A DNA stretch of 64,000 nucleotides from the NCBI RefSeq assembly GCF_003334815.1, contig NZ_QOWO01000025.1. One strand, given 5' to 3'. Positions 1-64,000 of the stretch are shown here, in pieces. A program made the translations under genes and the position numbers. How positions within the stretch are numbered: position 1 is the stretch's first letter; the number at the start of each line of letters is the position of its first letter. A model generated the notes under the pieces. The model did no database searches and was not told where the DNA came from. It was given only the letters and a program-made list of their open reading frames with translations. This DNA comes from Escherichia coli. GTDB taxonomy: Bacteria; Pseudomonadota; Gammaproteobacteria; Enterobacterales; Enterobacteriaceae.

Positions 1-296
1 GGCATTTTCCAGCCGGGGCCGAGGCTCCCCACCGGCGCGGGCGTTTTTGTCCGGTAACTGCTGTAGGTGCGGGAGAGAATGAACGGCAGCGGGCCGGGCA
101 GGGCGATGTCGGTTTCACCGGGAAGGACCTTTGCACCGAGCAGCGGATTGACCGGATGGCCGGACGTCACCCCGCCGGGGCACACCGAACAGGCCACGCC
201 GGTGGGGGCACCGATGCGTACCCCGGCTGAACCCTGGACAATGCTACCGCCATACTGCGTCATGTCGCCCTGACGCGCCGCCGGTTTTCCGCTCAT
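1..296 (-). CDS. rhsC: Rhs-family protein, N-terminal part only (gene continues beyond window start)
   Basis: Reverse-complement translation from ATG at 294-296 gives MSGKPAARQGDMTQYGGSIVQGSAGVRIGAPTGVACSVCPGG..., the conserved Rhs N-terminus; position next to ybfA/kdp matches rhsC context. Confidence 0.75.
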   Translation of the reverse strand, partial: MSGKPAARQGDMTQYGGSIVQGSAGVRIGAPTGVACSVCPGGVTSGHPVNPLLGAKVLPGETDIALPGPLPFILSRTYSSYRTKTPAPVGSLGPGWKM

Positions 297-483
297 CTGC
301 TCATCCTTGTTTTATCGGGTTATTTGTCTGCTGACAGGCGAAACCCTACAGATTTATAAGAAAGCCTTAAGTGAGATATCTGTCAGATAAGAACAATTAG
401 GAAAATATTTATATATATTTCATGAATATATGTTTCGATTGGTATAACGATGTCTAAATATTCCTCTGAACATCTTCCTGATA

Positions 484-517
484 CAAAAAACCGCCAGCGT
501 TTCCGCTGGCGGTTTTC
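484..517 (-). terminator. Rho-independent terminator downstream of ybfA
   Basis: GC hairpin ccgccagcg/cgctggcgg with flanking A/T run, immediately 3' of ybfA on minus strand. Confidence 0.6.
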
Positions 518-538
518 AATGTATTCAAAACTCAGCAA

Positions 539-745
539 TCAATAAAAATCACCAGTTGCCTTTTCGGCCTGATCCATCCACACCGGTTTATCGCTGGTTT
601 TCGACCAGACGCGATGCAGGTAGCTGTAAAAGCGGGCGCGGTCTTTCCAGAAAAGCATGAAAGGCAGCGCCAGAACGCCCGCTGCAACCGCATAAGTACG
701 GCGTAAAAAGATAAGCCATGCAGGATATTCTCTGTAGAGTTCCAT
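539..745 (-). CDS. ybfA: DUF2517 small protein YbfA
   Basis: 68-aa [26 protein letters not shown]... matches recalled YbfA; conserved position upstream of kdp operon. Confidence 0.8.
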
Positions 746-956
746 ACTTTTCTCCCCCTTTTGTATCTACCCGGTGAATGGCACCGGAAAAATGAATTTG
801 TTTATCTGATGAAAATAGTACCGCCTTTTGTGTAATTTTACTACTCATCCGACCACTTATTTTTGCTTATTGATGGTTTATTTACATTCATCCTGTAATT
901 AAGTTACACAAAAGTTAAATTAATACTAAACATTAGTTAAATCATGGCTTTTGCCA

Positions 957-1030
957 TTTTTATACTTTTTTTACACCCCGCCCGCAGATTTTTGCGAAAT
1001 CTTTGCAGCCAGAATTCTACCCTTCCGGTA
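957..1030 (+). promoter_or_regulatory. kdpFABC promoter region with KdpE-binding T-rich box
   Basis: Sequence ttttatactttttttacaccccgcccg about 75-100 bp upstream of kdpF resembles the recalled KdpE operator of PkdpF. Confidence 0.5.
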
Positions 1031-1057
1031 TCACTTTTAGGCCACTGGAGGTGCACT

Positions 1058-1147
1058 GTGAGTGCAGGCGTGATAACCGGCGTATTGCTGGTGTTTTTAT
1101 TACTGGGTTATCTGGTTTATGCCCTGATCAATGCGGAGGCGTTCTGA
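1058..1147 (+). CDS. kdpF: K+-transporting ATPase small subunit KdpF
   Basis: GTG start; 29-aa hydrophobic peptide [29 protein letters not shown]; stop overlaps kdpA ATG. Confidence 0.85.
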
Positions 1148-2820
1148 TGGCTGCGCAAGGGTTCTTACTGATCGCCACGTTTTTACTGGTGTTAATGGTG
1201 CTGGCGCGTCCTTTAGGCAGCGGGCTGGCGCGGCTGATTAATGACATTCCTCTTCCCGGTACAACGGGCGTTGAGCGCGTACTTTTTCGCGCACTTGGCG
1301 TCTCTGACCGTGAGATGAACTGGAAGCAATATCTTTGTGCCATTCTCGGCCTGAACATGCTGGGGCTGGCGGTGCTGTTTTTTATGTTGCTCGGTCAGCA
1401 CTATCTGCCGCTTAATCCACAGCAGTTGCCAGGGCTGTCGTGGGATCTGGCGCTGAATACCGCCGTCAGCTTTGTCACCAATACCAACTGGCAATCTTAT
1501 AGCGGTGAAACCACGTTGAGCTATTTCAGCCAGATGGCGGGCTTAACGGTGCAAAACTTTCTTTCTGCCGCCAGCGGGATTGCGGTGATTTTTGCCCTCA
1601 TCCGTGCGTTTACCCGCCAGAGCATGAGCACGCTCGGGAATGCCTGGGTCGATCTGCTACGCATCACGTTATGGGTGCTAGTCCCTGTGGCGTTGTTGAT
1701 TGCACTGTTTTTTATTCAACAAGGTGCGCTGCAAAACTTTCTGCCTTATCAGGCTGTGAATACCGTTGAAGGAGCGCAACAGCTGTTACCCATGGGGCCT
1801 GTAGCTTCTCAGGAAGCGATCAAGATGCTCGGTACTAACGGCGGTGGCTTCTTTAATGCCAACTCGTCGCATCCGTTTGAAAACCCAACCGCACTGACCA
1901 ACTTCGTGCAGATGCTGGCGATCTTCTTGATCCCAACGGCGCTGTGCTTTGCCTTTGGTGAAGTGACGGGCGATCGCCGCCAGGGGCGCATGTTGCTGTG
2001 GGCGATGTCAGTGATTTTTGTCATCTGCGTAGGCGTGGTGATGTGGGCAGAAGTTCAGGGTAATCCTCATCTGCTGGCACTGGGCACGGACAGCAGCATC
2101 AATATGGAAGGTAAAGAGAGCCGTTTCGGCGTGCTGGTCAGTAGCCTGTTTGCGGTCGTGACGACGGCGGCTTCCTGTGGCGCGGTGATTGCGATGCATG
2201 ATTCGTTTACCGCTCTCGGTGGCATGGTGCCGATGTGGCTGATGCAAATTGGTGAAGTGGTGTTCGGCGGTGTCGGTTCTGGTCTTTACGGCATGATGCT
2301 GTTTGTCCTGCTGGCGGTGTTTATTGCCGGGCTGATGATTGGTCGTACACCGGAATATCTGGGTAAAAAAATCGACGTACGCGAGATGAAACTGACTGCA
2401 CTGGCAATTCTGGTTACCCCGACGCTGGTGCTGATGGGCGCGGCGTTGGCGATGATGACCGACGCCGGACGTAGCGCCATGCTCAACCCTGGCCCGCATG
2501 GTTTTAGCGAAGTGCTGTACGCCGTGTCATCCGCCGCTAACAACAACGGCAGCGCCTTTGCCGGATTAAGCGCCAACTCTCCGTTCTGGAACTGTTTACT
2601 GGCGTTCTGCATGTTTGTCGGTCGCTTCGGGGTGATTATCCCGGTGATGGCAATTGCCGGTTCGCTGGTGAGTAAAAAGAGCCAAGCCGCCAGCTCCGGC
2701 ACGCTGCCAACGCACGGCCCGCTGTTTGTTGGCCTGTTAATCGGCACCGTGTTGCTGGTTGGCGCACTGACCTTTATCCCTGCCCTGGCGCTTGGTCCGG
2801 TGGCGGAATATCTCTCCTGA
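1147..2820 (+). CDS. kdpA: K+-transporting ATPase subunit A
   Basis: 557-aa product starting [14 protein letters not shown]; six-frame ORF 1003-2820 trimmed to the known start. Confidence 0.95.
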
Positions 2821-2842
2821 TGATATTGAGTGAGCACTGAAT

Positions 2843-4891
2843 ATGAGTCGTAAACAACTGGCGCTATTCGAACCAACACTTGTCGTTCAGGCGCTGAAAG
2901 AAGCGGTGAAAAAATTAAACCCGCAGGCGCAATGGCGCAATCCGGTGATGTTTATCGTCTGGATCGGCAGTCTGCTGACCACCTGTATTAGCATCGCGAT
3001 GGCAAGCGGTGCGATGCCCGGCAATGCGCTGTTTAGCGCGGCCATTAGCGGTTGGCTGTGGATCACCGTACTGTTCGCTAATTTCGCCGAGGCGCTGGCA
3101 GAAGGCCGCAGTAAAGCGCAGGCCAACAGTCTGAAAGGGGTGAAAAAAACTGCCTTTGCCCGCAAGCTGCGTGAGCCGAAATATGGCGCTGCGGCGGACA
3201 AAGTTCCTGCCGACCAACTTCGTAAAGGCGATATCGTACTGGTAGAAGCTGGCGATATTATCCCCTGCGATGGTGAAGTTATTGAAGGGGGTGCATCGGT
3301 CGATGAAAGCGCCATCACCGGGGAATCGGCACCGGTGATCCGTGAATCCGGCGGCGATTTTGCCTCCGTCACCGGCGGCACGCGTATTCTTTCTGACTGG
3401 CTGGTGATTGAGTGTAGCGTTAACCCCGGCGAGACATTTCTGGATCGGATGATCGCGATGGTGGAAGGCGCACAGCGACGCAAAACGCCGAACGAAATTG
3501 CCCTGACCATTCTGCTGATTGCCCTGACTATCGTCTTTTTACTGGCAACCGCCACGCTGTGGCCGTTTTCCGCGTGGGGCGGTAATGCAGTCAGCGTAAC
3601 GGTACTGGTGGCGCTGCTGGTCTGTCTGATCCCAACCACTATTGGCGGCCTGTTGTCAGCGATCGGCGTCGCCGGGATGAGCCGGATGCTAGGCGCGAAT
3701 GTGATTGCCACCAGCGGACGTGCAGTTGAAGCGGCAGGTGACGTTGACGTTCTGCTACTGGATAAAACCGGCACCATCACACTCGGTAACCGTCAGGCGT
3801 CGGAGTTTATCCCCGCGCAGGGCGTGGATGAAAAAACGCTGGCTGACGCCGCACAACTGGCTTCGCTGGCTGATGAAACGCCGGAAGGCCGCAGTATTGT
3901 GATCCTCGCCAAGCAGCGTTTTAACCTGCGCGAGCGCGATGTGCAGTCGCTCCATGCCACCTTTGTACCGTTTACTGCGCAAAGCCGGATGAGCGGGATC
4001 AACATCGACAACCGCATGATCCGTAAAGGTTCTGTCGATGCCATTCGTCGCCATGTTGAGGCTAACGGTGGTCACTTCCCTACCGATGTTGATCAAAAAG
4101 TCGATCAGGTTGCGCGTCAGGGAGCCACGCCGCTGGTGGTGGTGGAAGGTTCTCGTGTGCTGGGCGTTATTGCGCTGAAAGATATCGTCAAAGGCGGTAT
4201 TAAAGAGCGCTTCGCCCAGCTGCGCAAAATGGGCATTAAAACGGTGATGATTACCGGCGATAACCGTCTGACTGCCGCCGCGATTGCTGCGGAAGCGGGT
4301 GTCGATGATTTTCTCGCCGAAGCGACACCGGAGGCCAAGCTGGCATTGATCCGTCAGTATCAGGCGGAAGGTCGTTTGGTAGCGATGACCGGCGACGGCA
4401 CCAACGATGCTCCGGCGCTGGCGCAGGCAGATGTCGCGGTGGCGATGAACTCCGGCACCCAGGCGGCGAAAGAGGCGGGCAATATGGTCGATCTCGACTC
4501 TAACCCGACCAAGTTGATCGAGGTGGTGCACATTGGCAAACAGATGCTGATGACCCGTGGCTCGCTGACCACCTTCAGCATTGCCAACGATGTGGCGAAA
4601 TACTTCGCCATTATTCCGGCGGCATTCGCGGCAACGTATCCGCAGTTAAATGCGCTGAACATCATGTGCCTGCATTCGCCCGACTCCGCAATCCTCAGTG
4701 CGGTGATTTTCAACGCCTTGATTATCGTCTTTTTGATTCCCCTGGCGTTAAAAGGCGTGAGTTATAAACCGCTTACCGCTTCTGCCATGTTGCGCCGTAA
4801 CTTATGGATTTACGGTCTGGGTGGGCTGCTGGTGCCGTTTATCGGTATCAAAGTCATTGATTTACTGCTGACCGTTTGCGGTCTGGTGTGA
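2843..4891 (+). CDS. kdpB: K+-transporting P-type ATPase subunit B
   Basis: 682-aa ORF with P-type ATPase motifs ([20 protein letters not shown]). Confidence 0.95.
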
Positions 4892-4899
4892 GGTTTACC

Positions 4900-5472
4900 A
4901 TGAGTGGATTACGTCCGGCATTATCAACATTTATCTTTCTGTTATTGATTACTGGCGGCGTTTACCCGCTGCTGACCACCGTACTGGGGCAATGGTGGTT
5001 TCCCTGGCAGGCCAATGGTTCGTTGATTCGTGAAGGTGATACGGTGCGCGGTTCGGCATTAATCGGGCAGAATTTTACCGGCAACGGCTATTTTCATGGT
5101 CGCCCGTCGGCAACGGCAGAAATGCCCTATAATCCACAGGCTTCTGGCGGGAGCAATCTGGCGGTCAGTAACCCTGAGCTGGATAAACTAATAGCCGCAC
5201 GCGTTGCTGCATTACGGGCCGCTAACCCGGATGCCAGCGCGAGCGTTCCGGTTGAACTGGTGACGGCATCGGCAAGCGGGCTGGACAATAATATCACCCC
5301 GCAAGCGGCGGCCTGGCAAATCCCACGCGTGGCGAAAGCGCGTAATCTCAGCGTTGAACAGCTCACGCAACTGATCGCAAAATACAGCCAACAACCGCTG
5401 GTGAAATATATCGGCCAGCCGGTTGTCAACATTGTTGAACTCAATCTGGCGCTGGATAAACTTGATGAATAA
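4900..5472 (+). CDS. kdpC: K+-transporting ATPase subunit C
   Basis: 190-aa product starting [20 protein letters not shown]; follows kdpB. Confidence 0.9.
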
Positions 5473-8149
5473 CGAACCCTTACGTCCCGACCCCGATCGT
5501 CTGCTGGAACAAACTGCCGCGCCGCATCGGGGGAAGCTGAAAGTTTTCTTCGGTGCCTGTGCAGGCGTCGGGAAGACCTGGGCGATGCTGGCAGAAGCCC
5601 AGCGACTGCGGGCGCAAGGGCTGGATATTGTGGTTGGCGTGGTAGAAACCCACGGGCGAAAAGATACCGCCGCCATGCTGGAAGGGCTGGCTGTTCTGCC
5701 GTTAAAACGCCAGGCGTACCGTGGGCGGCATATCAGCGAGTTTGATCTCGATGCCGCCCTCGCCCGCCGCCCGGCGCTGATCTTAATGGACGAACTGGCG
5801 CACAGTAATGCGCCAGGTTCCCGTCATCCCAAACGCTGGCAGGATATCGAAGAACTGCTGGAAGCTGGCATTGATGTTTTCACTACCGTCAACGTTCAGC
5901 ATCTGGAAAGTCTGAATGATGTGGTCAGCGGCGTCACCGGAATTCAGGTACGGGAAACCGTGCCCGATCCTTTTTTCGATGCCGCCGACGACGTGGTGCT
6001 GGTGGACTTGCCCCCGGACGATCTGCGCCAGCGGCTGAAAGAAGGCAAAGTCTATATTGCCGGGCAGGCGGAGCGCGCCATTGAACATTTTTTCCGCAAA
6101 GGTAATCTGATCGCCCTGCGCGAACTGGCACTGCGCCGTACTGCCGATCGCGTTGATGAGCAAATGCGCGCCTGGCGGGGGCATCCTGGCGAAGAGAAAG
6201 TGTGGCACACGCGCGACGCGATCCTTTTATGCATCGGCCATAACACCGGCAGCGAAAAACTGGTCCGCGCAGCGGCGCGGCTGGCGTCACGGCTGGGTAG
6301 CGTCTGGCACGCGGTGTATGTTGAAACCCCTGCCCTGCACCGCTTACCGGAAAAAAAACGTCGGGCAATTCTCAGCGCCTTACGTCTGGCGCAGGAACTG
6401 GGCGCGGAGACGGCAACACTTTCTGATCCAGCGGAAGAGAAAGCGGTAGTGCGTTATGCCCGTGAACATAATCTCGGCAAGATTATTCTCGGTCGCCCGG
6501 CCTCGCGCCGCTGGTGGCGTCGGGAAACGTTTGCTGACCGACTGGCGCGCATCGCCCCCGATCTCGATCAGGTGCTGGTCGCGCTTGATGAACCACCCGC
6601 CCGCACGATTAACAACGCGCCGGATAACCGCTCTTTTAAAGACAAGTGGCGTGTACAAATTCAGGGATGCGTGGTTGCCGCCGCGTTATGCGCCGTTATC
6701 ACCTTAATTGCCATGCAGTGGCTGATGGCGTTTGATGCCGCCAACCTGGTGATGCTGTATCTGCTTGGCGTGGTGGTGGTGGCGCTATTTTATGGACGCT
6801 GGCCTTCAGTGGTTGCCACCGTCATTAATGTAGTGAGTTTCGATCTCTTTTTTATCGCCCCACGCGGCACGCTCGCCGTCTCTGATGTGCAATATCTGCT
6901 GACCTTCGCGGTGATGTTAACCGTCGGGCTGGTGATCGGGAACCTTACTGCTGGCGTGCGTTATCAGGCGCGGGTAGCCCGTTACCGCGAGCAACGCACA
7001 CGGCACTTATATGAAATGTCGAAAGCTCTGGCGGTGGGCCGCAGTCCGCAGGATATCGCTGCCACCAGCGAACAATTTATTGCCTCCACGTTTCATGCCC
7101 GCAGTCAGGTGTTGTTGCCCGATGACAACGGTAAATTGCAGCCGTTAACACATCCGCAAGGAATGACGCCGTGGGACGATGCCATCGCGCAGTGGAGTTT
7201 TGATAAAGGCCTGCCTGCGGGCGCGGGCACCGACACGTTACCCGGTGTACCGTACCAGATTTTGCCGCTAAAAAGCGGCGAGAAAACCTACGGGCTGGTG
7301 GTGGTGGAGCCGGGGAATCTGCGCCAGTTGATGATCCCGGAACAGCAGCGCCTGCTGGAGACGTTTACGCTGTTAGTCGCCAATGCCCTTGAGCGGCTGA
7401 CGCTAACCGCCAGCGAAGAACAGGCGCGGATGGCAAGCGAACGTGAACAGATCCGCAACGCCCTGCTGGCGGCGCTTTCGCATGATTTACGCACGCCGCT
7501 TACGGTGCTGTTTGGTCAGGCAGAAATCTTAACGCTCGATCTGGCAAGCGAAGGATCACCCCACGCCCGCCAGGCCAGCGAGATCCGTCAGCATGTGCTG
7601 AACACTACCCGACTGGTGAATAATCTACTGGATATGGCGCGAATTCAGTCCGGCGGCTTTAATTTGAAGAAAGAGTGGTTAACGCTGGAAGAAGTAGTCG
7701 GCAGCGCGCTGCAAATGCTGGAACCGGGTTTATCGTCGCCCATCAATCTTTCTCTGCCAGAACCGCTGACCTTAATCCACGTTGACGGGCCACTCTTTGA
7801 ACGGGTGCTGATTAATCTGCTGGAGAACGCGGTGAAATATGCGGGTGCGCAGGCCGAAATTGGTATCGATGCCCACGTTGAGGGCGAAAATCTACAACTG
7901 GATGTCTGGGATAACGGCCCCGGTCTTCCGCCAGGCCAGGAGCAGACGATATTTGATAAGTTTGCTCGCGGGAATAAAGAGTCGGCAGTACCGGGGGTAG
8001 GGCTTGGACTGGCAATTTGTCGGGCGATAGTGGATGTACACGGGGGCACTATTACCGCGTTCAACCGACCGGAAGGTGGTGCCTGTTTTCGTGTTACACT
8101 TCCCCAGCAAACTGCCCCTGAACTTGAAGAATTTCATGAGGATATGTGA
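5465..8149 (+). CDS. kdpD: Sensor histidine kinase KdpD
   Basis: 894-aa product starting [16 protein letters not shown]; Usp-like and TM regions, H-box SHDLRTPL, HATPase motifs; overlaps kdpC end and kdpE start. Confidence 0.95.
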
Positions 8150-8823
8150 CAAACGTTCTGATTGTTGAAGATGAACAGGCTATTCGTCGCTTTCTGCGCA
8201 CGGCGCTGGAGGGCGACGGGATGCGCGTCTTTGAGGCCGAAACGCTGCAACGCGGCTTGCTGGAAGCGGCAACCCGTAAGCCAGATTTGATTATTCTCGA
8301 TCTCGGCCTGCCCGATGGTGATGGGATTGAGTTTATCCGCGACCTGCGCCAGTGGAGCGCGGTGCCGGTGATTGTGCTTTCCGCACGCAGCGAAGAGAGC
8401 GACAAAATCGCCGCGCTGGATGCCGGAGCGGATGATTATCTGAGTAAGCCGTTTGGCATTGGCGAATTGCAGGCCCGTCTGCGCGTCGCATTACGCCGCC
8501 ACTCTGCCACCACCGCGCCCGATCCGCTGGTAAAATTTTCCGATGTTACCGTCGATTTAGCCGCCCGCGTGATTCACCGGGGTGAGGAAGAGGTGCATCT
8601 CACACCAATTGAGTTCCGCCTGCTGGCGGTGCTGCTCAACAATGCCGGAAAAGTACTCACCCAGCGCCAGCTCCTTAACCAGGTGTGGGGGCCAAACGCG
8701 GTCGAACACAGTCACTATTTGCGTATTTATATGGGACATCTGCGACAAAAACTGGAACAGGATCCCGCCCGCCCACGCCATTTCATTACTGAAACCGGTA
8801 TTGGCTATCGGTTTATGCTTTGA
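8146..8823 (+). CDS. kdpE: Response regulator KdpE (OmpR family)
   Basis: 225-aa [20 protein letters not shown]...; receiver domain plus winged-helix C-terminus; 4-bp overlap with kdpD. Confidence 0.95.
   Translation: MTNVLIVEDEQAIRRFLRTALEGDGMRVFEAETLQRGLLEAATRKPDLIILDLGLPDGDGIEFIRDLRQWSAVPVIVLSARSEESDKIAALDAGADDYLSKPFGIGELQARLRVALRRHSATTAPDPLVKFSDVTVDLAARVIHRGEEEVHLTPIEFRLLAVLLNNAGKVLTQRQLLNQVWGPNAVEHSHYLRIYMGHLRQKLEQDPARPRHFITETGIGYRFML
8694..8823 (+). repeat. Direct repeat copy 1 (3' end of kdpE)
   Basis: About 130 bp, roughly 92% identical to 13029-13158 by manual alignment. Confidence 0.85.
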
Positions 8824-8858
8824 ATATTAATTTTAATACAGCCTGCCTTTTATTAATT

Positions 8859-8888
8859 AAAGCCGTAATAATAAATACGGCTTTTTAT
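8859..8888 (+). terminator. Rho-independent terminator after kdpE
   Basis: Hairpin agccgta...tacggct followed by a T-run. Confidence 0.55.
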
Positions 8889-9056
8889 CTTAAACAACAC
8901 ACAAAAATAACAATTCAATATTTTATATTACTGAGTAAAAAGCTCATCATTAAATAAATTAAGATTGATCATTTTTTATTGATCACCTTCACAGTTCAAC
9001 CGTATTTCCTGGATAGAATATCTTCACCTTCATTCACATCAGGAAAGGTAAATTAA

Positions 9057-9161
9057 ATGGAAAATAACAGCCGCACTATGCCCCATATAAGGCGGACAAC
9101 TCATATTATGAAGTTTGCTCATCGCAATAGCTTCGACTTTCACTTCTTCAATGCCCGTTAG
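9057..9161 (+). CDS. speFL: speF leader peptide (ornithine-sensing ribosome arrest peptide SpeFL)
   Basis: 34 codons translating to MENNSRTMPHIRRTTHIMKFAHRNSFDFHFFNAR, matching the recalled SpeFL sequence; sits in the long speF leader. Confidence 0.8.
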   Translation: MENNSRTMPHIRRTTHIMKFAHRNSFDFHFFNAR

Positions 9162-9418
9162 TCTACCGACTAAGGGCACTTCAGCGTACAGGTCTTCCTG
9201 ACTCTCTGTATTACAGGCATATGCCTGTATTCCGCAGTGCTCATTCTCTGTTAACCCTTGTATTATCAGCCACCTGACTGGTAAGGGTTTCTGCATTCTG
9301 AAAAAAGCAATCTACCTGATTTATTTATCAGCGGGGTAACTTTGCTTTTTTCCGGCACGATCGATTTCTCATTCGAGAAATTGAGGACCTGCTATTACCT
9401 AAAATAAAGAGATGAAAA

Positions 9419-11617
9419 ATGTCAAAATTAAAAATTGCGGTTAGTGATTCTTGCCCGTACTGTTTTACCACGCAGCGAGAATGTATCTACATTAATGAAA
9501 GTCGTAATATCGATGTGGCGGCAATAGTTTTATCGCTCAACGATGTTACATGCGGAAAACTCGATGAAATCGATGCCACGGGTTATGGCATCCCGGTATT
9601 TATTGCTACTGAAAATCAAGAACGTGTACCCGCAGAGTATTTGCCCCGTATTTCGGGTGTCTTTGAGAATTGCGAATCGCGACGAGAATTTTATGGTCGC
9701 CAGTTAGAAACCGCTGCCAGCCATTATGAAACTCAACTGCGCCCACCTTTCTTCCGCGCACTGGTCGATTATGTCAATCAAGGTAACAGCGCGTTTGATT
9801 GCCCTGGTCATCAGGGCGGCGAATTTTTCCGTCGCCATCCGGCGGGGAATCAGTTTGTGGAATACTTTGGTGAGGCGCTGTTCCGTGCCGACTTGTGCAA
9901 CGCCGACGTAGCGATGGGCGATCTGCTGATTCACGAAGGCGCGCCATGCATTGCACAGCAACATGCGGCAAAAGTGTTTAATGCCGATAAAACCTACTTC
10001 GTTTTAAATGGCACTTCATCTTCTAACAAAGTGGTTTTAAACGCCCTGCTAACACCGGGTGATCTGGTGCTGTTTGATCGCAATAACCACAAATCTAACC
10101 ACCACGGAGCGTTGCTACAGGCTGGTGCAACACCGGTTTATCTGGAAACGGCACGTAACCCGTATGGCTTTATCGGTGGCATTGATGCGCACTGTTTTGA
10201 AGAAAGTTACCTGCGTGAGCTGATCGCGGAAGTCGCACCGCAGCGGGCAAAAGAGGCTCGTCCTTTCCGCCTCGCTGTGATTCAGTTAGGCACCTACGAC
10301 GGTACGATTTATAACGCCCGCCAAGTGGTGGATAAAATTGGTCATCTGTGTGACTACATCCTGTTTGACTCAGCATGGGTCGGCTATGAACAGTTTATTC
10401 CGATGATGGCGGACTGTTCGCCGCTGTTGCTGGATCTTAATGAGAACGATCCGGGTATTCTGGTTACGCAATCTGTGCATAAACAACAGGCTGGTTTTTC
10501 TCAGACTTCACAAATTCATAAAAAAGACAGCCACATCAAAGGGCAACAGCGTTATGTACCGCACAAACGCATGAACAACGCCTTTATGATGCACGCCTCC
10601 ACCAGCCCGTTCTATCCGCTGTTTGCCGCACTGGATATCAACGCCAAAATGCATGAAGGTGTCAGCGGTCGTAATATGTGGATGGATTGTGTGGTAAATG
10701 GCATTAATGCCCGCAAACTGATCCTCGATAACTGTCAGCATATTCGTCCGTTCGTACCTGAACTGGTGGATGGTAAACCCTGGCAGTCGTATGAAACAGC
10801 GCAAATTGCGGTTGATCTGCGCTTCTTCCAGTTTGTACCAGGGGAACACTGGCATTCTTTTGAAGGCTATGCAGAGAATCAATACTTTGTCGATCCATGC
10901 AAACTGTTGCTGACAACCCCAGGTATTGATGCACGTAACGGCGAATATGAAGCGTTCGGTGTACCCGCGACGATTCTTGCTAACTTCCTGCGCGAAAATG
11001 GCGTAGTGCCGGAAAAATGCGATCTTAACTCCATCCTCTTCCTGCTGACTCCGGCAGAAGATATGGCCAAACTTCAGCAACTTGTTGCCCTGCTGGTACG
11101 CTTCGAAAAACTGCTTGAGTCCGACGCGCCATTAGCAGAAGTGCTACCTTCCATCTACAAACAGCATGAAGAGCGCTACGCCGGTTATACCCTGCGTCAG
11201 TTGTGTCAGGAAATGCATGATTTGTATGCCCGCCACAACGTGAAACAACTGCAAAAAGAGATGTTCCGTAAGGAGCACTTCCCACGCGTCAGCATGAATC
11301 CGCAAGAAGCCAACTACGCCTATTTACGCGGTGAAGTGGAACTGGTTCGTCTGCCGGATGCAGAAGGCCGTATCGCTGCCGAAGGTGCGCTTCCTTATCC
11401 TCCGGGTGTGCTGTGTGTTGTTCCGGGTGAAATCTGGGGTGGTGCTGTTCTGCGTTACTTCAGCGCTCTGGAAGAAGGGATCAACCTGCTGCCAGGTTTT
11501 GCACCGGAGCTGCAGGGTGTCTATATCGAAGAACATGATGGTCGTAAGCAAGTTTGGTGCTATGTCATCAAGCCTCGTGATGCGCAAAGCACCCTGTTGA
11601 AAGGGGAAAAATTATGA
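9419..11617 (+). CDS. speF: Inducible ornithine decarboxylase
   Basis: 732-aa ORF, PLP-dependent Orn/Lys/Arg decarboxylase family; followed by potE with 4-bp overlap. Confidence 0.95.
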   Translation: MSKLKIAVSDSCPYCFTTQRECIYINESRNIDVAAIVLSLNDVTCGKLDEIDATGYGIPVFIATENQERVPAEYLPRISGVFENCESRREFYGRQLETAASHYETQLRPPFFRALVDYVNQGNSAFDCPGHQGGEFFRRHPAGNQFVEYFGEALFRADLCNADVAMGDLLIHEGAPCIAQQHAAKVFNADKTYFVLNGTSSSNKVVLNALLTPGDLVLFDRNNHKSNHHGALLQAGATPVYLETARNPYGFIGGIDAHCFEESYLRELIAEVAPQRAKEARPFRLAVIQLGTYDGTIYNARQVVDKIGHLCDYILFDSAWVGYEQFIPMMADCSPLLLDLNENDPGILVTQSVHKQQAGFSQTSQIHKKDSHIKGQQRYVPHKRMNNAFMMHASTSPFYPLFAALDINAKMHEGVSGRNMWMDCVVNGINARKLILDNCQHIRPFVPELVDGKPWQSYETAQIAVDLRFFQFVPGEHWHSFEGYAENQYFVDPCKLLLTTPGIDARNGEYEAFGVPATILANFLRENGVVPEKCDLNSILFLLTPAEDMAKLQQLVALLVRFEKLLESDAPLAEVLPSIYKQHEERYAGYTLRQLCQEMHDLYARHNVKQLQKEMFRKEHFPRVSMNPQEANYAYLRGEVELVRLPDAEGRIAAEGALPYPPGVLCVVPGEIWGGAVLRYFSALEEGINLLPGFAPELQGVYIEEHDGRKQVWCYVIKPRDAQSTLLKGEKL

Positions 11618-12933
11618 GTCAGGCTAAATCGAACAAAATGGGCGTCGTTCAGTTAACCATACTGACGATGGTCAACATGATGGGCTCCGGTATCATCATG
11701 CTGCCGACAAAGCTTGCCGAAGTCGGGACAATCTCAATTATCTCCTGGCTGGTGACAGCCGTAGGCTCAATGGCACTGGCATGGGCATTCGCAAAATGCG
11801 GTATGTTCAGCCGTAAATCAGGCGGTATGGGCGGTTATGCCGAGTATGCTTTCGGTAAATCCGGTAACTTTATGGCGAACTATACCTACGGCGTCTCACT
11901 GCTGATTGCTAACGTCGCGATTGCTATTTCGGCGGTTGGTTACGGCACCGAACTGCTCGGCGCGAGTTTGTCGCCAGTGCAGATTGGTCTTGCGACCATC
12001 GGGGTGCTGTGGATTTGTACCGTGGCTAACTTTGGTGGTGCGCGCATTACCGGGCAAATCAGTAGCATTACCGTGTGGGGGGTCATTATTCCGGTCGTCG
12101 GTCTGTGCATTATTGGCTGGTTCTGGTTTAGCCCGACGCTGTACGTTGATTCCTGGAATCCGCATCATGCACCGTTCTTCAGTGCGGTAGGTTCTTCCAT
12201 CGCTATGACGCTGTGGGCTTTTCTTGGTCTGGAGTCTGCGTGTGCGAATACTGATGTAGTGGAAAACCCGGAACGTAATGTGCCAATCGCGGTACTCGGC
12301 GGTACGTTAGGTGCGGCGGTGATTTATATCGTCTCCACCAACGTGATTGCCGGGATTGTGCCAAATATGGAGCTGGCAAATTCAACGGCACCATTTGGTC
12401 TGGCCTTCGCGCAGATGTTCACGCCGGAAGTGGGTAAAGTCATTATGGCGCTGATGGTGATGTCCTGCTGCGGTTCGCTACTTGGCTGGCAGTTCACCAT
12501 TGCCCAGGTGTTTAAATCTTCATCTGATGAAGGCTACTTCCCTAAAATTTTCTCCCGTGTAACCAAAGTGGATGCACCGGTGCAGGGAATGTTGACCATT
12601 GTGATTATTCAGAGTGGATTGGCACTGATGACCATTAGCCCGTCGCTAAACAGTCAGTTCAACGTGCTGGTTAACCTGGCCGTGGTGACCAATATCATTC
12701 CGTATATTCTGTCAATGGCGGCATTAGTCATTATTCAGAAGGTCGCTAATGTGCCCCCCTCAAAAGCGAAAGTTGCAAACTTTGTTGCTTTTGTTGGCGC
12801 GATGTATAGCTTTTATGCGCTGTACTCATCCGGGGAAGAAGCCATGCTGTACGGTTCCATCGTGACCTTCCTTGGTTGGACACTGTATGGTCTGGTATCA
12901 CCACGCTTTGAACTGAAAAATAAACACGGTTAA
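11614..12933 (+). CDS. potE: Putrescine-ornithine antiporter
   Basis: 439-aa polytopic APC-family transporter MSQAKSNKMGVVQLTILT... Confidence 0.95.
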   Translation: MSQAKSNKMGVVQLTILTMVNMMGSGIIMLPTKLAEVGTISIISWLVTAVGSMALAWAFAKCGMFSRKSGGMGGYAEYAFGKSGNFMANYTYGVSLLIANVAIAISAVGYGTELLGASLSPVQIGLATIGVLWICTVANFGGARITGQISSITVWGVIIPVVGLCIIGWFWFSPTLYVDSWNPHHAPFFSAVGSSIAMTLWAFLGLESACANTDVVENPERNVPIAVLGGTLGAAVIYIVSTNVIAGIVPNMELANSTAPFGLAFAQMFTPEVGKVIMALMVMSCCGSLLGWQFTIAQVFKSSSDEGYFPKIFSRVTKVDAPVQGMLTIVIIQSGLALMTISPSLNSQFNVLVNLAVVTNIIPYILSMAALVIIQKVANVPPSKAKVANFVAFVGAMYSFYALYSSGEEAMLYGSIVTFLGWTLYGLVSPRFELKNKHG

Positions 12934-12948
12934 TAAAACAAAGTAAAA

Positions 12949-12978
12949 AAGGGCGATTGAATGATCGCCCTTTCTGTT
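12949..12978 (+). terminator. Rho-independent terminator after potE
   Basis: Hairpin gggcgat(tgaatg)atcgccc followed by a T-rich run. Confidence 0.6.
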
Positions 12979-13028
12979 TGTTGGCAAATAGTTCGTTATT
13001 TATGCCGCATCCGGCAGATGTAGGGTCT

Positions 13029-13158
13029 AAACGCGATCGAACACAGCAACTATTTGCGTAATTATATGGGGCATCTGCGACAAAAACTGGAACAGGATCC
13101 GGCCCGGCCTCGCCATTTTATTACTGAAACCGGTATTGGGTATCGGTTTATGCTTTGA
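13029..13158 (+). pseudogene. Orphan kdpE 3' fragment (direct repeat copy 2)
   Basis: In-frame it encodes NAIEHSNYLRNYMGHLRQKLEQDPARPRHFITETGIGYRFML-stop versus the KdpE C-terminus; 10 nt differences over 43 codons (7 synonymous, 3 nonsynonymous); no start codon or upstream gene body. Confidence 0.8.
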
Positions 13159-13281
13159 AAAAAGTGGCAATGTATGGATAAAGTCATTTTTTATTCAAAT
13201 ATAAGGAACTTAATATTTAAAAAATGTTCCATACAATTCCTCATCATAAATGACACCGTAGCACACAAGGAGCAAGTAGCG

Positions 13282-13932
13282 ATGCGTGAAATGAATCAGT
13301 TAGTAAATACTGAAGATTCAGCCTGGCCAATAATCCAGAACTGGTTAAAAGACGCCACAAACCATACCGAACTCTTACCGGTTAATAAAGATTTAGCCGA
13401 AACCGCACTTTATCAATTACAGGTGACAACAAAATCACCGATGGGTGCGCTTGTCTATGGCTCCGGAGGTCTGCTGATTGATAATGGTTGGTTACGCATA
13501 GCAGGATCTGGTCACCCCCGGTTGCCACGAGATCCAGTAAGTTGGACACAACGCCCTGAATTCGCAGGCGTGCGGGCTTTACCCATCGCTGACGATGTCG
13601 CAGGGGGAATTTTTGCTCTTAATGGTGGCGATCTTGGGGAAGATACTGGCTGCGTTTATTATTTTGCGCCAGATACGCTGAATTGGGAAAGTCTGGAAGT
13701 TGGATATTCTGAGTTTCTTCAGTGGGCATTATCCGGTGATTTAGATACCTTCTATGAAAATGTACGATGGCAGCAATGGCGAGAAGACGTAATAAAATTA
13801 TCGGCAACGGAAGCCTTCACGTTCTACCCTTTCTTATGGGTACAAAGTGAAGAAGCAAGAACAAGAAAAGTTATTTCGCTTACTGAACTCTGGGAAATGC
13901 AGTATCAAATGAAAGAAACATTCACGCAATAA
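13282..13932 (+). CDS. ybfG: DUF2625-family protein YbfG
   Basis: 216-aa product from ATG at 13282 with AGGAG ribosome-binding site 7 nt upstream; six-frame ORF 13174-13932 trimmed. Confidence 0.65.
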   Translation: MREMNQLVNTEDSAWPIIQNWLKDATNHTELLPVNKDLAETALYQLQVTTKSPMGALVYGSGGLLIDNGWLRIAGSGHPRLPRDPVSWTQRPEFAGVRALPIADDVAGGIFALNGGDLGEDTGCVYYFAPDTLNWESLEVGYSEFLQWALSGDLDTFYENVRWQQWREDVIKLSATEAFTFYPFLWVQSEEARTRKVISLTELWEMQYQMKETFTQ

Positions 13933-13972
13933 GACATGTTCAGGTCCGGGTTTCATTCCCGGACTCACTATT

Positions 13973-14467
13973 TTAATGTGTATTTATCGCTTTCAATTCT
14001 TGCTGGCAATTTTCTGACTGGCAGCGTCGTAACTCAATAATCCCGACATGCATCATCGAGCCAAAAAATCCGCTTTCGCTGACATAATCCTCATTGACTA
14101 TCGGTCGAGTGCCGGGCTTGCCCTGGCAAACCCGCATAAAAAATGAGGTGTAGCATTGCCAACCGGGATTTAAACCGACCTTTTCTTGTGCTGACATATT
14201 ATGAAGATAAGTAAGTTCTTTTTCGTTCCCGCCTGACAACTGCCAGCGGCGGGTATTATCAGGTAAGTTATCACCACGGCAATTTGTCTTACACCGGAAA
14301 GGTGCAATATTTACCGCAATGCTACCCGTTAATCCTCTGGTTTTATCTTTAGGGGTCAGTAACCAGTCGCCAGCTAATGATGATTGTTCAGGTTGGGCGC
14401 ATGCAGTCAGCAGTAATGTGGCGGTAATTAGTGACACTATGACGACCAGACTCCTGTTGGTCTTCAT
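13973..14467 (-). CDS. ybfP: Lipoprotein YbfP
   Basis: 164-aa ORF with signal peptide and lipobox (LLLTAC); Cys-rich mature part. Confidence 0.75.
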   Translation of the reverse strand: MKTNRSLVVIVSLITATLLLTACAQPEQSSLAGDWLLTPKDKTRGLTGSIAVNIAPFRCKTNCRGDNLPDNTRRWQLSGGNEKELTYLHNMSAQEKVGLNPGWQCYTSFFMRVCQGKPGTRPIVNEDYVSESGFFGSMMHVGIIELRRCQSENCQQELKAINTH

Positions 14468-14527
14468 TGGGATTTCCTTGAGCTACTCAGTTTGTTGACA
14501 AAGTGTTCGTTGTTTTTGCCGGATGCG

Positions 14528-14625
14528 GCGTGAACGCCTTATCCGGCCTACAAAATCGCTTAAATTCAATATATTGCACCATCCTCGTAGGCCTGATAAG
14601 CGTAGCGCATCAGGCAATTCTGTGT
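14528..14625. repeat. REP/BIME palindromic elements
   Basis: gccggatgcggcgtgaacgccttatccggcctac and inverted partner ...taggcctgataagcgtagcgcatcaggc. Confidence 0.85.
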
Positions 14626-14637
14626 TTGTCATACGTA

Positions 14638-14670
14638 AAAAAGGGCGATCTTGCGACCGCCCTTTTTTTA
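14638..14670 (-). terminator. Rho-independent terminator downstream of pgm
   Basis: Hairpin gggcgatcttgcgaccgccc flanked by A/T runs. Confidence 0.55.
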
Positions 14671-14680
14671 TTAAATGTGT

Positions 14681-16321
14681 TTACGCGTTTTTCAGAACTT
14701 CGCTAACAATCTCAACCGCTTCTTTCTCAATCTGCTTGCGATGTTCTTCACCGAGGAAGCTTTCGCAGTAGATCTTATATGCGTCTTCCGTGCCTGACGG
14801 ACGCGCGGCGAACCAGCCGTTGTCAGTCATCACTTTCAGACCGCCAATAGAAGCACCGTTGCCCGGAGCAGCAGTCAGGCGCGCGGTGATCGGGTCACCT
14901 GCCAGGGTGCTGGCGCTCACCATTTCCGGAGACAGCTTAGACAGCGCCGCTTTTTGTGCGGAAGTCGCAGCTGCCTGCAAACGGTTGTAGCTCGGCGCAC
15001 CAAAGCGTTTTGCCAGTTCGTTGTAGTGTTCCTGCGGGTTCTTACCGGTGACAGCGGTGATTTCCGCCGCCAGCAGACACATGATGATGCCGTCTTTGTC
15101 GGTGGACCACGGCGTGCCGTCGAAACGCAGGAAGGAAGCCCCTGCACTCTCTTCGCCGCCAAAGCCGAAGCTGCCGTCGAACAGACCATCGACAAACCAT
15201 TTGAAACCTACCGGGACTTCTACCAGTTTACGGCCCAAGTCGTTGACCACACGGTCGATCATCGCAGATGAAACCAGCGTTTTACCGACGGCAACATCTT
15301 TGCCCCACTGCGGACGATGCTGGAACAGGTAATTGATTGCCACCGCCAGGTAGTGGTTCGGATTCATCAAACCTGCCGGAGTGACGATACCGTGACGGTC
15401 ATAATCCGGGTCGTTAGCAAACGCCAGATCGAACTTATCACGCAGTGCCAGCAGGCCCGCCATCGCACACTCGGAGGAGCAGTCCATACGGATCGCGCCG
15501 TCTTTATCAAGGTGCATAAAGCGGAAGGTTTGATCGACCTGATCGTTAACGATAGTCAGGTTGAGGTTGTAATACTCGCCAATACGCTTCCAGTATTCGA
15601 TACCGGAACCGCCCAGCGGATCAACGCCCAGCGTCAGGCCCGCTTTCTGAATCGCGGCCATATCAACGATATCGGCCAGACCTTCCACGAACGGCTGCAC
15701 CAGATCCTGCTCTTTCACATGACCGGATGCCATCGCTTCGTCGAGGGAGATACGCTTCACGCCTTTCAGGCCATCGGCCAGCAGTGCGTTGGCCCTGTCT
15801 TCCACCACTTTAGTGACGTTGGTATCAGCCGGGCCACCATTTGGCGGATTGTATTTGATTCCACCATCTTCCGGCGGGTTATGGGACGGTGTAATCACGA
15901 TACCGTCTGCCAGCGGGCCACCTTTTTTATTGTGAACCAGGATGGCATTGGAAACGGCAGGCGTCGGGGTGAAGCCATTGTTTTCCTGCACAATGACATC
16001 AACGCCGTTCGCTGCCAGCACTTCCAGAACGGAAATGAATGCAGGTTCGGACAGGGCGTGAGTATCTTTACCCACATAGCAAGGGCCAGTGATGCCGTTT
16101 TTCGCACGTTCTTCAGCAATTGCCTGAGCGATCGCCAGAATGTGCGGCTCGTTAAAGCTGTGGCGCGCTGCACTGCCACGGTGACCGGAAGTACCGAATT
16201 TCACCGCGTGCTCCGCATTCCCTGCTTCTGGTTTCAGTACATAATATTGCGCCGTCAGTTGGGCGACGTTAATCAAATCACTCTGTTGTGCAGGTTGGCC
16301 TGCACGATTGTGGATTGCCAT
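14681..16321 (-). CDS. pgm: Phosphoglucomutase
   Basis: 546-aa product starting [16 protein letters not shown]; active-site TSGHRG motif; six-frame ORF trimmed by 17 codons. Confidence 0.95.
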
Positions 16322-16346
16322 TGCTTTGTCCTTTGTCTGCAACGTT

Positions 16347-16892
16347 TTAGATAGTTCCGCAAACCTTCTCAATCAATTCCGCCGGGAATTGCATCGACTG
16401 CATGATGTGTTCGATCATGCTGCATTTACGGCCGGTGTTGGTGTTGGTGATCACCCAATACGGCGTGCCTGGCACATGTTTCGGCTTGGTCTGATTACCA
16501 TTTTTCAGCAGCGTTTGTTCATCTGCCGCAAAGTAAACGCGTGTACGACCGTGCAACGATTCCGTTGCTTCGGCAAACGCCTGGGCGTCAAGAGAATATA
16601 GTGTAGACAACAGCAGCATAAAGCGATTGACCGCTCGCTTTTGCTCTGCGTATTCATCCGAAAGCAGAAGTTCACGCATTGCGCGAACCTTGTCTTTAAT
16701 CGTTTTGACCGGCTTCGCTTCGACGATAGCAGGTGACGCAACGCGAACCTCTTTCGTCACCGGAGCAGCAGGCTGTGATGCGGCGGAAAATTTCAACATA
16801 CGCCGTAAAATGTCGGATGCGCTCTCGCCGATATGCTTAGTGTGGCTGGCAATATAGCTGTAGAGTTCATCATCAACTTCAATCGTTTTCAT
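16347..16892 (-). CDS. seqA: Replication initiation negative regulator SeqA
   Basis: 181-aa product [35 protein letters not shown]; upstream of pgm in the same operon. Confidence 0.95.
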
Positions 16893-17076
16893 CTTAATCC
16901 AGTGCAGTGTCTTAGCTGAATACAAGTCGCCAGGAGTATATGAATAAATCCCGGCAGCGGATAGCGTCAAGCCTGGCTTGCAGAAAAACTCGGAATAAAC
17001 CTTATTTGTTGCAGCCCTGTGGCACAATGGTCAACATAATACCCTAACCCGACAACGCGAAAAAAAGAACTTTGCC

Positions 17077-17841
17077 ATGAAATTGAATATCCGCGCGCAA
17101 ACTGCACAAAACCAGCACAATAATTCTCCCATCGTTCTTGTCCACGGTCTGTTTGGCAGCCTCGACAACCTTGGCGTACTGGCTCGCGATCTGGTAAACG
17201 ATCACAATATCATCCAGGTTGATATGCGTAACCACGGTCTTTCACCGAGAGATCCGGTAATGAATTACCCGGCGATGGCGCAGGATCTTGTTGATACTCT
17301 GGATGCACAGCAGATCGACAAAGCAACATTTATCGGTCACTCCATGGGCGGTAAAGCGGTAATGGCACTTACTGCACTAGCCTCCGATCGCATCGATAAA
17401 CTGGTGGCGATCGATATCGCGCCGGTCGACTATCACGTACGCCGTCATGATGAGATTTTTGCGGCTATCAACGCGGTCAGTGAATCGGACGCACAAACTC
17501 GCCAGCAAGCAGCAGCAATAATGCGCCAGCATCTTAATGAAGAAGGGGTGATTCAGTTTCTGCTGAAATCTTTTGTTGACGGGGAGTGGCGCTTTAACGT
17601 GCCGGTATTGTGGGATCAGTATCCGCATATTGTAGGTTGGGAGAAAATCCCGGCATGGGATCACCCTGCCCTGTTTATCCCTGGCGGCAATTCTCCGTAT
17701 GTTAGCGAGCAGTACCGTGATGATTTACTGGCTCAATTTCCACAGGCACGGGCGCATGTGATTGCAGGCGCGGGTCACTGGGTCCATGCTGAAAAACCGG
17801 ATGCGGTATTACGCGCTATCCGTCGCTATCTCAATGATTAA
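17077..17841 (+). CDS. ybfF: Alpha/beta-hydrolase esterase YbfF
   Basis: 254-aa ORF with GHSMGG nucleophile elbow. Confidence 0.9.
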   Translation: MKLNIRAQTAQNQHNNSPIVLVHGLFGSLDNLGVLARDLVNDHNIIQVDMRNHGLSPRDPVMNYPAMAQDLVDTLDAQQIDKATFIGHSMGGKAVMALTALASDRIDKLVAIDIAPVDYHVRRHDEIFAAINAVSESDAQTRQQAAAIMRQHLNEEGVIQFLLKSFVDGEWRFNVPVLWDQYPHIVGWEKIPAWDHPALFIPGGNSPYVSEQYRDDLLAQFPQARAHVIAGAGHWVHAEKPDAVLRAIRRYLND

Positions 17842-17980
17842 CGCAACTGATTAAAAACCCAGCGTCCGCGTCGCTTTCCGCGCGTGGGCGTTGGCGTGAC
17901 TCATCGCGCTGATGTATTATGGCGCGCTATCCATCCGGGCAGAGGCCTGGCTGATTGTTTCCCCCGAAGTCACCAAGATC

Positions 17981-18274
17981 ATGGCCAAAGAACAAACGGA
18001 CCGTACGACATTAGATCTGTTCGCGCACGAGCGTCGACCGGGACGACCGAAAACTAATCCGCTTTCGCGCGATGAACAGCTGCGTATTAATAAACGCAAC
18101 CAGCTAAAACGCGACAAAGTACGTGGCCTTAAGCGTGTCGAACTGAAGCTGAACGCGGAAGCTGTCGAGGCGCTGAACGAGCTGGCGGAGTCGCGCAATA
18201 TGAGCCGTAGCGAACTGATCGAAGAGATGTTAATGCAGCAACTGGCGGCGCTGCGTAGTCAGGGCATCGTTTAA
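17981..18274 (+). CDS. ybfE: LexA-regulated protein YbfE
   Basis: 97-aa product [21 protein letters not shown]...; six-frame ORF trimmed to the recalled start. Confidence 0.75.
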
Positions 18275-18413
18275 ATTTCCACTTTCATGTAGCACAGTGT
18301 GCAGTCCTGCTCGTTTGCTGATTCCGCAAGACTGCCTGTTCTGCTATGATTGCCTTTATCCGTGGGCAATTTTCCACCCCCATTTCAATAAGTTTCAAGA
18401 GGTTATTTCACTC

Positions 18414-18944
18414 ATGGCTATCACTGGCATCTTTTTCGGCAGCGACACCGGTAATACCGAAAATATCGCAAAAATGATTCAAAAACAGCTTGGTAAAGAC
18501 GTTGCCGATGTCCATGACATTGCAAAAAGCAGCAAAGAAGATCTGGAAGCTTATGACATTCTGCTGCTGGGCATCCCAACCTGGTATTACGGCGAAGCGC
18601 AGTGTGACTGGGATGACTTCTTCCCGACTCTCGAAGAGATTGATTTCAACGGCAAACTGGTTGCGCTGTTTGGTTGTGGTGACCAGGAAGATTACGCCGA
18701 ATATTTCTGCGACGCATTGGGCACCATCCGCGACATCATTGAACCGCGCGGTGCAACCATCGTTGGTCACTGGCCAACTGCGGGCTATCATTTCGAAGCA
18801 TCAAAAGGTCTGGCAGATGACGACCACTTTGTCGGTCTGGCTATCGACGAAGACCGTCAGCCGGAACTGACCGCTGAACGTGTAGAAAAATGGGTTAAAC
18901 AGATTTCTGAAGAGTTGCATCTCGACGAAATTCTCAATGCCTGA
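18414..18944 (+). CDS. fldA: Flavodoxin 1
   Basis: 176-aa product [27 protein letters not shown] with flavodoxin FMN-binding signature. Confidence 0.95.
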
Positions 18945-19147
18945 TGTGATGCGGCGTAGACTCATGTCTACGCCGTATTAATAGATAATGCCAATCAAAA
19001 TAATTGCTACAAATTTGTAACTTTTGCTGTTGTACCTGTACAATGTCCCGGTGTTCAAGTGGCCTTGCCGTTGTAAATGTAAGCTGTGCCACGTTTTTAT
19101 TAACAATATTTGCCAGGGACTTGTGGTTTTCATTTAGGCGTGGCAAT

Positions 19148-19168
19148 TCTATAATGATACGCATTATC
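19148..19168 (+). promoter_or_regulatory. Fur box-like operator at fur/uof promoter
   Basis: tctataatgatacgcattatc resembles the Fur box consensus GATAATGATAATCATTATC. Confidence 0.5.
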
Positions 19169-19240
19169 TCAAGAGCAAATTCTGTCACTTCTTCTAATGA
19201 AGTGAACCGCTTAGTAACAGGACAGATTCCGCATGACTGA
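19154..19240 (+). CDS. uof: fur upstream ORF (leader peptide Uof)
   Basis: 28 codons MIRIISRANSVTSSNEVNRLVTGQIPHD; stop overlaps fur start (translational coupling). Confidence 0.75.
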   Translation: MIRIISRANSVTSSNEVNRLVTGQIPHD

Positions 19241-19679
19241 TAACAATACCGCCCTAAAGAAAGCTGGCCTGAAAGTAACGCTTCCTCGTTTAAAAATCCT
19301 GGAAGTTCTTCAGGAGCCGGACAACCATCACGTCAGTGCGGAAGATTTATACAAACGTCTGATCGATATGGGTGAAGAAATTGGTCTGGCTACGGTATAT
19401 CGCGTACTGAACCAGTTTGACGACGCTGGTATCGTCACCCGCCACAATTTTGAAGGCGGTAAATCCGTATTTGAACTGACACAGCAACATCACCACGATC
19501 ACCTGATCTGCCTCGACTGCGGCAAGGTTATCGAATTTAGTGATGATTCCATCGAAGCGCGTCAGCGTGAAATTGCCGCAAAACATGGCATTCGCCTGAC
19601 TAACCACAGTCTCTATCTTTACGGTCACTGTGCCGAAGGCGATTGCCGCGAAGATGAACATGCGCACGAAGGCAAATAA
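19233..19679 (+). CDS. fur: Ferric uptake regulator
   Basis: 148-aa ORF MTDNNTALKKAGLKVTLPRLKILEVL...; C-terminal HHDH/CxxC metal sites. Confidence 0.95.
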   Translation: MTDNNTALKKAGLKVTLPRLKILEVLQEPDNHHVSAEDLYKRLIDMGEEIGLATVYRVLNQFDDAGIVTRHNFEGGKSVFELTQQHHHDHLICLDCGKVIEFSDDSIEARQREIAAKHGIRLTNHSLYLYGHCAEGDCREDEHAHEGK

Positions 19680-19762
19680 GCCAGCCTGAACGAGAAAAGC
19701 CAACCTGCGGGTTGGCTTTTTTATGCAAGGGAAATAAGAAAAGCGAGAGTTACAGCTCTCAC

Positions 19763-20089
19763 TTATTTGTTATTACTGCGTATTTCCTGCCAGACTTTAT
19801 CACAATCGGCTTTCACCGCCTGATCATTTCCGGTTTGCGTTGCACGCAGACACTGCTGATAATCCAGTACGCGTACACTTTCCTGGTCGGCAAACTGCTG
19901 ATGTTGTTTCTCTTTCTTCAGCACGTTTAACACGCTCTGGCAGGCTTCAATTTTTTCTGGCGAACCTTGTGCGGTGTTGATACAGGCGCTGTATGCCTCT
20001 TTCAGACGACTGTCTTCCTGTGGCGCGGTTGATTGCGCACAAGCTACCAGCCCCGATGCCATTATGGCGATGAGAATCAGTTTTTTCAT
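19763..20089 (-). CDS. chiQ: Lipoprotein ChiQ (YbfN)
   Basis: 108-aa ORF with signal peptide and lipobox LVAC; immediately downstream of chiP. Confidence 0.85.
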   Translation of the reverse strand: MKKLILIAIMASGLVACAQSTAPQEDSRLKEAYSACINTAQGSPEKIEACQSVLNVLKKEKQHQQFADQESVRVLDYQQCLRATQTGNDQAVKADCDKVWQEIRSNNK

Positions 20090-20138
20090 AGCAAATTCCT
20101 CAAACGTGCGGCAGGCACAAAACCTGCCGCGTCGGGCA

Positions 20139-21545
20139 TCAGAAGATGGTGAATGGTGCGATTACCATAAATTTCACGTCACGCTCATCCTGGAAGATGT
20201 TGCCGTAACCACCGCCCCAGCTTGGGATGTCGGAGTGGTTGTCGTATTCGGTGAAATGCAGTTTGAACATCGTGCCTTTGGCGCGACCGTCCTGAATGGT
20301 ATAGACCGCATCCAGGCTGTAGGCAGACTCTTCAATAGTCCGGTTTTTGTCGTAGTACGCATCCGGATTGCTCTGCCAGGTCGCAGGTTTAGCATCCCAT
20401 GCGTAAACGTAGGAAGCGCCGATGGCGAAGCCTGGAAGATTCCAGTTTTTCAGGTCATACATCGCACCGAAGAAGACCGCTTTTTCGCCGTTGGCGTTGA
20501 AGTCAGAACGGTTATCCCACCAGATATCCAGGCGACCGTTTGAGGAAGCGTAGGTTGGAGTCATACGTTGCAGGAAGTATCCCTGCTGACCGTCAGCCTT
20601 AACCCAGGTGCCTTCGAGGCGCAAATCCACTACGTCAGCCGCCCGGTAACCAAAGGTCAACGCTTGCAGCCAGGCGGTGCCGTCATAAAGGTCGTTGACG
20701 CTGCGATCGTCAACTTTATCTCGGGTACCGTAGAACTGGTAGCTGGTGGTTAACGGGCTACCGGCGATATCAAATTTGTAGCTGGCTTTGGCAAAATATT
20801 GATCGATATACCCTTCCGCCTGACCAAATGCCGCTTCCAGTACGAAGTTATTTTTGAAGTCGTATTTCGCCCCAAAGGAGTGCAGATAATCAACTTTGGT
20901 GGTTTTATCGTTCTGATAAAACTCATCCATTTCCAGATGCCACGGCGCTTTGTATTCGTTGGTCCACATGTAGGAGAAACTCAACGCACCAGCATCGCCG
21001 TAATCAAAATTCGCCCCGGCTTCCGCCCCCTGATAAGTACCTGGCATAAAGCTCCAGTGCGGCGCTAACAGCGTTTGACCAGTTGGGTGAATGTAACCTG
21101 CCCTCGCCCAAACCGGACCGTATTTAAATTTGGCCGCAGCTTTATACAGGCTTATACCGCTTTTGTCGCCGGACCAGTCTTCGTCATAGGCTTTATTACT
21201 TTTTGAAAACGCGATTTCGTTCGGGTGGGAGCTGTCGCCGTTTTCCGCCATTTCAATCGCCGTAAACGCAGCAATATCAAGGCCGAACATATCAGCAGCA
21301 TAACCGGACTGAAAATCGAGGTTGGCATTCCAGGTGGAGTGAGAAAGGTTGGTTTTGTATTTGTCGCCGTCGGTAACATCTTTTCGGTCGCGTTCACGCT
21401 GCCAGTAATAGATACCGCCGGTTAAGGTTGAATCGTCGATGAATCCTTCGGCGCGAGCCTCCGGCATTGCCATAAAGCCCGACATTGCTGTAACACCGGC
21501 GATAGCCAGCGCCAGCGTACTACGTTTGCCACTAAACGTACGCAT
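20139..21545 (-). CDS. chiP: Chitooligosaccharide outer-membrane porin ChiP (YbfM)
   Basis: 468-aa ORF with signal peptide and beta-barrel C-terminal F; OprD-like porin. Confidence 0.9.
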
Positions 21546-21894
21546 GGGTTAATCCTCTTTGACGTATAAATTGCTGCACCAAAGGTGAACAGCGAAAAAA
21601 TAAAAATTAAAAAAGTAGCGTTGAGAAAAGTCTCGCTGACTACAGGAACAGACTATTTTTCGCGACGCGAATTATCAATCTCTTTCTGTAACCAGAATGT
21701 AAGAACATGAGCAACCGCACATATTTTGATGATTTTTGTTACAAGGCTTAAGTTTGCGGTTGAAAGGCTTGCAGAAGAATAAAAGCGTGAAATTCCAGCA
21801 AGATGAAAGCGGTTACATTTTATTTAATTATGTTTTGTTATTTTAAATTTATTTTATGGATAAATTGCGAAGCGGAATTAATTCGCGAAGAAAA

Positions 21895-21925
21895 GCAGAA
21901 AAAACGCCGCTGAACGCGGCGTTTT
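21895..21925 (-). terminator. Rho-independent terminator downstream of glnS
   Basis: Hairpin aacgccgc(tgaa)cgcggcgtt with T-run on the minus strand. Confidence 0.55.
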
Positions 21926-21943
21926 GGATTGTTTGCTGTTTCT

Positions 21944-22112
21944 TGCCGGATGCGGCGTGAACGCCTTATCCGGCCTACAAAAGCACGCAAACTCAATATA
22001 TTGCAGAGATCATGTAGGCCTGATAAGCGTAGCGCATCAGGCAATTTAGCGTTTGAAACTGTTTGTCTGTTCCTTGCCGGATGCGACGTAAACGCCCCAT
22101 CCGGCATAGCGA
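21944..22112. repeat. REP/BIME cluster
   Basis: Multiple gccggatgcggcgtgaacgcc / taggcctgataagcgtagcgcatcaggc palindromic units. Confidence 0.85.
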
Positions 22113-22121
22113 AACTTAAAA

Positions 22122-23786
22122 TTACTCGCCTACTTTCGCCCAGGTATCACGCAGCCCAACGGTGCGGTTAAATACCGGTTTTTCCGCCGTAGAATGGCGG
22201 CTATCGAGGCAGAAGTAACCTTCACGCTCAAACTGGAATGCTTTACCCGCAACCGCATCTTTCAGCGACGGTTCAGCAAAGCCCTGTTTGATCACCAGCG
22301 ATTCCGGGTTAATCACCGACAGGAAATCATCCGCAGCACCTGGGTTAGGCACGCTGAACAGACGGTCATACAAACGGATTTCAACCGGCAGCGCATGTGC
22401 CGCGCTCACCCAGTGAATAACACCTTTGACTTTACGACCATCTGCCGGATCTTTGCTTAAGGTATCGGCGTCATAAGTACAGAAGATGGTGGTGATATTA
22501 CCTTCGGCATCTTTCTCGACGCGTTCTGCCTTAATCACATAAGCATTACGCAGACGCACTTCTTTACCCAGCACCAGACGTTTGTACTGCTTGTTAGCTT
22601 CTTCGCGGAAATCGGCGCGATCAATCCAAATCTCACCGCTAAACGGCACCTGACGGCTGCCCATTTCCGGTTTGTTCGGATGGTTCGGCATGGTAACCAT
22701 TTCGCCTTCGCCCTGATAGTTTTCGATAACCAGTTTCACCGGATCGATAACCGCCATTGCGCGCGGCGCATTTTCGTTGAGATCTTCACGGATGCAGGAT
22801 TCCAGCGACGCCATCTCAATGGTGTTGTCCTGCTTGGTCACGCCGATGCGTTTGCAGAACTCACGAATAGAAGCCGCAGTGTAACCACGACGACGCAGAC
22901 CGGAAATGGTCGGCATACGCGGGTCATCCCAGCCTTCAACGTGCTTGTCGGTCACCAGCAGGTTCAACTTACGCTTGGACATCACGGTGTATTCCAGATT
23001 CAGGCGCGAGAACTCATACTGGCGCGGGTGAACAGGAATCGTGATGTTGTCCAGTACCCAGTCGTACAGACGACGGTTGTCCTGGAACTCAAGCGTACAC
23101 AGAGAGTGCGTAATACCTTCCAGGGCATCGCTGATGCAGTGGGTGAAGTCGTACATCGGGTAGATGCACCACTTGTTGCCAGTCTGGTGGTGTTCAGCAA
23201 ATTTAATACGGTACAGCACCGGATCGCGCATCACGATAAACGGTGAAGCCATGTCGATTTTCGCACGCAGGCAGGCTTTACCTTCTTCAAAACCACCGGC
23301 ACGCATTTTTTCGAACAGCGCCAGGTTCTCTTCAACGCTGCGGTCGCGGTACGGGCTGTTTTTACCCGGTTGCGTCAGGGTGCCGCGGTATTCGCGGATC
23401 TGTTCCGGCGTCAGTTCATCAACGTACGCCAGGCCTTTATTGATCAGTTCGATCGCATAGGCGTGGAGCTGATCAAAATAATCGGAGGAGTAACGGACGT
23501 TACCAGACCAGTGAAAACCTAACCACTCTACGTCGTTTTTGATCGACTCAACATACTCGATATCTTCTTTTACCGGGTTAGTGTCGTCGAAACGCAGGTT
23601 GCACTGGCCTTTATAGTCCTGGGCGATCCCGAAGTTCAGGCAGATAGATTTCGCATGGCCAATATGCAGATAGCCATTCGGCTCCGGCGGGAAACGGGTG
23701 TGTACTGTGGTGTGCTTACCACTGGCCAGATCTTCATCGATGATCTGACGGATAAAGTTAGTCGGGCGGGCTTCTGCCTCACTCAT
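22122..23786 (-). CDS. glnS: Glutaminyl-tRNA synthetase
   Basis: 554-aa [23 protein letters not shown]...; HIGH (HIGHAKS) and VMSKR motifs. Confidence 0.95.
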
Positions 23787-23988
23787 CGTGGATTCCTCAA
23801 AGCGTAAACAACGTATAACGGCGTATGATCTTATAAGCGGGACAGGCTGACAACTGTTAGTTTTTTAAAATTGATAATCTAACAAGGATTATGGGGATGA
23901 TTGATGAAAAAAAAAGCGGCAGAGAAGATCTCCACCGCTTGTCATTGTTGGATGCGACGCTCAAGCGTCGCATCAGGCATAAAGCAGA

Positions 23989-25935
23989 TTACTTTTTGAT
24001 TTCATACAGCGGTGTTTGACCCGCCACAACATGGCCCTGAGCTTTAATGATCAAGCCACTGAAATCGTCGATATTGCTGCAAACCACCGGGCTAATCATC
24101 GAGCGGGCGTTAGCGTTCAGGTAATCCAGATCCATTTCCAGAATCGGTTGCCCTGCGCTTACCTGCGCACCCTCTTCCACCAGACGTTTAAAGCCTTTAC
24201 CTTCCAGCGCTACGGTGTCGATACCCATATGGACGACGATCTCCGCGCCTTTTTCGGTTTCCAGGCAGAACGCGTGGTTGGTGTTGAAGATTTTCACGAT
24301 TGTCCCTGCGGCTGGTGATACGACGATTTTATCTGTCGGTTTCACCGCCACACCGTCACCCACCGCTTTGCTGGCGAATGCTTCGTCAGGAACCTGATCC
24401 AGTGCCACGACATCACCGGTAATCGGCGATACCAGCTCCGCGATAGATACCGCGTTTGGTACAGCCTGCGGTTTTGCTACAGGCGCGGCAGTTGCCGGAG
24501 TTGCTTCAGCTGACGCAGCGGCTACCGGACCACGGGCAACGACTTTCTTCATCGCATCGCCGATGGATTCTGCTTTCGCGCCAACAATCACCTGAATAGT
24601 CTGTTTGTTCAGTTTCACTACCCCAGAAGCACCCAGACGTTTACACATCGTATCGTTAACGCGGGCAGAGTCAGCCACTGTAAGGCGCAGACGGGTGATA
24701 CAGGCGTCAATCGCTTTCAGGTTGTCAGTGCCGCCAACCGCAGCAATATAGTTGGTTGCCAGTTGAGTCAGACCTTCTTCAGTGTTGCTGTTGGCTTCTT
24801 CAGTAACGATCTCGTCTTCTTTATCTTCACGACCCGGCGTTTTCAGGTTGAACATGCGGATAACCAAACTGAACACCACGAAGTAGATAGCGAAGAAGAT
24901 AACGCCCATCACCAGCAGCATCCAGACGTTCTGGCTGGCGGCCGGCAGGTTATACATCAACGCGTAGTCGATAGCCCCCGCAGAGAAAGAGAAGCCCGCG
25001 TGGATACCCAGCAGCGTTGCCACAAACAGGCTGATACCGGTCAGCAGTGCGTGCAGGAGGTACAGCAGCGGAGCAAGGAACATGAACAGGAATTCCAGCG
25101 GCTCAGTCACACCGGTCAGGAACGCAGTAACAGCAACAGAAAGCAGCATACCGCCAACCATCGGACGACGCTCTTTCGGTGCTGCGAAGTACATCGCCAG
25201 CGCCGCACCCGGCAGACCGAACATCATGATCGGGAAGAAGCCGGACATGAACATCCCCGCGGTGCCGTCACCGGCATAGAAGCGGTTAATGTCACCGTGG
25301 AAAACCGTACCCGCCGCGTTGGTGAATTCACCAATCTGGAACCAGGCGATGGTGTTCAGTACCTGATGCAGACCGGTTGGGATCAGCAGACGGTTGATGA
25401 AACCAAAGATACCGGAACCCAGCGCGCCCGCAGAAACGATCCACTCGCCGCCTGCATGGATAGCGTGCTGTACCGGCGGCCAGACGTAACCAAAAATGGC
25501 CGCCAGCACCAGGCAGAAGAATCCGGTGGCAATCGGCACAAAGCGTTTGCCGCCGAAGAAGCTCAGGAAGTCCGGCAGTTTAATATCGGACCAACGGTTA
25601 TAGGCTGCGCCACCAACCAGACCGGTAATGATACCCGCCAGTACACCCATGTTAATTTCTGGGTTGATGGTCACCATCGCTTTGGTTAACACAAAGTAAC
25701 CTACCGCACCCGCCAGCGCCGCCGCACCAGCGCTGTCTTTCGACCAGCTGGATGCCACACCGATGGCGAAGATTAATGCGAGGTTATCAAAAATCGCACC
25801 GCCCGCCTGGGCAATAAACGCAACGTTAAGTAAATCTGGCTGACCGAATCGCAGCAACAGTGCCGCCACCGGCAGCACCGCGATAGGGAGCTGTAACGCC
25901 CTACCGAGTCGCTGGAAAAAACCTAAAATATTCAT
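23989..25935 (-). CDS. nagE: PTS N-acetylglucosamine-specific EIICBA component
   Basis: 648-aa ORF MNILGFFQRLGRALQLPIAV...; EIIC membrane domain plus EIIB/EIIA. Confidence 0.95.
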   Translation of the reverse strand: MNILGFFQRLGRALQLPIAVLPVAALLLRFGQPDLLNVAFIAQAGGAIFDNLALIFAIGVASSWSKDSAGAAALAGAVGYFVLTKAMVTINPEINMGVLAGIITGLVGGAAYNRWSDIKLPDFLSFFGGKRFVPIATGFFCLVLAAIFGYVWPPVQHAIHAGGEWIVSAGALGSGIFGFINRLLIPTGLHQVLNTIAWFQIGEFTNAAGTVFHGDINRFYAGDGTAGMFMSGFFPIMMFGLPGAALAMYFAAPKERRPMVGGMLLSVAVTAFLTGVTEPLEFLFMFLAPLLYLLHALLTGISLFVATLLGIHAGFSFSAGAIDYALMYNLPAASQNVWMLLVMGVIFFAIYFVVFSLVIRMFNLKTPGREDKEDEIVTEEANSNTEEGLTQLATNYIAAVGGTDNLKAIDACITRLRLTVADSARVNDTMCKRLGASGVVKLNKQTIQVIVGAKAESIGDAMKKVVARGPVAAASAEATPATAAPVAKPQAVPNAVSIAELVSPITGDVVALDQVPDEAFASKAVGDGVAVKPTDKIVVSPAAGTIVKIFNTNHAFCLETEKGAEIVVHMGIDTVALEGKGFKRLVEEGAQVSAGQPILEMDLDYLNANARSMISPVVCSNIDDFSGLIIKAQGHVVAGQTPLYEIKK

Positions 25936-26058
25936 CTTATTCCCCCTACGAGAACCCTATTTGGCTCGTTTCAAGCCGTATTTTTATTTTGCTGCAAATT
26001 GTACTGCCGATGTTCTGTAATCAGATTGTTAGATCATCTGCTACAGAGTGTGTGAAAA

Positions 26059-26080
26059 TTTAATTCGTATCGCAAATTAA
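26059..26080. promoter_or_regulatory. Candidate NagC operator (palindrome)
   Basis: Near-perfect palindrome ttTAATTcgtatcgcAAATTAa in the nagE-nagB divergent region. Confidence 0.55.
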
Positions 26081-26092
26081 ACGCGTGTCTTT

Positions 26093-26108
26093 TGTGAGTT
26101 TTGTCACC
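26093..26108. promoter_or_regulatory. Candidate CRP-binding site
   Basis: TGTGAgttttgTCACC matches the CRP consensus TGTGA-N6-TCACA. Confidence 0.55.
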
Positions 26109-26267
26109 AAATATCGTTATCATCACTCCCTTTTACTGGCTAAACCAGAAAACTTATTTTATCATTCAAAAAATCAGGTCGGATTGACGCCTGTCTGCGC
26201 AAATCCAGGTTACGCTTAAAGATGCCTAATCCGCCAACGGCTTACATTTTACTTATTGAGGTGAATA

Positions 26268-28276
<2,009 letters not shown>

Positions 28277-28284
28277 GAGAAAGT

Positions 28285-29505
28285 ATGACACCAGGCGGAC
28301 AAGCTCAGATAGGTAATGTTGATCTCGTAAAACAGCTTAACAGCGCGGCGGTTTATCGCCTGATTGACCAGTACGGGCCAATCTCGCGGATTCAGATTGC
28401 CGAGCAAAGCCAGCTTGCCCCCGCCAGCGTAACCAAAATTACGCGTCAGCTTATCGAACGCGGGCTGATCAAAGAAGTTGATCAGCAGGCCTCCACCGGG
28501 GGCCGCCGCGCTATCTCCATCGTCACCGAAACCCGCAATTTCCACGCAATCGGCGTACGGCTTGGTCGTCATGACGCCACCATCACTCTGTTTGATCTCA
28601 GCAGCAAAGTGCTGGCAGAAGAACATTACCCGCTGCCGGAACGTACCCAGCAAACGCTGGAACATGCCCTGTTGAATGCCATTGCTCAGTTTATTGATAG
28701 CTACCAGCGCAAACTGCGCGAGCTGATCGCGATTTCGGTGATCCTGCCAGGGCTTGTTGACCCGGACAGCGGCAAAATTCATTACATGCCGCATATTCAG
28801 GTAGAAAACTGGGGGCTGGTAGAAGCTCTGGAAGAACGTTTTAAAGTGACCTGTTTCGTTGGTCACGATATCCGTAGTCTGGCGCTGGCGGAGCACTACT
28901 TCGGTGCAAGTCAGGATTGCGAAGACTCCATTCTGGTGCGTGTCCATCGCGGAACCGGGGCCGGGATTATCTCTAACGGGCGCATTTTTATTGGCCGCAA
29001 CGGCAACGTCGGTGAAATTGGCCATATTCAGGTCGAACCGCTGGGTGAACGCTGCCACTGCGGCAACTTTGGCTGCCTGGAAACTATCGCTGCCAACGCT
29101 GCCATTGAACAACGGGTGTTGAATCTGTTAAAGCAGGGCTACCAGAGCCGCGTGCCGCTGGACGACTGCACCATCAAAACTATCTGCAAAGCCGCGAACA
29201 AAGGCGATAGTCTGGCGTCGGAAGTAATTGAGTATGTCGGTCGTCATCTGGGTAAAACCATCGCCATTGCTATCAACTTATTTAATCCGCAAAAAATTGT
29301 TATTGCCGGTGAAATCACCGAAGCCGATAAAGTGCTGCTCCCTGCTATTGAAAGCTGCATTAATACCCAGGCGCTGAAGGCGTTTCGCACTAATCTGCCG
29401 GTGGTACGTTCTGAGCTGGATCACCGCTCGGCAATCGGCGCTTTTGCGCTGGTAAAACGCGCCATGCTCAACGGTATTTTGCTCCAGCATTTGCTGGAAA
29501 ATTAA
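28285..29505 (+). CDS. nagC: ROK-family transcriptional repressor NagC
   Basis: 406-aa ORF MTPGGQAQIGNVDLVKQLN...; N-terminal HTH plus ROK Zn site (HCGNFGC). Confidence 0.95.
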   Translation: MTPGGQAQIGNVDLVKQLNSAAVYRLIDQYGPISRIQIAEQSQLAPASVTKITRQLIERGLIKEVDQQASTGGRRAISIVTETRNFHAIGVRLGRHDATITLFDLSSKVLAEEHYPLPERTQQTLEHALLNAIAQFIDSYQRKLRELIAISVILPGLVDPDSGKIHYMPHIQVENWGLVEALEERFKVTCFVGHDIRSLALAEHYFGASQDCEDSILVRVHRGTGAGIISNGRIFIGRNGNVGEIGHIQVEPLGERCHCGNFGCLETIAANAAIEQRVLNLLKQGYQSRVPLDDCTIKTICKAANKGDSLASEVIEYVGRHLGKTIAIAINLFNPQKIVIAGEITEADKVLLPAIESCINTQALKAFRTNLPVVRSELDHRSAIGAFALVKRAMLNGILLQHLLEN

Positions 29506-29552
29506 TGTGCTTTTATAGTGGCGCTTATTGTTGTCAATATTCTGGGTAGTCC

Positions 29553-30305
29553 ATGACCATTAAAAATGTAATTTGCGATATCGACGGCGTGCTGATGCAC
29601 GATAACGTCGCCGTACCGGGTGCAGCGGAATTTTTGCACGGGATTATGGATAAAGGCCTGCCGCTGGTGTTGCTGACCAACTATCCTTCGCAGACTGGGC
29701 AAGATCTGGCGAACCGCTTTGCCACCGCAGGTGTCGATGTACCTGACAGCGTGTTTTATACCTCTGCGATGGCGACTGCCGATTTCCTGCGTCGCCAGGA
29801 AGGCAAGAAAGCGTATGTGGTGGGCGAAGGCGCACTGATTCATGAACTGTACAAAGCCGGTTTCACTATTACCGATGTGAACCCTGATTTCGTGATTGTT
29901 GGCGAAACGCGTTCCTACAACTGGGACATGATGCATAAAGCAGCCTATTTCGTCGCTAACGGTGCACGTTTTATCGCCACCAATCCGGACACCCACGGGC
30001 GCGGTTTTTATCCCGCTTGTGGCGCGTTGTGTGCAGGGATTGAGAAAATCTCCGGGCGCAAACCGTTCTATGTTGGTAAGCCCAGCCCGTGGATCATCCG
30101 CGCAGCATTAAACAAAATGCAGGCGCATTCGGAAGAAACGGTGATTGTCGGCGATAACCTGCGTACCGATATTCTGGCCGGCTTCCAGGCAGGTCTGGAG
30201 ACGATTCTGGTGCTTTCTGGTGTTTCGTCGCTCGACGATATCGACAGTATGCCTTTCCGCCCCAGCTGGATTTACCCGTCAGTCGCTGAAATCGACGTTA
30301 TCTGA
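29553..30305 (+). CDS. umpH: UMP phosphatase (HAD family), NagD
   Basis: 250-aa ORF with HAD motif I DIDGV. Confidence 0.9.
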   Translation: MTIKNVICDIDGVLMHDNVAVPGAAEFLHGIMDKGLPLVLLTNYPSQTGQDLANRFATAGVDVPDSVFYTSAMATADFLRRQEGKKAYVVGEGALIHELYKAGFTITDVNPDFVIVGETRSYNWDMMHKAAYFVANGARFIATNPDTHGRGFYPACGALCAGIEKISGRKPFYVGKPSPWIIRAALNKMQAHSEETVIVGDNLRTDILAGFQAGLETILVLSGVSSLDDIDSMPFRPSWIYPSVAEIDVI

Positions 30306-30307
30306 AT

Positions 30308-30336
30308 AGCAACCACGTCTGCGGACGTGGTTGGCT
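30308..30336 (+). terminator. Rho-independent terminator after nagD
   Basis: Hairpin aaccacgtc(tgcgg)acgtggtt. Confidence 0.5.
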
Positions 30337-30356
30337 CTGATGACAAACGCCAAACT

Positions 30357-30458
30357 GCCTGATGCGCTACGCTTATCAGGCCTACGCAGCTCCTGCAATA
30401 TATTGAATTTTCATGCTTTTGTAGGCCGGATAAGGCGTTCACGCCGCATCCGGCATGA
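30357..30458. repeat. REP/BIME elements
   Basis: gcctgatgcgctacgcttatcaggcctac ... gtaggccggataaggcgttcacgccgcatccggc. Confidence 0.85.
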
Positions 30459-30701
30459 ACAAATCGCACTTTGTCAGCAATTTGGCCCCCGTAAAATATA
30501 AACATTCAATAAAACCCGCTAAAAATTATCGATTCATCAATAAATATATCCTCACACCAGACCTTTTTTCACCAATCGACAATCACCATTACGTTTTTTA
30601 TTTTTTCACCGCCAAATCGCTTGCGCACAGTGCTGCTTTGCGGCATTTTTTTAAACAAGCAAACACAACAAGCAACAAATACCAGGTTAACGGAGAAGGT
30701 T

Positions 30702-32366
30702 ATGTGTTCAATTTTTGGCGTATTCGATATCAAAACAGACGCAGTTGAGCTGCGTAAGAAAGCCCTCGAGCTGTCACGCCTGATGCGTCATCGTGGCCCG
30801 GACTGGTCCGGTATTTATGCCAGCGATAACGCCATTCTCGCCCACGAACGTCTGTCAATTGTTGACGTTAACGCGGGGGCGCAACCTCTCTACAACCAAC
30901 AAAAAACCCACGTACTGGCGGTAAACGGTGAAATCTACAACCACCAGGCATTGCGCGCCGAATATGGCGATCGTTACCAGTTCCAGACCGGGTCTGACTG
31001 TGAAGTGATCCTCGCGCTGTATCAGGAAAAAGGGCCGGAATTTCTCGACGACTTGCAGGGCATGTTTGCCTTTGCACTGTACGACAGCGAAAAAGATGCC
31101 TACCTGATTGGTCGCGACCATCTGGGGATCATCCCACTGTATATGGGGTATGACGAACACGGTCAGCTGTATGTGGCCTCAGAAATGAAAGCGCTGGTGC
31201 CAGTTTGCCGCACGATTAAAGAGTTCCCGGCGGGGAGCTATTTGTGGAGCCAGGACGGCGAAATCCGTTCTTACTATCATCGCGACTGGTTCGACTACGA
31301 TGCGGTGAAAGATAACGTGACCGACAAAAACGAGCTGCGTCAGGCACTGGAAGATTCAGTTAAAAGCCATCTGATGTCTGATGTGCCTTACGGTGTGCTG
31401 CTTTCTGGTGGTCTGGATTCCTCAATTATTTCCGCTATCACCAAGAAATACGCAGCCCGTCGCGTGGAAGATCAGGAACGCTCTGAAGCCTGGTGGCCGC
31501 AGTTACACTCCTTTGCTGTAGGTCTGCCGGGTTCACCGGATCTGAAAGCAGCCCAGGAAGTGGCAAACCATCTGGGCACGGTGCATCACGAAATTCACTT
31601 CACTGTACAGGAAGGTCTGGATGCCATCCGCGACGTGATTTACCACATCGAAACTTATGATGTGACCACTATTCGCGCTTCAACACCGATGTATTTAATG
31701 TCGCGTAAGATCAAGGCGATGGGCATTAAAATGGTGCTGTCCGGTGAAGGTTCTGATGAAGTGTTCGGCGGTTATCTTTACTTCCACAAAGCACCGAATG
31801 CCAAAGAACTGCATGAAGAGACGGTGCGTAAACTGCTGGCCCTGCATATGTATGACTGCGCGCGTGCCAACAAAGCGATGTCAGCCTGGGGCGTGGAAGC
31901 ACGCGTTCCGTTCCTCGACAAAAAATTCCTTGATGTGGCGATGCGTATTAACCCACAGGATAAAATGTGCGGTAACGGCAAAATGGAAAAACACATCCTG
32001 CGTGAATGTTTTGAAGCGTATCTGCCTGCAAGCGTGGCCTGGCGGCAGAAAGAGCAGTTCTCCGATGGCGTCGGTTACAGTTGGATCGACACCCTGAAAG
32101 AAGTGGCTGCGCAGCAGGTTTCTGATCAGCAACTGGAAACTGCCCGCTTCCGCTTCCCGTACAACACGCCAACCTCTAAAGAAGCGTACTTGTATCGGGA
32201 GATCTTTGAAGAACTATTCCCGCTTCCGAGCGCCGCTGAGTGCGTGCCGGGCGGTCCTTCCGTCGCTTGTTCTTCCGCTAAAGCGATCGAATGGGATGAA
32301 GCGTTCAAGAAAATGGACGATCCGTCTGGTCGCGCGGTTGGTGTTCACCAGTCGGCGTATAAGTAA
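30702..32366 (+). CDS. asnB: Asparagine synthetase B (glutamine-hydrolysing)
   Basis: 554-aa product starting MCSIFGVFDIK (N-terminal Cys nucleophile); six-frame ORF trimmed by 27 codons. Confidence 0.95.
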   Translation: MCSIFGVFDIKTDAVELRKKALELSRLMRHRGPDWSGIYASDNAILAHERLSIVDVNAGAQPLYNQQKTHVLAVNGEIYNHQALRAEYGDRYQFQTGSDCEVILALYQEKGPEFLDDLQGMFAFALYDSEKDAYLIGRDHLGIIPLYMGYDEHGQLYVASEMKALVPVCRTIKEFPAGSYLWSQDGEIRSYYHRDWFDYDAVKDNVTDKNELRQALEDSVKSHLMSDVPYGVLLSGGLDSSIISAITKKYAARRVEDQERSEAWWPQLHSFAVGLPGSPDLKAAQEVANHLGTVHHEIHFTVQEGLDAIRDVIYHIETYDVTTIRASTPMYLMSRKIKAMGIKMVLSGEGSDEVFGGYLYFHKAPNAKELHEETVRKLLALHMYDCARANKAMSAWGVEARVPFLDKKFLDVAMRINPQDKMCGNGKMEKHILRECFEAYLPASVAWRQKEQFSDGVGYSWIDTLKEVAAQQVSDQQLETARFRFPYNTPTSKEAYLYREIFEELFPLPSAAECVPGGPSVACSSAKAIEWDEAFKKMDDPSGRAVGVHQSAYK

Positions 32367-32378
32367 GAAATGCGAAAC

Positions 32379-32406
32379 AGCCCCGGTGAAATCCGGGGCT
32401 GTTTCA
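32379..32406 (+). terminator. Rho-independent terminator after asnB
   Basis: Hairpin cagccccgg(tgaaat)ccggggctg plus T-run. Confidence 0.6.
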
Positions 32407-32676
32407 GTTATTGAGGTGCTTGTTGATTCTGATATGCAGTAAGGAAATGTTCCGGGTTTGCCACATCACTGTTTGACAACTCATCACTGTAGGCCAGTAT
32501 TTCATAGATTAATTTCCCACCACTATTGTTAAATTCCGAATTTCATCCTGTATGACAAAAGAATGGCTGTAGGGTGGGAAAAAACACAAAGTAAACAATA
32601 ATTGACGAATATAGCGCCACGCTGTTCGCAACCTAACCAAACAGTCACTTTCGAGCAATTTTCCTTGAAAAAGAGG

Positions 32677-32712
32677 TTGACGCTGCAAGGCTCTATACGC
32701 ATAATGCGCCCC
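32677..32712 (+). promoter_or_regulatory. tRNA operon promoter with GC-rich discriminator
   Basis: -35 TTGACG, 17-nt spacer, -10 cATAAT, then GCGCCCCGC discriminator typical of stringently controlled stable-RNA promoters. Confidence 0.5.
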
Positions 32713-32745
32713 GCAACGCCGATAAGGTATCGCGAAAAAAAAGAT

Positions 32746-32822
32746 GGCTACGTAGCTCAGTTGGTTAGAGCACATCACTCATAATGATGGGGTCACAGGT
32801 TCGAATCCCGTCGTAGCCACCA
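32746..32822 (+). tRNA. metT: tRNA-Met (elongator, anticodon CAU)
   Basis: 77-nt cloverleaf ggctacgtagctcag...gtagccacca with CAT in the anticodon loop and encoded CCA. Confidence 0.9.
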
Positions 32823-32831
32823 TCTTTTTTT

Positions 32832-32916
32832 GCGGGAGTGGCGAAATTGGTAGACGCACCAGATTTAGGTTCTGGCGCCGCAAGGTGTGCGAGTTCAAGT
32901 CTCGCCTCCCGCACCA
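32832..32916 (+). tRNA. leuW: tRNA-Leu (anticodon UAG)
   Basis: 85-nt class II tRNA gcgggagtggcgaaattggtag...cccgcacca, long variable arm. Confidence 0.9.
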
Positions 32917-32939
32917 TTCACCAGAAAGCGTTGTACGGA

Positions 32940-33014
32940 TGGGGTATCGCCAAGCGGTAAGGCACCGGTTTTTGATACCGGCATTCCCTGGTTCGAATCC
33001 AGGTACCCCAGCCA
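32940..33014 (+). tRNA. glnU: tRNA-Gln (anticodon UUG)
   Basis: 75-nt tggggtatcgccaagcggtaagg...ccccagcca; anticodon loop ttTTGat. Confidence 0.9.
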
Positions 33015-33029
33015 TCGAAGAAACAATCT

Positions 33030-33106
33030 GGCTACGTAGCTCAGTTGGTTAGAGCACATCACTCATAATGATGGGGTCACAGGTTCGAATCCCGTCGTAG
33101 CCACCA
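33030..33106 (+). tRNA. metU: tRNA-Met (elongator, anticodon CAU), second copy
   Basis: Identical 77-nt sequence to 32746-32822. Confidence 0.9.
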
Positions 33107-33153
33107 AATTCTGAATGTGTCGAATATGTTCGGCAAATTCAAAACCAATTTGT

Positions 33154-33228
33154 TGGGGTATCGCCAAGCGGTAAGGCACCGGATTCTGATTCCGGCATTC
33201 CGAGGTTCGAATCCTCGTACCCCAGCCA
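33154..33228 (+). tRNA. glnV: tRNA-Gln (anticodon CUG)
   Basis: 75-nt tggggtatcgccaagcggtaagg...ccccagcca; anticodon loop ttCTGat. Confidence 0.9.
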
Positions 33229-33232
33229 CATT

Positions 33233-33262
33233 AAAAAAGCTCGCTTCGGCGAGCTTTTTGCT
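33233..33262 (+). terminator. Rho-independent terminator of tRNA operon
   Basis: Hairpin agctcgc(ttcg)gcgagct followed by ttttt. Confidence 0.7.
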
Positions 33263-33269
33263 TTTCTGC

Positions 33270-33380
33270 GTTCATTCAATGTCGAATGCGATGTTGACAC
33301 GTCTTATCCTTCAATGTCGGATGCGACGCTGCCGCGTCTTATCCGACCTACGGTTGGCACGCATCCGGCAATGTTGTAAG
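33270..33380. repeat. REP-like palindromic units
   Basis: Repeated gtcgaatgcgatgttgacacgtcttatcc / gtcggatgcgacgctgccgcgtcttatccgacctac / gcatccggca motifs. Confidence 0.7.
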
Positions 33381-33381
33381 G

Positions 33382-34557
33382 CTACAACCCTAACGCATAT
33401 TTCAGCGCCTGACGTTTCAACACGCCAGCACGCTCCGCCGCCATTAACCCGAGATTACGCATAAAACGCAGTGGTGGCAGATTATTGCTGAATCCGGCAT
33501 AAAACAGATCCATACCGCTTTGCATAATGAAGTTATCCGCCATGCGCCGCATCTGGTAACGCTTGAGGACAGGATAACTGGCCCACGCTTCGCCGTAGCT
33601 GCGGGCGTTGACCAGAACATCAATCAGGGCATCGACATCACGATAACCAAGATTCACTCCCTGCCCCGCCAGCGGATGGATGGTATGCGCGGCATCGCCC
33701 ACCAGCGCAAGCCCTGGCTGCACGTACTGCAACGCATGGCGACGCGTCAGCGGAAACGCACCAGCGGCAAGCGGTGTAACGTAACCCAGACGCGACGGGA
33801 AATGCTTCGCGATTTCCGCCTGGAGCTGTGCCATATTCATATTCTGCAACTGGCGAATACGCGCCGGAGAGTCATACCACACCAGCGATGCCCAGTTATC
33901 AAACAACGGCAGAAACGCACGCGGTCCGTCCGGAGTAAATTGCTGCCAGGTGCTGTCGCCGGGATCGTTCTCGCACTGGACGCTAATCAACATGCACGAC
34001 TGCGCATACTGCCATGCATGAACGCCAATTCCCGCCATCTGCCGCACCTGCGAATTTGCGCCGTCGGCACCAATCACCAGCTTCGCGCGAATCACTTCAC
34101 CGCCTTTCAGCTCCAGCTCCTGAAGATCATCATGGCGATGCAGCGCAATCAGCGAGCCTGGCACACGTAACGTTACTTTCGGATGCGCTTCCAGCGCCTG
34201 CCACAACGCCTGTTGCAGGACAGTGTTTTCCACCATATAGCCAAGCAGCGGTAGCTTAAGTTCAGCGGCGTCAAACACCACATGCGCCGTTTCCCACTCC
34301 CACGTTTCCAGTCTGCGGTAAGGATGGCAACGCATAGCCTGTACTGCATCCCAGACCCCTAACCCTTTAAGCAATGATACCGAAGCCGCGCTGATCGCCG
34401 AGATCCGCACGTCCGGTTGGCTATCAGCGACAAACGGCGCTGGTTCTGCGTGCTCGATCACCGTTACCGCAAATCCGTGCTGTGCCAGCCCCAGCGCCAG
34501 TGCGCCGCCGACCATTCCTCCGCCGACAATGGCAATTTCCGTTGGTTGATTTGTCAT
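33382..34557 (-). CDS. ubiF: Ubiquinone biosynthesis FAD-dependent hydroxylase UbiF
   Basis: 391-aa product starting MTNQPTEIAIVGGGMVGG (FAD GxGxxG); six-frame ORF begins two codons upstream (MTMTNQ), so the start is ambiguous by 6 nt. Confidence 0.9.
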   Translation of the reverse strand: MTNQPTEIAIVGGGMVGGALALGLAQHGFAVTVIEHAEPAPFVADSQPDVRISAISAASVSLLKGLGVWDAVQAMRCHPYRRLETWEWETAHVVFDAAELKLPLLGYMVENTVLQQALWQALEAHPKVTLRVPGSLIALHRHDDLQELELKGGEVIRAKLVIGADGANSQVRQMAGIGVHAWQYAQSCMLISVQCENDPGDSTWQQFTPDGPRAFLPLFDNWASLVWYDSPARIRQLQNMNMAQLQAEIAKHFPSRLGYVTPLAAGAFPLTRRHALQYVQPGLALVGDAAHTIHPLAGQGVNLGYRDVDALIDVLVNARSYGEAWASYPVLKRYQMRRMADNFIMQSGMDLFYAGFSNNLPPLRFMRNLGLMAAERAGVLKRQALKYALGL

Positions 34558-46795: not shown

Positions 46796-48247
46796 TCAGC
46801 TAAACAACATCGCGATTTTGCCGAGAGCATAACCTATCACCAGCACCGTTAAACTGATTTTGATAATGCTGGTAATGCTCTGTGGTTTTTCACCCTCATC
46901 ATTTTTTTCTTCATGATTTTCAGGTGTTGGCTCATCGACATCTTCATCCTCCGGCTCGAGTTTCACTTTCGTCAAAAGCATCCGGGTGACAATGGCCTCT
47001 AATGGATGAGCATCTCCGCCTTCCAGCCTTGTATTAAGACGGGCCAGCATCTCTTGTTTCGGAAACGCTTCAAGTACTACCTGTTCCGCTACCCGATACA
47101 AATCCAGGAACGGTGAATCTTGCTCTGTCTCGCTACCGACTCTCGATTTCCACCACGCCCATGCTTTGCGCTTGAAGAATAACGACTCAATAAACGATTG
47201 ACCTAACGGCGATAATTTTCCGCTATGTAAAATCTCCGCCCATAACAGCCGCGTCCGGGCGCTCTCACCAGGAACATATTTCAGCGGTTGACCTTGCGCA
47301 TCTACCATGCTCCGCGCTTCGATAACCATCACTAATAACGCGAAATAATCCGGGCAATGACGCTTGCTCCACTGCAACAACAAATTATCAGCTTGTGTAG
47401 ATGGGTAACTTTCCCAGTACGCGCAGAGATCGGCAAGCAGGCTTTCCCCCTCGCCGCAGTACAAACGTTGTGCACACAAGTAATACCGGGCATCTTCGCT
47501 TTCTGGTTCTTCCGTTTGCCACTGTTGAGCGACAGGAATGAGTTCCGCCATACCTGTTTGCACCGAGCTGTACCAGCGCAACAGTTTGCGATGTAACTTT
47601 GCATCATCAGGAATTAACCACGGACCTTCCATCGCCAAAAACGCAGTGACATAGTCAGGATGGTAACGGCAGCAACGTTCCAGCGCGAAGTAATACTCAA
47701 CAGTCTGGTTCTGCAACGCAATGGGATATTCCAGAAGGCTAAGGAAATCGAAACAATCACCAGCCTGAATGGCCTCAAGAAAAGCCTCCCTTTCTTCCTC
47801 ATCCATTCCTTCGCTGTCATTAAATGAATGCCAGTTCAAACGCTCTGCCAGCAAAGAAGCACAATTTAATGAAAGATATCGCGCTTCTATGGCGATTGCA
47901 CACAGCGGCCAGCGTAATTGATCGACATCCTCCATGTTCCAGGTATTTAATTGCTGAATAAATTTCTGCCAGGCGGAAGGCTGAAAACGATCACTTTCTG
48001 AATCCAGTAATGTCCTGAATGCACGTAGTATTTCATGTTCAGCGGCAGCATCTTTTTCTTCATCATCTGCTTCCTCGACAGGATTTACCGCCAGTCGCAG
48101 GGCCTCTTCATAGGCCTGGCGTAATGCTTTAAACCCTTGCGGATCGGTTTCGGGATGACACAACGGTAAGCGAGCAAGATAAGCCTGGCGGATAATGTCT
48201 ATTTGCGTCGTGCTTTCAATTTCGAGGATTTGCCAACATGTTTTCAT
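46796..48247 (-). CDS. djlC: J-domain-like co-chaperone DjlC (YbeV), C-terminal membrane anchor
   Basis: 483-aa [42 protein letters not shown]...; hydrophobic C-terminal tail ...[20 protein letters not shown]; paralog of djlB. Confidence 0.85.
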
Positions 48248-48951
48248 AGGTCGCTCACATCCTTAAGCGTTACCGGGCATTCAGACTGGACAGTTAATGG
48301 CTGCCAGGGAAGCGTGGCATAGAAACGATCGCTTCCCGCTGCCAGCTCTTCGAACATACGACTCCCGGCGCTATCGTATTTGTACAGGGTTAGCGCCTCG
48401 CGTAGCGAAGTGTTGTCTTCGCACTGAGAAGATTGCCAGTAGAGACGTCCTAACGAATAGGCGGAAAAATAGTGCATCCAGCTGTGATAGTAATGGTGAG
48501 CTCGTACATAGACGCGCGATTGCAGCCATAAACTCTCTTCTTCCGTCAGCCACTTGTTGAGCACACCGACCCGTGACAGAAACCCCATTCGAACATAATC
48601 CCAGGCTTTGATTCCCCCTTCCCCACAGCACATAGCGGTTTGGGCAACGAATTGGGTATAAATCAACCCTCTCTCCGAGCCACCAGCAATTAATGCTTTC
48701 CACTCTTCAGGGGAAGAGCGATGCCATGTCAGATATAAGCCAGCTAAATCATTGGCATGACCATCATCAGTCATCTGATAAATAGTCTGAATTAAATCAT
48801 CACGATTATTTATTCCCCAGGATGATGAGAGCTCGAATTCTTTTATCCCAGTATACATTTTTGGCGAGTCATGCGCGGGTTTGCAACCCTGATTAAGTAT
48901 TTCCATGGGCGCAGAAAGCGCAAAAAGAAGATATTGTTCTTCCTTATTCAT
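48244..48951 (-). CDS. ybeU: DUF1266-family protein YbeU
   Basis: 235-aa ORF; paralog of ybeR (shared [20 protein letters not shown] block); ATGA 4-bp overlap with djlC start. Confidence 0.85.
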
Positions 48952-49052
48952 TTGTTAATAATCCCTTAAGTGCATTAACTGACTACTTTTTTATTATTGA
49001 TGAGTATAAACTTGACGCTTTCAAAATAAAAAGAAAATCGAAGCATTCACAC

Positions 49053-49607
49053 ATGAATAAAAAATTAATGTATATATTCGCAATTTTTATAGTTGCAGCA
49101 ATTACCTGTATTAGCCAACCCAAGAAAACGACGTTGCGTGATAAAGCCATGGTGAATTATGCCTTTGATTATTTAAGCTCACCGGGCAGTCTTCCATTCA
49201 CCACGGCAGCCACGGAGCTTTCCGCGATTCATGGTCACTCAACGTCGCAATATCGCCTTGGAGAATTTTATCTTCATGGTAGCGACGGTAAACCACTGGA
49301 TTATACACAGGCGAGATACTGGTATGAGCAATCAGCGGAACAGGAAAATCCACGCGCGCAAAGTAAACTGGGGTGGATCTACCTCAAAGGTCTGGGGGTC
49401 AAACCCGACACCCGTAAAGCAATTCTCTGGTATAAGGAAGCAGCTGAACAAGGGTATGCTCATGCTCAATATACTTTAGGTTTGATCTACAGAAATGGCT
49501 CAGGTATTAATGTTAACCATTATGAATCTCAAAAATGGTTAAAACTGGCCGCCAAACAACATTACAAAAATGCGGAAAGATTACTTGCCGGGCTTCCCGC
49601 ACATTAA
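49053..49607 (+). CDS. ybeT: Sel1-repeat protein YbeT with N-terminal signal/TM segment
   Basis: 184-aa ORF; [21 protein letters not shown] hydrophobic N-terminus; Sel1-like repeats (AQxxLGxxYxxGxGV). Confidence 0.85.
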
Positions 49608-49616
49608 CGTCGACTG

Positions 49617-51044
49617 TCACCCGAACAGATGGAGTATTTTCCCTATCAAACCAGCAAAGATAAAAATATAGAAAATAATTTTAATGATGCCCAGACAGCC
49701 TGGCCCACCATCGTCAACGGGCATTGGCTGCGGTTGCGGCTCCGGTTCAACAGTTTGCTTCTCGGTAAAATTCGCCGCCTGAATTAATAATCGACGAATA
49801 ATTAATGCTTCCAGTGGACAACGATTTTCTGCATCAAGGCGGCTCACAATCGGCATTAATGATTCTTCTGTAGGTTGGCAGGCCTGCACTAATTGTTTGG
49901 CAACTAGATATAATGGCCATAAGGTATGTTCTGTATCACGCGTGAGTGAGATCCGCGGCTTACGTCCTTTGTGCAAAACCATCTCGACCAGTGAACGCCC
50001 CAGCGCAGAGAGTTTTTCATCGCTGAGTATTTCGTATAAATGAAAACGCGTACGGGCGCTGTCGCCGGGGACATAAAGTAGCGGTTTTCCCTGATCGTTA
50101 ACCAGATCACGCGCTTCAATCATCATCACCAGTAATGGGTAATAATCGACCCGATGCTGACGGCACCATTGCAACATTAAAGCATCCGCCTGGGTGGAGG
50201 GATACTCGCGCCAGTAGTCACAAAGTTCTGCCAACAGGCTTTCGCCTTCTCCACAATAGACGCGTTGCGCGTATTCATAATAAGGCGCATCTTCATTATC
50301 AGGTTCAGTTTCCCGCCATGACTGGGCGTAATCCAGAAGTTCGGGGATATCCAGGCGACCTGCGCTATACCAGCGGAGTAAATTTCTGTGCAGTTTTGCA
50401 TCATCGGGGATAATCACTGCGCGATGTTGCGCTAAATACAATGTCAGCCATTGTGGATGCGATGACCAAATCCGAGCGAACATTTGGTAAAAATCGATGG
50501 TGTCATTTTGCACGGCAACGGGCAGATGCAGAATGGTCTGGAAGTTAAAAACATTCCCCTTCGCAATGGCATATAAAAAGGATTCCAGTTCTTCTTCGTC
50601 TATTTCCCCGGTATTTTCCTCCTGTAACCACCGCAATCTTTCTGCTAATAACACCACGCACTCGAAGGATAAATGGGCAGTGTTCATGGCGATTGTGCAC
50701 AGCGACCAGCGTAATTCATCAATCTCCTCCATCGAGCAATAATTTAATTGCTGAATGAATCGCTGCCAGGCGGAGGGCAGAAAACGTTCACTATCAGAGG
50801 CAAGTAACGCACGAAAGGCGAGCAGAATTTCATGTTCTGCTACCTCATATTCTTCTGGTTGCCAAACAGATTTAGCAGGCGACTGCGCAATCCGTAGCGC
50901 CTCCTCATACGCCTGACGAAGTTGTTTAAAACCCTGCGGATCGGTTTCTGGATGAAAGGACGGTAACAGCGCCAGATAAGCGCGGCGGATAATATCGACG
51001 TCAGTCGTTTCCTCTATATCGAGGATCTTCCAGCAATTTTTCAT
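49617..51044 (-). CDS. djlB: J-domain-like co-chaperone DjlB (YbeS), C-terminal membrane anchor
   Basis: 475-aa [42 protein letters not shown]...; hydrophobic C-terminus [24 protein letters not shown]. Confidence 0.85.
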
Positions 51045-51748
51045 AGGTCGCTCATATCCTTAAGCGTTTCCGGGCATGCAGAATAGTAAGCCAATGGTTG
51101 CCAGGACAAGGTAGGGTAATACGCATCATCACTGGCAAATAATTGATAAAACATATCATTGCCGGAATCGTCGTATTCTTTACGCGCTAAGAATTCGCGT
51201 AATAAAGGCAGATGATCATCTTCGGGAGACTGCCAATATTGCCGACCAAAGGTATAACCGGCAAAGTATTGCCGCCAGTTACTATAATAACGTAGAGCCC
51301 GTAGATGAATGCGCGACTGGATCCATAGACTTTCTTCTTCGCTCAACCAGTTATTAAGTACGCCCATTCGGCTTAAAAAACCCATCCGGACATAATCCCA
51401 GGCTTTGATTCCCCCTTCGCCACAGCATTCGGCGGTGCTGGCGACAAATTGCGCATAAGCCTGACCTTGCTCATTTAGTTCAGCAAGATAGTCACGCCAT
51501 TCACATGGCGAATAACGAAACCAGCGGTGATAAAACCCTGCCAACCGAGCGGCATGACCGTTATCGATCATTCGGTGAATTGTGCGCAGCAGGTCATCAC
51601 GGTCATCAATTCCCCATGAGGAAGAAAGGTCAAAAAAGCATGTACCTAAATACATTTTGGGTGATGAATGCGAAGGTAAACAGCATTCATTGCGTATTTC
51701 CATCGGAGTGGAAAGTGCAAACAATATTTTTTGCGACTCCATGTCCAT
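51041..51748 (-). CDS. ybeR: DUF1266-family protein YbeR
   Basis: 235-aa ORF; paralog of ybeU; ATGA 4-bp overlap with djlB start. Confidence 0.85.
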
Positions 51749-51911
51749 ATAATTTATCCTTAAATATTCATTAAATGAATATTAGCCGCATTGCGAGGCT
51801 CGTTTATTTATACTTTTCTGACGCGACATAATACGCATAAAATAAGGCTTACGCAAAAATGGAACACATAAAAATATAATATGTTTTATCTGCAACCATA
51901 AGGAAATGATA

Positions 51912-52889
51912 ATGATTTTCACGTCAAGTTGCTGCGATAATTTATCAATAGATGAGATTATCGAACGTGCTGAAAAAGGCGATTGCGAGGCTCAATATAT
52001 TGTTGGGTTTTATTATAATCGCGATAGCGCAATTGATTCTCCGGACGACGAAAAAGCCTTTTACTGGCTGAAGCTGGCCGCTGAGCAAGGTCATTGTGAA
52101 GCACAGTATTCCTTAGGGCAAAAGTATACCGAGGATAAAAGCCGTCATAAAGATAATGAGCAAGCCATCTTCTGGCTGAAAAAAGCTGCCCTACAAGGCC
52201 ATACTTTCGCTTCCAACGCCCTTGGCTGGACACTGGATCGTGGAGAAGCCCCCAATTATAAAGAAGCGGTTGTCTGGTATCAGATAGCCGCGGAGAGCGG
52301 AATGTCTTATGCGCAAAATAATCTTGGGTGGATGTACAGAAATGGCAACGGAGTCGCAAAAGACTATGCGCTGGCATTTTTCTGGTACAAACAAGCTGCA
52401 TTACAAGGCCATAGTGACGCGCAAAACAATCTGGCCGATCTTTATGAAGACGGAAAAGGCGTTGCTCAAAACAAGACACTCGCCGCATTCTGGTATTTGA
52501 AAAGCGCACAGCAGGGTAATCGGCACGCCCAGTTTCAAATTGCATGGGATTATAACGCTGGCGAAGGGGTGGACCAGGACTATAAGCAAGCGATGTACTG
52601 GTATCTGAAGGCTGCCGCTCAGGGGAGCGTCGGCGCTTACGTCAACATCGGTTATATGTATAAACACGGACAAGGCGTTGAGAAAGATTATCAGGCTGCC
52701 TTTGAATGGTTTACGAAAGCCGCTGAATGCAATGACGCCACTGCCTGGTATAACCTGGCCATTATGTATCACTACGGAGAAGGAAGACCTGTCGATCTCC
52801 GACAGGCTCTCGACCTGTATCGTAAAGTTCAGTCATCCGGAACCAGAGATGTCAGTCAGGAAATTCGTGAGACTGAAGATTTACTGTAG
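51912..52889 (+). CDS. ybeQ: Sel1-repeat protein YbeQ
   Basis: About 325 aa with at least 7 tandem Sel1-like repeats; ATG at 51912 has better ribosome-binding-site spacing than the in-frame ATG at 51906. Confidence 0.85.
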   Translation: MIFTSSCCDNLSIDEIIERAEKGDCEAQYIVGFYYNRDSAIDSPDDEKAFYWLKLAAEQGHCEAQYSLGQKYTEDKSRHKDNEQAIFWLKKAALQGHTFASNALGWTLDRGEAPNYKEAVVWYQIAAESGMSYAQNNLGWMYRNGNGVAKDYALAFFWYKQAALQGHSDAQNNLADLYEDGKGVAQNKTLAAFWYLKSAQQGNRHAQFQIAWDYNAGEGVDQDYKQAMYWYLKAAAQGSVGAYVNIGYMYKHGQGVEKDYQAAFEWFTKAAECNDATAWYNLAIMYHYGEGRPVDLRQALDLYRKVQSSGTRDVSQEIRETEDLL

Positions 52890-52958
52890 AGATAAAAACA
52901 AGGGCCGGGGAATTTCATTCGGCCCATATTCTCTTTATTGCTGTGCGAAATCAGACTA

Positions 52959-53441
52959 TTACGGCTCAAACGGGCGTCTCTGGAACTGGTCATGACCACA
53001 TTTCGGGCATAGCGTCAGCACTTCCGGTGTGTAGATCGGGAGATGGAAGTGACATTTCTCGCAGACCAGATTTCCCAGCCCGACCACTTCTCCGCTGTGA
53101 TAAACCCCATGATGATTGAGGTCCTGGAAAACTTCGCGCCATTCAAGCTGCGTTTTATCGGTGATGTCTGCCAGCTCCTGCCACAAGCTTTCTTTAATCA
53201 CCCGCATAAAGACGCTGTCAGATTCTTCTTTCAGGCTCTCTTCATAGCTCATGGCGAACTCTTCCAGGTCACGTCTGACAGCTCGCGTCAGCTCATCGAC
53301 CTCGGTTCGCGTTAACTCCCCTGTTTTTATTACGCGCTCGCGCGCCTGTTCCACCAGTGCGTCGATATCACGTTCGCCATTGCGCAGGCGTTCGCTCAGT
53401 GACGCAACCAGTTCACGGTAATATTGAGCAACCTTGTTCAT
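52959..53441 (-). CDS. ybeL: DUF1451-family protein YbeL with C-terminal CxxC zinc-ribbon-like pair
   Basis: 160-aa ORF MNKVAQYYRELVASLSERLRNGERDIDALVEQARER...; C-terminal CEKCHFH...CPKCGHDQF. Confidence 0.85.
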   Translation of the reverse strand: MNKVAQYYRELVASLSERLRNGERDIDALVEQARERVIKTGELTRTEVDELTRAVRRDLEEFAMSYEESLKEESDSVFMRVIKESLWQELADITDKTQLEWREVFQDLNHHGVYHSGEVVGLGNLVCEKCHFHLPIYTPEVLTLCPKCGHDQFQRRPFEP

Positions 53442-53675
53442 CGTTTCATCTCCCGGGTCGTTAACTGACTATAATAATAGACGTTCTTTGTTCCTTGCTT
53501 TGCTAATACGCCCACAAACTCTGTAAATTAATGTATGAATAATCCGGGCATCATTTCAACGTCGAGTGCGCGAAAGGCTGTTTTGACGCGGACGTTTGGG
53601 CTATGCTATGCGGATCTGAAAAACCACCTCAACGCTACATTTGTAGCCGTATTGAAAACAGGACCACTGGCTGCC

Positions 53676-56258
53676 ATGCAAGAGCAATACCGCCCGGAAG
53701 AGATAGAATCCAAAGTACAGCTTCATTGGGATGAGAAGCGCACATTTGAAGTAACCGAAGACGAGAGCAAAGAGAAGTATTACTGCCTGTCTATGCTTCC
53801 CTATCCTTCTGGTCGACTACACATGGGCCACGTACGTAACTACACCATCGGTGACGTGATCGCCCGCTACCAGCGTATGCTGGGCAAAAACGTCCTGCAG
53901 CCGATCGGCTGGGACGCGTTTGGTCTGCCTGCGGAAGGCGCGGCGGTGAAAAACAACACCGCTCCGGCACCGTGGACGTACGACAACATCGCGTATATGA
54001 AAAACCAGCTCAAAATGCTGGGCTTTGGTTATGACTGGAGCCGCGAGCTGGCAACCTGTACGCCGGAATACTACCGTTGGGAACAGAAATTCTTCACCGA
54101 GCTGTATAAAAAAGGCCTGGTATATAAGAAGACTTCTGCGGTCAACTGGTGCCCGAACGACCAGACCGTACTGGCGAACGAACAAGTTATCGACGGCTGC
54201 TGCTGGCGCTGCGATACCAAAGTTGAACGTAAAGAGATCCCGCAGTGGTTTATCAAAATCACTGCTTACGCTGACGAGCTGCTCAACGATCTGGATAAAC
54301 TGGATCACTGGCCAGACACCGTTAAAACCATGCAGCGTAACTGGATCGGTCGTTCCGAAGGCGTGGAGATCACCTTCAACGTTAACGACTATGACAACAC
54401 GCTGACCGTTTACACTACCCGCCCGGACACCTTTATGGGTTGTACCTACCTGGCGGTAGCTGCGGGTCATCCGCTGGCGCAGAAAGCGGCGGAAAATAAT
54501 CCTGAACTGGCGGCCTTTATTGACGAATGCCGTAACACCAAAGTTGCCGAAGCTGAAATGGCGACGATGGAGAAAAAAGGCGTCGATACTGGCTTTAAAG
54601 CGGTTCACCCATTAACGGGCGAAGAAATTCCCGTTTGGGCAGCAAACTTCGTATTGATGGAGTACGGCACGGGCGCAGTTATGGCGGTACCGGGGCACGA
54701 CCAGCGCGACTACGAGTTTGCCTCTAAATACGGCCTGAACATCAAACCGGTTATCCTGGCAGCTGACGGCTCTGAGCCAGATCTTTCTCAGCAAGCCCTG
54801 ACTGAAAAAGGCGTGCTGTTCAACTCTGGCGAGTTCAACGGTCTTGACCATGAAGCGGCCTTCAACGCCATCGCCGATAAACTGACTGCGATGGGCGTTG
54901 GCGAGCGTAAAGTGAACTACCGCCTGCGCGACTGGGGTGTTTCCCGTCAGCGTTACTGGGGCGCGCCGATTCCGATGGTGACGCTGGAAGACGGTACCGT
55001 AATGCCGACCCCGGACGACCAGCTGCCGGTGATCCTGCCGGAAGATGTGGTAATGGACGGCATTACCAGCCCGATTAAAGCAGATCCGGAGTGGGCGAAA
55101 ACTACCGTTAACGGTATGCCAGCACTGCGTGAAACCGACACTTTCGACACCTTTATGGAGTCCTCCTGGTACTATGCGCGCTACACTTGCCCGCAGTACA
55201 AAGAAGGTATGCTGGATTCCGAAGCGGCTAACTACTGGCTGCCGGTGGATATCTACATTGGTGGTATTGAACACGCCATTATGCACCTGCTCTACTTCCG
55301 CTTCTTCCACAAACTGATGCGTGATGCAGGCATGGTGAACTCTGACGAACCAGCGAAACAGTTGCTGTGTCAGGGTATGGTGCTGGCAGATGCCTTCTAC
55401 TATGTTGGCGAAAACGGCGAACGTAACTGGGTTTCCCCGGTTGATGCTATCGTTGAACGTGACGAGAAAGGCCGTATCGTGAAAGCGAAAGATGCGGCAG
55501 GCCATGAACTGGTTTATACCGGCATGAGCAAAATGTCCAAGTCGAAGAACAACGGTATCGACCCGCAGGTGATGGTTGAACGTTACGGCGCGGACACCGT
55601 TCGTCTGTTTATGATGTTTGCTTCTCCGGCTGATATGACTCTCGAATGGCAGGAATCCGGTGTGGAAGGGGCTAACCGCTTCCTGAAACGTGTCTGGAAA
55701 CTGGTTTACGAGCACACAGCAAAAGGTGATGTTGCGGCACTGAACGTTGATGCGCTGACTGAAAATCAGAAAGCGCTGCGTCGCGATGTGCATAAAACGA
55801 TCGCTAAAGTGACCGATGATATCGGCCGTCGTCAGACCTTCAACACCGCAATTGCGGCGATTATGGAGCTGATGAACAAACTGGCGAAAGCACCAACCGA
55901 TGGCGAGCAGGATCGCGCTCTGATGCAGGAAGCACTGCTGGCCGTTGTCCGTATGCTTAACCCGTTCACCCCGCACATCTGCTTCACGCTGTGGCAGGAA
56001 CTGAAAGGCGAAGGCGATATCGACAACGCGCCGTGGCCGGTTGCTGACGAAAAAGCGATGGTGGAAGACTCCACGCTGGTCGTGGTGCAGGTTAACGGTA
56101 AAGTCCGTGCCAAAATCACCGTTCCGGTGGACGCAACGGAAGAACAGGTTCGCGAACGTGCTGGCCAGGAACATCTGGTAGCAAAATATCTTGATGGCGT
56201 TACTGTACGTAAAGTGATTTACGTACCAGGTAAACTCCTCAATCTGGTCGTTGGCTAA
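53676..56258 (+). CDS. leuS: Leucyl-tRNA synthetase
   Basis: 860-aa product starting [24 protein letters not shown]; HMGH and KMSKS motifs; six-frame ORF trimmed by 47 codons. Confidence 0.95.
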
Positions 56259-56272
56259 GCGCGGGAGGAAGC

Positions 56273-56854
56273 GTGCGATATCTGGCAACATTGTTGTTAT
56301 CTCTGGCGGTGTTAATCACCGCCGGGTGTGGCTGGCATCTGCGTGATACCACGCAGGTTCCTTCCACTATGAAGGTCATGATCCTGGACTCAGGCGATCC
56401 GAACGGGCCATTAAGCCGTGCGGTGCGTAACCAGTTACGTCTGAATGGTGTCGAGTTGCTTGATAAAGAAACCACGCGTAAGGACGTTCCATCCTTGCGT
56501 TTGGGTAAAGTGAGCATCGCGAAAGATACCGCATCGGTATTCCGTAACGGTCAAACAGCAGAGTATCAGATGATCATGACGGTTAATGCGACCGTGTTGA
56601 TCCCCGGCCGTGATATCTACCCGATTAGCGCCAAAGTCTTCCGTTCGTTCTTCGATAACCCGCAAATGGCGTTAGCGAAAGATAACGAACAAGACATGAT
56701 CGTAAAAGAGATGTACGACCGTGCTGCCGAACAGCTGATTCGTAAGCTGCCAAGCATCCGTGCTGCGGATATTCGTTCCGACGAAGAACAGACGTCGACC
56801 ACAACGGATACTCCGGCAACGCCTGCACGCGTCTCCACCACGCTGGGTAACTGA
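56273..56854 (+). CDS. lptE: LPS-assembly lipoprotein LptE (RlpB)
   Basis: 193 aa from GTG start after GGGAGGAA ribosome-binding site; lipobox ITAGC. Confidence 0.9.
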
Positions 56855-57885
56855 TGATTCGGTTGTACCCGGAACAACTCCGCGCGCAGCTCAATGAAGG
56901 GCTGCGCGCGGCGTATCTTTTACTTGGTAACGATCCTCTGTTATTGCAGGAAAGCCAGGACGCTGTTCGTCAGGTAGCTGCGGCACAAGGATTCGAAGAA
57001 CACCACACTTTTTCCATTGATCCCAACACTGACTGGAATGCGATCTTTTCGTTATGCCAGGCTATGAGTCTGTTTGCCAGTCGACAAACGCTATTGCTGT
57101 TGTTACCAGAAAACGGACCGAATGCGGCGATCAATGAGCAACTTCTCACACTCACCGGACTTCTGCATGACGACCTGCTGTTGATCGTCCGCGGTAATAA
57201 ATTAAGCAAAGCGCAAGAAAATGCCGCCTGGTTTACTGCGCTTGCGAATCGCAGCGTGCAGGTGACCTGTCAGACACCGGAGCAGGCTCAGCTTCCCCGC
57301 TGGGTTGCTGCGCGCGCAAAACAGCTCAACTTAGAACTGGATGACGCGGCAAATCAGGTGCTCTGCTACTGTTATGAAGGTAACCTGCTGGCGCTGGCTC
57401 AGGCACTGGAGCGTTTATCGCTGCTCTGGCCAGACGGCAAATTGACATTACCGCGCGTTGAACAGGCGGTGAATGATGCCGCGCATTTCACCCCTTTTCA
57501 TTGGGTTGATGCTTTGTTGATGGGAAAAAGTAAGCGCGCATTGCATATTCTTCAGCAACTGCGTCTGGAAGGCAGCGAACCGGTTATTTTGTTGCGCACA
57601 TTACAACGTGAACTGTTGTTACTGGTTAACCTGAAACGCCAGTCTGCCCATACGCCACTGCGTGCGTTGTTTGATAAGCATCGGGTATGGCAGAACCGCC
57701 GGGGCATGATGGGCGAGGCGTTAAATCGCTTAAGTCAGACGCAGTTACGTCAGGCCGTGCAACTCCTGACACGAACGGAACTCACCCTCAAACAAGATTA
57801 CGGTCAGTCAGTGTGGGCAGAGCTGGAAGGGTTATCTCTTCTGTTGTGCCATAAACCCCTGGCGGACGTATTTATCGACGGTTGA
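56854..57885 (+). CDS. holA: DNA polymerase III delta subunit
   Basis: 343-aa [33 protein letters not shown]...; start overlaps lptE stop. Confidence 0.95.
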
Positions 57886-57886
57886 T

Positions 57887-58528
57887 ATGAAATCTTTACA
57901 GGCTCTGTTTGGCGGCACCTTTGATCCGGTGCACTATGGTCATCTAAAACCCGTGGAAACGCTGGCGAATTTGATTGGTCTGACGCGGGTCACAATCATC
58001 CCTAATAATGTTCCTCCGCATCGTCCCCAGCCGGAAGCGAACAGCGTGCAGCGTAAACACATGCTTGAACTGGCGATTGCCGACAAGCCATTATTTACTC
58101 TTGATGAACGCGAGCTAAAGCGCAATGCCCCCTCTTACACTGCGCAAACACTGAAAGAGTGGCGGCAGGAACAAGGACCGGACGTGCCGCTGGCGTTTAT
58201 TATTGGTCAGGATTCACTGCTGACCTTTCCGACCTGGTACGAATACGAAACGATACTCGACAATGCACATTTGATCGTCTGTCGGCGTCCAGGTTACCCA
58301 CTTGAAATGGCGCAACCGCAATACCAGCAATGGCTGGAAGATCATTTGACACATAACCCGGAAGATCTTCACCTTCAGCCTGCCGGTAAAATTTATCTGG
58401 CTGAAACGCCGTGGTTTAACATCTCGGCGACCATCATCCGCGAACGTTTGCAAAACGGTGAATCATGTGAGGATTTATTGCCGGAACCGGTACTGACTTA
58501 CATTAACCAACAAGGCTTGTATCGCTGA
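57887..58528 (+). CDS. nadD: Nicotinate-mononucleotide adenylyltransferase
   Basis: 213-aa ORF; [11 protein letters not shown] nucleotidyltransferase motif. Confidence 0.95.
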
Positions 58529-58551
58529 TACCTGTCGTTACGGAGGGCATG

Positions 58552-64000: not shown

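Follow-up and report, generated by a model that had tools for sequence, protein, structure and literature searches.

The promoter-proximal end of an RhsC accessory element beside ybfA in Escherichia coli, with an rhsC gene that is most likely intact yet cryptic

The DNA analysed here is a 64-kb stretch (64,000 bases, hereafter the window) of Escherichia coli. Its gene order is rhsC (minus strand), ybfA (minus), kdpFABCDE (plus), speFL-speF-potE and, further on, mrdA and mrdB, which is the K-12 map read backwards. The locus is E. coli rhs position 5, between kdpA and phr (Jackson et al., PMC2935791). The features at the rhsC end of the window are listed in Table 1. The core-genome neighbour upstream of rhsC is ybfA, which is neither a vgrG nor an eagR gene. 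A chaperoned type VI secretion system (T6SS) Rhs locus of the order vgrG-eagR/DUF1795-rhs was considered for this site and rejected, since ybfA (DUF2517) and then the divergent kdp operon lie upstream.

Table 1. Features at the rhsC end of the window (a slash in a peptide marks the predicted cut)
Feature	Position	Strand	Basis or description
rhsC 5' end, codons 1-98 plus 2 nt	1..296	minus	Translation, RHS_core match, K-12 identity, annotation in matching genomes
DUF6531 plug start, residues 46-97	6..161	minus	Pfam PF20148, E=1.2e-12, model positions 1-47 of 74
Predicted N-terminal self-cleavage site His47-Pro48 (GH/PVNPLLGAKVLPGETD)	153..158	minus	Alignment with Tse5
Putative single PAAR repeat SGKPAARQGDMTQYGGSIVQGSAGVRIG, residues 2-29	210..293	minus	PDB matches, sub-threshold profile matches
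AT-rich rhsC leader / regulatory spacer, 188 nt	297..484	minus	GC 0.25-0.37; missing where rhs is absent at the site
Shine-Dalgarno AAGGA	304..308	minus	7 nt 5' of the rhsC ATG; kept in rhsA, rhsB and rhsD leaders
Candidate -10 TATAAA	353..358	minus	Starts 62 nt 5' of the ATG; relaxed scan
Candidate -10 TATAAA within ATATAAATAT	408..413	minus	Starts 117 nt 5' of the ATG; relaxed scan, -35 match 3/6
ybfA intrinsic terminator	485..516	minus	9-bp GC stem 491-499/504-512; U-run 490-485
ybfA, 68 aa, DUF2517	539..745	minus	ORF list, annotation, Pfam PF10725

The ATG of rhsC occupies 296-294 on the minus strand (CAT at 294-296 on the plus strand), and the frame is open to position 1 and runs past it, with 98 of 1,397 codons (7%) inside the window. 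The minus-strand translation begins MSGKPAARQGDMTQYGG, and the complete 98-residue fragment is MSGKPAARQGDMTQYGGSIVQGSAGVRIGAPTGVACSVCPGGVTSGHPVNPLLGAKVLPGETDIALPGPLPFILSRTYSSYRTKTPAPVGSLGPGWKM. With the NCBIfam model NF041261 (RHS_core), residues 1-98 were matched to model positions 1-98 of 1,261 (E=4.6e-61, 206.9 bits); the score stays below the 2,000-bit full-length cutoff for the sole reason that 98 aa were available. The fragment is 100% identical to residues 1-98 of K-12 RhsC (WP_000015200.1). Many complete E. coli genomes, K-12 MG1655 among them, match window positions 1-1100 as a whole with 100% identity, and carry the annotation rhsC, ybfA and kdpF there. The GC content is 0.64-0.72 over the coding positions 1-300 versus 0.25-0.37 over 301-500, and the fragment thus fits the published description of a G+C-rich rhs core beside A+T-rich flanks (PMC2935791). 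No defect was found in the part of rhsC inside the window.

The fragment is the 5' end of rhsC, which encodes an Rhs core protein of the E. coli RhsA-B-C-F subfamily. That the minus strand from 296 to 1 encodes a canonical Rhs N-terminus, and that an AT-rich stretch lies upstream of the start of the gene, had both been proposed from the letters of the sequence, and both proposals held: the former through RHS_core, DUF6531 and the identity with K-12 RhsC, the latter through the GC contrast across position 300. Spurious long ORFs do arise in GC-rich DNA, and a plus-strand ORF of 68 aa overlaps at 67-273, which would suit a reading of 296 to 1 as a chance ORF and no gene. However, the RHS_core match starts at model position 1, the fragment is 100% identical to a protein annotated in thousands of genomes, and the Shine-Dalgarno spacing is correct. 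The genome matches and the profile match together refute the chance-ORF reading, whose probability is negligible.

When residues 1-47 of RhsC were compared with the PDB, all matches were PAAR proteins, each aligned through its last repeat only (9rce_c, E=8.9e-4; 4jiv_D, E=0.011; 4jiw_D; 8gra_J). The RhsC repeat corresponds to the last of the three repeats in a PAAR spike-tip domain. Its motifs run in the order P5-A6-A7-R8-Q-G-D, G16G17 and I28G29, that is, PAAR followed by GD, GG and IG. On the same fragment, the NCBIfam model NF033420 (T6SS_PAAR_dom) scored 16.4 bits against a cutoff of 124 bits and aligned at positions 68-94 of 94 only, and Pfam PAAR_motif (PF05488) was likewise sub-threshold (E=0.027). 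Because the PDB matches cover the last repeat only and the family models stay below threshold, the head was read as one PAAR repeat and no full PAAR domain. A complete three-repeat domain of about 90 residues was rejected, since one repeat (residues 2-29) precedes the 47/48 junction and the family scores are sub-threshold. The PAAR assignment, built on a single repeat and sub-threshold family scores, is putative.

A short Cys-containing linker connects this repeat to His47-Pro48. In the alignment, Pro48 falls on residue 1 of the Tse5 shell chain 8cp6_B (PVNPMLGSKLLPEEVD in Tse5 versus PVNPLLGAKVLPGETD in RhsC), and the three compared junctions read GH47/P48VNPLLGAKVLP in RhsC, K47/P48VNPMLGSKLLP in Tse5 and TH/PVHAATGAKVL in Pseudomonas protegens RhsA. 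The RhsC sequence thus carries the pattern of Lys or His, the cut, and then P-V-x-x-x-x-G-x-K-x-L at the start of the shell. In Tse5 the cut falls between K47 and P48, and in P. protegens RhsA the residue just before the corresponding cut, position -1, is His (PMC10684867). His47-Pro48 is therefore the predicted N-terminal autoproteolysis site of RhsC, of the Tse5/RhsA type. The M1-K47 piece of Tse5 is a 5-kDa PAAR-like fragment required for secretion, and in the structure of Tse5 the N-terminal plug is formed by DUF6531 (PMC10684867). The first two thirds of DUF6531 of RhsC are inside the window, whose edge cuts the domain. As judged by sequence comparison, the whole predicted secretion-adaptor head would lie inside the window, together with the predicted cleavage site and two thirds of the plug.

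Among solved structures, full-length RhsC has its best homologue in Tse5 of P. aeruginosa (PA2684; 8cp6; E=1e-125), a T6SS Rhs pore-forming toxin, and RhsA of P. protegens (7q97) was matched with E=6e-82. Tse5 resembles RhsC in its 47-aa PAAR-like head, in a shell that starts at P48 (PVNPxLGxKxLP), in the DUF6531 plug and in the DPxG...DPxG protease motif. The two differ at residue 47 (Lys in Tse5, His in RhsC) and in their tips, which are unrelated. Furthermore, Tse5 is encoded beside its VgrG and secreted by the active H1-T6SS, whereas rhsC adjoins ybfA. P. protegens RhsA, Photorhabdus Rhs1/Tre23 (7pq5) and Aeromonas TseI form a YD-shell cocoon with double autoproteolysis and VgrG mounting, features that RhsC may share by analogy; P. 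protegens RhsA, like RhsC, has His before the Pro at the cut, which in RhsC is predicted. In contrast to the 47-residue head of RhsC, these three proteins have N-terminal regions of 25-45 kDa that include prePAAR and transmembrane segments; they also have a full PAAR domain and Eag or Tec chaperones of their own. None of these features was found in the RhsC head.

The right end of the RhsC accessory element was placed between positions 484 and 485 by aligning the junction with genomes in which the site is empty. The element is an insertion of about 9.6 kb between ybgA and ybfA (about 9,568 bp in K-12) whose left end lies beside ybgA and whose right end abuts the ybfA terminator; it has replaced 8 bp of the empty site (GCGAAAAG). 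It is carried by 3,687 of 5,426 complete E. coli genomes (68%). In about a third of E. coli genomes the match to the query starts only at 485-487, and in two empty-site genomes ybgA lies about 100 bp from ybfA. Given this boundary, the whole 188-nt leader arrived with the Rhs element and is no part of the core genome. The original prediction had let the AT-rich region end at about 480, which came near the mapped limit. The core genome starts at position 485, as does the A-run of the ybfA terminator, a hairpin with a folding energy of -32.1 kcal/mol (z=-6.6). This hairpin was missed by the terminator scan and found by direct folding, probably because A-U pairs lengthen the stem into the U-run.

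At a coverage of at least 80%, the rhsC leader was found in 3,709 genomes, at a median of two sites per genome, of which the second is the leader of rhsA. The two leaders are 100% identical from -1 to -72 and about 85% identical to about -135, and are unrelated beyond. With the rhsB and rhsD leaders, the rhsC leader has only a ATATAAATA-type block and the Shine-Dalgarno region in common. The strict sigma-70 scan, which called for TTGACA-N16-18-TATAAT with at least 9 of 12 matches, returned 0 sites in window 1-1100. The relaxed scan of the leader gave only two TATAAA boxes, both with poor -35 partners. The box nearer to the gene falls where the leaders of rhsC and rhsA are 100% identical, and has a weak -35, CAGATA (TGGATA in rhsA), 18 nt away with 3 of 6 matches. 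The farther box belongs to the ATATAAATAT block, the sole upstream block conserved in all four K-12 leaders, rhsA to rhsD. The leader RNA folded no better than shuffled sequences (z=0.25) in the search for structure or a riboregulator, and an Rfam search of window 1-1100 gave no match. In MB10 and XJ23PTE1, an IS1 was observed within the rhsC leader.

Published data on the identical K-12 sequence bear on the promoter. Genomic SELEX gave, in vitro, an RpoE-holoenzyme peak between ybfA and rhsC, at K-12 coordinate 728,638 (PMC5493296), which maps near window position 464, and the K-12 rhsC region was reported as a silenced protein-occupancy domain (PMC8282354). These data point to a weak or conditional rhsC promoter. 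Inspection by eye near the SELEX peak gave only GGAATAT...TCGAA as an RpoE-type -35/-10 pair; its 19-nt spacer is too long, and for this reason no RpoE site is claimed there. The description of the AT-rich stretch as a promoter region needs qualification: the AT-rich leader is there, but window 1-1100 has no consensus sigma-70 site. Promoter region is a reasonable label for this leader, with the two boxes as candidates and the promoter itself putative.

The same gene lies at the same chromosomal site in K-12 (RhsC, b0700, WP_000015200.1), where residues 1-98, the leader, the ybfA terminator, ybfA and kdpF are identical over 1-1100. The K-12 element is made up of rhsC-ybfB-rhsO/ybfC-H-rpt/ISAs1 remnants. 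The strain is K-12-like; over the 64 kb, the window differs from MG1655 by about 15 SNPs, by a tRNA array of five genes instead of seven that is 221 bp shorter, and by the lack of the IS5 that MG1655 has between lnt and gltI. The K-12 paralogue RhsA (b3593) has the same N-terminal protein sequence as RhsC, but its gene is at another chromosomal site, beside yibF, with a leader that is unrelated further upstream. Work by Vlazny and Hill from 1995, cited in PMC3150448, reportedly found that the tip and immunity pair of RhsA differ from those of RhsC.

Since the window contains 7% of rhsC, statements on the shell, tip and immunity gene were drawn from other genomes. Among the matches listed from 5,426 complete genomes searched, none is base-for-base identical to the 64-kb window, and the best 25-kb match among those listed has about two mismatches. 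ECCTRSRTH03, isolated from swine in Thailand, aligns collinearly along exactly 64,000 bases, with only a few mismatches, and is the only genome among the matches listed that covers 25,001-50,000 in one piece; because of this collinearity over all 64 kb it was taken as the best proxy for the window strain. Its rhsC is 4,194 nt long and encodes a protein identical to K-12 RhsC (1,397 aa). After it come ybfB, an orphan rhs fragment truncated at its 5' end, ybfC and remnants of ISAs1 (H-rpt), and the locus ends at ybgA-phrB. The same layout was found in K-12, 52F4 and Z1323HEC0011. In these relatives YbfB is a hydrophobic protein of 108 aa, and the orphan fragment (506 aa) is paired with ybfC. Both K-12 and ECCTRSRTH03 RhsC have PISNIDPLGL at 1238-1247 and DPIG-x18-DPLG at 1221-1246, and the K-12 tip comprises residues 1248-1397 (150 aa). 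The core, PxxxxDPxGL boundary, tip and immunity gene that had been expected beyond position 1 are thus present there in close relatives. On the 1,397-aa protein, Pfam identified DUF6531, TEN_YD-shell, RHS_repeat and RHS. Neither the RhsC tip nor YbfB nor YbfC matched a Pfam family, and NCBIfam returned nothing for these three, for the orphan tip or for YbfA. The tip is rich in Cys and YbfB has the look of a membrane protein, from which an envelope target is predicted. One paper names rhsC only for an incidental T186A mutation (PMC9546599).

Not all relatives keep this arrangement. In ML35, which matches the first 25 kb with about three mismatches, the IS5-like element ISKpn26 lies after rhsC codon 1373. 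In BA92 the gene is a chimera of 1,118 aa that ends in the orphan tip and is followed by ybfC, with ybfB lost. The disrupted-gene scenario, which had been named beforehand as the outcome that would count against a complete toxin/immunity locus, therefore does occur in close relatives, and rhsC was damaged or rearranged in two of the six examined (ML35 and BA92). 52F4 differs from K-12 RhsC at seven amino acids (positions 1127-1167), and since six of the seven are orphan-copy residues, the patch is attributed to gene conversion from the orphan copy. In H122 and H123, the locus is annotated only as 'DUF6531 domain-containing protein'.

The window could accordingly show a genuine 5' end of an rhsC that is broken or rearranged just past position 1 and left as a pseudogene head, whether by an IS insertion, by an out-of-register fusion of main and orphan copies, or by reduction to a short DUF6531-only remnant. 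ML35, BA92, the annotation in H122 and H123 and the leader IS1 in MB10 and XJ23PTE1 speak for such damage, as does the presence of the K-12-type tip with ybfB in only 2,536 of the about 3,687 genomes that have rhs at this site. Against it, rhsC is intact in ECCTRSRTH03, the sole genome among those listed that is collinear over the whole window, and in K-12, 52F4 and Z1323HEC0011, which are three of the five further close relatives examined, and the portion inside the window is free of defects. A broken gene is thus unlikely, although it keeps appreciable weight. From the gene states in the relatives and the genome counts for the tip and ybfB, the source strain probably carries an intact K-12-type rhsC.

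For an intact rhsC, the mode of action would follow the solved homologues Tse5, RhsA, Rhs1/Tre23 and TseI (PMC10684867, PMC7170923), from which it is extrapolated to RhsC. The YD-repeat shell would enclose the C-terminal RhsC toxin, and an internal aspartyl protease (DPxGx18DPxG) would release the tip after PxxxxDPxGL. The PAAR-like N-terminal piece would seat the cocoon on a VgrG spike, a T6SS would deliver the loaded spike into a neighbouring cell, and the product of the downstream immunity gene ybfB would shield sister cells.

None of vgrG, eagR or the tss genes was found within the 64-kb window. A T6SS is lacking in E. coli K-12 and B, and 'neighborless' Rhs are a recognised class (PMC6730261), which rhsC fits. 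In the proxy strain, the one island inspected (the aspV island of ECCTRSRTH03) has hcp, tssM, vasL and vasI, with tssA and tssH as pseudogenes and neither tssBC nor vgrG annotated. Because rhsC has no adjacent vgrG or eagR, because the T6SS is missing in K-12 and decayed in the proxy, and because the K-12 locus is reported to be silenced, rhsC is probably cryptic. Contact-dependent competition, to which Rhs loci had been linked beforehand, stands as a property of the family; for RhsC it is family analogy, and K-12 and B are without a T6SS (PMC6730261).

Two other roles for an intact gene were weighed. First, rhsC could be an active, expressed T6SS effector of the source strain that serves in competition, mounted on a VgrG from another locus. 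PAAR-Rhs proteins of E. coli, 'neighborless' T6SS2-Rhs relatives among them, have been described as effectors of the T6SS (PMC6730261), both the N-terminal PAAR repeat and the plug are intact, the element is kept in 68% of genomes, and the leader carries the in vitro RpoE-holoenzyme peak. We nevertheless regard an active effector as improbable, given that vgrG, eagR and tss genes are absent from the window, that K-12 and B strains have no T6SS, that the aspV T6SS island of the proxy is decayed, that the K-12 locus is reported to be silenced and that the leader has no consensus promoter. Second, rhsC might be retained in T6SS-less, K-12-like E. coli for a T6SS-independent role and be no silent weapon relic, an option to which we give very little credence. 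In that case it may be a stress-induced toxin/immunity module whose leader is driven by an alternative sigma factor such as RpoE, or the one-repeat PAAR head may ride on a different carrier. We hold with good confidence to the reading that positions 1-484 are the promoter-proximal end of the E. coli RhsC accessory element and that the gene is most likely intact yet cryptic.

In conclusion, rhsC, which has been known from E. coli K-12 for decades, is one of the founding members of the Rhs elements. As a textbook gene at a textbook site the finding was already known, and its importance goes little past correct annotation. What is gained is a precise map, with the boundary between 484 and 485, a leader that is owned by the element and common with rhsA, and the head with its predicted cleavage site. 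The relatives show how rhs loci change, whether by gene conversion from the orphan, by insertion of an IS or by fusion out of register.

Relative to K-12, the sequence of rhsC in strain 52F4 has six clustered amino acid changes at codons 1127-1167 (A1127E, S1131N, I1158V, T1163A, A1165E and Y1167C), each of them to the very residue that the orphan rhs fragment downstream of rhsC, a 5'-truncated rhs piece (K-12 locus L001:6226-7746), has at that site. By sequence comparison, the patch is a gene conversion from the orphan fragment into the main rhsC gene. The orphan fragment is also represented in the Rhs protein of strain BA92, in which residues 1-717 were ~94% identical to RhsC 1-724 and residues 652-1118 were 98% identical to the orphan fragment; ybfC lies directly 3' of this gene, while ybfB and the RhsC C-terminal toxin part (tip) are missing. 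The two parts are fused out of register, at the cost of ~280 shell residues, so that the cocoon of this chimeric protein is probably defective.

The rhsC locus was repeatedly struck by IS elements. In two strains, MB10 (L021 ~690-1460) and XJ23PTE1, an IS1 was found within the AT-rich leader of rhsC, which corresponds to window 297-484, and the IS5-like ISKpn26 was located within the AT-rich toxin tip of ML35 (L005 4993-5973). A further Rhs fragment, 5'-truncated and followed by an ISAs1 copy, abuts tssH in the aspV island of ECCTRSRTH03, a genome collinear with the whole window. The type VI secretion cluster of this island contains hcp, vasL, tssM and vasI together with truncated tssA and tssH; the junction of truncated tssH with the Rhs fragment and the decayed gene set therefore suggest that a deletion took out most of the apparatus.

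Coordinates of the features in the window and in related E. coli loci
Feature	Location	Remarks
metT-type tRNA operon	window 32746-33228	Met, Leu, Gln-UUG, Met, Gln-CUG
DUF2625 gene with internal stop	window 13282-13932	between potE and lipoprotein gene; pseudogene in K-12 annotation
Three interspersed repeats, ~115-140 bp	window 14492-14632, 21930-22055, 30340-30480	intergenic; 85-90% identical, one pair inverted
sroC sRNA, full-length	window 41616-41778	gltI-gltJ region; Rfam RF00369, 174.8 bits
K-12 RhsC tip and ybfB	L001:7777-8560	outside window
1,118-aa Rhs, strain BA92	L007 11940-15296	
Decayed type VI secretion cluster, ECCTRSRTH03 aspV island	L020 12037-27393	adjoins tRNA-Asp

The window strain is K-12-like but is not MG1655, because the IS5 between lnt and gltI of MG1655 is absent (window ~40605-40612) and ~15 SNPs separate the two. 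In addition, the metT-type operon contains seven tRNA genes in MG1655, whereas that of the window contains five and is 221 bp shorter, apparently through loss of DNA between repeated tRNA units; of the genomes listed, ECCTRSRTH03 alone has the five-gene form of the window. The kdpE 3' end is duplicated, with a 145-bp copy of 90% identity located 3' of potE (window 8680-8824 and 13015-13159); the K-12 annotation lists this copy as a truncated winged-helix pseudogene. The third interspersed repeat overlaps an Rfam ES036/CssrF sRNA match (30378-30420; 41.1 bits, gathering score 37.6). The position of sroC is normal for E. coli.

RhsC tip, YbfB and YbfC had no family match in Pfam or NCBIfam. Since the 150-aa K-12 tip is cysteine-rich, K-12 YbfB is a small, strongly hydrophobic protein and the YbfC N-terminus carries a signal-peptide-like segment, their sequences hint at envelope-acting toxins.

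What the first reader, a model, noticed from the sequence alone, without database searches (positions are those of the whole stretch)
8694..13158. Diverged 130-bp copy of the kdpE 3' end brackets the speFL-speF-potE cassette
The last 130 bp of kdpE (8694-8823) recur downstream of potE (13029-13158) at about 92% identity, in the same orientation, including the stop codon. Read in the kdpE frame, the second copy has 10 substitutions over 43 codons with no indels or stops: 7 synonymous and 3 conservative nonsynonymous. A decaying local duplicate would accumulate mostly nonsynonymous changes and indels. The excess of synonymous changes suggests both copies diverged while each was part of a functional kdpE, meaning they come from different lineages. 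This fits acquisition of the acid-inducible ornithine decarboxylase/antiporter cassette by a Campbell-type homologous crossover using the kdpE tail, leaving an orphan kdpE fragment. The cassette flanks (8824-9056 and 13159-13281) are strongly AT-rich.
Basis: seen in the sequence. Interest (0 to 1): 0.6.

Follow-up and report, generated by a model that had tools for sequence, protein, structure and literature searches.

The report
Orphan kdpE tail marks recombination scar
The second kdpE tail is a real, decaying gene fragment left at an old recombination joint that fused two alternative versions of the E. coli kdpE–pgm region; it travels with the small ybfG–ybfP segment rather than with speF–potE, and it is ordinary genome scarring.

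Summary
The repeat is real: 8680-8824 recurs at 13015-13159 (145 nt, 90%). The copy extends 14 nt further 5' and carries an in-frame TAG. RefSeq already calls it a pseudogene.

speFL-speF-potE sits between kdpE and pgm with a single tail in Salmonella, C. koseri, E. albertii, E. fergusonii and about 59% of E. coli genomes. The second tail occurs only in the ~34% of E. coli genomes that also carry ybfG-ybfP. About 6.5% lack the cassette altogether.

The long allele has three nested direct-repeat pairs: the two tails, T1/T2 and R1/R2. The 5' end of the fragment abuts a flipped REP arm. This fits one illegitimate REP-to-kdpE joint between a cassette-bearing allele (still found in E. fergusonii) and a cassette-less allele carrying ybfG-ybfP.

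All seven synonymous differences lie at sites that vary among functional E. coli kdpE alleles; four look like a gene-conversion patch. The fragment's own changes are six nonsynonymous or nonsense to one synonymous, and sister clades are frameshifted. Interest is low to moderate.

The parts
8146..8823 (+). kdpE, the intact response-regulator gene; its last 144 nt plus 1 (8680-8824) form copy 1 of the repeat
   Evidence: ORF list; RefSeq annotation of identical loci; repeat
8824..9720 (+). H1 block: the K-12-type kdpE-speFL spacer, speFL (9057-9161), the leader and the first ~300 nt of speF. It is 20-59% divergent from the alternative E. coli haplotype H2. H2 is the haplotype shared with E. albertii and E. 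fergusonii
   Evidence: Sliding-window divergence; H1 present in 1696 of 5426 genomes; leader 85% identical to C. koseri against 74% to H2; E. fergusonii 95% and E. albertii 85% to H2, both ~75% to H1
9419..12933 (+). speF (9419-11617) and potE (11614-12933), the cassette bracketed by the two tails
   Evidence: ORFs; annotation
12943..12973 (.). T1, the potE terminator hairpin (gtaaaaaagggcgat tgaatg atcgccc ttt). It is a paralogue of T2 and the same type as the sole potE/pgm terminator of E. albertii
   Evidence: Terminator scan; alignments
12974..13014 (.). R1, a ~41-nt spacer repeat ending in a flipped REP arm (gccgcatccggc, 13004-13015). The illegitimate joint with kdpE' lies at 13014/13015 with 1 nt of microhomology
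   Evidence: Local alignment R1/R2 scores 26 against shuffles 8.1 +/- 1.2, 34/42 identical; comparison with P-type alleles L024 and L044
13015..13159 (+). kdpE', the orphan 3' fragment of kdpE (copy 2). It has no start codon and no receiver domain, and carries an in-frame TAG at 13021-13023
   Evidence: PGAP labels it 'winged helix-turn-helix domain-containing protein, incomplete, missing N-terminus' and flags it as a pseudogene; frameshifted in other clades
13159..13281 (+). AT-rich spacer upstream of ybfG; the likely ybfG promoter region
   Evidence: GC 30.9%; two promoter-like hexamer pairs, not above shuffle expectation
13282..13932 (+). ybfG (DUF2625), intact in this window
   Evidence: ORF; Pfam PF10946 on homologues; closest non-E. 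coli homologues <=57% identical; GC 44.4%
13973..14467 (-). ybfP, an orphan lipoprotein gene
   Evidence: ORF; annotation 'lipoprotein' / 'hypothetical protein'; only 27 homologues, and every named hit or examined locus is E. coli
14487..14528 (.). R2, the partner of R1, running into REP1
14518..14615 (.). REP pair (BIME-like): gccggatgcggcgtgaacgccttatccggcctac ... gtaggcctgataagcgtagcgcatcaggc
   Evidence: Sequence. The same pair lies next to kdpE in cassette-less alleles L017-L019 and next to R in P-type alleles. 'REP' is assigned from the known consensus, from memory
14635..14669 (.). T2, the pgm-proximal terminator hairpin and partner of T1. The single terminator of short-allele E. coli has the T2 loop
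14681..16321 (-). pgm, the right-hand conserved anchor of the variable region
   Evidence: Annotation of identical loci

Best explanation
Window 13015-13159 is a non-functional relic of the kdpE 3' end. RefSeq already annotates it as a pseudogene.

It marks a single illegitimate joint. A REP hairpin downstream of potE was fused to position -145 of a kdpE gene that, in a different allele of the same locus, was followed directly by ybfG-ybfP.

Two alternative configurations of the kdpE-pgm interval were thereby merged:
- P: kdpE-speFL-speF-potE-T1-R-REP-REP-T2-pgm. This form is still present in E. fergusonii and in rare E. coli.
- Q: kdpE-ybfG-ybfP-R-REP-REP-T2-pgm, a cassette-less form. Q is inferred. 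Its relatives C and D are observed.

The product is the long allele B, found in this window and in K-12. It has three nested direct-repeat pairs: tail/tail', R1/R2 and T1/T2.

Shown:
- the structures of the alleles and their frequencies;
- the position of the joint at the REP arm;
- the decay of the fragment.

Inferred:
- that a single event produced B;
- that Q existed as a free-standing allele.

Unresolved: which allele was recipient and which was donor, and whether the intermediate was linear or circular.

The synonymous excess arises because the fragment was copied from, and later patched by gene conversion from, functional kdpE alleles that differ from the resident K-12-type allele at synonymous sites. 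The fragment's own mutations are mostly nonsynonymous, as expected for neutral decay.

Today the repeats act only as recombination substrates. Tail/tail' crossover deletes speF-potE. T1/T2 crossover deletes the ybfG-ybfP segment.
For: Linkage:
- ~1827-1844 of 5426 complete E. coli genomes carry kdpE', always with ybfG-ybfP.
- Most other genomes have potE followed by one terminator and pgm, with none of the three.

Outgroups with the cassette and a single tail:
- Salmonella and C. koseri;
- E. albertii and E. fergusonii.

Allele P exists:
- E. fergusonii L044 and E. coli L024 have potE-T1-R-REP-REP-T2-pgm.
- The only terminator in E. albertii is T1-like.

Cassette-less alleles exist:
- C: kdpE-REP pair-ybfP-R-REP pair-T2-pgm, ~247 genomes including strain 042.
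- D: kdpE-REP pair-T2-pgm.
- C plus D total 354 genomes.

Joint and repeats:
- R1/R2 are significantly similar.
- The REP arm beside kdpE' is inverted relative to the one in R2.

Decay of the fragment:
- Both fragment clades share TGG>TAG, H>N, I>N and one synonymous change.
- Clade B-i adds V>M, P>L and V>I.
- Clades B-ii and B-iii add a 1-nt deletion and further nonsynonymous changes.

Source of the synonymous differences:
- C33, G57, G87, G93, T96, T105 and G126 are all seen in functional kdpE alleles.
- L028 kdpE has six of them; L019 has five; L001 has G87, G93, T96 and G126 (four).
- Fragments of clades B-ii and B-iii lack G87, T96 and T105; their 1-nt deletion lies in the C-run around 93-96, so G93 cannot be scored there. 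This marks G87/G93/T96/T105 as a conversion patch into B-i.

Repeat-mediated derivatives:
- L020 and L021 are tail/tail' deletions nested in B-i.
- In L030 the short-allele terminator is a hybrid of the B-iii left flank and the B-ii T2.
Against: - A free-standing ancestral Q allele (full kdpE followed by ybfG-ybfP, not nested in B) was not found. The two single-tail kdpE-ybfG genomes look secondary.
- R1 is ~20% diverged from every other R copy, far more than the fragment's 3-5% private divergence. A simple join of P to Q does not explain this without extra assumptions, such as a divergent P-type donor or a complex template switch at the REP.
- Only 145 nt and a few dozen alleles were compared. 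Allele counts come from BLAST coverage classes, not from a phylogeny.
- Other Escherichia species were sampled as one or two genomes each.
Confidence: 0.7

Rival explanations
1. A lineage with kdpE-ybfG-ybfP-pgm and no cassette (re)acquired speFL-speF-potE. The vehicle was a circular or linear donor fragment that crossed over homologously in the kdpE tail. The recipient's own tail was left behind as the orphan. In this reading the cassette, or at least its ends, is foreign.
For: - Cassette-less E. coli alleles are real and fairly common (354 of 5426).
- The left end of the cassette in this window (H1, 8824-~9720) is as divergent from the native Escherichia haplotype H2 as Salmonella is, and it begins exactly after the kdpE stop.
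- H1 usually co-occurs with the long allele: 10 of 12 H1 loci examined, and 1696 H1 genomes against ~1830 B genomes.
- R1 at the right end is also unusually diverged.
- A 145-nt tail is a better RecA substrate than the ~45-nt R repeat. This is an inference.
- The private A96 and C126 states of the K-12-type tail match Salmonella only.
Against: - The cassette is ancestral at this site in the genus and beyond, with a single tail.
- Its right end (potE 3' end and T1) is native. T1 is identical to that of E. fergusonii, and potE is 0-3% from other E. coli.
- H1 and the long allele are separable. L001 is B with H2; L030 and L033 are short allele with H1.
- There is no integrase or other mobility gene in the cassette.
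- The single-tail kdpE-ybfG genomes are secondary.
Confidence: 0.2
2. An in-situ tandem duplication occurred within one genome. A REP-mediated duplication ran from kdpE -145 to the REP after R. The interior of one copy was later replaced or deleted. Both tails then start identical and diverge locally.
For: - The joint (REP arm fused to an upstream position, in direct orientation) has the geometry of a tandem-duplication join point.
- REPs are known duplication endpoints (from memory: Shyamala et al. 1990).
- Short-tract gene conversion between the copies is evident.
Against: - The two 'copies' have entirely different interiors: speFL-speF-potE-T1 against ybfG-ybfP. A second, allele-replacing event is therefore needed.
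- R1 and R2 differ by ~19% while the tails' private divergence is 3-5%. The repeats were thus already different when joined.
Confidence: 0.08
3. The fragment is retained because it has a function. Candidates are a small protein (34-aa ORF at 13054-13158, or a 28-aa ORF from the internal ATG), a decoy KdpE-related element, or part of the ybfG 5' region.
For: - In the window's clade all six changes 3' of codon I>N are synonymous.
- The fragment sits directly upstream of the ybfG promoter region.
Against: - Sister clades carry a 1-nt deletion inside that ORF plus G>R, P>L, A>V and T>A changes.
- The six synonymous states are explained by conversion from functional kdpE.
- About two thirds of E. 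coli lack the fragment.
- There is no Rfam hit.
- Promoter-like matches are not above shuffle expectation.
Confidence: 0.02

Closest known systems
Annotated gene remnants (pseudogene fragments). RefSeq/PGAP labels this one 'winged helix-turn-helix domain-containing protein, incomplete, missing N-terminus'. From memory, the curated K-12 annotation calls this fragment ybfI, 'pseudogene, KdpE homolog'; I could not verify that here.
   Same: A truncated 3' piece of a response-regulator gene with no start codon and a disabling stop. It is frameshifted in other strains.
   Different: The annotation says nothing about origin. Here the fragment is shown to be the left end of a ~1.7-kb presence/absence segment and to lie at a REP joint.
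REP/BIME-associated rearrangement join points (REP sequences at tandem-duplication endpoints; from memory, Shyamala, Schneider and Ames 1990)
   Same: The novel joint lies at the base of a REP stem with ~1 nt of microhomology. The REP arm is inverted, as after a template switch across the hairpin.
   Different: The two units joined are not identical copies but two different alleles of the locus. No experimental demonstration exists for this case.
Homology-facilitated illegitimate recombination (one homologous anchor plus one illegitimate end; from memory, de Vries and Wackernagel 2002)
   Same: The composite allele needs exactly one illegitimate joint plus one crossover in shared flanking homology (kdp operon, kdpE tail, R/REP or pgm).
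   Different: That mechanism was described for natural transformation in Acinetobacter and pneumococcus. In E. coli the vehicle (transduction or conjugation) is unknown, and the event here is ancient.
Campbell-type integration of a circular element by a single homologous crossover
   Same: Direct repeats of the homology segment flank an inserted block. Repeat-mediated excision products are seen (L020, L021).
   Different: There is no integrase and no att site. Two different repeat pairs (tails, or R1/R2) could each be 'the' crossover site. The block between the tails is ancestral at this site in related species.
Small low-GC genomic islets with orphan genes inserted between core genes
   Same: ybfG-ybfP has GC 44-45% between flanks of 55-57%. 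Its distribution is patchy. The nearest YbfG homologues are <=57% identical and YbfP is essentially E. coli-only.
   Different: No tRNA, integrase or IS borders this islet. It carries a piece of its previous neighbour, kdpE.

Membership tests
Pseudogene / gene remnant of kdpE (OmpR-family response regulator, C-terminal winged-helix part) | Significant nucleotide homology to the parent gene over the retained part | tested here: met
   145 nt, 90% identity, E = 5e-53
Pseudogene / gene remnant of kdpE (OmpR-family response regulator, C-terminal winged-helix part) | Truncation: no start codon and no receiver domain | tested here: met
   Homology stops at 13015. The upstream sequence is R1/REP, not kdpE. 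PGAP notes 'missing N-terminus'.
Pseudogene / gene remnant of kdpE (OmpR-family response regulator, C-terminal winged-helix part) | Disabling lesions and a neutral substitution pattern on its own branches | tested here: met
   In-frame TAG in all copies. A 1-nt deletion in clades B-ii and B-iii. Private changes in the window's lineage are 6 nonsynonymous or nonsense to 1 synonymous.
Campbell-type (single homologous crossover) insertion of the speFL-speF-potE cassette | Direct repeats of the crossover segment flank the insert | tested here: met
   The tails at 8680-8824 and 13015-13159 flank the cassette. However, R1/R2 equally flank kdpE'-ybfG-ybfP.
Campbell-type (single homologous crossover) insertion of the speFL-speF-potE cassette | An ancestral empty site exists: one tail followed directly by the right-hand flank (ybfG) | tested here: inconclusive
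   Two of 5426 genomes have kdpE-ybfG with one tail. Their ybfG side is 99.4-100% identical to clade B-i, and L020 is 100% identical to the window in kdpD-kdpE. They therefore look like recent deletions.
Campbell-type (single homologous crossover) insertion of the speFL-speF-potE cassette | The insert is absent from this site in related lineages that lack the duplication | tested here: not met
   Salmonella, C. koseri, E. albertii, E. fergusonii and ~59% of E. coli have the cassette at this site with a single tail.
Campbell-type (single homologous crossover) insertion of the speFL-speF-potE cassette | A circular intermediate or mobility functions | not testable with these tools
   No integrase or transposase ORF lies between the tails. 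A transient circle cannot be detected from sequence.
REP-associated illegitimate recombination joint | The novel junction coincides with a REP stem-loop | tested here: met
   gccgcatccggc (13004-15) abuts kdpE' position 1. It is the inverted form of the gccggatgcggc arm found after R in alleles P, C and B-right. REP identity rests on the known consensus, from memory.
REP-associated illegitimate recombination joint | Both parental arrangements can be identified | tested here: inconclusive
   Parent P was found (L044 E. fergusonii and L024). Parent Q was not found as an independent lineage; only its relatives C and D were.
Horizontally acquired islet (ybfG-ybfP) | Atypical composition, patchy distribution and no close orthologues in sister species | tested here: met
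   GC 44-45% against 55-57% in the flanks. Present in ~34% of E. coli for ybfG. Absent from the E. albertii and E. fergusonii loci. The nearest YbfG homologues are <=57% identical. All YbfP hits that carry a source name, and all examined loci, are E. coli.

The most novel reading that the evidence does not exclude
The K-12-type long allele records the re-acquisition of an ornithine decarboxylase/antiporter cassette from outside Escherichia by an E. coli lineage that had lost it. The crossover would have been inside the kdpE tail. On this reading the H1 block (8824-~9720, with a Citrobacter-like SpeFL leader) and the aberrant R1 are the surviving foreign ends of that cassette. The interior would later have been overwritten by recombination with native alleles.
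Probability: 0.2. Interest if true: 0.45.

Novelty: new member of a known kind. Interest (0 to 1): 0.3.

Why it matters
The fragment itself is an already-annotated pseudogene, so little hangs on it.

The value lies in the picture of the locus. The kdpE-pgm interval of E. coli is a structurally polymorphic, heavily recombined spot with at least five alleles. Nested direct repeats make both the acid-inducible speF-potE system and the ybfG-ybfP islet recurrently deletable.

About 6.5% of complete E. coli genomes lack speF-potE altogether.

K-12 carries a speFL leader and speF 5' region that are not the native Escherichia version. This may matter to people who use K-12 as the reference for SpeFL-mediated ornithine sensing.

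The case is also a caution. A dN/dS far below 1 between a pseudogene and its parent can arise from allelic polymorphism plus gene conversion, without cross-genus transfer and without selection on the fragment.

Tried and rejected
It returned only an E. coli-contaminated Collinsella MAG contig and two Paenibacillus loci at 42-44% identity. It gave no context for a donor.
- Looking for a donor through YbfG and YbfP homologues failed. The intermediate hits (77-89%, or 63-71%) were all E. coli or low-quality E. coli assemblies with the same B or C arrangement.
- Identifying one extant kdpE allele as the source of the fragment failed. The fragment is a mosaic, and the best functional allele matches only the 3' two thirds.
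- The idea that the 28-34-aa ORF in the fragment is under selection was rejected. Sister clades are frameshifted.
- The idea that H1 and the long allele are one inseparable event was rejected. All four combinations exist.
- The FldA look-up for other Escherichia species returned only E. coli. Cluster-member names then gave E. albertii and E. fergusonii.
- Literature searches for ybfG with kdpE, ybfI, b4636, and speF/potE/kdpE/pseudogene found nothing relevant.
- Rfam gave no hit in 8000-15000.
Full report
**1. The observation**

The window is E. coli of the K-12 type. It is 100% identical to MG1655 across 7024-12927.

The repeat finder reports 8680-8824 and 13015-13159 as a 145-nt direct repeat at 90% identity. 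BLASTN gives E = 5e-53.

Read in the kdpE frame they are 7 synonymous and 3 nonsynonymous. NG86 gives dS 0.31, dN 0.03 and dN/dS 0.10. The binomial p against neutrality is 0.0016.

Two points need correction.
That stretch contains V>M, TGG>TAG (13021-13023), one synonymous change and P>L.
- The copy therefore does carry a stop codon.

The AT-rich flanks are as described, with GC 25.8% and 30.9%. PGAP annotates the copy as an incomplete winged-helix pseudogene in every RefSeq genome I opened. From memory, the curated K-12 annotation names it ybfI; I could not verify this.

**2. What the second tail travels with**

Among 5426 complete E. coli genomes, 1827-1844 have the stretch potE-kdpE'-ybfG. 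Most of the rest, for example O157:H7 and strain C9, have potE, one terminator and pgm within 56 bp. They have no kdpE', no ybfG and no ybfP. So kdpE' is the left end of a ~1.7-kb presence/absence segment: kdpE'-ybfG-ybfP-R-REP pair.

The speFL-speF-potE cassette lies between kdpE and pgm with a single tail in:
- Salmonella and C. koseri;
- E. albertii and E. fergusonii.

C. freundii has kdpE directly next to pgm.

The cassette is therefore old at this site, and the second tail is not its signature.

**3. The allele series in E. coli**

| Allele | Structure | Frequency or examples |
|---|---|---|
| A | kdpE-cassette-T-pgm | ~59% |
| B | the long allele of this window | ~34%; three diverged clades: B-i (window, K-12, L001), B-ii (L005, L009-L013), B-iii (L028) |
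| C | kdpE-REP pair-ybfP-R-REP pair-T2-pgm | ~247 genomes, including strain 042 |
| D | kdpE-REP pair-T2-pgm | C plus D = 354 genomes |
| P | kdpE-cassette-T1-R-REP pair-T2-pgm | 2 E. coli genomes; also E. fergusonii |
| kdpE-ybfG single tail | kdpE followed directly by ybfG | 2 genomes |

There are also IS1-mediated deletions.

**4. Anatomy of allele B**

Besides the two tails there are two further direct-repeat pairs.
- T1 (12943-12973) pairs with T2 (14635-14669).
- R1 (12974-13014) pairs with R2 (14487-14528). Their local alignment scores 26, against 8.1 +/- 1.2 for shuffles.

R1 ends in a REP arm, gccgcatccggc. This is the inverted form of the gccggatgcggc arm that follows R everywhere else. 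kdpE' begins at the next base, with 1 nt of microhomology.

From potE through R, B is collinear with P. From kdpE' rightwards, B is collinear with a cassette-less allele that carries ybfG-ybfP-R-REP pair-T2-pgm.

The simplest account is one illegitimate joint. The REP after R in a P-type allele was fused to position -145 of the kdpE of a Q-type allele (kdpE-ybfG-ybfP...).

Polarity comes from within the genus.
- E. albertii has only a T1-like terminator.
- E. fergusonii has P.
- So P predates B.
- The E. coli short allele A has a terminator with the T2 loop. It therefore looks like a T1/T2 deletion product.
- L030 shows such a hybrid directly: the left flank of B-iii joined to the T2 of B-ii.

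**5. Why the differences are mostly synonymous**

I aligned the tails of 20 functional E. coli kdpE alleles, three outgroup genera and five fragments, and later added seven more tails: five E. coli alleles and the E. albertii and E. fergusonii tails.

Every one of the seven synonymous differences is at a site that is polymorphic among functional alleles: C33, G57, G87, G93, T96, T105 and G126.
- The functional kdpE of L028 carries six of them.
- That of L019 carries five.
- That of L001 carries four: G87, G93, T96 and G126.
- The window's own A96 and C126 are private to the K-12-type allele.

Fragments of clades B-ii and B-iii lack G87, T96 and T105. Their 1-nt deletion falls in the C-run around 93-96, so the state at 93 cannot be scored there. 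Four clustered synonymous changes within 19 nt of a pseudogene, all matching an extant functional haplotype, indicate a gene-conversion patch into B-i.

The fragment's own changes look neutral.
- Shared by all clades: TGG>TAG, GGG>GGT, H>N, I>N.
- B-i only: V>M, P>L, V>I.
- B-ii and B-iii: a 1-nt deletion plus G>R, P>L, A>V, T>A and others.

In the window's lineage that is six nonsynonymous or nonsense changes to one synonymous change.

The source, however, is E. coli's own allele pool plus conversion, not necessarily another genus.

The kdpE 3' end is unusually polymorphic, at 3-9% among E. coli against 0-5% further upstream. It borders a block of deeply diverged haplotypes, described in section 7.

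**6. The predicted single-tail genomes**

A chimeric query of kdpE body plus fragment plus ybfG found three genomes.
- One is an IS1 deletion.
- L020 is 100% identical to the window in kdpD-kdpE and in the ybfG spacer.
- L021 is 99.4-100% identical to B-i on the ybfG side.

Both L020 and L021 are nested within B-i. They are best read as recent deletions of speF-potE by tail/tail' recombination, with the crossover in the last 19-40 nt. They demonstrate what the repeat does now. They are not evidence of an ancestral empty site.

**7. A second layer: H1 and H2**

From the base after the kdpE stop (8824) to about speF +300, and to about +1000 against some alleles, the window differs by 20-59% from the alternative E. 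coli haplotype H2 (L001, L002, L003, L024, L027). That is as much as it differs from Salmonella.

- H2 is the version found in E. fergusonii (95%) and E. albertii (85%).
- H1 is about 75% identical to both.
- H1 occurs in 1696 genomes.
- The H1 speFL-plus-leader region is 85% identical to C. koseri, against 74% to H2.
- H1 SpeFL begins MENNSRTMPH, as in C. koseri.

H1 mostly accompanies B (window, K-12, L005, L011, L028, L029, L031, L034). It is separable, however: L001 is B with H2, and L030 and L033 are A with H1.

Clades B-ii and B-iii also keep a 15% diverged block in potE at 12119-12268.

Together with the aberrant R1, which is ~20% diverged from all other R copies, this keeps alive the reading that the cassette in B entered from a divergent donor. 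I give that reading 0.2.

**8. Direction and mechanism**

Four routes all give B with the same single illegitimate joint:
- a circle excised from Q and integrated into P through R;
- linear DNA with one homologous anchor, in either direction;
- a REP-mediated tandem duplication followed by replacement of the interior.

I cannot separate these with the present data. A true, independently evolving Q allele was not found, and that is the main gap.

**9. Function**

I find no evidence of any function.
- About two thirds of E. coli genomes lack the fragment.
- It is frameshifted in sister clades.
- There is no Rfam family match.
- Promoter-like matches are at chance level.

**10. Verdict**

The feature is a known kind of thing, a gene remnant at a REP-associated recombination joint, and the remnant itself is already annotated. 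The allele series and the H1/H2 haplotypes appear undescribed in the literature I could search. They are ordinary genome plasticity rather than a new mechanism. Interest: 0.3.

Noticed in passing
window 8824-~9720 (extending to ~10400 against some alleles): Two deeply diverged haplotypes of the kdpE-speFL spacer, speFL, the leader and the speF 5' end segregate in E. coli. The K-12/window type (H1, 1696 of 5426 genomes) is 20-59% from H2, which is the version shared with E. fergusonii and E. albertii. The H1 leader is 85% identical to C. koseri, and H1 SpeFL begins MENNSRT... against MENNNRL... in H2.
   Followed up: partly
L017, L018, L019, L025 (E. coli, including the strain 042 type): About 354 of 5426 complete E. 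coli genomes (6.5%) have no speFL-speF-potE at all. In these, kdpE (often with a TAG stop) abuts a REP pair, then ybfP or pgm.
   Followed up: partly
window 12119-12268 (potE), compared with L005 and L028: Long-allele clades B-ii and B-iii carry a potE block 15-16% diverged from all other E. coli alleles examined, close to the Salmonella distance of 19%. The whole speF-potE region is a patchwork of blocks 5-16% diverged.
   Followed up: no
window 13282-13932 against L023 (MG1655): ybfG (DUF2625) is intact in this window but has an internal stop in MG1655. It is truncated or frameshifted in clades B-ii and B-iii. The window is otherwise identical to MG1655 over 7024-12927.
   Followed up: no
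window 13973-14467 (-): ybfP encodes an orphan lipoprotein. Only 27 homologues were found among 5.8 billion clustered proteins. Every hit that carries a source name is E. coli, and both examined loci are E. coli, with identity down to 63% between E. coli alleles. This suggests very fast evolution or decay.
   Followed up: partly
L004, L022, L028, H21, H202: The locus attracts insertion sequences. Examples: IS1 deletions running from kdpD or kdpE into the ybfG upstream region, IS200 between ybfP and pgm, ISVsa5 in the ybfG-ybfP segment, and IS1 in the H1 region.
   Followed up: no
L014 15016-15501 (Salmonella): Salmonella has a 161-aa Pyridox_ox_2 gene between potE and pgm, at the position where E. 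coli has ybfG-ybfP or nothing. The same intergenic slot has been filled independently.
   Followed up: no
L002 8306-8440, L024 2055-2186: In H2 genomes PGAP calls a 44-aa ORF overlapping the start of speFL. It is named 'hypothetical protein' in most genomes and 'TonB-dependent receptor' in one. This is probably an annotation artefact.
   Followed up: no
L006 (JAIJJM010000630.1): A 1.9-kb contig in a 'Collinsella sp.' MAG is 100% identical to E. coli kdpE'-ybfG. This is binning contamination.
   Followed up: no
window 8775 and 8805 (positions 96 and 126 of the tail): The K-12-type kdpE tail has two private synonymous states (CCA, GGC). Among the sequences compared these are shared only with Salmonella. 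The H1 import may have crossed over inside the kdpE tail.
   Followed up: no

Follow-up and report, generated by a model that had tools for sequence, protein, structure and literature searches.

The window analysed in this work, a stretch of 64,000 nucleotides, includes a segment (8824-9418) that matches the kdpE-speF spacer of Escherichia coli MG1655 (NC_000913.3 720461-721055, reverse strand) with 100% identity; the window is E. coli K-12 DNA and this segment contains the leader of speF-potE. On its upstream side, the region that controls speF is bounded by a terminator-like hairpin with a T-run after kdpE (8859-8884, plus strand), which shows a 9-bp stem and a T-rich tail. At the other end lies the regulated gene, speF (9419-11617, plus strand), which encodes an inducible ornithine decarboxylase. 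[quoted passage not shown]

The plus-strand ORF (9057-9161) comprises 34 codons and a TAG stop, and according to the six-frame ORF listing it is translated as MENNSRTMPHIRRTTHIMKFAHRNSFDFHFFNAR (34 aa). All 34 residues are identical to the chain named SpeFL in the PDB entries 6TBV/6TC3, the Pfam family PF10940 'Leader peptide SpeFL' (formerly DUF2618) matches residues 8-33 with E = 4.6e-5, and the current RefSeq record of MG1655, NC_000913.3, includes b4803, 'leader peptide SpeFL', at the same bases; no NCBIfam model matched this peptide. By exact identity, as the initial annotation had stated, this ORF is speFL and encodes an ornithine-sensing ribosome arrest peptide; nothing in the sequence speaks against this reading. 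Residues 10-16 form the HIRRXXH ornithine-recognition motif defined in 10.1101/604074, which here reads H10-I-R-R-T-T-H16, and the phenylalanines of the Phe-rich effector core (F20, F26, F28, F30 and F31) are all found in the window peptide. The Shine-Dalgarno sequence of speFL, AGGAAAGG (9041-9048, plus strand), is placed 8 nt 5' of the ATG. The rare Arg codons AGG-CGG (9090-9095, plus strand) that specify Arg12 and Arg13 are evident from the sequence, and their association with slow translation comes from the literature.

The conservation of SpeFL was evaluated in speF loci collected by scanning one genome per species for the SpeF N-terminus, which yielded 80 loci with 64-100% identity. An ungapped full-length SpeFL homologue was found upstream of speF in 74 of these loci, which span Escherichia, Citrobacter, Salmonella, Enterobacter, Raoultella, Kluyvera and Hafnia, and also Edwardsiella, Morganella, Proteus, Serratia, Brenneria and Yersinia. 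The length of the ORF was scored in 73 loci, leaving out one contig identical to K-12: 68 have 34 codons, four loci of Morganella/Proteus have 35, and Yersinia proxima has 41. The HIRR..H residues are kept by all the aligned homologues except that of Y. proxima (HIQR), codon 12 is AGG, AGA, CGA or CGG in 72/73 loci, and a purine-rich AAGG/AGGA sequence is retained upstream of speFL in the other genera. When the peptide was searched exhaustively against protein representatives only 13 matches were obtained, a number that says little about its distribution because ORFs so short are seldom called. For the 73 distinct DNA sequences, the mean column entropy at the first, second and third codon positions of speFL was 0.39, 0.25 and 1.01, respectively. 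The pN/pS ratio, obtained by Nei-Gojobori-style counts, was 0.137 for the speFL frame with all sequences and 0.058 in a close set (SpeF identity of 88% or more) made up of loci from Escherichia, Citrobacter, Salmonella and others. These results show that SpeFL is under purifying selection across Enterobacterales.

The promoter of speFL and speF is predicted at 9010-9026 on the plus strand, with the −10 element TGGATAGAAT (TAGAAT at 9014-9019). It coincides with a GGATA(G/A)AAT block that is conserved 38-46 nt upstream of speFL, at an equal distance in Escherichia, Salmonella, Enterobacter and others. The transcription start mapped in Salmonella places the AUG of the homologous orf34 at +32 (PMC6386406), and since the register is the same, transcription of speFL and speF would start near A9026 (9057-31 = 9026). 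A simple sigma-70 consensus scan of positions 8780-9480, which is crude and weak evidence alone, gave no site for speFL or on either strand; therefore, the speFL promoter is placed by homology only. Downstream of the peptide, the speFL-speF spacer (9162-9418, plus strand) matches in length the '257-nucleotide' spacer of the published construct (10.1101/604074). It is C-rich and G-poor (rut-like) to about 9300, and the C/G ratio on the plus strand is 1.3-1.8 from 9065 to about 9300, a composition that would be expected of a Rho-loading region. The spacer also contains three inverted repeats (9253-9259/9283-9289, 9300-9310/9342-9352 and 9361-9370/9375-9384, plus strand) and a terminator-like hairpin (9330-9346, plus strand). 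A search of Rfam with 8700-9600 on both strands gave only a sub-threshold chance match to a Tetrahymena snoRNA; Rfam has no family for the speF leader.

Conserved RNA hairpins were analyzed in an alignment of 44 Enterobacteriaceae sequences that covers the last part of speFL and 75 nt downstream of it. The first hairpin (9152-9178, plus strand) is formed over the last speFL codons and the stop by the sequences UGCCC...GGGCA, with an inner stem GUC/GAC and an energy of -15.2 kcal/mol; it includes 7 pairs, 99-100% of the alignment cells are paired, and its closing pair covaries (CG 17, UA 13, UG 13). It matches the hairpin at which RNA polymerase pauses in the published model. Given that the Rho-terminated leader transcript of Salmonella has roughly 157 nt (PMC6386406), the hairpin would end, by homology, just before the predicted end of such a transcript, near 9182. 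The second one is a small, weakly supported hairpin, CAGG-UCUU-CCUG (9189-9200, plus strand), paired in 89% of the cells and with no compensatory change. The third (9212-9229, plus strand) has the form UACAGGC-loop-GCCUGUA, with 7 pairs of which 4 have changed on both sides, and it is paired in 94% of the cells with many G-U pairs. Overall, 95% of the cells are paired in the plus-strand hairpins versus 23-38% in slid controls, and among the 44 sequences changes on both sides occur in five pairs, with many G-U pairs. The minus strand folds equally well in K-12 itself, and we considered that these palindromic hairpins could serve a minus-strand RNA; this idea was rejected, given that the conserved G-U wobbles become A-C mismatches on the minus strand. 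Because the hairpins keep pairing through G-U wobbles across species, the structural constraints of the leader are on the plus strand.

The regulatory role of speFL has been established by experiments carried out on this exact sequence, which revealed that ribosomes stall at codons 33/34 in response to ornithine and that speF is controlled through Rho (10.1101/604074), and the same ornithine stalling and Rho control have been shown for the Salmonella orthologue (PMC6386406). In the K-12 leader, transcription would start near 9026, as deduced from the start mapped in Salmonella, and the 34 codons of speFL would then be translated. According to the published experiments, abundant ornithine is caught between the wall of the ribosomal tunnel and the HIRRXXH loop of the nascent peptide; the Phe-rich C-terminal part of SpeFL compacts, and release by RF1 at the UAG stop is blocked. 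In this published model, the stalled ribosome and those queued behind it cover a C-rich rut region, part of which lies within the last codons of speFL, Rho termination is prevented, and speF-potE is transcribed. At low ornithine the ribosome terminates, Rho loads, and transcription stops shortly after the hairpin at 9152-9178. The rare codons for Arg12 and Arg13 pace the ribosomes so that they are spaced to let Rho load when ornithine is low, and in Salmonella they also link the folding and stability of the speF mRNA to the supply of arginine.

The gene described here is the same as that of E. coli K-12 (b4803; UniProt SPEFL_ECOLI; PDB 6TBV/6TC3; Herrero del Valle et al., 10.1101/604074), from which it shows no difference: sequence, position, the 257-nt spacer, the UAG stop and the rare Arg12/13 codons are identical. 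The orf34 of Salmonella (Ben-Zvi et al. 2019, PMC6386406) is its orthologue, also with 34 codons and 91% identical in two Salmonella loci; the AGG-CGG codons and the distance from the −10-like block are the same, and the AUG would be at +32 in both. In contrast, the Salmonella leader is longer, with the speF AUG at +516 versus about +394 predicted here, and a UGA stop is given for the orf34 strain of that paper instead of the UAG found here. Like TnaC, the leader of tnaCAB, SpeFL is a short peptide that senses a free amino acid in the ribosomal tunnel and blocks release at its stop codon, and in both cases the stalled ribosome masks a rut site and prevents Rho-dependent termination. However, the peptide sequences are unrelated and the ligand is tryptophan for TnaC and ornithine for SpeFL, whose pocket has been described as a previously unknown ribosomal site for small molecules (10.1101/604074).

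An alternative for the function of speFL is that it acts mainly as a sensor of the arginine supply, through pausing at its two rare Arg codons in the manner of classical attenuation, and not as an ornithine arrest peptide. The conservation of these codons at positions 12 and 13 in 72/73 loci would fit this idea, and in Salmonella it has been observed that pausing at them shifts the folding of the speF leader and its sensitivity to RNase G with the arginine supply (PMC6386406). Nevertheless, purifying selection acts on the entire peptide and not only on the Arg codons, which is more than classical attenuation would demand; stalling is lost when speFL is frame-shifted, and ornithine is seen bound in the cryo-EM structure (10.1101/604074). 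In addition, published mutant data indicate that induction of speF by ornithine does depend on the start codon and the HIRR residues of speFL, and that HIRR mutants do not retain regulation. We thus consider it improbable that arginine sensing is the main role of speFL; the ornithine and arginine mechanisms are layered rather than exclusive.

Opposite to speFL, the minus strand contains the 85-codon ORF (9039-9296), whose ATG is located at 9294-9296 (MG1655 720583-720585). This ORF covers the same DNA, as was confirmed in the six-frame listing, and the initial annotation had mentioned a ybfK in this interval without being certain that it was this ORF; the correspondence is correct. No ybfK CDS is left in the RefSeq records of MG1655, W3110 or other listed K-12-type genomes, in which this strand is unannotated. 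A published promoter table shows 'ybfK >' beside '< kdpE', with a peak at the old coordinate 720060. The offset between the versions of the MG1655 genome is +777, as checked on the speF coordinates, which places the ORF at 719806-720063 in the old numbering; the published peak lies at the end of the ORF, and the orientation of the ORF is opposite to that of kdpE, as in the table. The codon counts published for YbfK (in-frame ACA 2, out-of-frame ACA 2, ACG 1, ACC 0, ACU 0, and 0 ACA in the 100 nt upstream) provide a second line of evidence. The ACA counts recomputed on the 85-codon ORF match these values, and the ACG, ACC and ACU counts fit as well, given that its three Thr codons are two ACA and the ACG of codon 47 (9156-9158). 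By position, orientation and this codon-count fingerprint, the antisense ORF is the former ybfK (b4590); a literature search for b4590 gave nothing relevant.

One possibility is that transcription of this strand yields a non-coding RNA, antisense to the speF leader, whose pairing with it would modulate the translation of speFL or the stability of the leader, in which case the ORF would be irrelevant. Nothing direct favors this possibility; antisense transcripts are common in E. coli, and a SELEX peak of sigma-S RNA polymerase has been reported near window position 9042, in an assay that gives no strand. This peak coincides with the predicted plus-strand promoter of speFL, which is a simpler explanation. 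Moreover, no minus-strand promoter-like site was found in 8780-9480 and no Rfam family on either strand, and the conserved pairings rely on G-U wobbles that are workable only on the plus strand. A regulatory antisense RNA is, in our opinion, very unlikely, and we return to the reading in which speFL is the functional element and the ORF opposite to it is a non-coding shadow.

The relationship between both frames accounts for the openness of ybfK over speFL. The codons of speFL start at coordinates divisible by 3 and those of ybfK end there, so that over 9057-9161 each ybfK codon and the speFL codon opposite to it are exact reverse complements (M-E-N-N-S-R reads ...A-A-V-I-F-H backwards). A stop in the antisense frame would correspond to a TTA, CTA or TCA codon in speFL, and SpeFL of K-12 has no Leu and both of its Ser codons are AGC; because these three codons are absent, the ybfK frame is open over speFL. 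Its openness is a side effect of the composition of SpeFL and, being automatic, speaks against the idea that YbfK is a real protein. The N-terminal half of the ybfK ORF runs over the non-coding leader. There are 146 ORFs of at least 85 aa in the window, of which 71 are nested in longer ORFs, and 37/71 of the nested ones are in phase and antisense to their host; in-phase antisense is the commonest kind of shadow ORF. The fact that only about 4% of the shuffled 595-nt spacers give an ORF of at least 85 aa could be taken in favor of a coding function; the length was nonetheless rejected as evidence of coding, since a frequency of about 4% is not rare genome-wide and the window alone has 37 in-phase shadows.

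The substitution pattern in the antisense frame is the inverse of that expected for a coding sequence. The third positions of ybfK are the first positions of speFL (entropy 0.39) and its first positions are the most variable (1.01). The pN/pS ratio in the ybfK frame was 1.31 with all sequences and 4.07 in the close set, and thus no purifying selection was detected in its own frame. When the close set is compared with K-12, 35 distinct substitutions are found: 29 leave SpeFL unchanged but alter an amino acid of ybfK, five alter both products and one is silent only in ybfK. Even if only the part over speFL is considered, stops interrupt the ybfK frame in 27/73 distinct sequences, in most cases because SpeFL has Leu (TTA/CTA) or Ser (TCA) at residue 7; therefore, such codons are not avoided. 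Among the corresponding antisense ORFs the median is 37 aa and only 8/75 have at least 80 aa; their starts and stops shift freely, and neither of them is conserved among relatives.

A similar picture was obtained within E. coli. The K-12-type spacer, of 595 bp, is present in ~1700 of 5426 complete genomes, and a 689-bp type, which was examined in one O157:H7 and one Nissle 1917 genome, in about 3318 (~61%). According to the alignment, about 50 nt of the 689-bp type are missing from the K-12 type, at the junction of 9259 and 9260, and the speFL-speF spacer has 257 nt in the K-12 type and about 310 nt in the O157/Nissle type; both haplotypes also differ by a 1-nt indel just 3' of the speFL stop, and in the 689-bp haplotype Leu7 of SpeFL is encoded by TTA. 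Only two residues of SpeFL distinguish these haplotypes. In contrast, the antisense ORF of O157 and Nissle has 45 aa with other start and stop, and that of E. albertii has 70 aa and different ends. In all the other genera, as in E. albertii and the majority haplotype of E. coli, the frame is interrupted or has other boundaries. The K-12 form is probably the derived one because E. albertii and the divergent 'E. coli E69' have the longer form. The 85-aa ORF in its present form is limited to the K-12-type leader haplotype, and a further genome of this type that was inspected has it intact. A search with the YbfK protein gave 14 matching clusters out of 5.8 billion; all the named clusters are from E. 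coli, 13/14 are at least 83% identical over the aligned parts and one is 78% identical, and the exact-sequence cluster includes a member from Shigella boydii. No Pfam or NCBIfam match was found for YbfK, and neither homologues beyond Escherichia nor domains were detected for it.

Regarding the signals for expression, no Shine-Dalgarno-like sequence is present within 13 nt of the ybfK ATG, where the upstream region reads ...GGTAGATTGCTTTTTTCAGA|ATG and the sequence just before the start codon is GATTGCTTTTTTCAGA, and the crude consensus scan gave no promoter-like site for ybfK on the minus strand of 8780-9480. Price et al. included YbfK among six proteins that are below 1 ppm by ribosome profiling, yet fitness-important in transposon data. 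Any transposon inserted in 'ybfK' has to lie in speFL or in the speF leader, and speFL was unknown when that work appeared; the fitness effect is equally well explained by disruption of the speF leader, which we infer is its likelier origin.

These observations bear on the possibility that YbfK is the product of a real and very young gene, exclusive of the K-12-type haplotype, expressed at a very low level and overlapping speFL in antisense. The ORF has an ATG start and is intact in the K-12-type genomes examined, its haplotype occurs in about 1700 complete genomes, gene-calling programs report it in over 1000 contigs, and the 'ybfK' insertions of Price et al. scored as fitness-important; a deletion of ~50 nt together with the 1-nt indel would have recently created ybfK, and a few copies per cell of its product would be responsible for part of the fitness effect, a scenario to which we give hardly any weight and that, if true, would make of ybfK a gene that arose de novo on the strand opposite to a regulatory leader peptide. 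Set against the missing Shine-Dalgarno and promoter-like signals, a ribosome-profiling signal below 1 ppm, a pN/pS of 1.3 to 4 and its removal from RefSeq MG1655 and W3110, the young gene is very improbable.

The comparison that had been suggested in the initial annotation, that of synonymous sites across Enterobacterales, clearly favors the plus strand, with 29/35 substitutions silent in speFL only. The other statements made there about the two strands also hold: the antisense ORF has no obvious ribosome-binding site, the coding constraint is on the plus strand (pN/pS of 0.14 in the sense frame vs 1.31 in the ybfK frame), as is the structural one through the G-U wobbles of the hairpins, and the view that the antisense ORF is probably not a gene is borne out by its inverse substitution pattern, the stops in 27/73 sequences and its median of 37 aa. 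We conclude, with a confidence close to certainty, that speFL is the ornithine arrest-peptide leader of speF and that the antisense ybfK is a non-coding shadow and no gene. In this regard ybfK resembles yceQ, a phantom ORF of E. coli K-12: both were annotated as hypothetical, have no homologues and lie over functional DNA that is non-coding or coded on the opposite strand, and ORFs of the yceQ type have no ribosome footprints and are disrupted in some E. coli strains. Unlike yceQ, ybfK has a translated leader peptide on the opposite strand, with which it is exactly in phase, and this provides a simple codon-level reason for its openness.

SpeFL itself and the removal of ybfK are both already known from the literature and the current annotation; the only new material, limited in extent, is the codon-level account of the shadow ORF and the comparison of haplotypes. 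The matter is mainly one of annotation hygiene and opens no new biological question. The old ybfK call did distort other analyses: a sigma-S RNA-polymerase peak that falls on the putative promoter of speFL was classified as located between two convergent genes, and a transposon fitness effect was credited to a protein, 'YbfK', that is present at less than 1 ppm. The codon-level reason for this ORF, that is, an in-phase antisense position over a peptide without Leu or TCA-encoded Ser, helps to filter calls of this kind. The gene that does occupy this DNA, speFL, controls polyamine synthesis under acid stress and represents a textbook-grade case of a ribosome and its nascent peptide acting together as a sensor of a small molecule.

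Within E. coli, the region between kdpE and speF occurs as two distinct spacer haplotypes (window 9162-9300; L084:1692-1950 and L085, both loci of the second type). Among 5426 complete genomes, the K-12-type spacer of 595 bp was found in about 1700, and the O157:H7/Nissle-type spacer of 689 bp in about 3318; the alignment of the two haplotypes is unreliable upstream of the promoter block, where divergence is too high. The K-12-type spacer lacks approximately 50 nt, which would lie between window positions 9259 and 9260. The core of this segment (L084:1810-1848; query positions 498-536) matches further chromosomal sites, of which a single genome has up to four, and some genomes match nowhere but in this core. 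The core is therefore a dispersed short repeat, and it may resemble the end of an ERIC/IRU element.

Two other small ORFs are found on the plus strand around speFL. In O157-type genomes PGAP calls an ORF of 44 aa (L084:1474-1608, L085:1542-1676 and L087:1662-1796) which shares 22 nt with the beginning of speFL; most often it is called a "hypothetical protein", but some records have "TonB-dependent receptor" instead. Extrapolation from Salmonella places the transcription start around 80 nt downstream of the first codon of this ORF, which is thus probably spurious as well. The second, a 25-codon ORF with a TTG start (window 8979-9056), has a TAA stop that directly abuts the speFL ATG (TAAATG); since the predicted transcription start lies downstream of its first codon too, and the other spacer haplotype does not conserve it, this ORF probably arose by chance.

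A genomic-SELEX peak for the sigma-S RNA polymerase has been reported at the old MG1655 coordinate 720060, where ybfK and kdpE were treated as converging genes on either side of it, so that it had no assigned target promoter (PMC5493296). This peak falls at about window position 9042, that is, in the predicted speFL promoter and 5' UTR, and it was the old ybfK annotation that caused it to be misfiled without a target.

In strain WP7-S17-ESBL-04 (NZ_AP022177.1; L003:1287-2115) speFL is interrupted by an IS1 insertion; what remains is a truncated speFL ORF (residues 11-34), called a hypothetical protein, which precedes an intact speF. Several strains carry a SpeFL T14K variant, also labelled "hypothetical protein" (for instance L002:1234-2595, NZ_CP025950.3); in the one strain inspected, the speF gene downstream of this variant is a frameshifted pseudogene.

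Outside E. coli, Edwardsiella anguillarum (NZ_CP006664.1) has two speF loci (L069 and L070) separated by about 840 kb. A separate SpeFL ORF lies upstream of each speF, and several residues distinguish one peptide from the other. In Morganella and Proteus (L073, L074, L075 and L077) SpeFL has 35 codons, the additional residue being an Arg that follows Gln/Lys34 at the C-terminus, and that of Yersinia proxima (L064) has 41 codons and a sensor motif, HIQRVIH, that is divergent. In a "Collinsella sp." MAG, one contig of 2.2 kb (L004, JAIJJM010000551.1) carries a SpeF N-terminus identical to that of E. coli K-12 and a speFL ORF whose DNA sequence is also identical; this contig is almost certainly a contamination of the bin. 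No SpeFL-like ORF was found between kdpE and the speF-like gene in four loci (L058, L060, L066 and L072), which belong to an Enterobacteriaceae MAG, Escherichia sp. ESNIH1, Pseudocitrobacter faecalis and P. vendiensis. In these loci the speF-like gene is the next gene after kdpE, and about 240-270 nt separate the two; they represent lineages whose ornithine decarboxylase gene in this place is leaderless.

Follow-up and report, generated by a model that had tools for sequence, protein, structure and literature searches.

The site between kdpE and pgm in Escherichia coli is, in the reading that we favor on balance, a recombination hotspot occupied by independent modules, one of which (ybfG) would encode an orphan immunity protein and another (ybfP) an unrelated beta-barrel lipoprotein. 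We studied the site in a window of 64,000 nucleotides of an E. coli genome, the whole stretch to which coordinates below refer. Both ybfG and ybfP were already known as annotated genes; new here are the assignment, from structure modeling, of YbfG and its family DUF2625 to an immunity fold, joined to published sigma-E control, the delineation of a small family around YbfP, and the finding that the hotspot is modular and bounded by repeats. Two long-standing E. coli "y-genes" gain a testable identity, and the results are useful for interpreting pangenome presence/absence and for users of ybfG or ybfP as neutral loci.

Genes around the site are ordered kdpD, kdpE, speFL, speF, potE, a copy of the kdpE tail, ybfG, ybfP, a BIME, pgm, seqA, and ybfF. 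The features that bear on its structure are as follows.

8146-8823: kdpE, intact
8680-8824, plus strand: 3′ end of kdpE, reference copy of a 145-nt repeat (repeat search and pairwise alignment)
9419-11617: speF
11614-12933: potE
12943-12973: potE terminator hairpin, the left member of a 31-nt direct repeat that bounds the islet, 81% identical to 14635-14665
12976-13015: copy of the ybfP-upstream/REP-edge sequence (GTTTGTTGGCAAATAGTTCGTT...GCCGCATCCGGC), repeated at 14490-14529 (sequence comparison)
13015-13159, plus strand: orphan kdpE′ tail, a pseudogene fragment with its stop codon at 13156-13158, 90% identical to 8680-8824
13205-13232, plus strand: probable sigma-E promoter of ybfG (motif in the sequence)
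13282-13932, plus strand: ybfG, 216 aa, DUF2625, intact in this strain, with a predicted SUKH/Tdi1-like immunity fold
13943-13965: GC-rich hairpin between the convergent ybfG and ybfP, a likely terminator
13973-14467, minus strand: ybfP, 164-aa lipoprotein, predicted to form an eight-stranded beta-barrel with a C-terminal helix
14490-14529: upstream region of ybfP/REP edge, second copy of the 12976-13015 repeat
14518-14615: BIME made of two inverted REP elements (sequence)
14635-14665: pgm terminator hairpin, the right member of this 31-nt repeat pair
14681-16321, minus strand: pgm

The initial annotation had described two small convergent genes in AT-rich DNA, directly after an orphan kdpE tail and before a BIME cluster, and this description holds throughout. 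ybfG and ybfP converge at 13282-13932 (plus strand) and 13973-14467 (minus strand), the 145-nt tail copy (13015-13159) and the REPs (14518-14615) lie on either side, and GC content is 43.7% over 13159-14467 versus 51.2% across the window. Third-position GC is 36.9% in ybfG and 44.8% in ybfP compared with 55-60% in neighboring genes and 58-60% in kdpE, potE, and pgm, and by this measure the composition of both genes is foreign. The signatures of a classical genomic island or mobile element are absent, with no integrase or transposase ORFs in 12934-14680 and boundaries formed instead by the terminator repeat, the kdpE tail repeat, and REPs. The left hairpin (12943-12973) is terminator-like on both strands, the repeat shared by 12976-13015 and 14490-14529 aligns by blastn at ~81% over 43-44 nt, and the BIME stretch matches every E. 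coli genome, in most of them in at least 40 pieces. An Rfam scan of 12800-14800 returned only sub-threshold REP-derived or terminator-like matches, including naRNA4 at the BIME.

The islet is accessory in E. coli. Among 5426 complete genomes, ybfG is present in 1853 (34%) and ybfP in 2113, both always chromosomal and essentially single-copy. A published pangenome reports that the frequency of ybfP differs between strain groups (0.251 vs. 0.590; PMC11390585). From composite junction queries and annotated examples we distinguish five structural haplotypes of the kdpE-pgm interval, whose counts are not population frequencies because the genome collection is biased, being rich in clinical and laboratory strains.

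Type I: kdpE-speFL-speF-potE-(56 bp)-pgm; 3197 genomes, including CFT073, O157:H7, and Nissle
Type II: type I plus kdpE′ tail-ybfG-ybfP-BIME; ~1851 genomes, including K-12, ST167, and the window
Type III: kdpE-BIME-ybfP-BIME-pgm; ~258 genomes
Type IV: kdpE-BIME-pgm, with a 162-bp gap; ~99 genomes
Type V: kdpE-ybfG-ybfP-pgm; 2 clean genomes (CUWW10, GF4-3) and 2 rearranged by IS1

Types III and IV together comprise 357 genomes.

Occupancy of the site also varies among species. We scanned GTDB species representatives for KdpE, obtained 80 loci, and mapped them by tblastn. The adjacency of kdpE and pgm is kept in Serratia, Yersinia, Pantoea, and Dickeya through to Escherichia, and searches of 80 other Enterobacterales species found neither ybfG nor ybfP at this position. 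The proposal that the two genes are accessory thus stands, universal syntenic conservation across the order not being what we find, and both are additions specific to E. coli at this site. speF-potE lies between kdpE and pgm in E. albertii, Enterobacter, Kluyvera, Lelliottia, Raoultella, and some Citrobacter, and is missing from the site in other Citrobacter and in more distant genera. Its presence there in these genera, together with its occurrence without the islet in 3197 E. coli genomes, makes speF-potE the older and more widespread occupant. Cargo in other species includes a fimbrial usher operon, a taurine ABC transporter with adenine deaminase, hydrolases, and methylmalonyl-CoA mutase. 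Enterobacter sp. CC120223-11 carries a type VI secretion (T6SS) Tle1-like phospholipase effector with three tandem ORFs of ~175 aa, and the one of these that was scanned matches the Tli1a immunity family. Since several species hold differing cargo between kdpE and pgm, the site behaves as a hotspot. Kinship between YbfP and the Tli1a proteins at the Enterobacter site was considered separately and ruled out by BLASTP.

The junctions suggest that the islet would be a stack of separately acquired and separately losable modules at a recombination hotspot: ybfP bracketed by REP/BIME sequences, ybfG as an indel of 810 bp that begins at the stop codon of kdpE, and speFL-speF-potE. Two copies of the terminator hairpin, at 12943-12973 and 14635-14665, enclose the 1.69-kb islet, and one terminator separates potE from pgm in type I genomes. 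The 40-nt copy just inside the left terminator (12976-13015) is the sequence found directly upstream of ybfP. Divergent E. coli E69 has the order potE-terminator-40-nt sequence-BIME-terminator-pgm with nothing between. REPs lie on both sides of ybfP in type III, and a single BIME is present in type IV. Compared with type III, the ybfG module is a clean indel of 810 bp: homology stops inside the kdpE stop codon and resumes at 13969, 4 nt before the ybfP stop. The kdpE stop codon is TGA in types I, II, and V and TAG in types III and IV.

The kdpE tail copy, annotated by RefSeq as a partial winged-helix pseudogene, is the genuine recombination scar that it had been taken for (13015-13159 is 90% identical to 8680-8824). 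Its last 31 codons carry seven differences from the resident kdpE, all synonymous, which leave the peptide identical, and six replacements and one stop fall within its first 15 codons. Because these 31 3′ codons differ only synonymously, the tail points to a functional, divergent kdpE allele as its source rather than to random decay. It shows 12-19 differences from every kdpE allele sampled, and the kdpE tails of both clean type V genomes are ordinary ones rather than the tail′ allele. As far as its sequence goes, the tail establishes only that ybfG once stood directly behind a kdpE gene. Type V strain CUWW10 is otherwise identical to K-12-type strains and is therefore probably a secondary deletion from type II.

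The simplest reading of the K-12-type arrangement is that a speF-potE haplotype was joined to a kdpE-ybfG-ybfP haplotype. One homologous and one illegitimate crossover near a REP-like sequence would, in a tentative order of events, account for this join, which would have stranded the last 135-145 nt of a second kdpE allele and duplicated the terminator. The short repeats would permit later loss of modules through recombination. Escherichia sp. MOD1-EC7003 carries an independent tandem duplication of the kdpE tail, BIME, and terminator, indicating that the same type of event recurs at the site. The locus resembles REP/BIME short-repeat indel hotspots in E. coli: REPs, a duplicated terminator, and a duplicated gene tail flank its modules, it lacks an integrase, a tRNA, and a transposase, and it has several alternative occupants across strains and species. 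Unlike those hotspots, it nests three modules at a single site and keeps, in a stranded kdpE tail, a record that two haplotypes were joined. It also illustrates cleanly how small accessory modules can be assembled and taken apart through REPs, terminators, and a duplicated gene tail, without mobile-element machinery.

These distributions also bear on the initial proposal that ybfG and ybfP form a functional pair, one protein cytoplasmic and one secreted, and are cargo that arrived with speF-potE or was displaced by it. The genes are indeed adjacent, both low in GC and beside the kdpE tail scar, and they co-occur in ~1851 genomes. However, they are transcribed convergently and have separate boundaries, ybfG being an indel of its own, and ybfP occurs without ybfG in ~258 genomes. 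Nor do they co-occur outside E. coli: none of the seven DUF2625 contexts that we examined contains a YbfP-like gene, and a DUF2625 neighbor is absent from the one Budviciaceae relative of YbfP examined. Arrival with speF-potE conflicts with the 3197 genomes, and the other genera, that have speF-potE and no islet. The K-12 arrangement holds both islet and speF-potE, so neither displaced the other. Pairing and shared cargo are largely refuted by these distributions, and we consider them very improbable.

Although routinely dismissed as a meaningless pseudogene of K-12, ybfG is intact in most of its natural carriers. Over 12934-14680, the window differs from K-12 W3110 at two bases, both within ybfG, and the window strain is not K-12. 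In W3110, TGG is changed to TAG at window position 13490 (W70 amber) and G109V occurs at 13607; ybfG is thus a pseudogene in K-12 and intact in the window strain. The amber allele is found in 364 genomes, of which the listed examples are mostly K-12 laboratory derivatives, while 1284 genomes are one base off the K-12 sequence in a 61-nt stretch at the amber site, the result expected from the intact window sequence. Alleles of ybfG are 95-100% identical to one another. The suggestion to compare its state across strains therefore yields a mixed picture, with the amber codon in K-12, a frameshift in one divergent lineage, IS1, IS903, or ISVsa5 insertions within or next to the gene in several strains, and intact-type sequence in ~1284 genomes.

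YbfG is a full-length member of DUF2625, as had been supposed from its 216-aa translation. The ybfG ORF spans 13174-13932, and an AAGGAG lies 8 nt upstream of the ATG at 13282. This motif and the coinciding N-termini of 37 homologs identify 13282 as the real start and rule out a 252-aa product from the ATG at 13174. The protein matches Pfam PF10946 with E = 1.5e-87 (residues 4-202, model positions 1-206 of 207) and the NCBIfam equivalog PRK11408 (PRK11408.1-1, NF008494) with 512.7 bits against a cutoff of 278. These matches for ybfG, and conserved homologs and a dN/dS of ~0.2 for ybfP, show that neither is a chance ORF. The family is common in Enterobacterales, Burkholderia, Variovorax, and Bacteroidota, the closest relatives of YbfG outside E. 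coli are 54-57% identical, and every invariant family residue is retained in ybfG. The literature searched contains no mention of DUF2625 or PF10946.

Structural comparison indicates that YbfG very probably has a SUKH/Tdi1-like fold. Its predicted structure (pLDDT 90.9) has the alpha+beta arrangement that characterizes SUKH proteins, and its top match is the Bacteroides T6SS immunity protein Tdi1 (8g0k_D, 167 residues aligned, score 13.0), followed by Agrobacterium Tdi1 Atu4351 (6itw_A, 11.3), SUKH-1/SMI1-KNR4 proteins including YobK (2icg, 3d5p, and 2prv, 9-10), Knr4 (6.9), the Rhs immunity protein RhsPI (8bd1_B, 5.5), and Syd (5.3). The link rests on predicted structure, since a profile of 38 DUF2625 sequences searched against all PDB chains returned no SUKH or Tdi chain and no meaningful match. 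Pfam SMI1_KNR4 is sub-threshold (i-Evalue 0.14, residues 98-137), and PADLOC and PHROGs scans of YbfG and YbfP found nothing. Confident homology to a housekeeping enzyme was found for neither gene. Structure prediction, a check proposed alongside the initial annotation, returned a SUKH/Tdi1-like fold for YbfG and an eight-stranded barrel for YbfP.

On the strength of this fold we tentatively propose that YbfG may act as an orphan SUKH/Tdi1-like immunity protein. Tdi proteins neutralize Ntox15 DNases by insertion into the nuclease core, and orphan Tdi copies are common and protective (PMC10470768). Cytoplasmic YbfG would bind and inactivate an incoming polymorphic-toxin domain, probably a nuclease. 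The likeness to Tdi1 is at the level of the fold: YbfG is only 11-14% identical in sequence to Tdi1/Atu4351 (DUF1851), a Pfam scan of YbfG gave no DUF1851 match, no Ntox15 effector is adjacent and no such toxin is known to be linked to DUF2625, and sigma-E control has not been described for Tdi. Compared with SUKH-1 proteins (SMI1/KNR4; Bacillus subtilis YobK, RhsPI), YbfG is larger, has extra C-terminal elements, and shows no significant sequence relationship (E = 0.14); unlike SUKH-1 immunity genes, ybfG in E. coli is solitary.

Gene neighborhoods of DUF2625 homologs are diverse. Immunity-family neighbors are present in two of the seven contexts and absent from the other five. In Flavobacterium a DUF2314 gene begins 20 bp after the DUF2625 gene and a SuFu gene is nearby, and in Citrobacter the DUF2625 gene lies 650 bp after a DUF596 gene in a same-strand array of small ORFs. 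All three neighboring families, as Imm34 (DUF2314), Imm-SuFu, and Imm-NMB0513 (DUF596), occur in polyimmunity loci (Zhang et al. 2012). Elsewhere, the Yersinia gene shares a mobile island with Mrr, IS110, and CbtA/CbeA, the Dickeya gene adjoins an IS, and the Burkholderia and Pantoea genes are solitary. A recognizable toxin gene adjoins DUF2625 neither in the E. coli window nor in any of the seven homolog contexts, and NCBIfam and Pfam scans of unannotated flanking ORFs in Citrobacter and Flavobacterium found no recognizable toxin. The missing toxin and the five contexts devoid of immunity neighbors weigh against an immunity role, as do the viability of K-12 with a nonfunctional ybfG and the IS1 insertions of some strains.

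ybfG belongs to the sigma-E regulon, a form of control that we take from the literature: it is among 28 sigma-E promoters mapped by 5′ RACE in K-12 (PMC1312014), and sigma-E overproduction induces it 25-fold (PMC2731931). In the window, GGAACTT at 13205-13211 (-35), a 16-nt spacer, and TCCAT (-10), with A/T-rich DNA upstream, form a candidate promoter that is probably the RACE-mapped one. The strict pattern GGAACTT N15-17 TCNNA has 0 matches because the -10 is TCCAT, which deviates from TCAAA. Such a promoter would transcribe ybfG upon envelope damage.

Membership in this regulon invites the main rival explanation, that YbfG is not an immunity protein but a Syd/Smi1-like envelope-stress regulator of a resident partner in membrane or cell-wall biogenesis. 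We consider this unlikely. A regulator of resident machinery sits poorly with a patchy distribution (34% of E. coli, nearest outside relatives 54-57% identical), with the nonsense allele of K-12, and with the use of ybfG as a neutral control knock-out. The best structural matches are, by a wide margin, bona fide immunity proteins, and two DUF2625 contexts are polyimmunity-like arrays. Should the immunity reading of YbfG be correct, it would link the sigma-E response to contact-dependent toxin defense and annotate the whole DUF2625 family.

YbfP belongs to a different and much smaller family. The initial annotation had called it a Cys-rich 164-aa lipoprotein, a description borne out by the lipobox LTAC and seven Cys; RefSeq likewise names it "lipoprotein". 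Its signal peptide (MKTNRSLVVIVSLITATLLLTAC/AQ) ends in this lipobox at Cys23 and is followed by Ala at +2, and six further Cys make up the seven. Lipoproteins without Asp at +2 sort to the outer membrane, and YbfP, with Ala rather than Asp there, is predicted to be an outer-membrane lipoprotein. No Pfam, NCBIfam, PADLOC, or PHROG family matched it. An exhaustive search of 1.8 billion representatives combined with a profile search recovered Escherichia members 79-100% identical, a metagenome lipoprotein (37% identity), a Leminorella lipoprotein (34%), and secreted proteins of 156-218 aa from Budvicia, Limnobaculum, and Jinshanibacter (21-25%). Apart from the metagenome relative, the family as recovered by these sequence searches is restricted to Escherichia and Budviciaceae. 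Members conserve GW-x-C, another Cys nine residues on, S-x-x-G, G-x-x-EL, and a C-terminal C-x4-C. Some databases label YbfP a "pectinase", a label that no search supports.

The YbfP model is an eight-stranded beta-barrel with a C-terminal helix (pLDDT 85-94 in the mature part). It can be likened to small beta-barrel periplasmic or lipoprotein binders such as MliC/PliC lysozyme inhibitors, lipocalins, and avidins, and the MliC/PliC family model gave no YbfP match. As a predicted disulfide-stabilized barrel lipoprotein of the outer membrane, YbfP would bind a ligand or protein in the periplasm; from such a modeled fold one would guess first at a periplasmic binder or inhibitor. A bolder reading combines both genes: the site would be a miniature acquired islet of interbacterial defense, in which cytoplasmic YbfG, induced by sigma-E once an attacker breaches the envelope, confers a danger-sensed immunity, YbfP neutralizes an effector acting in the periplasm, and DUF2625 is an unrecognized SUKH/Tdi1 immunity clade. 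We regard this combination as improbable.

ybfP is under purifying selection, constrained yet fast-evolving. Between allele groups, dN/dS is 0.20-0.28 for ybfP and 0.00-0.05 for the flanking kdpE and pgm. Synonymous divergence of ybfP (dS 0.13-0.17) is similar to that of kdpE (0.14-0.20) and pgm (0.07-0.12), which argues that ybfP co-diverged with its flanks rather than having arrived recently. Identity falls to 79% in the most divergent full-length YbfP allele, and frameshifts have truncated several database entries.

These values also weigh on a further explanation, that ybfG and ybfP are functionless, slowly decaying leftovers of an old horizontal transfer. Such decay would account for the K-12 ybfG pseudogene, the frameshifted ybfG of the divergent lineage, the IS1, IS903, and ISVsa5 insertions in or near ybfG in several strains, the many truncated YbfP entries, and the absence of both genes from 61% of genomes. 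We nonetheless think it improbable, because ybfP has a dN/dS of 0.20-0.28 at a dS as high as that of its flanks, the invariant family residues of ybfG are all kept, ~1284 genomes agree with the intact window sequence at the ybfG amber site, and ybfG retains a regulated promoter.

Diversity is raised immediately around the kdpE-pgm polymorphic site. The two genes that bound it differ strongly among haplotypes at synonymous positions, with values of 0.10-0.20 for kdpE (window 8146-8823) and 0.05-0.12 for pgm (14681-16321), but synonymous divergence of seqA (16347-16892) is low (0.008-0.05). Divergence of speF (9419-11617) among E. coli haplotypes is unusually high (comparison with loci L004, L005 and L024), with dS values of 0.35 versus CFT073 and 0.22 versus O157; for the adjoining potE, dS is 0.03-0.06. 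At the protein level, E69 shares only 93% identity in SpeF and only 95% in PotE. From these sequence comparisons, the pattern suggests mosaic recombination or import inside the speF-potE operon.

The kdpE stop codon and its counterpart in the kdpE' tail, the orphan copy of the kdpE 3' end, lie at the following window positions:
8821-8823, kdpE stop codon
13156-13158, counterpart of this stop codon in the kdpE' tail

The identity of this codon varies with the DNA downstream. It is TGA where speFL or ybfG DNA comes next, as in haplotypes carrying speF-potE only (type I), speF-potE with kdpE' tail-ybfG-ybfP (type II) or kdpE-ybfG-ybfP without speF-potE (type V), as well as in the kdpE' tail, and TAG where a REP comes next, as in haplotypes carrying ybfP only (type III) or the BIME only (type IV). 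The homology break therefore falls inside the stop codon.

Two terminators of the window are paralogous hairpins that differ in their loops:
12943-12973, potE terminator
14635-14665, pgm terminator

Both types are kept in K-12-type strains and E69, while the potE-pgm interval of E. albertii has only the potE type and CFT073 and O157 have only the pgm type. Within the kdpE-pgm interval of Escherichia sp. MOD1-EC7003 (L026:9695-10060), approximately 50 nt of kdpE tail, a BIME and a terminator are duplicated in tandem. The junction of this duplication, which is independent in origin, lies at the CGCCC of the terminator stem.

Among matches from 5426 complete E. coli genomes (H1, H31, H173-H181), several strains carry IS1, IS903B or ISVsa5 within ybfG or between ybfG and the kdpE' tail, and two IS1-associated rearrangements have brought kdpE beside ybfG. 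Many genes of the region (kdpD, speF, potE, pgm, chiP) are in fragments in GCA_052662545.1 (L008) and GCA_052952975.1 (L009), which could be Shigella-like decay or low-quality assembly.

Other species carry different cargo at this site. The kdpE-pgm interval of Enterobacter sp. CC120223-11 (L046:10703-15011) encodes an 861-aa T6SS Tle1-like phospholipase effector followed by three ~175-aa ORFs in tandem, of which the single ORF scanned matched the Tli1a immunity family; the hotspot therefore hosts interbacterial-conflict cargo in another species. Unrelated cargo in the 4.8-7.5 kb kdpE-pgm gaps of four further loci (L056, L065, L079, L094) includes a fimbrial usher operon, adenine deaminase with a taurine-type ABC binding protein, lipase/hydrolase genes, and a KAS III-like gene with methylmalonyl-CoA mutase.

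Follow-up and report, generated by a model that had tools for sequence, protein, structure and literature searches.

In enterobacteria the master regulator of iron is Fur, and the uof-fur locus is a textbook case of small RNA control exerted through a leader ORF. The type example is the leader of Escherichia coli K-12, in which the uof ORF of 28 codons, with UCA as codon 6, overlaps the start of fur by 8 nt. Coupling of fur translation to that of uof (Vecerek, Moll and Blasi 2007; gene b4637), control by RyhB and MiaB-dependent decoding are confirmed in reviews. The published genetics, comprising uof-lacZ fusions, coupling, the G44C45 mutant of RyhB and MiaB dependence, are likewise described in several secondary sources. 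The fur operator, with a footprint from de Lorenzo et al. 1988, is one of 11 footprinted E. coli Fur sites, and classical Fur-repressed promoters have an operator overlapping both the -10 hexamer and +1.

The locus described here lies in a window of 64,000 nt (the whole stretch of E. coli DNA that was analysed, numbered from its first letter) and carries the ORF, the overlap and the UCA codon of the K-12 leader; it is the type example itself. The box identified at the locus is enclosed by the footprint of de Lorenzo et al., and overlaps the -10 and +1 of the proximal promoter, Pfur, as at the classical promoters.

The uof-fur locus

The 801 nt around the site were identical to the sequence of E. 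coli K-12 MG1655, and 5,425 of 5,426 complete E. coli genomes matched the locus at 95% identity or more. The label 'uof: fur leader peptide' is placed by RefSeq on exactly the uof ORF (5,425/5,426 complete E. coli genomes). In order, the genes are ybfE, fldA, uof and fur, with chiQ and chiP following on the opposite strand. Positions 19142-19240 hold the proximal promoter of E. coli fur together with its operator and leader. The uof-fur control region is already known, as the sequence-only reading had recognised and as the K-12 identity and the RefSeq annotation bear out. Published coordinates were converted by subtraction (window position = 729102 - old MG1655 coordinate; NC_000913, U00096.2), an offset that was verified on the fur ATG and on the sequence flanking the transcription start site (TSS). 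The elements at the junction of promoter, leader and gene are the following.

19150-19155, plus strand: Pfur -10 hexamer TATAAT from the promoter scan, identical with the first hexamer of the Fur box.
19150-19168, no strand assigned: Fur box TATAATGATACGCATTATC, 16/19 against the consensus GATAATGATAATCATTATC.
19154-19240, plus strand: uof ORF, 28 sense codons and TGA (sequence read directly, ORF list, RefSeq).
19233-19240, plus strand: uof/fur overlap of 8 nt, ATGACTGA, with the fur AUG at 19233-19235 and the uof UGA at 19238-19240.
19233-19679, plus strand: fur coding sequence, 148 aa (RefSeq; NCBIfam NF006999, 309 bits against a cut-off of 146).

The uof ORF opens with ATG at 19154-19156, encodes the peptide MIRIISRANSVTSSNEVNRLVTGQIPHD and closes with TGA at 19238-19240. 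The peptide matched the NCBIfam family NF011344 'fur leader peptide' over residues 1-28 of 28 with 85.2 bits (cut-off 71). An ORF of 28 codons is unremarkable alone, 43 ORFs of at least 20 codons being present in 2.6 kb; the ORF list, RefSeq and the family match agree on the leader ORF that had been proposed at fur from the sequence. It had also been proposed that the uof stop codon overlaps the fur ATG. The two ORFs do overlap, but the TGA begins 3 nt after the end of the ATG and the two codons share no base. Judged by its geometry, an ORF ending in overlap with the fur start would make coupling possible.

Both ends of uof are built from sequence with other functions. The uof ATG consists of the last two bases of the -10 hexamer TATAAT and the next G, and it is covered by the Fur box. 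At the other end, codons 2-3 of fur (ACT GAY) read ACT-GA in 77 of 80 Enterobacterales, so that any ORF open in the uof frame must stop at the uof TGA.

Two variants of the frame were also observed. In Enterobacter asburiae (L045:1501-1512) codon 2 of fur is ACA and not ACT, which removes the TGA and extends the uof-like ORF to 49 codons, ending at +68 inside fur; the locus is a natural variant with the stop uncoupled from the fur start. In K-12-type sequence the uof frame is open further upstream (19004-19240), with 78 codons from a TTG at 19004 and 65 from an ATG at 19043, and a transcript from 19020 could therefore encode an N-terminally extended uof. A stop interrupts this extension in E. 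albertii and in another E. coli strain.

Conservation of the uof frame

The comparison set comprised the fur loci of 80 Enterobacterales species and six Salmonella enterica contigs. A rival explanation sees in uof a largely incidental ORF, with an ATG that is a by-product of TATAAT and the following Fur box G and a TGA forced by fur codons 2-3. It holds that the conserved elements are the operator with the -10 hexamer, an sRNA/Hfq site and a hairpin, and that RyhB acts on the fur leader directly. The distribution of the frame favors this explanation, for a uof-like frame (ATG in TATAATG, end at +5) was found in only 37 of the 81 sequences, and uof is thus not conserved as a reading frame among the relatives compared, although the operator is kept. 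The holders include Escherichia, most Citrobacter, Enterobacter, Kosakonia, Kluyvera, Leclercia and Phytobacter. Among the other leader ORFs in the 81 sequences, seven terminate at the fur ATGA, four share the frame of fur and the rest stop upstream. In Salmonella enterica the Fur box is identical and the hairpin loop is 1 nt shorter, leaving an ORF of 16 codons whose end is 30 nt short of fur. The frame is also broken, with the Fur box intact, in Klebsiella, Raoultella, Citrobacter sedlakii, Mangrovibacter, Atlantibacter, S. arizonae and others; indels of 1 nt in the hairpin loop account for the breaks in Salmonella and others.

The pattern of substitution points in the same direction. Variability at the three codon positions was 0.38, 0.29 and 0.40 among 22 distinct 28-codon versions of uof, with no third-position excess, and the synonymous share of single-nucleotide codon differences was 41%, against 97% in fur. 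The UCA at codon 6 is replaced by a Pro codon in Enterobacter and Kosakonia, and no conserved Shine-Dalgarno sequence precedes the uof ATG across the compared genera. Set against these findings, the other two frames have a lower synonymous share (26% and 11%) than the uof frame, the three most variable sites of codons 17-28 are all third positions, and ORF lengths of 28, 29 and 30 codons among genera differ by whole codons. At best these sequence comparisons suggest a coding signal that is weak and due to three or four sites. Variation of uof within E. coli was too low for a selection test.

The fur leader of the record titled Citrobacter freundii M-21 (L048) resembled that of Atlantibacter (L047, L049, L050) and differed from the other Citrobacter loci, which suggests a mislabelled or mixed assembly.

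A covarying hairpin in the leader

The leader contains a local structure within the uof codons.

19185-19205, plus strand: conserved RNA hairpin UCACUUC-loop-GAAGUGA, a 7/7 inverted repeat inside uof codons 11-18.

The hairpin was present in both leader folds. In close relatives its arms are invariant and its loop hypervariable, and distant relatives have other but complementary arm sequences. In a covariance-model alignment of 79 loci, which was fitted to the structure and is thus biased in its favor, albeit with a large margin, 88% of cells were paired and six of the eight pairs showed compensatory changes. Cells with double changes numbered 33, compared with 9.8 in shuffles (0/500 reached the observed value), and slid controls paired at 31-50%. 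The hairpin was not recovered by RNAalifold on a plain MAFFT alignment because indels mis-registered the 5' arm, a problem solved by the covariance-model alignment. No Rfam family was detected in 18900-19400, even at E<=1. The fold of the whole leader was not more stable than those of shuffled sequences (z of -1.2 and +0.14), and only the local hairpin is claimed for this reason.

RyhB pairing and translation signals

Two further short elements lie on either side of the hairpin.

19173-19178, plus strand: GAGCAA, complementary to RyhB U42-C47 (duplex scan against RyhB from NC_000913.3); tentative as a pairing site.
19219-19222, plus strand: weak Shine-Dalgarno sequence AGGA of fur, at a distance of 10 nt from the AUG.

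Inversion of G44 and C45 of RyhB, a pair that lies within U42-C47, abolishes uof/fur repression (PMC6191717). In a windowed duplex scan the best local values were -12 to -14 kcal/mol, no better than those of shuffled targets (median -16.9). Since pairing was not above background, no RyhB site is claimed and the assignment of GAGCAA is tentative. Duplexfold with full-length RyhB gave unrealistically long duplexes and was set aside. The authors of PETcofold likewise found the published RyhB-uof pairing unpredictable. Codon 6 of uof, UCA at 19169-19171, is the reported MiaB-dependent codon (PMC7466049, PMC11448259).

The Shine-Dalgarno sequences of uof and fur are both weak. That of fur formed an anti-Shine-Dalgarno duplex of -4.0 kcal/mol, a value equalled at 26% of random positions; the surrounding ACAGGA is invariant in 22 genera.

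These results bear on the incidental ORF in both directions. The failure of prediction tools to reproduce the published pairing is in its favor, as is the finding from northern blots that RyhB lowers the short, uof-less fur mRNA and not the uof-fur mRNA (PMC6191717). The published genetics, as reported by the secondary sources cited above, nonetheless stand against a uof with no role, and in view of these experiments and of the residual coding signal the incidental ORF is considered a doubtful explanation.

Promoters and mapped RNA ends

The published transcription starts were placed on the window together with the results of a promoter scan.

18981-19017, plus strand: conserved AT-rich block resembling the OxyR consensus (match 14/20), just upstream of the distal promoter.
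19015-19051, plus strand: distal promoter 'Puof', with -35 TTGTAA at 19015-19020 and -10 TACAAT at 19039-19044 (promoter scan) and the TSS at 19051.
19127-19132, plus strand: Pfur -35 TTTTCA (promoter scan, TTTTCA-17-TATAAT, 10/12).
19163, plus strand: main mapped fur TSS, an A (709939, 46 reads, 5' UTR of 70 nt, flank ...TATAATGATACGCA; PMC3415461 Table S1).

The main TSS falls within the Fur box; it is 7 nt past the -10 hexamer and 9 nt past the A of the uof ATG, and codon 4 of uof begins with it. Because this start lies past the uof ATG, the transcript from Pfur, on which repression by Fur is most direct, cannot encode uof; the only canonical start codon in frame on this transcript is a GUG at uof codon 17, in an arm of the hairpin. 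The uof annotation hides this TSS inside an ORF. Two minor TSSs were assigned to uof in the same source, 710051 (8 reads) and 710082 (5 reads), which correspond to 19051 and 19020 (PMC3415461 Table S1). The uof start codon is accordingly missing from the fur mRNA started at 19163 (46 reads) and present on those started at 19051 and 19020 (8 and 5 reads), where all read numbers come from a single study (Kim et al. 2012, PMC3415461), are low and may not reflect iron, peroxide or stationary phase conditions. A 3' end of the fldA terminator maps to 18982 in Term-seq data, which limits read-through. Translation of uof is possible only from the minor upstream starts or from transcripts that read through from fldA.

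This arrangement bears on the model implied by the sequence-only reading, namely a single uof-fur mRNA that is repressed by Fur bound at the uof start and on which fur translation depends entirely on uof. The position of the uof ATG under the Fur box agrees with it, as do reviews, in which the coupling is called tight and Fur represses a single 'uof-fur transcript'. Opposed to it are the placement of the box over the -10 and +1 of a promoter that starts downstream of the uof AUG, the two northern transcripts with differing responses to RyhB (PMC6191717), and the start of the uof-bearing transcripts some 100 nt upstream at a separate, conserved promoter. Sinha et al. 2018 and Jaworska et al. 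(PMC6191717, PMC7867234) both place Pfur inside uof and a distinct Puof upstream of it, and the overlap of the Fur box with the Pfur -10 is also stated independently in the literature. A single mRNA, which the mapped TSSs contradict, is an improbable explanation. Counting against a division into two mRNAs, the 'tightly coupled' fur translation of the literature is hard to reconcile with a major mRNA that lacks uof, unless the latter is poorly translated.

Both promoters are conserved. TATAAT, or TATACT in 3 Erwinia, was found at the place of the Pfur -10 in 81/81 sequences, the -35 block GTTTTCATTT is conserved across Enterobacterales, and the core of the box, TATAATGA.ACGCATTA, is conserved throughout Enterobacteriaceae, with the -10 reaching Dickeya and Pectobacterium. 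The distal promoter CTGTACAAT and the sequence GCTACAA.TTT.TAACTTT are invariant in 18 genera, including ones without uof. Across Enterobacteriaceae the conservation of the distal promoter equals that of Pfur, and the OxyR-like block is likewise conserved.

OxyR control of fur is stated in PMC2189734, and OxyR may act at 18981-19017 on the distal promoter; the match there is the joint best in the window, tied with a site at 13741. The same block contains a weaker Fur-box-like sequence, GATAATGCCAATCAAAATA (18984-19002, 14/19). A second operator was considered for this sequence and is not claimed, as it coincides with the better-fitting OxyR-like site. The -35 of the distal promoter is overlain by a near-perfect 16-bp palindrome, GCTACAAATTTGTAAC, at 19006-19021, and a minimal start-stop ORF (ATG TAA) occurs in the long leader at 19077-19082, downstream of the distal TSS and upstream of uof.

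Further RNA ends were mapped near the fur start codon. A 5' end at 709876, corresponding to 19226 (28 reads, Kim 2012), falls between the Shine-Dalgarno sequence and the fur AUG, 7 nt from the latter, and is either a processing site or the start of a nearly leaderless fur mRNA. A very abundant 3' end at 19234 (NC_000913.3 710645, minus strand), the U of the fur AUG, is recorded in the Term-seq supplement of Adams et al. 2021 with 137,086 and 180,817 reads in two conditions, exceeding the fldA terminator; the supplement classes it as neither Rho-dependent nor intrinsic and gives it the flag 'uORF'. A leader RNA running from the TSS at 19163 to this end would measure about 72 nt. On the basis of the 5' end at 19226 and the strong 3' end at 19234, processing also shapes the fur leader.

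The Fur operator

The protected region reported for the fur promoter was converted to window coordinates.

19142-19171, no strand assigned: published Fur DNase I footprint of the fur promoter (NC_000913 709931-709960, Table 3 of PMC2189734).

The Fur box at 19150-19168 was the only match with three or fewer mismatches in the 64-kb window (0.04 expected; 3 of 100 shuffles gave any) and the best of five sites at 14/19 or higher. It contains the dyad ATAATG-N5-CATTAT at 19151-19167, complementary at 6/6 positions, and its hexamers TATAAT, GATACG, (c) and ATTATC match the GATAAT-like unit at 5/6, 4/6 and 6/6 positions. The box overlaps the core promoter at the -10 hexamer and the mapped TSS. A Fur box-like palindrome over the start region of uof had been noted from the sequence, and comparison with mapped footprints was the check named for it; the box does cover the ATG, and the published protection encloses it. 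The footprint is listed by Chen et al. 2007 (PMC2189734, Table 3), where it is cited from de Lorenzo 1988, and its agreement with the box indicates that the Fur-box-like site is a real Fur operator. That the match is AT-rich promoter sequence resembling the consensus by chance, without any action of Fur, could be argued from a first hexamer that is simply TATAAT and from an autoregulation described as mild, but this is scarcely credible for a box unique in the window at 16/19, conserved across genera at positions beyond the -10 hexamer (GA.ACGCATTA), and it is refuted by the coincidence of the DNase I footprint with the box.

The fur operator is weaker than those of siderophore genes (12.3 bits, 2 walkers; PMC2189734 Table 3), consistent with mild autoregulation. 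Repression of fur in vivo is known from the literature, where it is described as mild.

Two more Fur-box-like matches, of 15/19 each, were found at 44869-44887 and 51902-51920. Collinearity with MG1655 places them inside gltL and djlB, and they are probably due to chance.

Proposed pathway of fur expression

The sequence features, the published TSS and footprint data mapped onto them and the conservation pattern were observed directly, and Fur repression in vivo, translation of uof, coupling and dependence on RyhB and MiaB are taken from the literature. From these, the following sequence of events is proposed as the likely one. Fur with Fe2+ bound at 19150-19168 would occlude the Pfur -10 and the start at 19163. 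Bound over both, it should exclude RNA polymerase and give the known mild autorepression, and would in this way reduce the output of the short mRNA that lacks uof. Ribosomes on this mRNA, which has a 70-nt leader, would initiate fur directly, at the gene's weak Shine-Dalgarno sequence. Long mRNAs that start at 19051 or 19020, or that arise by read-through past the fldA terminator, would carry the uof AUG. Ribosomes on them would translate the 28 codons, cross the hairpin at 19185-19205 and stop at the UGA just past the fur AUG, which would allow the published coupling by termination and reinitiation. The block of uof initiation by RyhB with Hfq and the MiaB-dependent decoding of codon 6 would act on this coupling, and on the long mRNAs only. 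Fur bound at +92 to +121 of the long transcript (footprint counted from the TSS at 19051) may be at most a roadblock.

Fur repression and uof coupling would thus act largely on different mRNAs. The sequence-only reading had described autoregulation as layered on translational coupling, a description that holds for the gene as a whole and fails for one mRNA, the main TSS lying past the uof AUG. A joint reading of the locus is put forward tentatively, as a possibility. It holds that the uof ATG is a by-product of the Pfur -10 and Fur box, that most fur mRNAs cannot encode uof, and that the elements conserved inside uof are the operator with the -10 hexamer, the covarying hairpin and the ribosome-binding region of fur. 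Coupling and control by RyhB and MiaB through uof would then be limited to a minority long transcript, which originates from the distal promoter and is probably activated by OxyR, and to lineages in which the frame persists (Escherichia, Enterobacter and most Citrobacter; not Salmonella or Klebsiella).

Confirmation of the uof-fur locus is in itself nothing new, and the use of the analysis lies in clarification. A repressing operator and a coupling leader ORF share the same DNA, would be parted mostly onto different mRNAs, and the frame is not conserved in relatives as close as Salmonella. This is relevant to models of Fur homeostasis and to the use of the uof/RyhB/MiaB model in other species. 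Mild novelty attaches only to the reading of uof as a possible lineage-restricted feature of a minor transcript, set within a promoter, operator and hairpin of deeper conservation.

Comparison with related systems

A related promoter is that of fur in Yersinia enterocolitica. As in the window, fldA lies upstream and a Fur box, TATAATGAGACGCAATTGA, overlaps the -10, at 84 nt upstream of the fur ATG; unlike the window, the locus has no uof ORF (PMC7867234). The arrangement of operator and -10 therefore exists without the leader ORF, likewise in Salmonella and Klebsiella.

With respect to the leader ORF, a close parallel is sRNA control via a leader ORF as in GcvB-thrL, with termination and reinitiation where stop and start signals overlap. 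Shared with uof-fur are a short uORF that ends a few nt from the downstream AUG, a weak downstream Shine-Dalgarno sequence and an sRNA reported to block leader initiation. The uof-fur leader differs from them in that no attenuator terminator follows uof and in that the overlap ATGACTGA is neither ATGA nor TGATG. It differs from them further in that the start codon of the leader ORF is missing from the major transcript.

What the first reader, a model, noticed from the sequence alone, without database searches (positions are those of the whole stretch)
25936..26267. nagE-nagB divergent control region with NagC-type palindrome and CRP site
A 21-bp near-perfect palindrome (TTAATTcgtatcgcAAATTAA) and a consensus-like CRP site (TGTGA-N6-TCACC) lie 13 bp apart in the 332-bp divergent intergenic region. 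This matches the expected operator architecture for NagC repression with CRP activation of divergent nag promoters. A second A/T-rich candidate operator lies nearer nagB (about 26150-26175).
Basis: partly seen in the sequence, partly recalled or inferred. Interest (0 to 1): 0.2.

Follow-up and report, generated by a model that had tools for sequence, protein, structure and literature searches.

The report
Known E. coli nagE-nagB control region
This is the well-studied switch between the E. coli genes for importing and breaking down the amino sugar N-acetylglucosamine, with two NagC repressor sites flanking one CRP activator site, so it is correct but ordinary.

Summary
Window 25936-26267 is the 332-bp nagE/nagB intergenic region of E. 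coli, 100% identical to many chromosomes and present in 5425 of 5426 complete genomes.

- **nagE operator:** the palindrome is TTTAATT-N9-AATTAAA at 26059-26081. It is the exact reverse complement of the published NagC nagE operator.
- **Independent scan:** a matrix built from 7 other NagC sites ranks these two sites 2nd and 3rd of 63,978 window positions. First is the known chiP site.
- **CRP site:** the core TGTGA-N6-TCACC lies at 26093-26108, between the operators. It is 72.5 bp upstream of a mapped nagB start at 26173.
- **Conservation:** in 64 of 79 related genomes, from Escherichia to Aeromonas and Photobacterium, the two operators sit 93-94 bp apart. In 57 of them the CRP core (2 or fewer mismatches) sits 30.5 bp from the nagE-side box, and its 6-bp spacer varies freely.

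The mechanism is published: NagC bound at both operators loops the DNA and represses both promoters, GlcNAc-6-P releases it, and CRP activates. The nagE start site and the exact CRP footprint could not be retrieved.

Minor corrections: the arms are 7 bp in a 23-bp site, and only 8 of 11 position pairs are complementary.

The parts
23989..25935 (-). nagE, the GlcNAc-specific PTS transporter IIABC (648 aa)
   Evidence: NF007608 equivalog at 1448.6 bits, cutoff 1010. RefSeq annotation in an identical E. coli locus.
26047..26052 (-). Putative nagE -10 hexamer CACACT (inferred). It predicts a nagE start near 26039-26040, which would put CRP at about -60.5/-61.5.
   Evidence: GAGTGT at 26046-26051 is a conserved island (60 to >=95% identity per column) just outside the NagC box in 64 genomes. 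The position is inferred from the CRP class I distance. No nagE start site was recovered.
26059..26081 (.). NagC operator of nagE (the 'BoxE' site): TTTAATTCGTATCGCAAATTAAA, centre 26070. It is the weak, Mlc-like site, with A/T at +/-11.
   Evidence: Exact reverse complement of the published nagE operator. An independent 7-site matrix scores it 18.2, rank 2 of 63,978. TT/AA at +/-5,6. Conserved in 64 of 79 genomes.
26070..26075 (-). Putative nagE -35 hexamer TTGCGA, inside BoxE and 17 bp upstream of CACACT (inferred)
   Evidence: Read directly from the sequence. Consistent with the operator lying over the promoter. Not experimentally checked here.
26090..26111 (.). CRP (CAP) site TTTTGTGAGTTTTGTCACCAAA, core 26093-26108, centre 26100.5. 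One site is shared by both divergent promoters.
   Evidence: 1 mismatch to the core and the only core with 2 or fewer mismatches in the region. It lies at -72.5 from the mapped nagB start. Half-sites are conserved while the N6 spacer varies in 57 genomes. nagB and nagE are known CRP targets.
26137..26142 (+). Putative nagB -35 hexamer TGGCTA (inferred)
   Evidence: Lies 17 bp upstream of TATCAT. Four of its six bases, TGGC at 26137-26140, are 60 to >=95% conserved; T 26141 and A 26142 are about 50% and 70%.
26153..26175 (.). NagC operator of nagB (the 'BoxB' site): CTTATTTTATCATTCAAAAAATC, centre 26164. It is the strong site, with C at -11 and +11.
   Evidence: Exact match to the published nagB operator. 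Matrix score 14.9, rank 3 of 63,978. TT/AA at +/-5,6 and C at +/-11. Covers the -10 hexamer and the start site of nagB.
26160..26165 (+). nagB -10 hexamer TATCAT, inside BoxB
   Evidence: Lies 7 nt upstream of the mapped start at 26173. PMC3946193 instead names TTTACT-17-TATTTT (26132-26137 / 26155-26160) as a predicted promoter.
26173..26173 (+). nagB transcription start (5' UTR 95 nt). A second 5' end lies at 26224 (UTR 44 nt).
   Evidence: Kim et al. 2012 (PMC3415461), supplementary file 2: K-12 positions 702,929 and 702,878. Converted with window = 729102 - K-12 coordinate, and checked against the printed upstream sequences.
26268..27068 (+). nagB, glucosamine-6-phosphate deaminase, first gene of nagBACD
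   Evidence: NF001685 at 627.1 bits. Annotation.
28285..29505 (+). nagC, the repressor that binds both operators, encoded in the operon it controls
   Evidence: NF047937 TransRegNagC at 719.2 bits, cutoff 650.

Best explanation
This is the divergent nagE / nagBACD control region of E. coli. NagC, encoded downstream in the same operon, binds two 23-bp operators. The strong one (26153-26175) lies over the -10 hexamer and start site of nagB. The weak one (26059-26081) lies over the inferred -35 region of nagE. Their centres are 94 bp apart, about 9 helical turns, so NagC at both sites can interact on the same face of the DNA and loop out the intervening segment. That loop is what allows the weak nagE site to be occupied, and it represses both promoters. 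GlcNAc-6-phosphate, made when GlcNAc enters through NagE, releases NagC. A single cAMP-CRP site in the loop (centre 26100.5) activates both promoters from class I-type distances: -72.5 for nagB, using a measured start, and about -61 for nagE, which is inferred.

Shown here: gene identities, identity of both operators to the published ones, the nagB start site, and the evolutionary constraint on spacing and half-sites.

Taken from the literature: looping, inducer and CRP dependence.

Inferred: the nagE promoter hexamers and start site.
For: The region is 100% identical to E. coli chromosomes and present in 5425 of 5426 genomes. Genes are confirmed. Both operators equal the published sequences. 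A matrix from 7 other NagC sites ranks the chiP site, BoxE and BoxB 1st to 3rd in 64 kb. The family rules, TT/AA at +/-5,6 and C/G at +/-11 for strong NagC sites, are met as published. Loop-dependent repression of nagE is stated in PMC4288165, and the GlcNAc-6-P inducer in PMC8964723. The nagB start at 26173 places CRP at -72.5 and BoxB over -20 to +3. In 64 of 79 genomes the two best NagC hits are 93-94 bp apart. 57 of those have a CRP core with 2 or fewer mismatches exactly 30.5 bp from the distal box, with variable N6. nagB and nagE are known and SELEX-recovered CRP targets.
Against: No direct binding data could be generated. The original footprint and loop papers (Plumbridge & Kolb 1991, 1993, 1995; Plumbridge 2001) are not held, so the CRP footprint coordinates and the nagE start were not read. 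The only nagE-assigned start in the Kim 2012 table is a 2-read signal inside nagB, which is uninformative. The inferred nagE -10 (CACACT) is a poor hexamer. PMC3105977 says 'multiple' CRP sites exist in this spacer, but I find only one credible core. PMC4288165 writes '-11A,+11T' for the nagE operator whereas the sequence reads T and A. Both are A/T pairs, so nothing changes.
Confidence: 0.95

Rival explanations
1. The 26059-26081 palindrome is physiologically an Mlc operator rather than a NagC operator. Mlc is the glucose-regulon paralogue of NagC.
For: The site has A/T at +/-11, the signature of Mlc sites, and PMC4288165 calls it a hybrid Mlc/NagC site.
Against: The same paper states there is no cross-regulation at physiological protein levels. 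It also states that, with the nagB operator present, the site is preferentially regulated by NagC through looping. The partner site 94 bp away has the NagC signature, C at +/-11. nagC is encoded in the operon.
Confidence: 0.03
2. The palindrome and the CRP-like core are chance features of an A/T-rich intergenic region.
For: The region is 61% A+T. The bare CRP core pattern occurs as often as chance predicts in the window, 2 against 1.94.
Against: The sites match published operators exactly and rank 2nd and 3rd of 63,978 with an independent matrix. Spacing and half-sites are conserved in 57-64 of 79 genomes while neighbouring bases and the N6 spacer are randomised.
Confidence: 0.01
3. The palindrome acts at the RNA level, as a hairpin or attenuator in a leader transcript, rather than as a protein-binding DNA site.
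For: It is an inverted repeat. On the - strand it can form a 10-bp A/U-rich stem.
Against: Folding energies are only -1.5 and -5.6 kcal/mol, with z-scores of -0.11 and -1.42 against shuffles. It lies upstream of the inferred nagE start and of the mapped nagB start, so it is probably not transcribed. No Rfam family matches in the region.
Confidence: 0.01

Closest known systems
E. coli K-12 nagE-nagBACD divergent regulatory region (NagC operators with a CAP site; Plumbridge & Kolb)
   Same: It is the same locus. The sequence is identical to E. coli chromosomes, both operator sequences are identical to the published ones, and the gene order nagE / nagBACD is the same.
   Different: Nothing detectable. 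This is the known system itself.
Other NagC/Mlc (ROK-family) operators: chbB, manX, fimB, glmU, ydeN, chiP, galP, ptsG
   Same: 23-bp quasi-palindromes with TT/AA at +/-5,6. Strong NagC sites carry C/G at +/-11.
   Different: Here two sites cooperate over 94 bp to repress two divergent promoters. The nagE site alone is too weak to repress.
Loop-forming repressor systems with an enclosed CRP site, such as gal (GalR OE/OI), deo (DeoR/CytR) and lac
   Same: Two operators in helical phase, repression through a DNA loop, and cAMP-CRP acting at the same promoters. This comparison rests on established knowledge.
   Different: The repressor family differs (ROK rather than LacI/GalR). A single CRP site inside the loop serves both divergent promoters.

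Membership tests
NagC operator (NagC/Mlc ROK-repressor binding site) | 23-bp quasi-palindrome with invariant TT at -6,-5 and AA at +5,+6 (criterion from PMC4288165) | tested here: met
   Both 26059-26081 and 26153-26175 have TT/AA at these positions (criterion).
NagC operator (NagC/Mlc ROK-repressor binding site) | C or G at +/-11 in high-affinity NagC sites; A/T marks Mlc-type or weak sites | tested here: met
   The nagB box has C at -11 and +11. The nagE box has T and A, exactly as published for the weak wild-type nagE operator.
NagC operator (NagC/Mlc ROK-repressor binding site) | Identity or similarity to experimentally defined operators | tested here: met
   Exact matches to the nagE and nagB entries of PMC3098098 Table 1. 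A matrix that leaves out nagE, nagB and chiP scores them 18.2 and 14.9, ranks 2 and 3 of 63,978.
NagC operator (NagC/Mlc ROK-repressor binding site) | Cognate regulator gene present | tested here: met
   nagC at 28285-29505, NF047937 at 719.2 bits against a cutoff of 650.
NagC operator (NagC/Mlc ROK-repressor binding site) | Physical binding of NagC (footprint or gel shift) and relief by GlcNAc-6-P | not testable with these tools
   Literature only: PMC4288165 and PMC8964723. The primary footprint papers are not held.
NagC loop-repressed divergent nag promoters | Two operators in helical phase, an integral number of turns apart, with spacing under constraint | tested here: met
   Centres are 94 bp apart, about 9 turns of 10.5 bp. 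In 64 of 79 genomes the two best hits are 93 bp (10) or 94 bp (54) apart, despite divergent intervening sequence.
cAMP-CRP class I activator site | 22-bp site with a TGTGA-N6-TCACA core | tested here: met
   TGTGAGTTTTGTCACC at 26093-26108 has 1 mismatch and is the only core with 2 or fewer mismatches in the region.
cAMP-CRP class I activator site | Centre near -61.5, -72.5, -82.5 or -92.5 from the start site | tested here: met
   For nagB, the start at 26173 puts the centre at -72.5. For nagE the start was not recovered. A distance of -60.5/-61.5 is inferred from the conserved ACACT block.
cAMP-CRP class I activator site | Half-sites under selection while the spacer is free | tested here: met
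   In 57 genomes the left half is TGTGA (50) or CGTGA (7). The right half is TCACC (47) or TCACT (8). N6 conservation is only 0-50% per column.
cAMP-CRP class I activator site | CRP binding and cAMP-dependent activation | not testable with these tools
   nagB and nagE are listed as known CRP targets recovered by genomic SELEX (PMC3105977). Site coordinates are not given in the text.

The most novel reading that the evidence does not exclude
The BoxE-CRP-BoxB module behaves as an evolutionary unit more stable than the gene it controls. It keeps its 93-94 bp operator spacing, its 30.5 bp CRP offset and even the non-consensus TCACC half-site from Escherichia to Aeromonas and Photobacterium. The adjacent nagE leader and coding sequence come in two lineages that are only about 45% identical and patchily distributed, even within Enterobacter. 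The DNA homology break sits right at the inferred nagE -10. This would mean repeated replacement of the transporter gene by a foreign homologue, through recombination at the promoter edge. It is a side observation, not part of the finding as written, and it may already be described.
Probability: 0.3. Interest if true: 0.3.

Novelty: already known. Interest (0 to 1): 0.07.

Why it matters
It has little importance as a discovery. The nagE-nagB region has been a standard model of loop-mediated repression combined with CRP activation since about 1990. Its value here is as a positive control: a reader working from raw sequence placed both NagC operators and the CRP site correctly. The cross-genome comparison adds a clean phylogenetic footprint. 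Operator spacing is fixed at 93-94 bp, the CRP offset at 30.5 bp, and the CRP spacer varies freely. This fits the published loop model, and it shows that the module persists next to two very different nagE lineages.

Tried and rejected
- **Consensus promoter scan:** it found neither nag promoter, only a weak match at the nagB ATG. That is expected for activator-dependent promoters, so the scan was not used.
- **Bare CRP core statistics:** not significant across the window. Significance had to come from position and conservation.
- **Primary papers:** attempts to read them failed (10.1093/nar/29.2.506, PMC29661, PMC2446801, PMC4288677). The Conway 2014 supplements are not held.
- **Text search for the CRP site sequence:** it returned only human IgG hinge primers, or nothing. 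A search for 'nagE 61.5 CRP' returned clinical papers.
- **RNA-hairpin reading of the palindrome:** rejected on folding energy and the absence of an Rfam match.
- **Third NagC-like site (26248-26270):** it lies over the nagB ribosome-binding site, 95 bp from BoxB, and scores 10.5-11.7. I tested it as a possible alternative loop partner. It is not conserved outside Escherichia, so I treat it as chance.
- **Second CRP site:** the next-best core has 3 mismatches, at 26059-26074, and is just the left arm of BoxE.
- **Shimada 2014 predicted nagE promoter (GTGACA-19-TTTAAT):** it would put CRP at about -31 and overlaps the CRP half-site. It is not compatible with CRP activation and was not adopted.

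Full report
**What is there.** Window 25936-26267 is the 332-bp spacer between two divergent genes. The gene on the - strand (23989-25935, 648 aa) is the GlcNAc PTS transporter NagE (NF007608, 1448.6 bits). The + strand carries NagB (26268-27068), NagA, NagC (28285-29505; NF047937, 719.2 bits) and NagD. glnS lies beyond nagE. The spacer is 100% identical to many E. coli chromosomes. It occurs in 5425 of 5426 complete E. coli genomes, at 99% identity or more in 5095 of them. RefSeq annotates the flanks as nagE and nagB-nagA-nagC-nagD. So the window is E. coli, and this is the nagE/nagBACD control region.

**Checking the observation.** The symmetric unit is TTTAATT-N9-AATTAAA at 26059-26081, centre 26070. 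It has perfect 7-bp arms and a largely asymmetric 9-bp centre, and 8 of 11 position pairs are complementary. One such repeat in 332 bp compares with 0.02 expected. The CRP-like core TGTGAGTTTTGTCACC is at 26093-26108, centre 26100.5, with one mismatch to TGTGA-N6-TCACA. The bare pattern is not rare in 64 kb (2 found, 1.94 expected). It is, however, the only core with 2 or fewer mismatches in the spacer.

**Identity with published sites.** Table 1 of PMC3098098 lists known NagC operators compiled from El Qaidi & Plumbridge 2008 and from J. Plumbridge. It gives nagB as CTTATTTTATCATTCAAAAAATC and nagE as TTTAATTTGCGATACGAATTAAA. These are exact matches to 26153-26175 (+) and to the reverse complement of 26059-26081. 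The genome positions in that paper (703,020-703,043 and 702,949) fit the conversion window = 729102 - K-12 coordinate.

To avoid circularity I built a symmetrised matrix from the 7 listed sites that lie outside this window. Across 63,978 positions, the top three hits were:
- the chiP/ybfM operator at 21654-21676 (also left out of the training set), score 21.5;
- the nagE box, score 18.2;
- the nagB box, score 14.9.

The next hit scored 11.3. PMC4288165 gives the family rules: invariant TT/AA at +/-5,6, and C/G at +/-11 for strong NagC sites against A/T for Mlc-type sites. Both boxes have TT/AA. The nagB box has C at -11 and +11. The nagE box has T and A, which matches the published description of it as a weak, hybrid site.

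**Promoters.** Supplementary file 2 of Kim et al. 2012 (PMC3415461) lists nagB 5' ends at K-12 702,929 (UTR 95 nt) and 702,878 (UTR 44 nt). These convert to window 26173 and 26224, and the printed upstream sequences match. With the start at 26173:
- the -10 hexamer is TATCAT (26160-26165);
- the nagB operator covers -20 to +3;
- the CRP centre is at -72.5, a standard class I distance by established knowledge.

No usable nagE start was found. I infer one near 26039-26040, which would put CRP at about -61. The basis is a conserved block, GAGTGT at 26046-26051, which reads ACACTC on the nagE strand. It lies where a -10 hexamer (CACACT, 26052-26047) would be. TTGCGA, 17 bp upstream (26075-26070), lies inside the nagE operator. 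This step is inference.

**Related genomes.** A scan of one genome per species with NagB returned 80 loci from Enterobacterales, Vibrionales, Aeromonadales and Pasteurellales. I analysed 79 of them.
- In 64, the two best NagC-matrix hits in the 450 bp upstream of nagB are 93 bp (10 loci) or 94 bp (54 loci) apart.
- In 57 of those 64, a CRP core with 2 or fewer mismatches lies exactly 30.5 bp from the distal box centre. In 2 more it lies at 29.5 bp.
- The left half-site is TGTGA (50) or CGTGA (7). The right half-site is TCACC (47) or TCACT (8).
- A column-by-column profile shows conservation of 80% or more, often 95% or more, over the arms of both boxes, at TGTGA and at TCACCAAA. The N6 spacer (0-50%), most of the inter-site DNA and the leaders are much less conserved.

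This is the signature of protein-binding sites held in fixed helical register. It agrees with the published statement that repression of nagE depends on cooperative NagC binding with the nagB operator through a DNA loop. The inducer is GlcNAc-6-P. nagB and nagE are listed as known CRP targets recovered by genomic SELEX.

**Rivals.**
- An Mlc-only reading of the nagE box conflicts with the literature and with the NagC-type partner box.
- Chance is excluded by the exact matches and by the conservation.
- An RNA-hairpin reading fails. Folding energies are -1.5 and -5.6 kcal/mol with z-scores of -0.11 and -1.42. There is no Rfam match in the region, and the site lies upstream of the promoters' starts.
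- A weak third NagC-like hit over the nagB ribosome-binding site (26248-26270) is not conserved outside Escherichia.

**Open points.**
- The primary footprint papers are not in the held library.
- PMC3105977 mentions 'multiple' CRP sites in this spacer. I see only one credible core.
- PMC4288165 writes '-11A,+11T' where the sequence has T and A. The difference has no consequence.

**Verdict.** The feature is the already known nagE-nagB regulatory region. Interest is low.

Noticed in passing
window 25936-26045 and nagE 23989-25935; loci L003, L007, L010-L013 and others against L002, L004-L006, L008, L009, L014: Two deeply different nagE lineages occupy the same position upstream of nagB. The E. 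coli type is found in 13 loci. The second type is also a GlcNAc-specific PTS IIBC (TIGR01998, 560 bits on a partial protein). It is about 45% identical to E. coli NagE over the first ~390 residues (37-43% over the first 150), although NagB in the L007 genome compared is 95% identical. The two types split even within Enterobacter: E. cloacae has the E. coli type and E. asburiae the other. A genome labelled E. coli (L003) carries the second type. DNA homology to the window begins at about 26046, the edge of the inferred nagE -10, so the control module is kept while the leader and the gene differ.
   Followed up: partly
window 21654-21676 (-): An exact match to the published proximal NagC operator of chiP/ybfM (GATAATTCGCGTCGCGAAAAATA). 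It is the top NagC-matrix hit in the whole window. Weaker hits lie nearby at 21829-21851 and 21859-21881.
   Followed up: partly
window 26108 and 26109-26111: The non-consensus right half-site of the CRP site (TCACC, not TCACA) and the following AAA are conserved in about 80-90% of 64 genomes, although the adjacent N6 spacer is randomised. This suggests selection for this particular sub-optimal half-site.
   Followed up: partly
window 26248-26270: A weak NagC-like 23-mer (score 10.5-11.7) with TT/AA at +/-5,6 overlaps the nagB Shine-Dalgarno sequence and ATG, 95 bp from the nagB operator. It is not conserved outside Escherichia and is probably chance.
   Followed up: yes
window 25962-25978: A small G+C-rich hairpin lies in the nagE 5' leader. 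On the nagE strand it folds at -7.6 kcal/mol (z -2.9). The scan flags it as terminator-like on the opposite strand. Its function is unknown.
   Followed up: no
window 26224: A second nagB 5' end appears in the Kim 2012 start-site table, 51 nt downstream of the main start. It has no convincing -10/-35 hexamers, so it could be a processing site or a minor promoter.
   Followed up: no
window 30378-30420 (-): An Rfam match to the ES036 (CssrF) sRNA family, 41.1 bits against a gathering score of 37.6, in the nagD-asnB spacer.
   Followed up: no
loci L045, L048, L050, L052, L057, L059, L071, L072 (Vibrio, Aliivibrio): In these genomes nagB is not next to nagE. It carries a single strong NagC-type box (for example CTTATTTTATAATGCGAATTAAT) about 50 bp upstream of the ATG, with no CRP core and no partner box at 93-94 bp.
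   Followed up: no

Follow-up and report, generated by a model that had tools for sequence, protein, structure and literature searches.

Five tRNA genes in the metT operon of an Escherichia coli contig: assembly collapse or deletion at two tandem pairs of glutamine tRNA genes?

In the window analysed here, a stretch of 64,000 nucleotides from the Escherichia coli contig NZ_QOWO01000025.1, the metT tRNA operon is written with five genes instead of the seven of E. coli K-12, and the question raised by this locus is whether the two missing glutamine tRNA genes were lost in the cell or in the assembly. Either way, this is variation of a known kind in a well-known operon. A previous sequence-only reading had described the order Met-Leu-Gln(UUG)-Met-Gln(CUG) between a promoter and a terminator, had given K-12 a seven-gene operon, had explained the difference by unequal recombination between identical tandem genes in the cell, and had left open which of the two states is ancestral.

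ARAGORN, run on the whole 64-kb window, detected exactly five tRNA genes, all in a single cluster on the plus strand, and the Rfam tRNA model recovered the same five with 57.6–71.1 bits against a gathering score of 29, in full agreement with the order read before; neither method revealed additional tRNA genes in 32740–33240, and besides the five tRNAs Rfam reported no RNA family in 31500–34500. On the plus strand, the operon starts with a sigma-70-type promoter at 32677–32705 (TTGACG-17-CATAAT, then a G+C-rich stretch), which was identified by a consensus scan with 10 of 12 matches and equals that of K-12; the same scan gave no second promoter-like site in 32450–33450. The genes that follow are metT, an elongator tRNA-Met(CAU), at 32746–32822 (71.1 bits), and leuW, tRNA-Leu(UAG), at 32832–32916 (57.6 bits), both found by ARAGORN and Rfam and identical to K-12; a single tRNA-Gln(UUG) at 32940–33014 which, when aligned to K-12, is a fusion of glnU and glnW; metU, a second elongator tRNA-Met(CAU), at 33030–33106, identical to metT by repeat analysis; and a single tRNA-Gln(CUG) at 33154–33228, a fusion of glnV and glnX. 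The last three genes were likewise found by both programs. The terminator scan revealed one plus-strand hairpin for the cluster, a Rho-independent terminator at 33234–33264 made up of the hairpin AAAAAGCTCGC-TTCG-GCGAGCTTTTT (33234–33259) and a T-rich tail, again as in K-12. Promoter and hairpin agree with the boundaries, 32677 and 33262, of the sequence-only reading. According to the annotation of genomes that are 100% or nearly identical here, asnB lies upstream and ubiF downstream, with transcription towards ubiF. The cluster is the metT operon of E. coli in a contracted allele, not in the reference seven-gene form. Directly past the terminator, at 33265–33370, there are two imperfect REP-like motifs (tcaatgtcgRatgcga...cgtcttatcc), equal to K-12 across the aligned part, which ends at 33320.

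The K-12 operon had been described correctly: in MG1655 (NZ_CP025268.1) the annotation between asnB and ubiF reads Met, Leu, Gln, Gln, Met, Gln, Gln. By pairwise alignment, the window from promoter to terminator is K-12 minus 109 bp and minus 112 bp, plus one SNP, the only one in the operon, which sits in the metU-glnV spacer. The absent 109-bp unit is a 75-nt tRNA-Gln(UUG) gene with a 34-nt spacer and the absent 112-bp unit a 75-nt tRNA-Gln(CUG) gene with a 37-nt spacer, the spacers at the two Gln/Gln junctions of K-12 being TCTTCTTCGAGTAAGCGGTTCACCGCCCGGTTAT (glnU/glnW) and ATTTATTCAAGACGCTTACCTTGTAAGTGCACCCAGT (glnV/glnX). Within each K-12 pair the two members are identical, perfect identity reaches 77 nt, and the identical 77-nt cores are only 32–35 nt apart. 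The Gln(UUG) gene of the window is flanked upstream as glnU is and downstream as glnW is, and the Gln(CUG) gene upstream as glnV is and downstream, where the terminator lies, as glnX is. The first contraction site is the 77-nt sequence at 32940–33016 on the plus strand (tRNA plus TC), which is repeated perfectly 109 bp apart in K-12, as found by alignment and as a repeat family of spacing 109; judging from the alignment, the crossover or collapse point lies somewhere within 32940–33016. The second, on the same strand, is the 77-nt sequence at 33152–33228 (GT plus tRNA), repeated perfectly 112 bp apart in K-12 by alignment and repeat spacing. Each loss amounts to exactly one repeat period bounded by perfect direct repeats, is scarless and leaves the flanks unchanged. 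Since the exact loss of one period between perfect 77-nt repeats is the footprint expected of unequal recombination or slippage, the mechanism proposed on the sequence fits what is observed.

When all 64 kb are compared with K-12, the differences amount to 23 SNPs, two 1-nt indels, the IS5 of K-12 and the two missing Gln units; neither against K-12 nor against the close relative BR1220 were other repeat-associated indels found in the 64-kb window, which contains no second tandem tRNA array. Both 1-nt indels fall at pseudogene frameshifts of K-12: the record NZ_CP025268.1 has 1-nt frameshifts in kdpD and ybeQ, which the window (6351 and 52858) does not have. The IS5 located between gltI and lnt in K-12 is absent from the window (about 40605–40612).

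To establish which state is ancestral, 5,426 complete E. coli genomes were searched. The counts obtained with queries of 1,401 nt and 176 nt at a coverage of at least 80% were uninterpretable, as pieces matching metT and metU were joined, and were replaced by those of balanced single-copy queries and of junction queries, in which the flanks stay below the word length of megablast, so that a match requires a true Gln/Gln junction. The glnU/glnW junction was found in 5,342 of the 5,426 genomes and the glnV/glnX junction in 5,268, both at 95–100% identity, which gives a prevalence of 97–98.5%; with the single-copy queries, 71 genomes (about 1.3%) have one Gln(UUG) only and 152 (about 2.8%) one Gln(CUG) only. 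Outside E. coli, a pattern scan in which each species was represented by one genome recovered the operon from 120 Enterobacterales and relatives. Among the 97 loci with the whole cluster, the seven-gene order is present in 40, two Gln(UUG) with one Gln(CUG) in 16, one Gln(UUG) with two Gln(CUG) in 12, and one of each in a single case, a Pluralibacter metagenome-assembled genome (L080 5710–6216); over these 97 Enterobacterales species, copies range from one to four for Gln(UUG) and from one to three for Gln(CUG). One of each is also found in Escherichia whittamii Sa2BVA5 (L131 83–565), a draft at 8.6x coverage, and these two are the only species representatives with the five-gene order of the window; both, the draft and the metagenome bin, may be collapses too. 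Salmonella, Citrobacter, Enterobacter, Klebsiella and Kluyvera show the seven-gene order, as also reported for outgroup genera (PMC5400242). In Providencia, Budvicia, Pragia, Oceanisphaera and others (nine loci), the operon reads Met-Leu-Gln(UUG)-Gln(UUG)-Met-Leu-Gln(UUG) and has no Gln(CUG) gene, and in Oceanisphaera marina the Met-Leu-Gln(UUG) unit is repeated in an array of 14 genes.

Because of the junction census, of the seven-gene outgroups and of the seven-gene nearest relatives described below, the ancestral operon is, on this comparative evidence, the one with seven genes, and the five of the window are derived, at the tip of a lineage; the question left open by the sequence-only reading can thus be answered. 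The opposite polarity, in which five genes are ancestral and K-12-like strains owe their additional Gln genes to duplication in tandem, could appeal to the fact that tandem duplication does occur here, about 27 genomes having three or more Gln(CUG) copies, and to the five genes of E. whittamii and Pluralibacter. Nevertheless, the two junctions are so widespread in the species that the duplications must be old and shared, not recurrent, and outgroups and nearest relatives alike have seven genes, so that census and outgroups, as sequence comparisons, effectively refute this polarity already and we give it almost no credence.

The nearest relatives date the contraction. Over the 24.6 kb upstream, the best complete-genome matches differ from the window by only three bases, and all of the five best (BR1220, FDAARGOS_1337, MEI4BO-21, 52F4 and F829) have seven genes, the five-gene state being absent from them. 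Compared over 64 kb, seven-gene BR1220 differs from the window by 10 SNPs, with the two Gln units as the sole indels, and five-gene ECCTRSRTH03 differs by 10 SNPs as well; all the SNPs that the window has in common with ECCTRSRTH03 are in common with BR1220 too. No marker uniting the five-gene genomes was found in the 41–64 kb compared, where the SNP pattern is star-like and the region too conserved to decide. Since the nearest relatives are seven-gene and the indels of BR1220 are the two Gln units only, these alignments place the contraction at the very tip of the window's lineage. BR1220 has A instead of G in the T-loop of leuW (window 32899), its only leuW gene, a change private to this strain.

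Eight of the 10 SNPs counted over 64 kb are private to the window with respect to the nearest complete-genome relatives (876, 5271, 9458, 21087, 21384, 41308, 54218 and 63567), and those that are nonsynonymous produce SpeF D14Y, ChiP Q153H and RlpA A100V. The exact ChiP Q153H and RlpA A100V proteins occur in nine contigs each, none of which exceeds 200 kb or belongs to a complete genome; the records are draft contigs and Logan read assemblies only. SpeF D14Y is shared by the complete genome CP043757.1, and all three variants lie at a distance of more than 10 kb from the operon. Window 10139–31545 is matched at 100% identity by the draft contig LYBH01000141.1, and a related draft contig of 67 kb has its start within rhsC, 44 nt ahead of the equivalent of the window's first base. 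In exact-protein look-ups, the ORFs spanning the contracted single-copy genes were not on record as called genes. As the private ChiP and RlpA variants are limited to contigs of at most 200 kb and a related draft contig breaks in rhsC, the window is very probably a piece of a short-read draft.

The five-gene operon is rare. A total of 43 complete genomes matched the five-gene query over at least 80%, and 13 of them are truly five-gene, the rest having six, four, three or two genes; the true five-gene operon is thus present in about 13 of 5,426 genomes (0.24%), and about 2 would be expected if the two pairs contracted independently (71 × 152 / 5,426). These 13 belong to several backgrounds, with 96.9–100% identity. 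Four of them (ECCTRSRTH03, CEA106S, FDAARGOS_1077 and STK39-3-E) are 100% identical to the window over 1,401 bp, in two flanking haplotypes that are about 168 SNPs per 41 kb apart; it is by this distance that the flanks of FDAARGOS_1077 and STK39-3-E are separated from those of the window. Some strains (e.g. NZ_CP059907.1, 4300851–4301998) have about 430 bp more across the locus matching the query, with a ‘hypothetical protein’ annotated beneath the match.

A single origin of the five-gene allele, followed by its transfer between lineages through homologous recombination (transduction or conjugation), would account for the several backgrounds and for 1,401 identical bp in the window and four genomes, two of which have such different flanks. 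Inspection for a recombination tract around the operon gave no specific signal: the SNPs between the haplotypes are strongly clustered far from the operon, also in seven-gene genomes, and seven-gene BR1220 is equally identical near the operon, so that the identity is not specific to five-gene genomes. Moreover, the other five-gene genomes are 96.9–99.6% identical, several origins being needed anyway, and the association with the unlinked metZWV array reported below would be left unexplained. We consider a single origin with spread very improbable.

The copy number of the Gln genes does change in living cells. Three or more tandem Gln(CUG) genes are present in about 27 complete E. coli genomes, such as K-12 GM4792 (NZ_CP011343.2, 694829–694977), which shows seven matching places, and Rosetta2-DE3 (NZ_CP083274.1), and extra copies of the Gln/Gln junctions were also seen in both junction censuses. 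Since a collapse cannot create extra copies, these expanded genomes reflect real change. In the direction of loss, a single Gln(CUG) is present in the reference genomes E24377A and E2348/69, for the latter in two different assemblies. Furthermore, three five-gene AVS isolates and nine six-gene genomes from other projects have the same upstream variant and identity; these twelve genomes, which come from several laboratories, all have a single Gln(UUG), and their common variant suggests that they form one lineage. The identical metT and metU genes of this operon have been seen to recombine spontaneously when carried on a plasmid (PMC5400242), and the duplicate tRNA2-Gln genes (Inokuchi et al. 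1979) are a further example of copy-number change by unequal recombination.

On the other hand, collapse of this very operon is demonstrated in public assemblies. In the ‘complete’ RefSeq genomes of MC1061, GF47, AVS0947, IPCEC48 and HS13-1, only Met and Gln are annotated at the locus, and nothing else in the record matches. In the case of MC1061 (NZ_CP195014.1, 633539–633737; L004 1247–1445), ARAGORN gave only Met and Gln(CUG), and no Gln(UUG) or leuW was found anywhere in the record, the best hit of the Gln(UUG) query being its Gln(CUG), at 90.7%. The anticodons of leuW and glnU/W are carried by no other gene, and the transcription unit is essential (PMC11480407); as these records lack the sole carriers of essential anticodons, the five two-gene assemblies must be assembly collapses. 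Tandem tRNA genes have been recognised as a major source of misassembly in a genome-comparison study (PMC3045373). In related species, the seven genes of the operon are correctly resolved in the majority of draft assemblies.

Two unlinked arrays with a period of about 110 nt, metZWV and glyVXY (2949692–2949988 and 4394286–4394584 in K-12 NZ_CP025268.1), were examined in the same genomes. A single gene is left of glyVXY in 15 of 5,426 genomes, including MC1061 and HS13-1, and of metZWV in 109. Among 60 listed genomes with single metZWV, at least 21 have a metT operon with a gene number other than seven, against a base rate of about 4%; they include ECCTRSRTH03, CEA106S and STK39-3-E, that is three of the four with an operon 100% identical to that of the window, and the laboratory strains MG1655p, ME8067 and MC1061, which derive from strains known to be intact. 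By contrast, seven-gene BR1220 has a single metZWV too with an intact metT operon, so that in the window's group the reduction of metZWV to one gene may be a genuine trait of the lineage instead of a marker of bad assembly. The lysT array, tried as a test of general collapse, was not discriminating, as it is intact in five-gene ECCTRSRTH03 and also in the positive control MC1061.

Taking these results together, we lean towards the reading that the two Gln units missing from the window were lost in silico and that the strain has the ancestral seven genes. An assembler or polisher would have collapsed two short tandem repeats, the identical 77-nt cores, as long as or longer than the usual short-read k-mers, causing the copies to be merged. 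Identical cores of 77 nt that are 32–35 nt apart would be at the limit of resolution for common short-read de Bruijn k-mers. Collapse is favoured because double contractions are over-represented (13 against about 2), because they are associated with contracted unlinked arrays in the same assemblies, because non-viable assemblies of the metT operon exist, because the nearest relatives are seven-gene and because the window derives from a draft; for this particular assembly we infer it, while for other public assemblies it is a matter of record. The biological origin assumed by the sequence-only reading therefore did not stand as given, the non-viable assemblies and the unlinked arrays making collapse at least as likely, even though the structure, the gene order and the footprint of the mechanism all held.

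A genuine contraction in vivo, in which two separate events removed glnU or glnW and glnV or glnX by unequal homologous recombination between sister chromosomes, by replication slippage or by single-strand annealing across the 77-nt repeats, is a serious possibility, which we would still place short of probable. It is favoured by the real copy-number dynamics demonstrated at the locus, as contraction and expansion that are real would explain a five-gene operon with no need for a collapse: both losses are scarless and of exactly one period, both products of unequal exchange are present in the species (a lone Gln(CUG) in 152 genomes, at least three of them in about 27), E24377A and both assemblies of E2348/69 share the single Gln(CUG), the twelve-genome group with a single Gln(UUG) contains three five-gene members, metT and metU recombine on a plasmid, the Gln(UUG) and Gln(CUG) genes vary in number among the 97 Enterobacterales species, and a five-gene operon would be viable, every essential anticodon being kept. 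However, two independent rare events in one lineage would be needed, for which the 13 genomes seen in several backgrounds are too many; the same assemblies, laboratory derivatives of intact strains among them, tend to have contracted unlinked arrays; some of the contracted states are non-viable; and the window's lineage is known from draft contigs only, next to seven-gene relatives. The contractions might also be real and non-independent, with some natural and laboratory lineages repeatedly shedding redundant copies from several tRNA arrays at once, namely both Gln pairs, metZWV and glyVXY, under relaxed or reversed selection on tRNA dosage or during a transient high deletion rate. This we regard as improbable; if true, tRNA gene dosage would be a fast-evolving, coordinated trait within the species.

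Whatever its origin, the operon as written should, judging from its sequence, be transcribed and processed normally, every retained tRNA, leader, trailer, promoter and terminator being identical to K-12. In this operon RNase E removes the terminator, and processing by RNase P then separates the tRNAs (PMC2241853); accordingly, the window's operon would give one transcript, from which RNase E would take off the terminator before RNase P releases the tRNAs. Should the contraction be real, the gene dosage of the two glutamine tRNAs would be half of normal in this strain, with a single gene per Gln anticodon, and a slight cost at fast growth is possible. Given the copy counts and the essentiality of the anticodons (PMC11480407), a mutation of the supE or supB type would in that case destroy the sole copy instead of a spare one, and such suppressors would probably be unobtainable.

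The sequence-only reading had rightly seen the relevance of the operon to Gln dosage and suppressor genetics, but it had placed supE in glnV: supE44 is a change of the anticodon of glnX that leaves glnV intact (PMC4444293). This is also what we observed in ER1821R (NZ_CP016018.1, L003 2576–2650), where the seventh tRNA has the anticodon CTA (CUA in the RNA) and is labelled tRNA-Pyl by ARAGORN; it is the glnX44/supE44 amber suppressor. The RefSeq annotation omits this seventh tRNA, and the operon of ER1821R consequently looks six-gene. If, instead, the contraction in the window is an artefact, the lesson is a practical one: at short tandem arrays, the number of tRNA genes in a public assembly, even a ‘complete’ RefSeq one, is not to be relied on. 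One or the other Gln pair is contracted in about 1.3% and 2.8% of the complete E. coli genomes, and the operon of at least five is non-viable.

The window can finally be compared with three known situations. With assembly collapses of short tandem repeats it has in common the identical 77-nt cores, and non-viable contractions of the same operon, as well as contracted glyVXY and metZWV arrays, are found in ‘complete’ assemblies; by contrast, its five-gene state is viable, unlike that of the two-gene assemblies, and an artefact could not be called from the sequence alone. Unequal recombination in tandem tRNA genes, of which the instability of tyrT-tyrV is another example, likewise removes one period between perfect repeats and is matched in E. 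coli by arrays both contracted and expanded; in the window, however, a single sequence has contractions at two distinct pairs, which may or may not have arisen in the cell. The closest counterpart is the metT operon of K-12, which lies at the same site between asnB and ubiF and has the same promoter, terminator, gene order and tRNA sequences, but carries two copies per Gln isoacceptor and seven genes, where the window has one of each and five genes and is 221 bp shorter.
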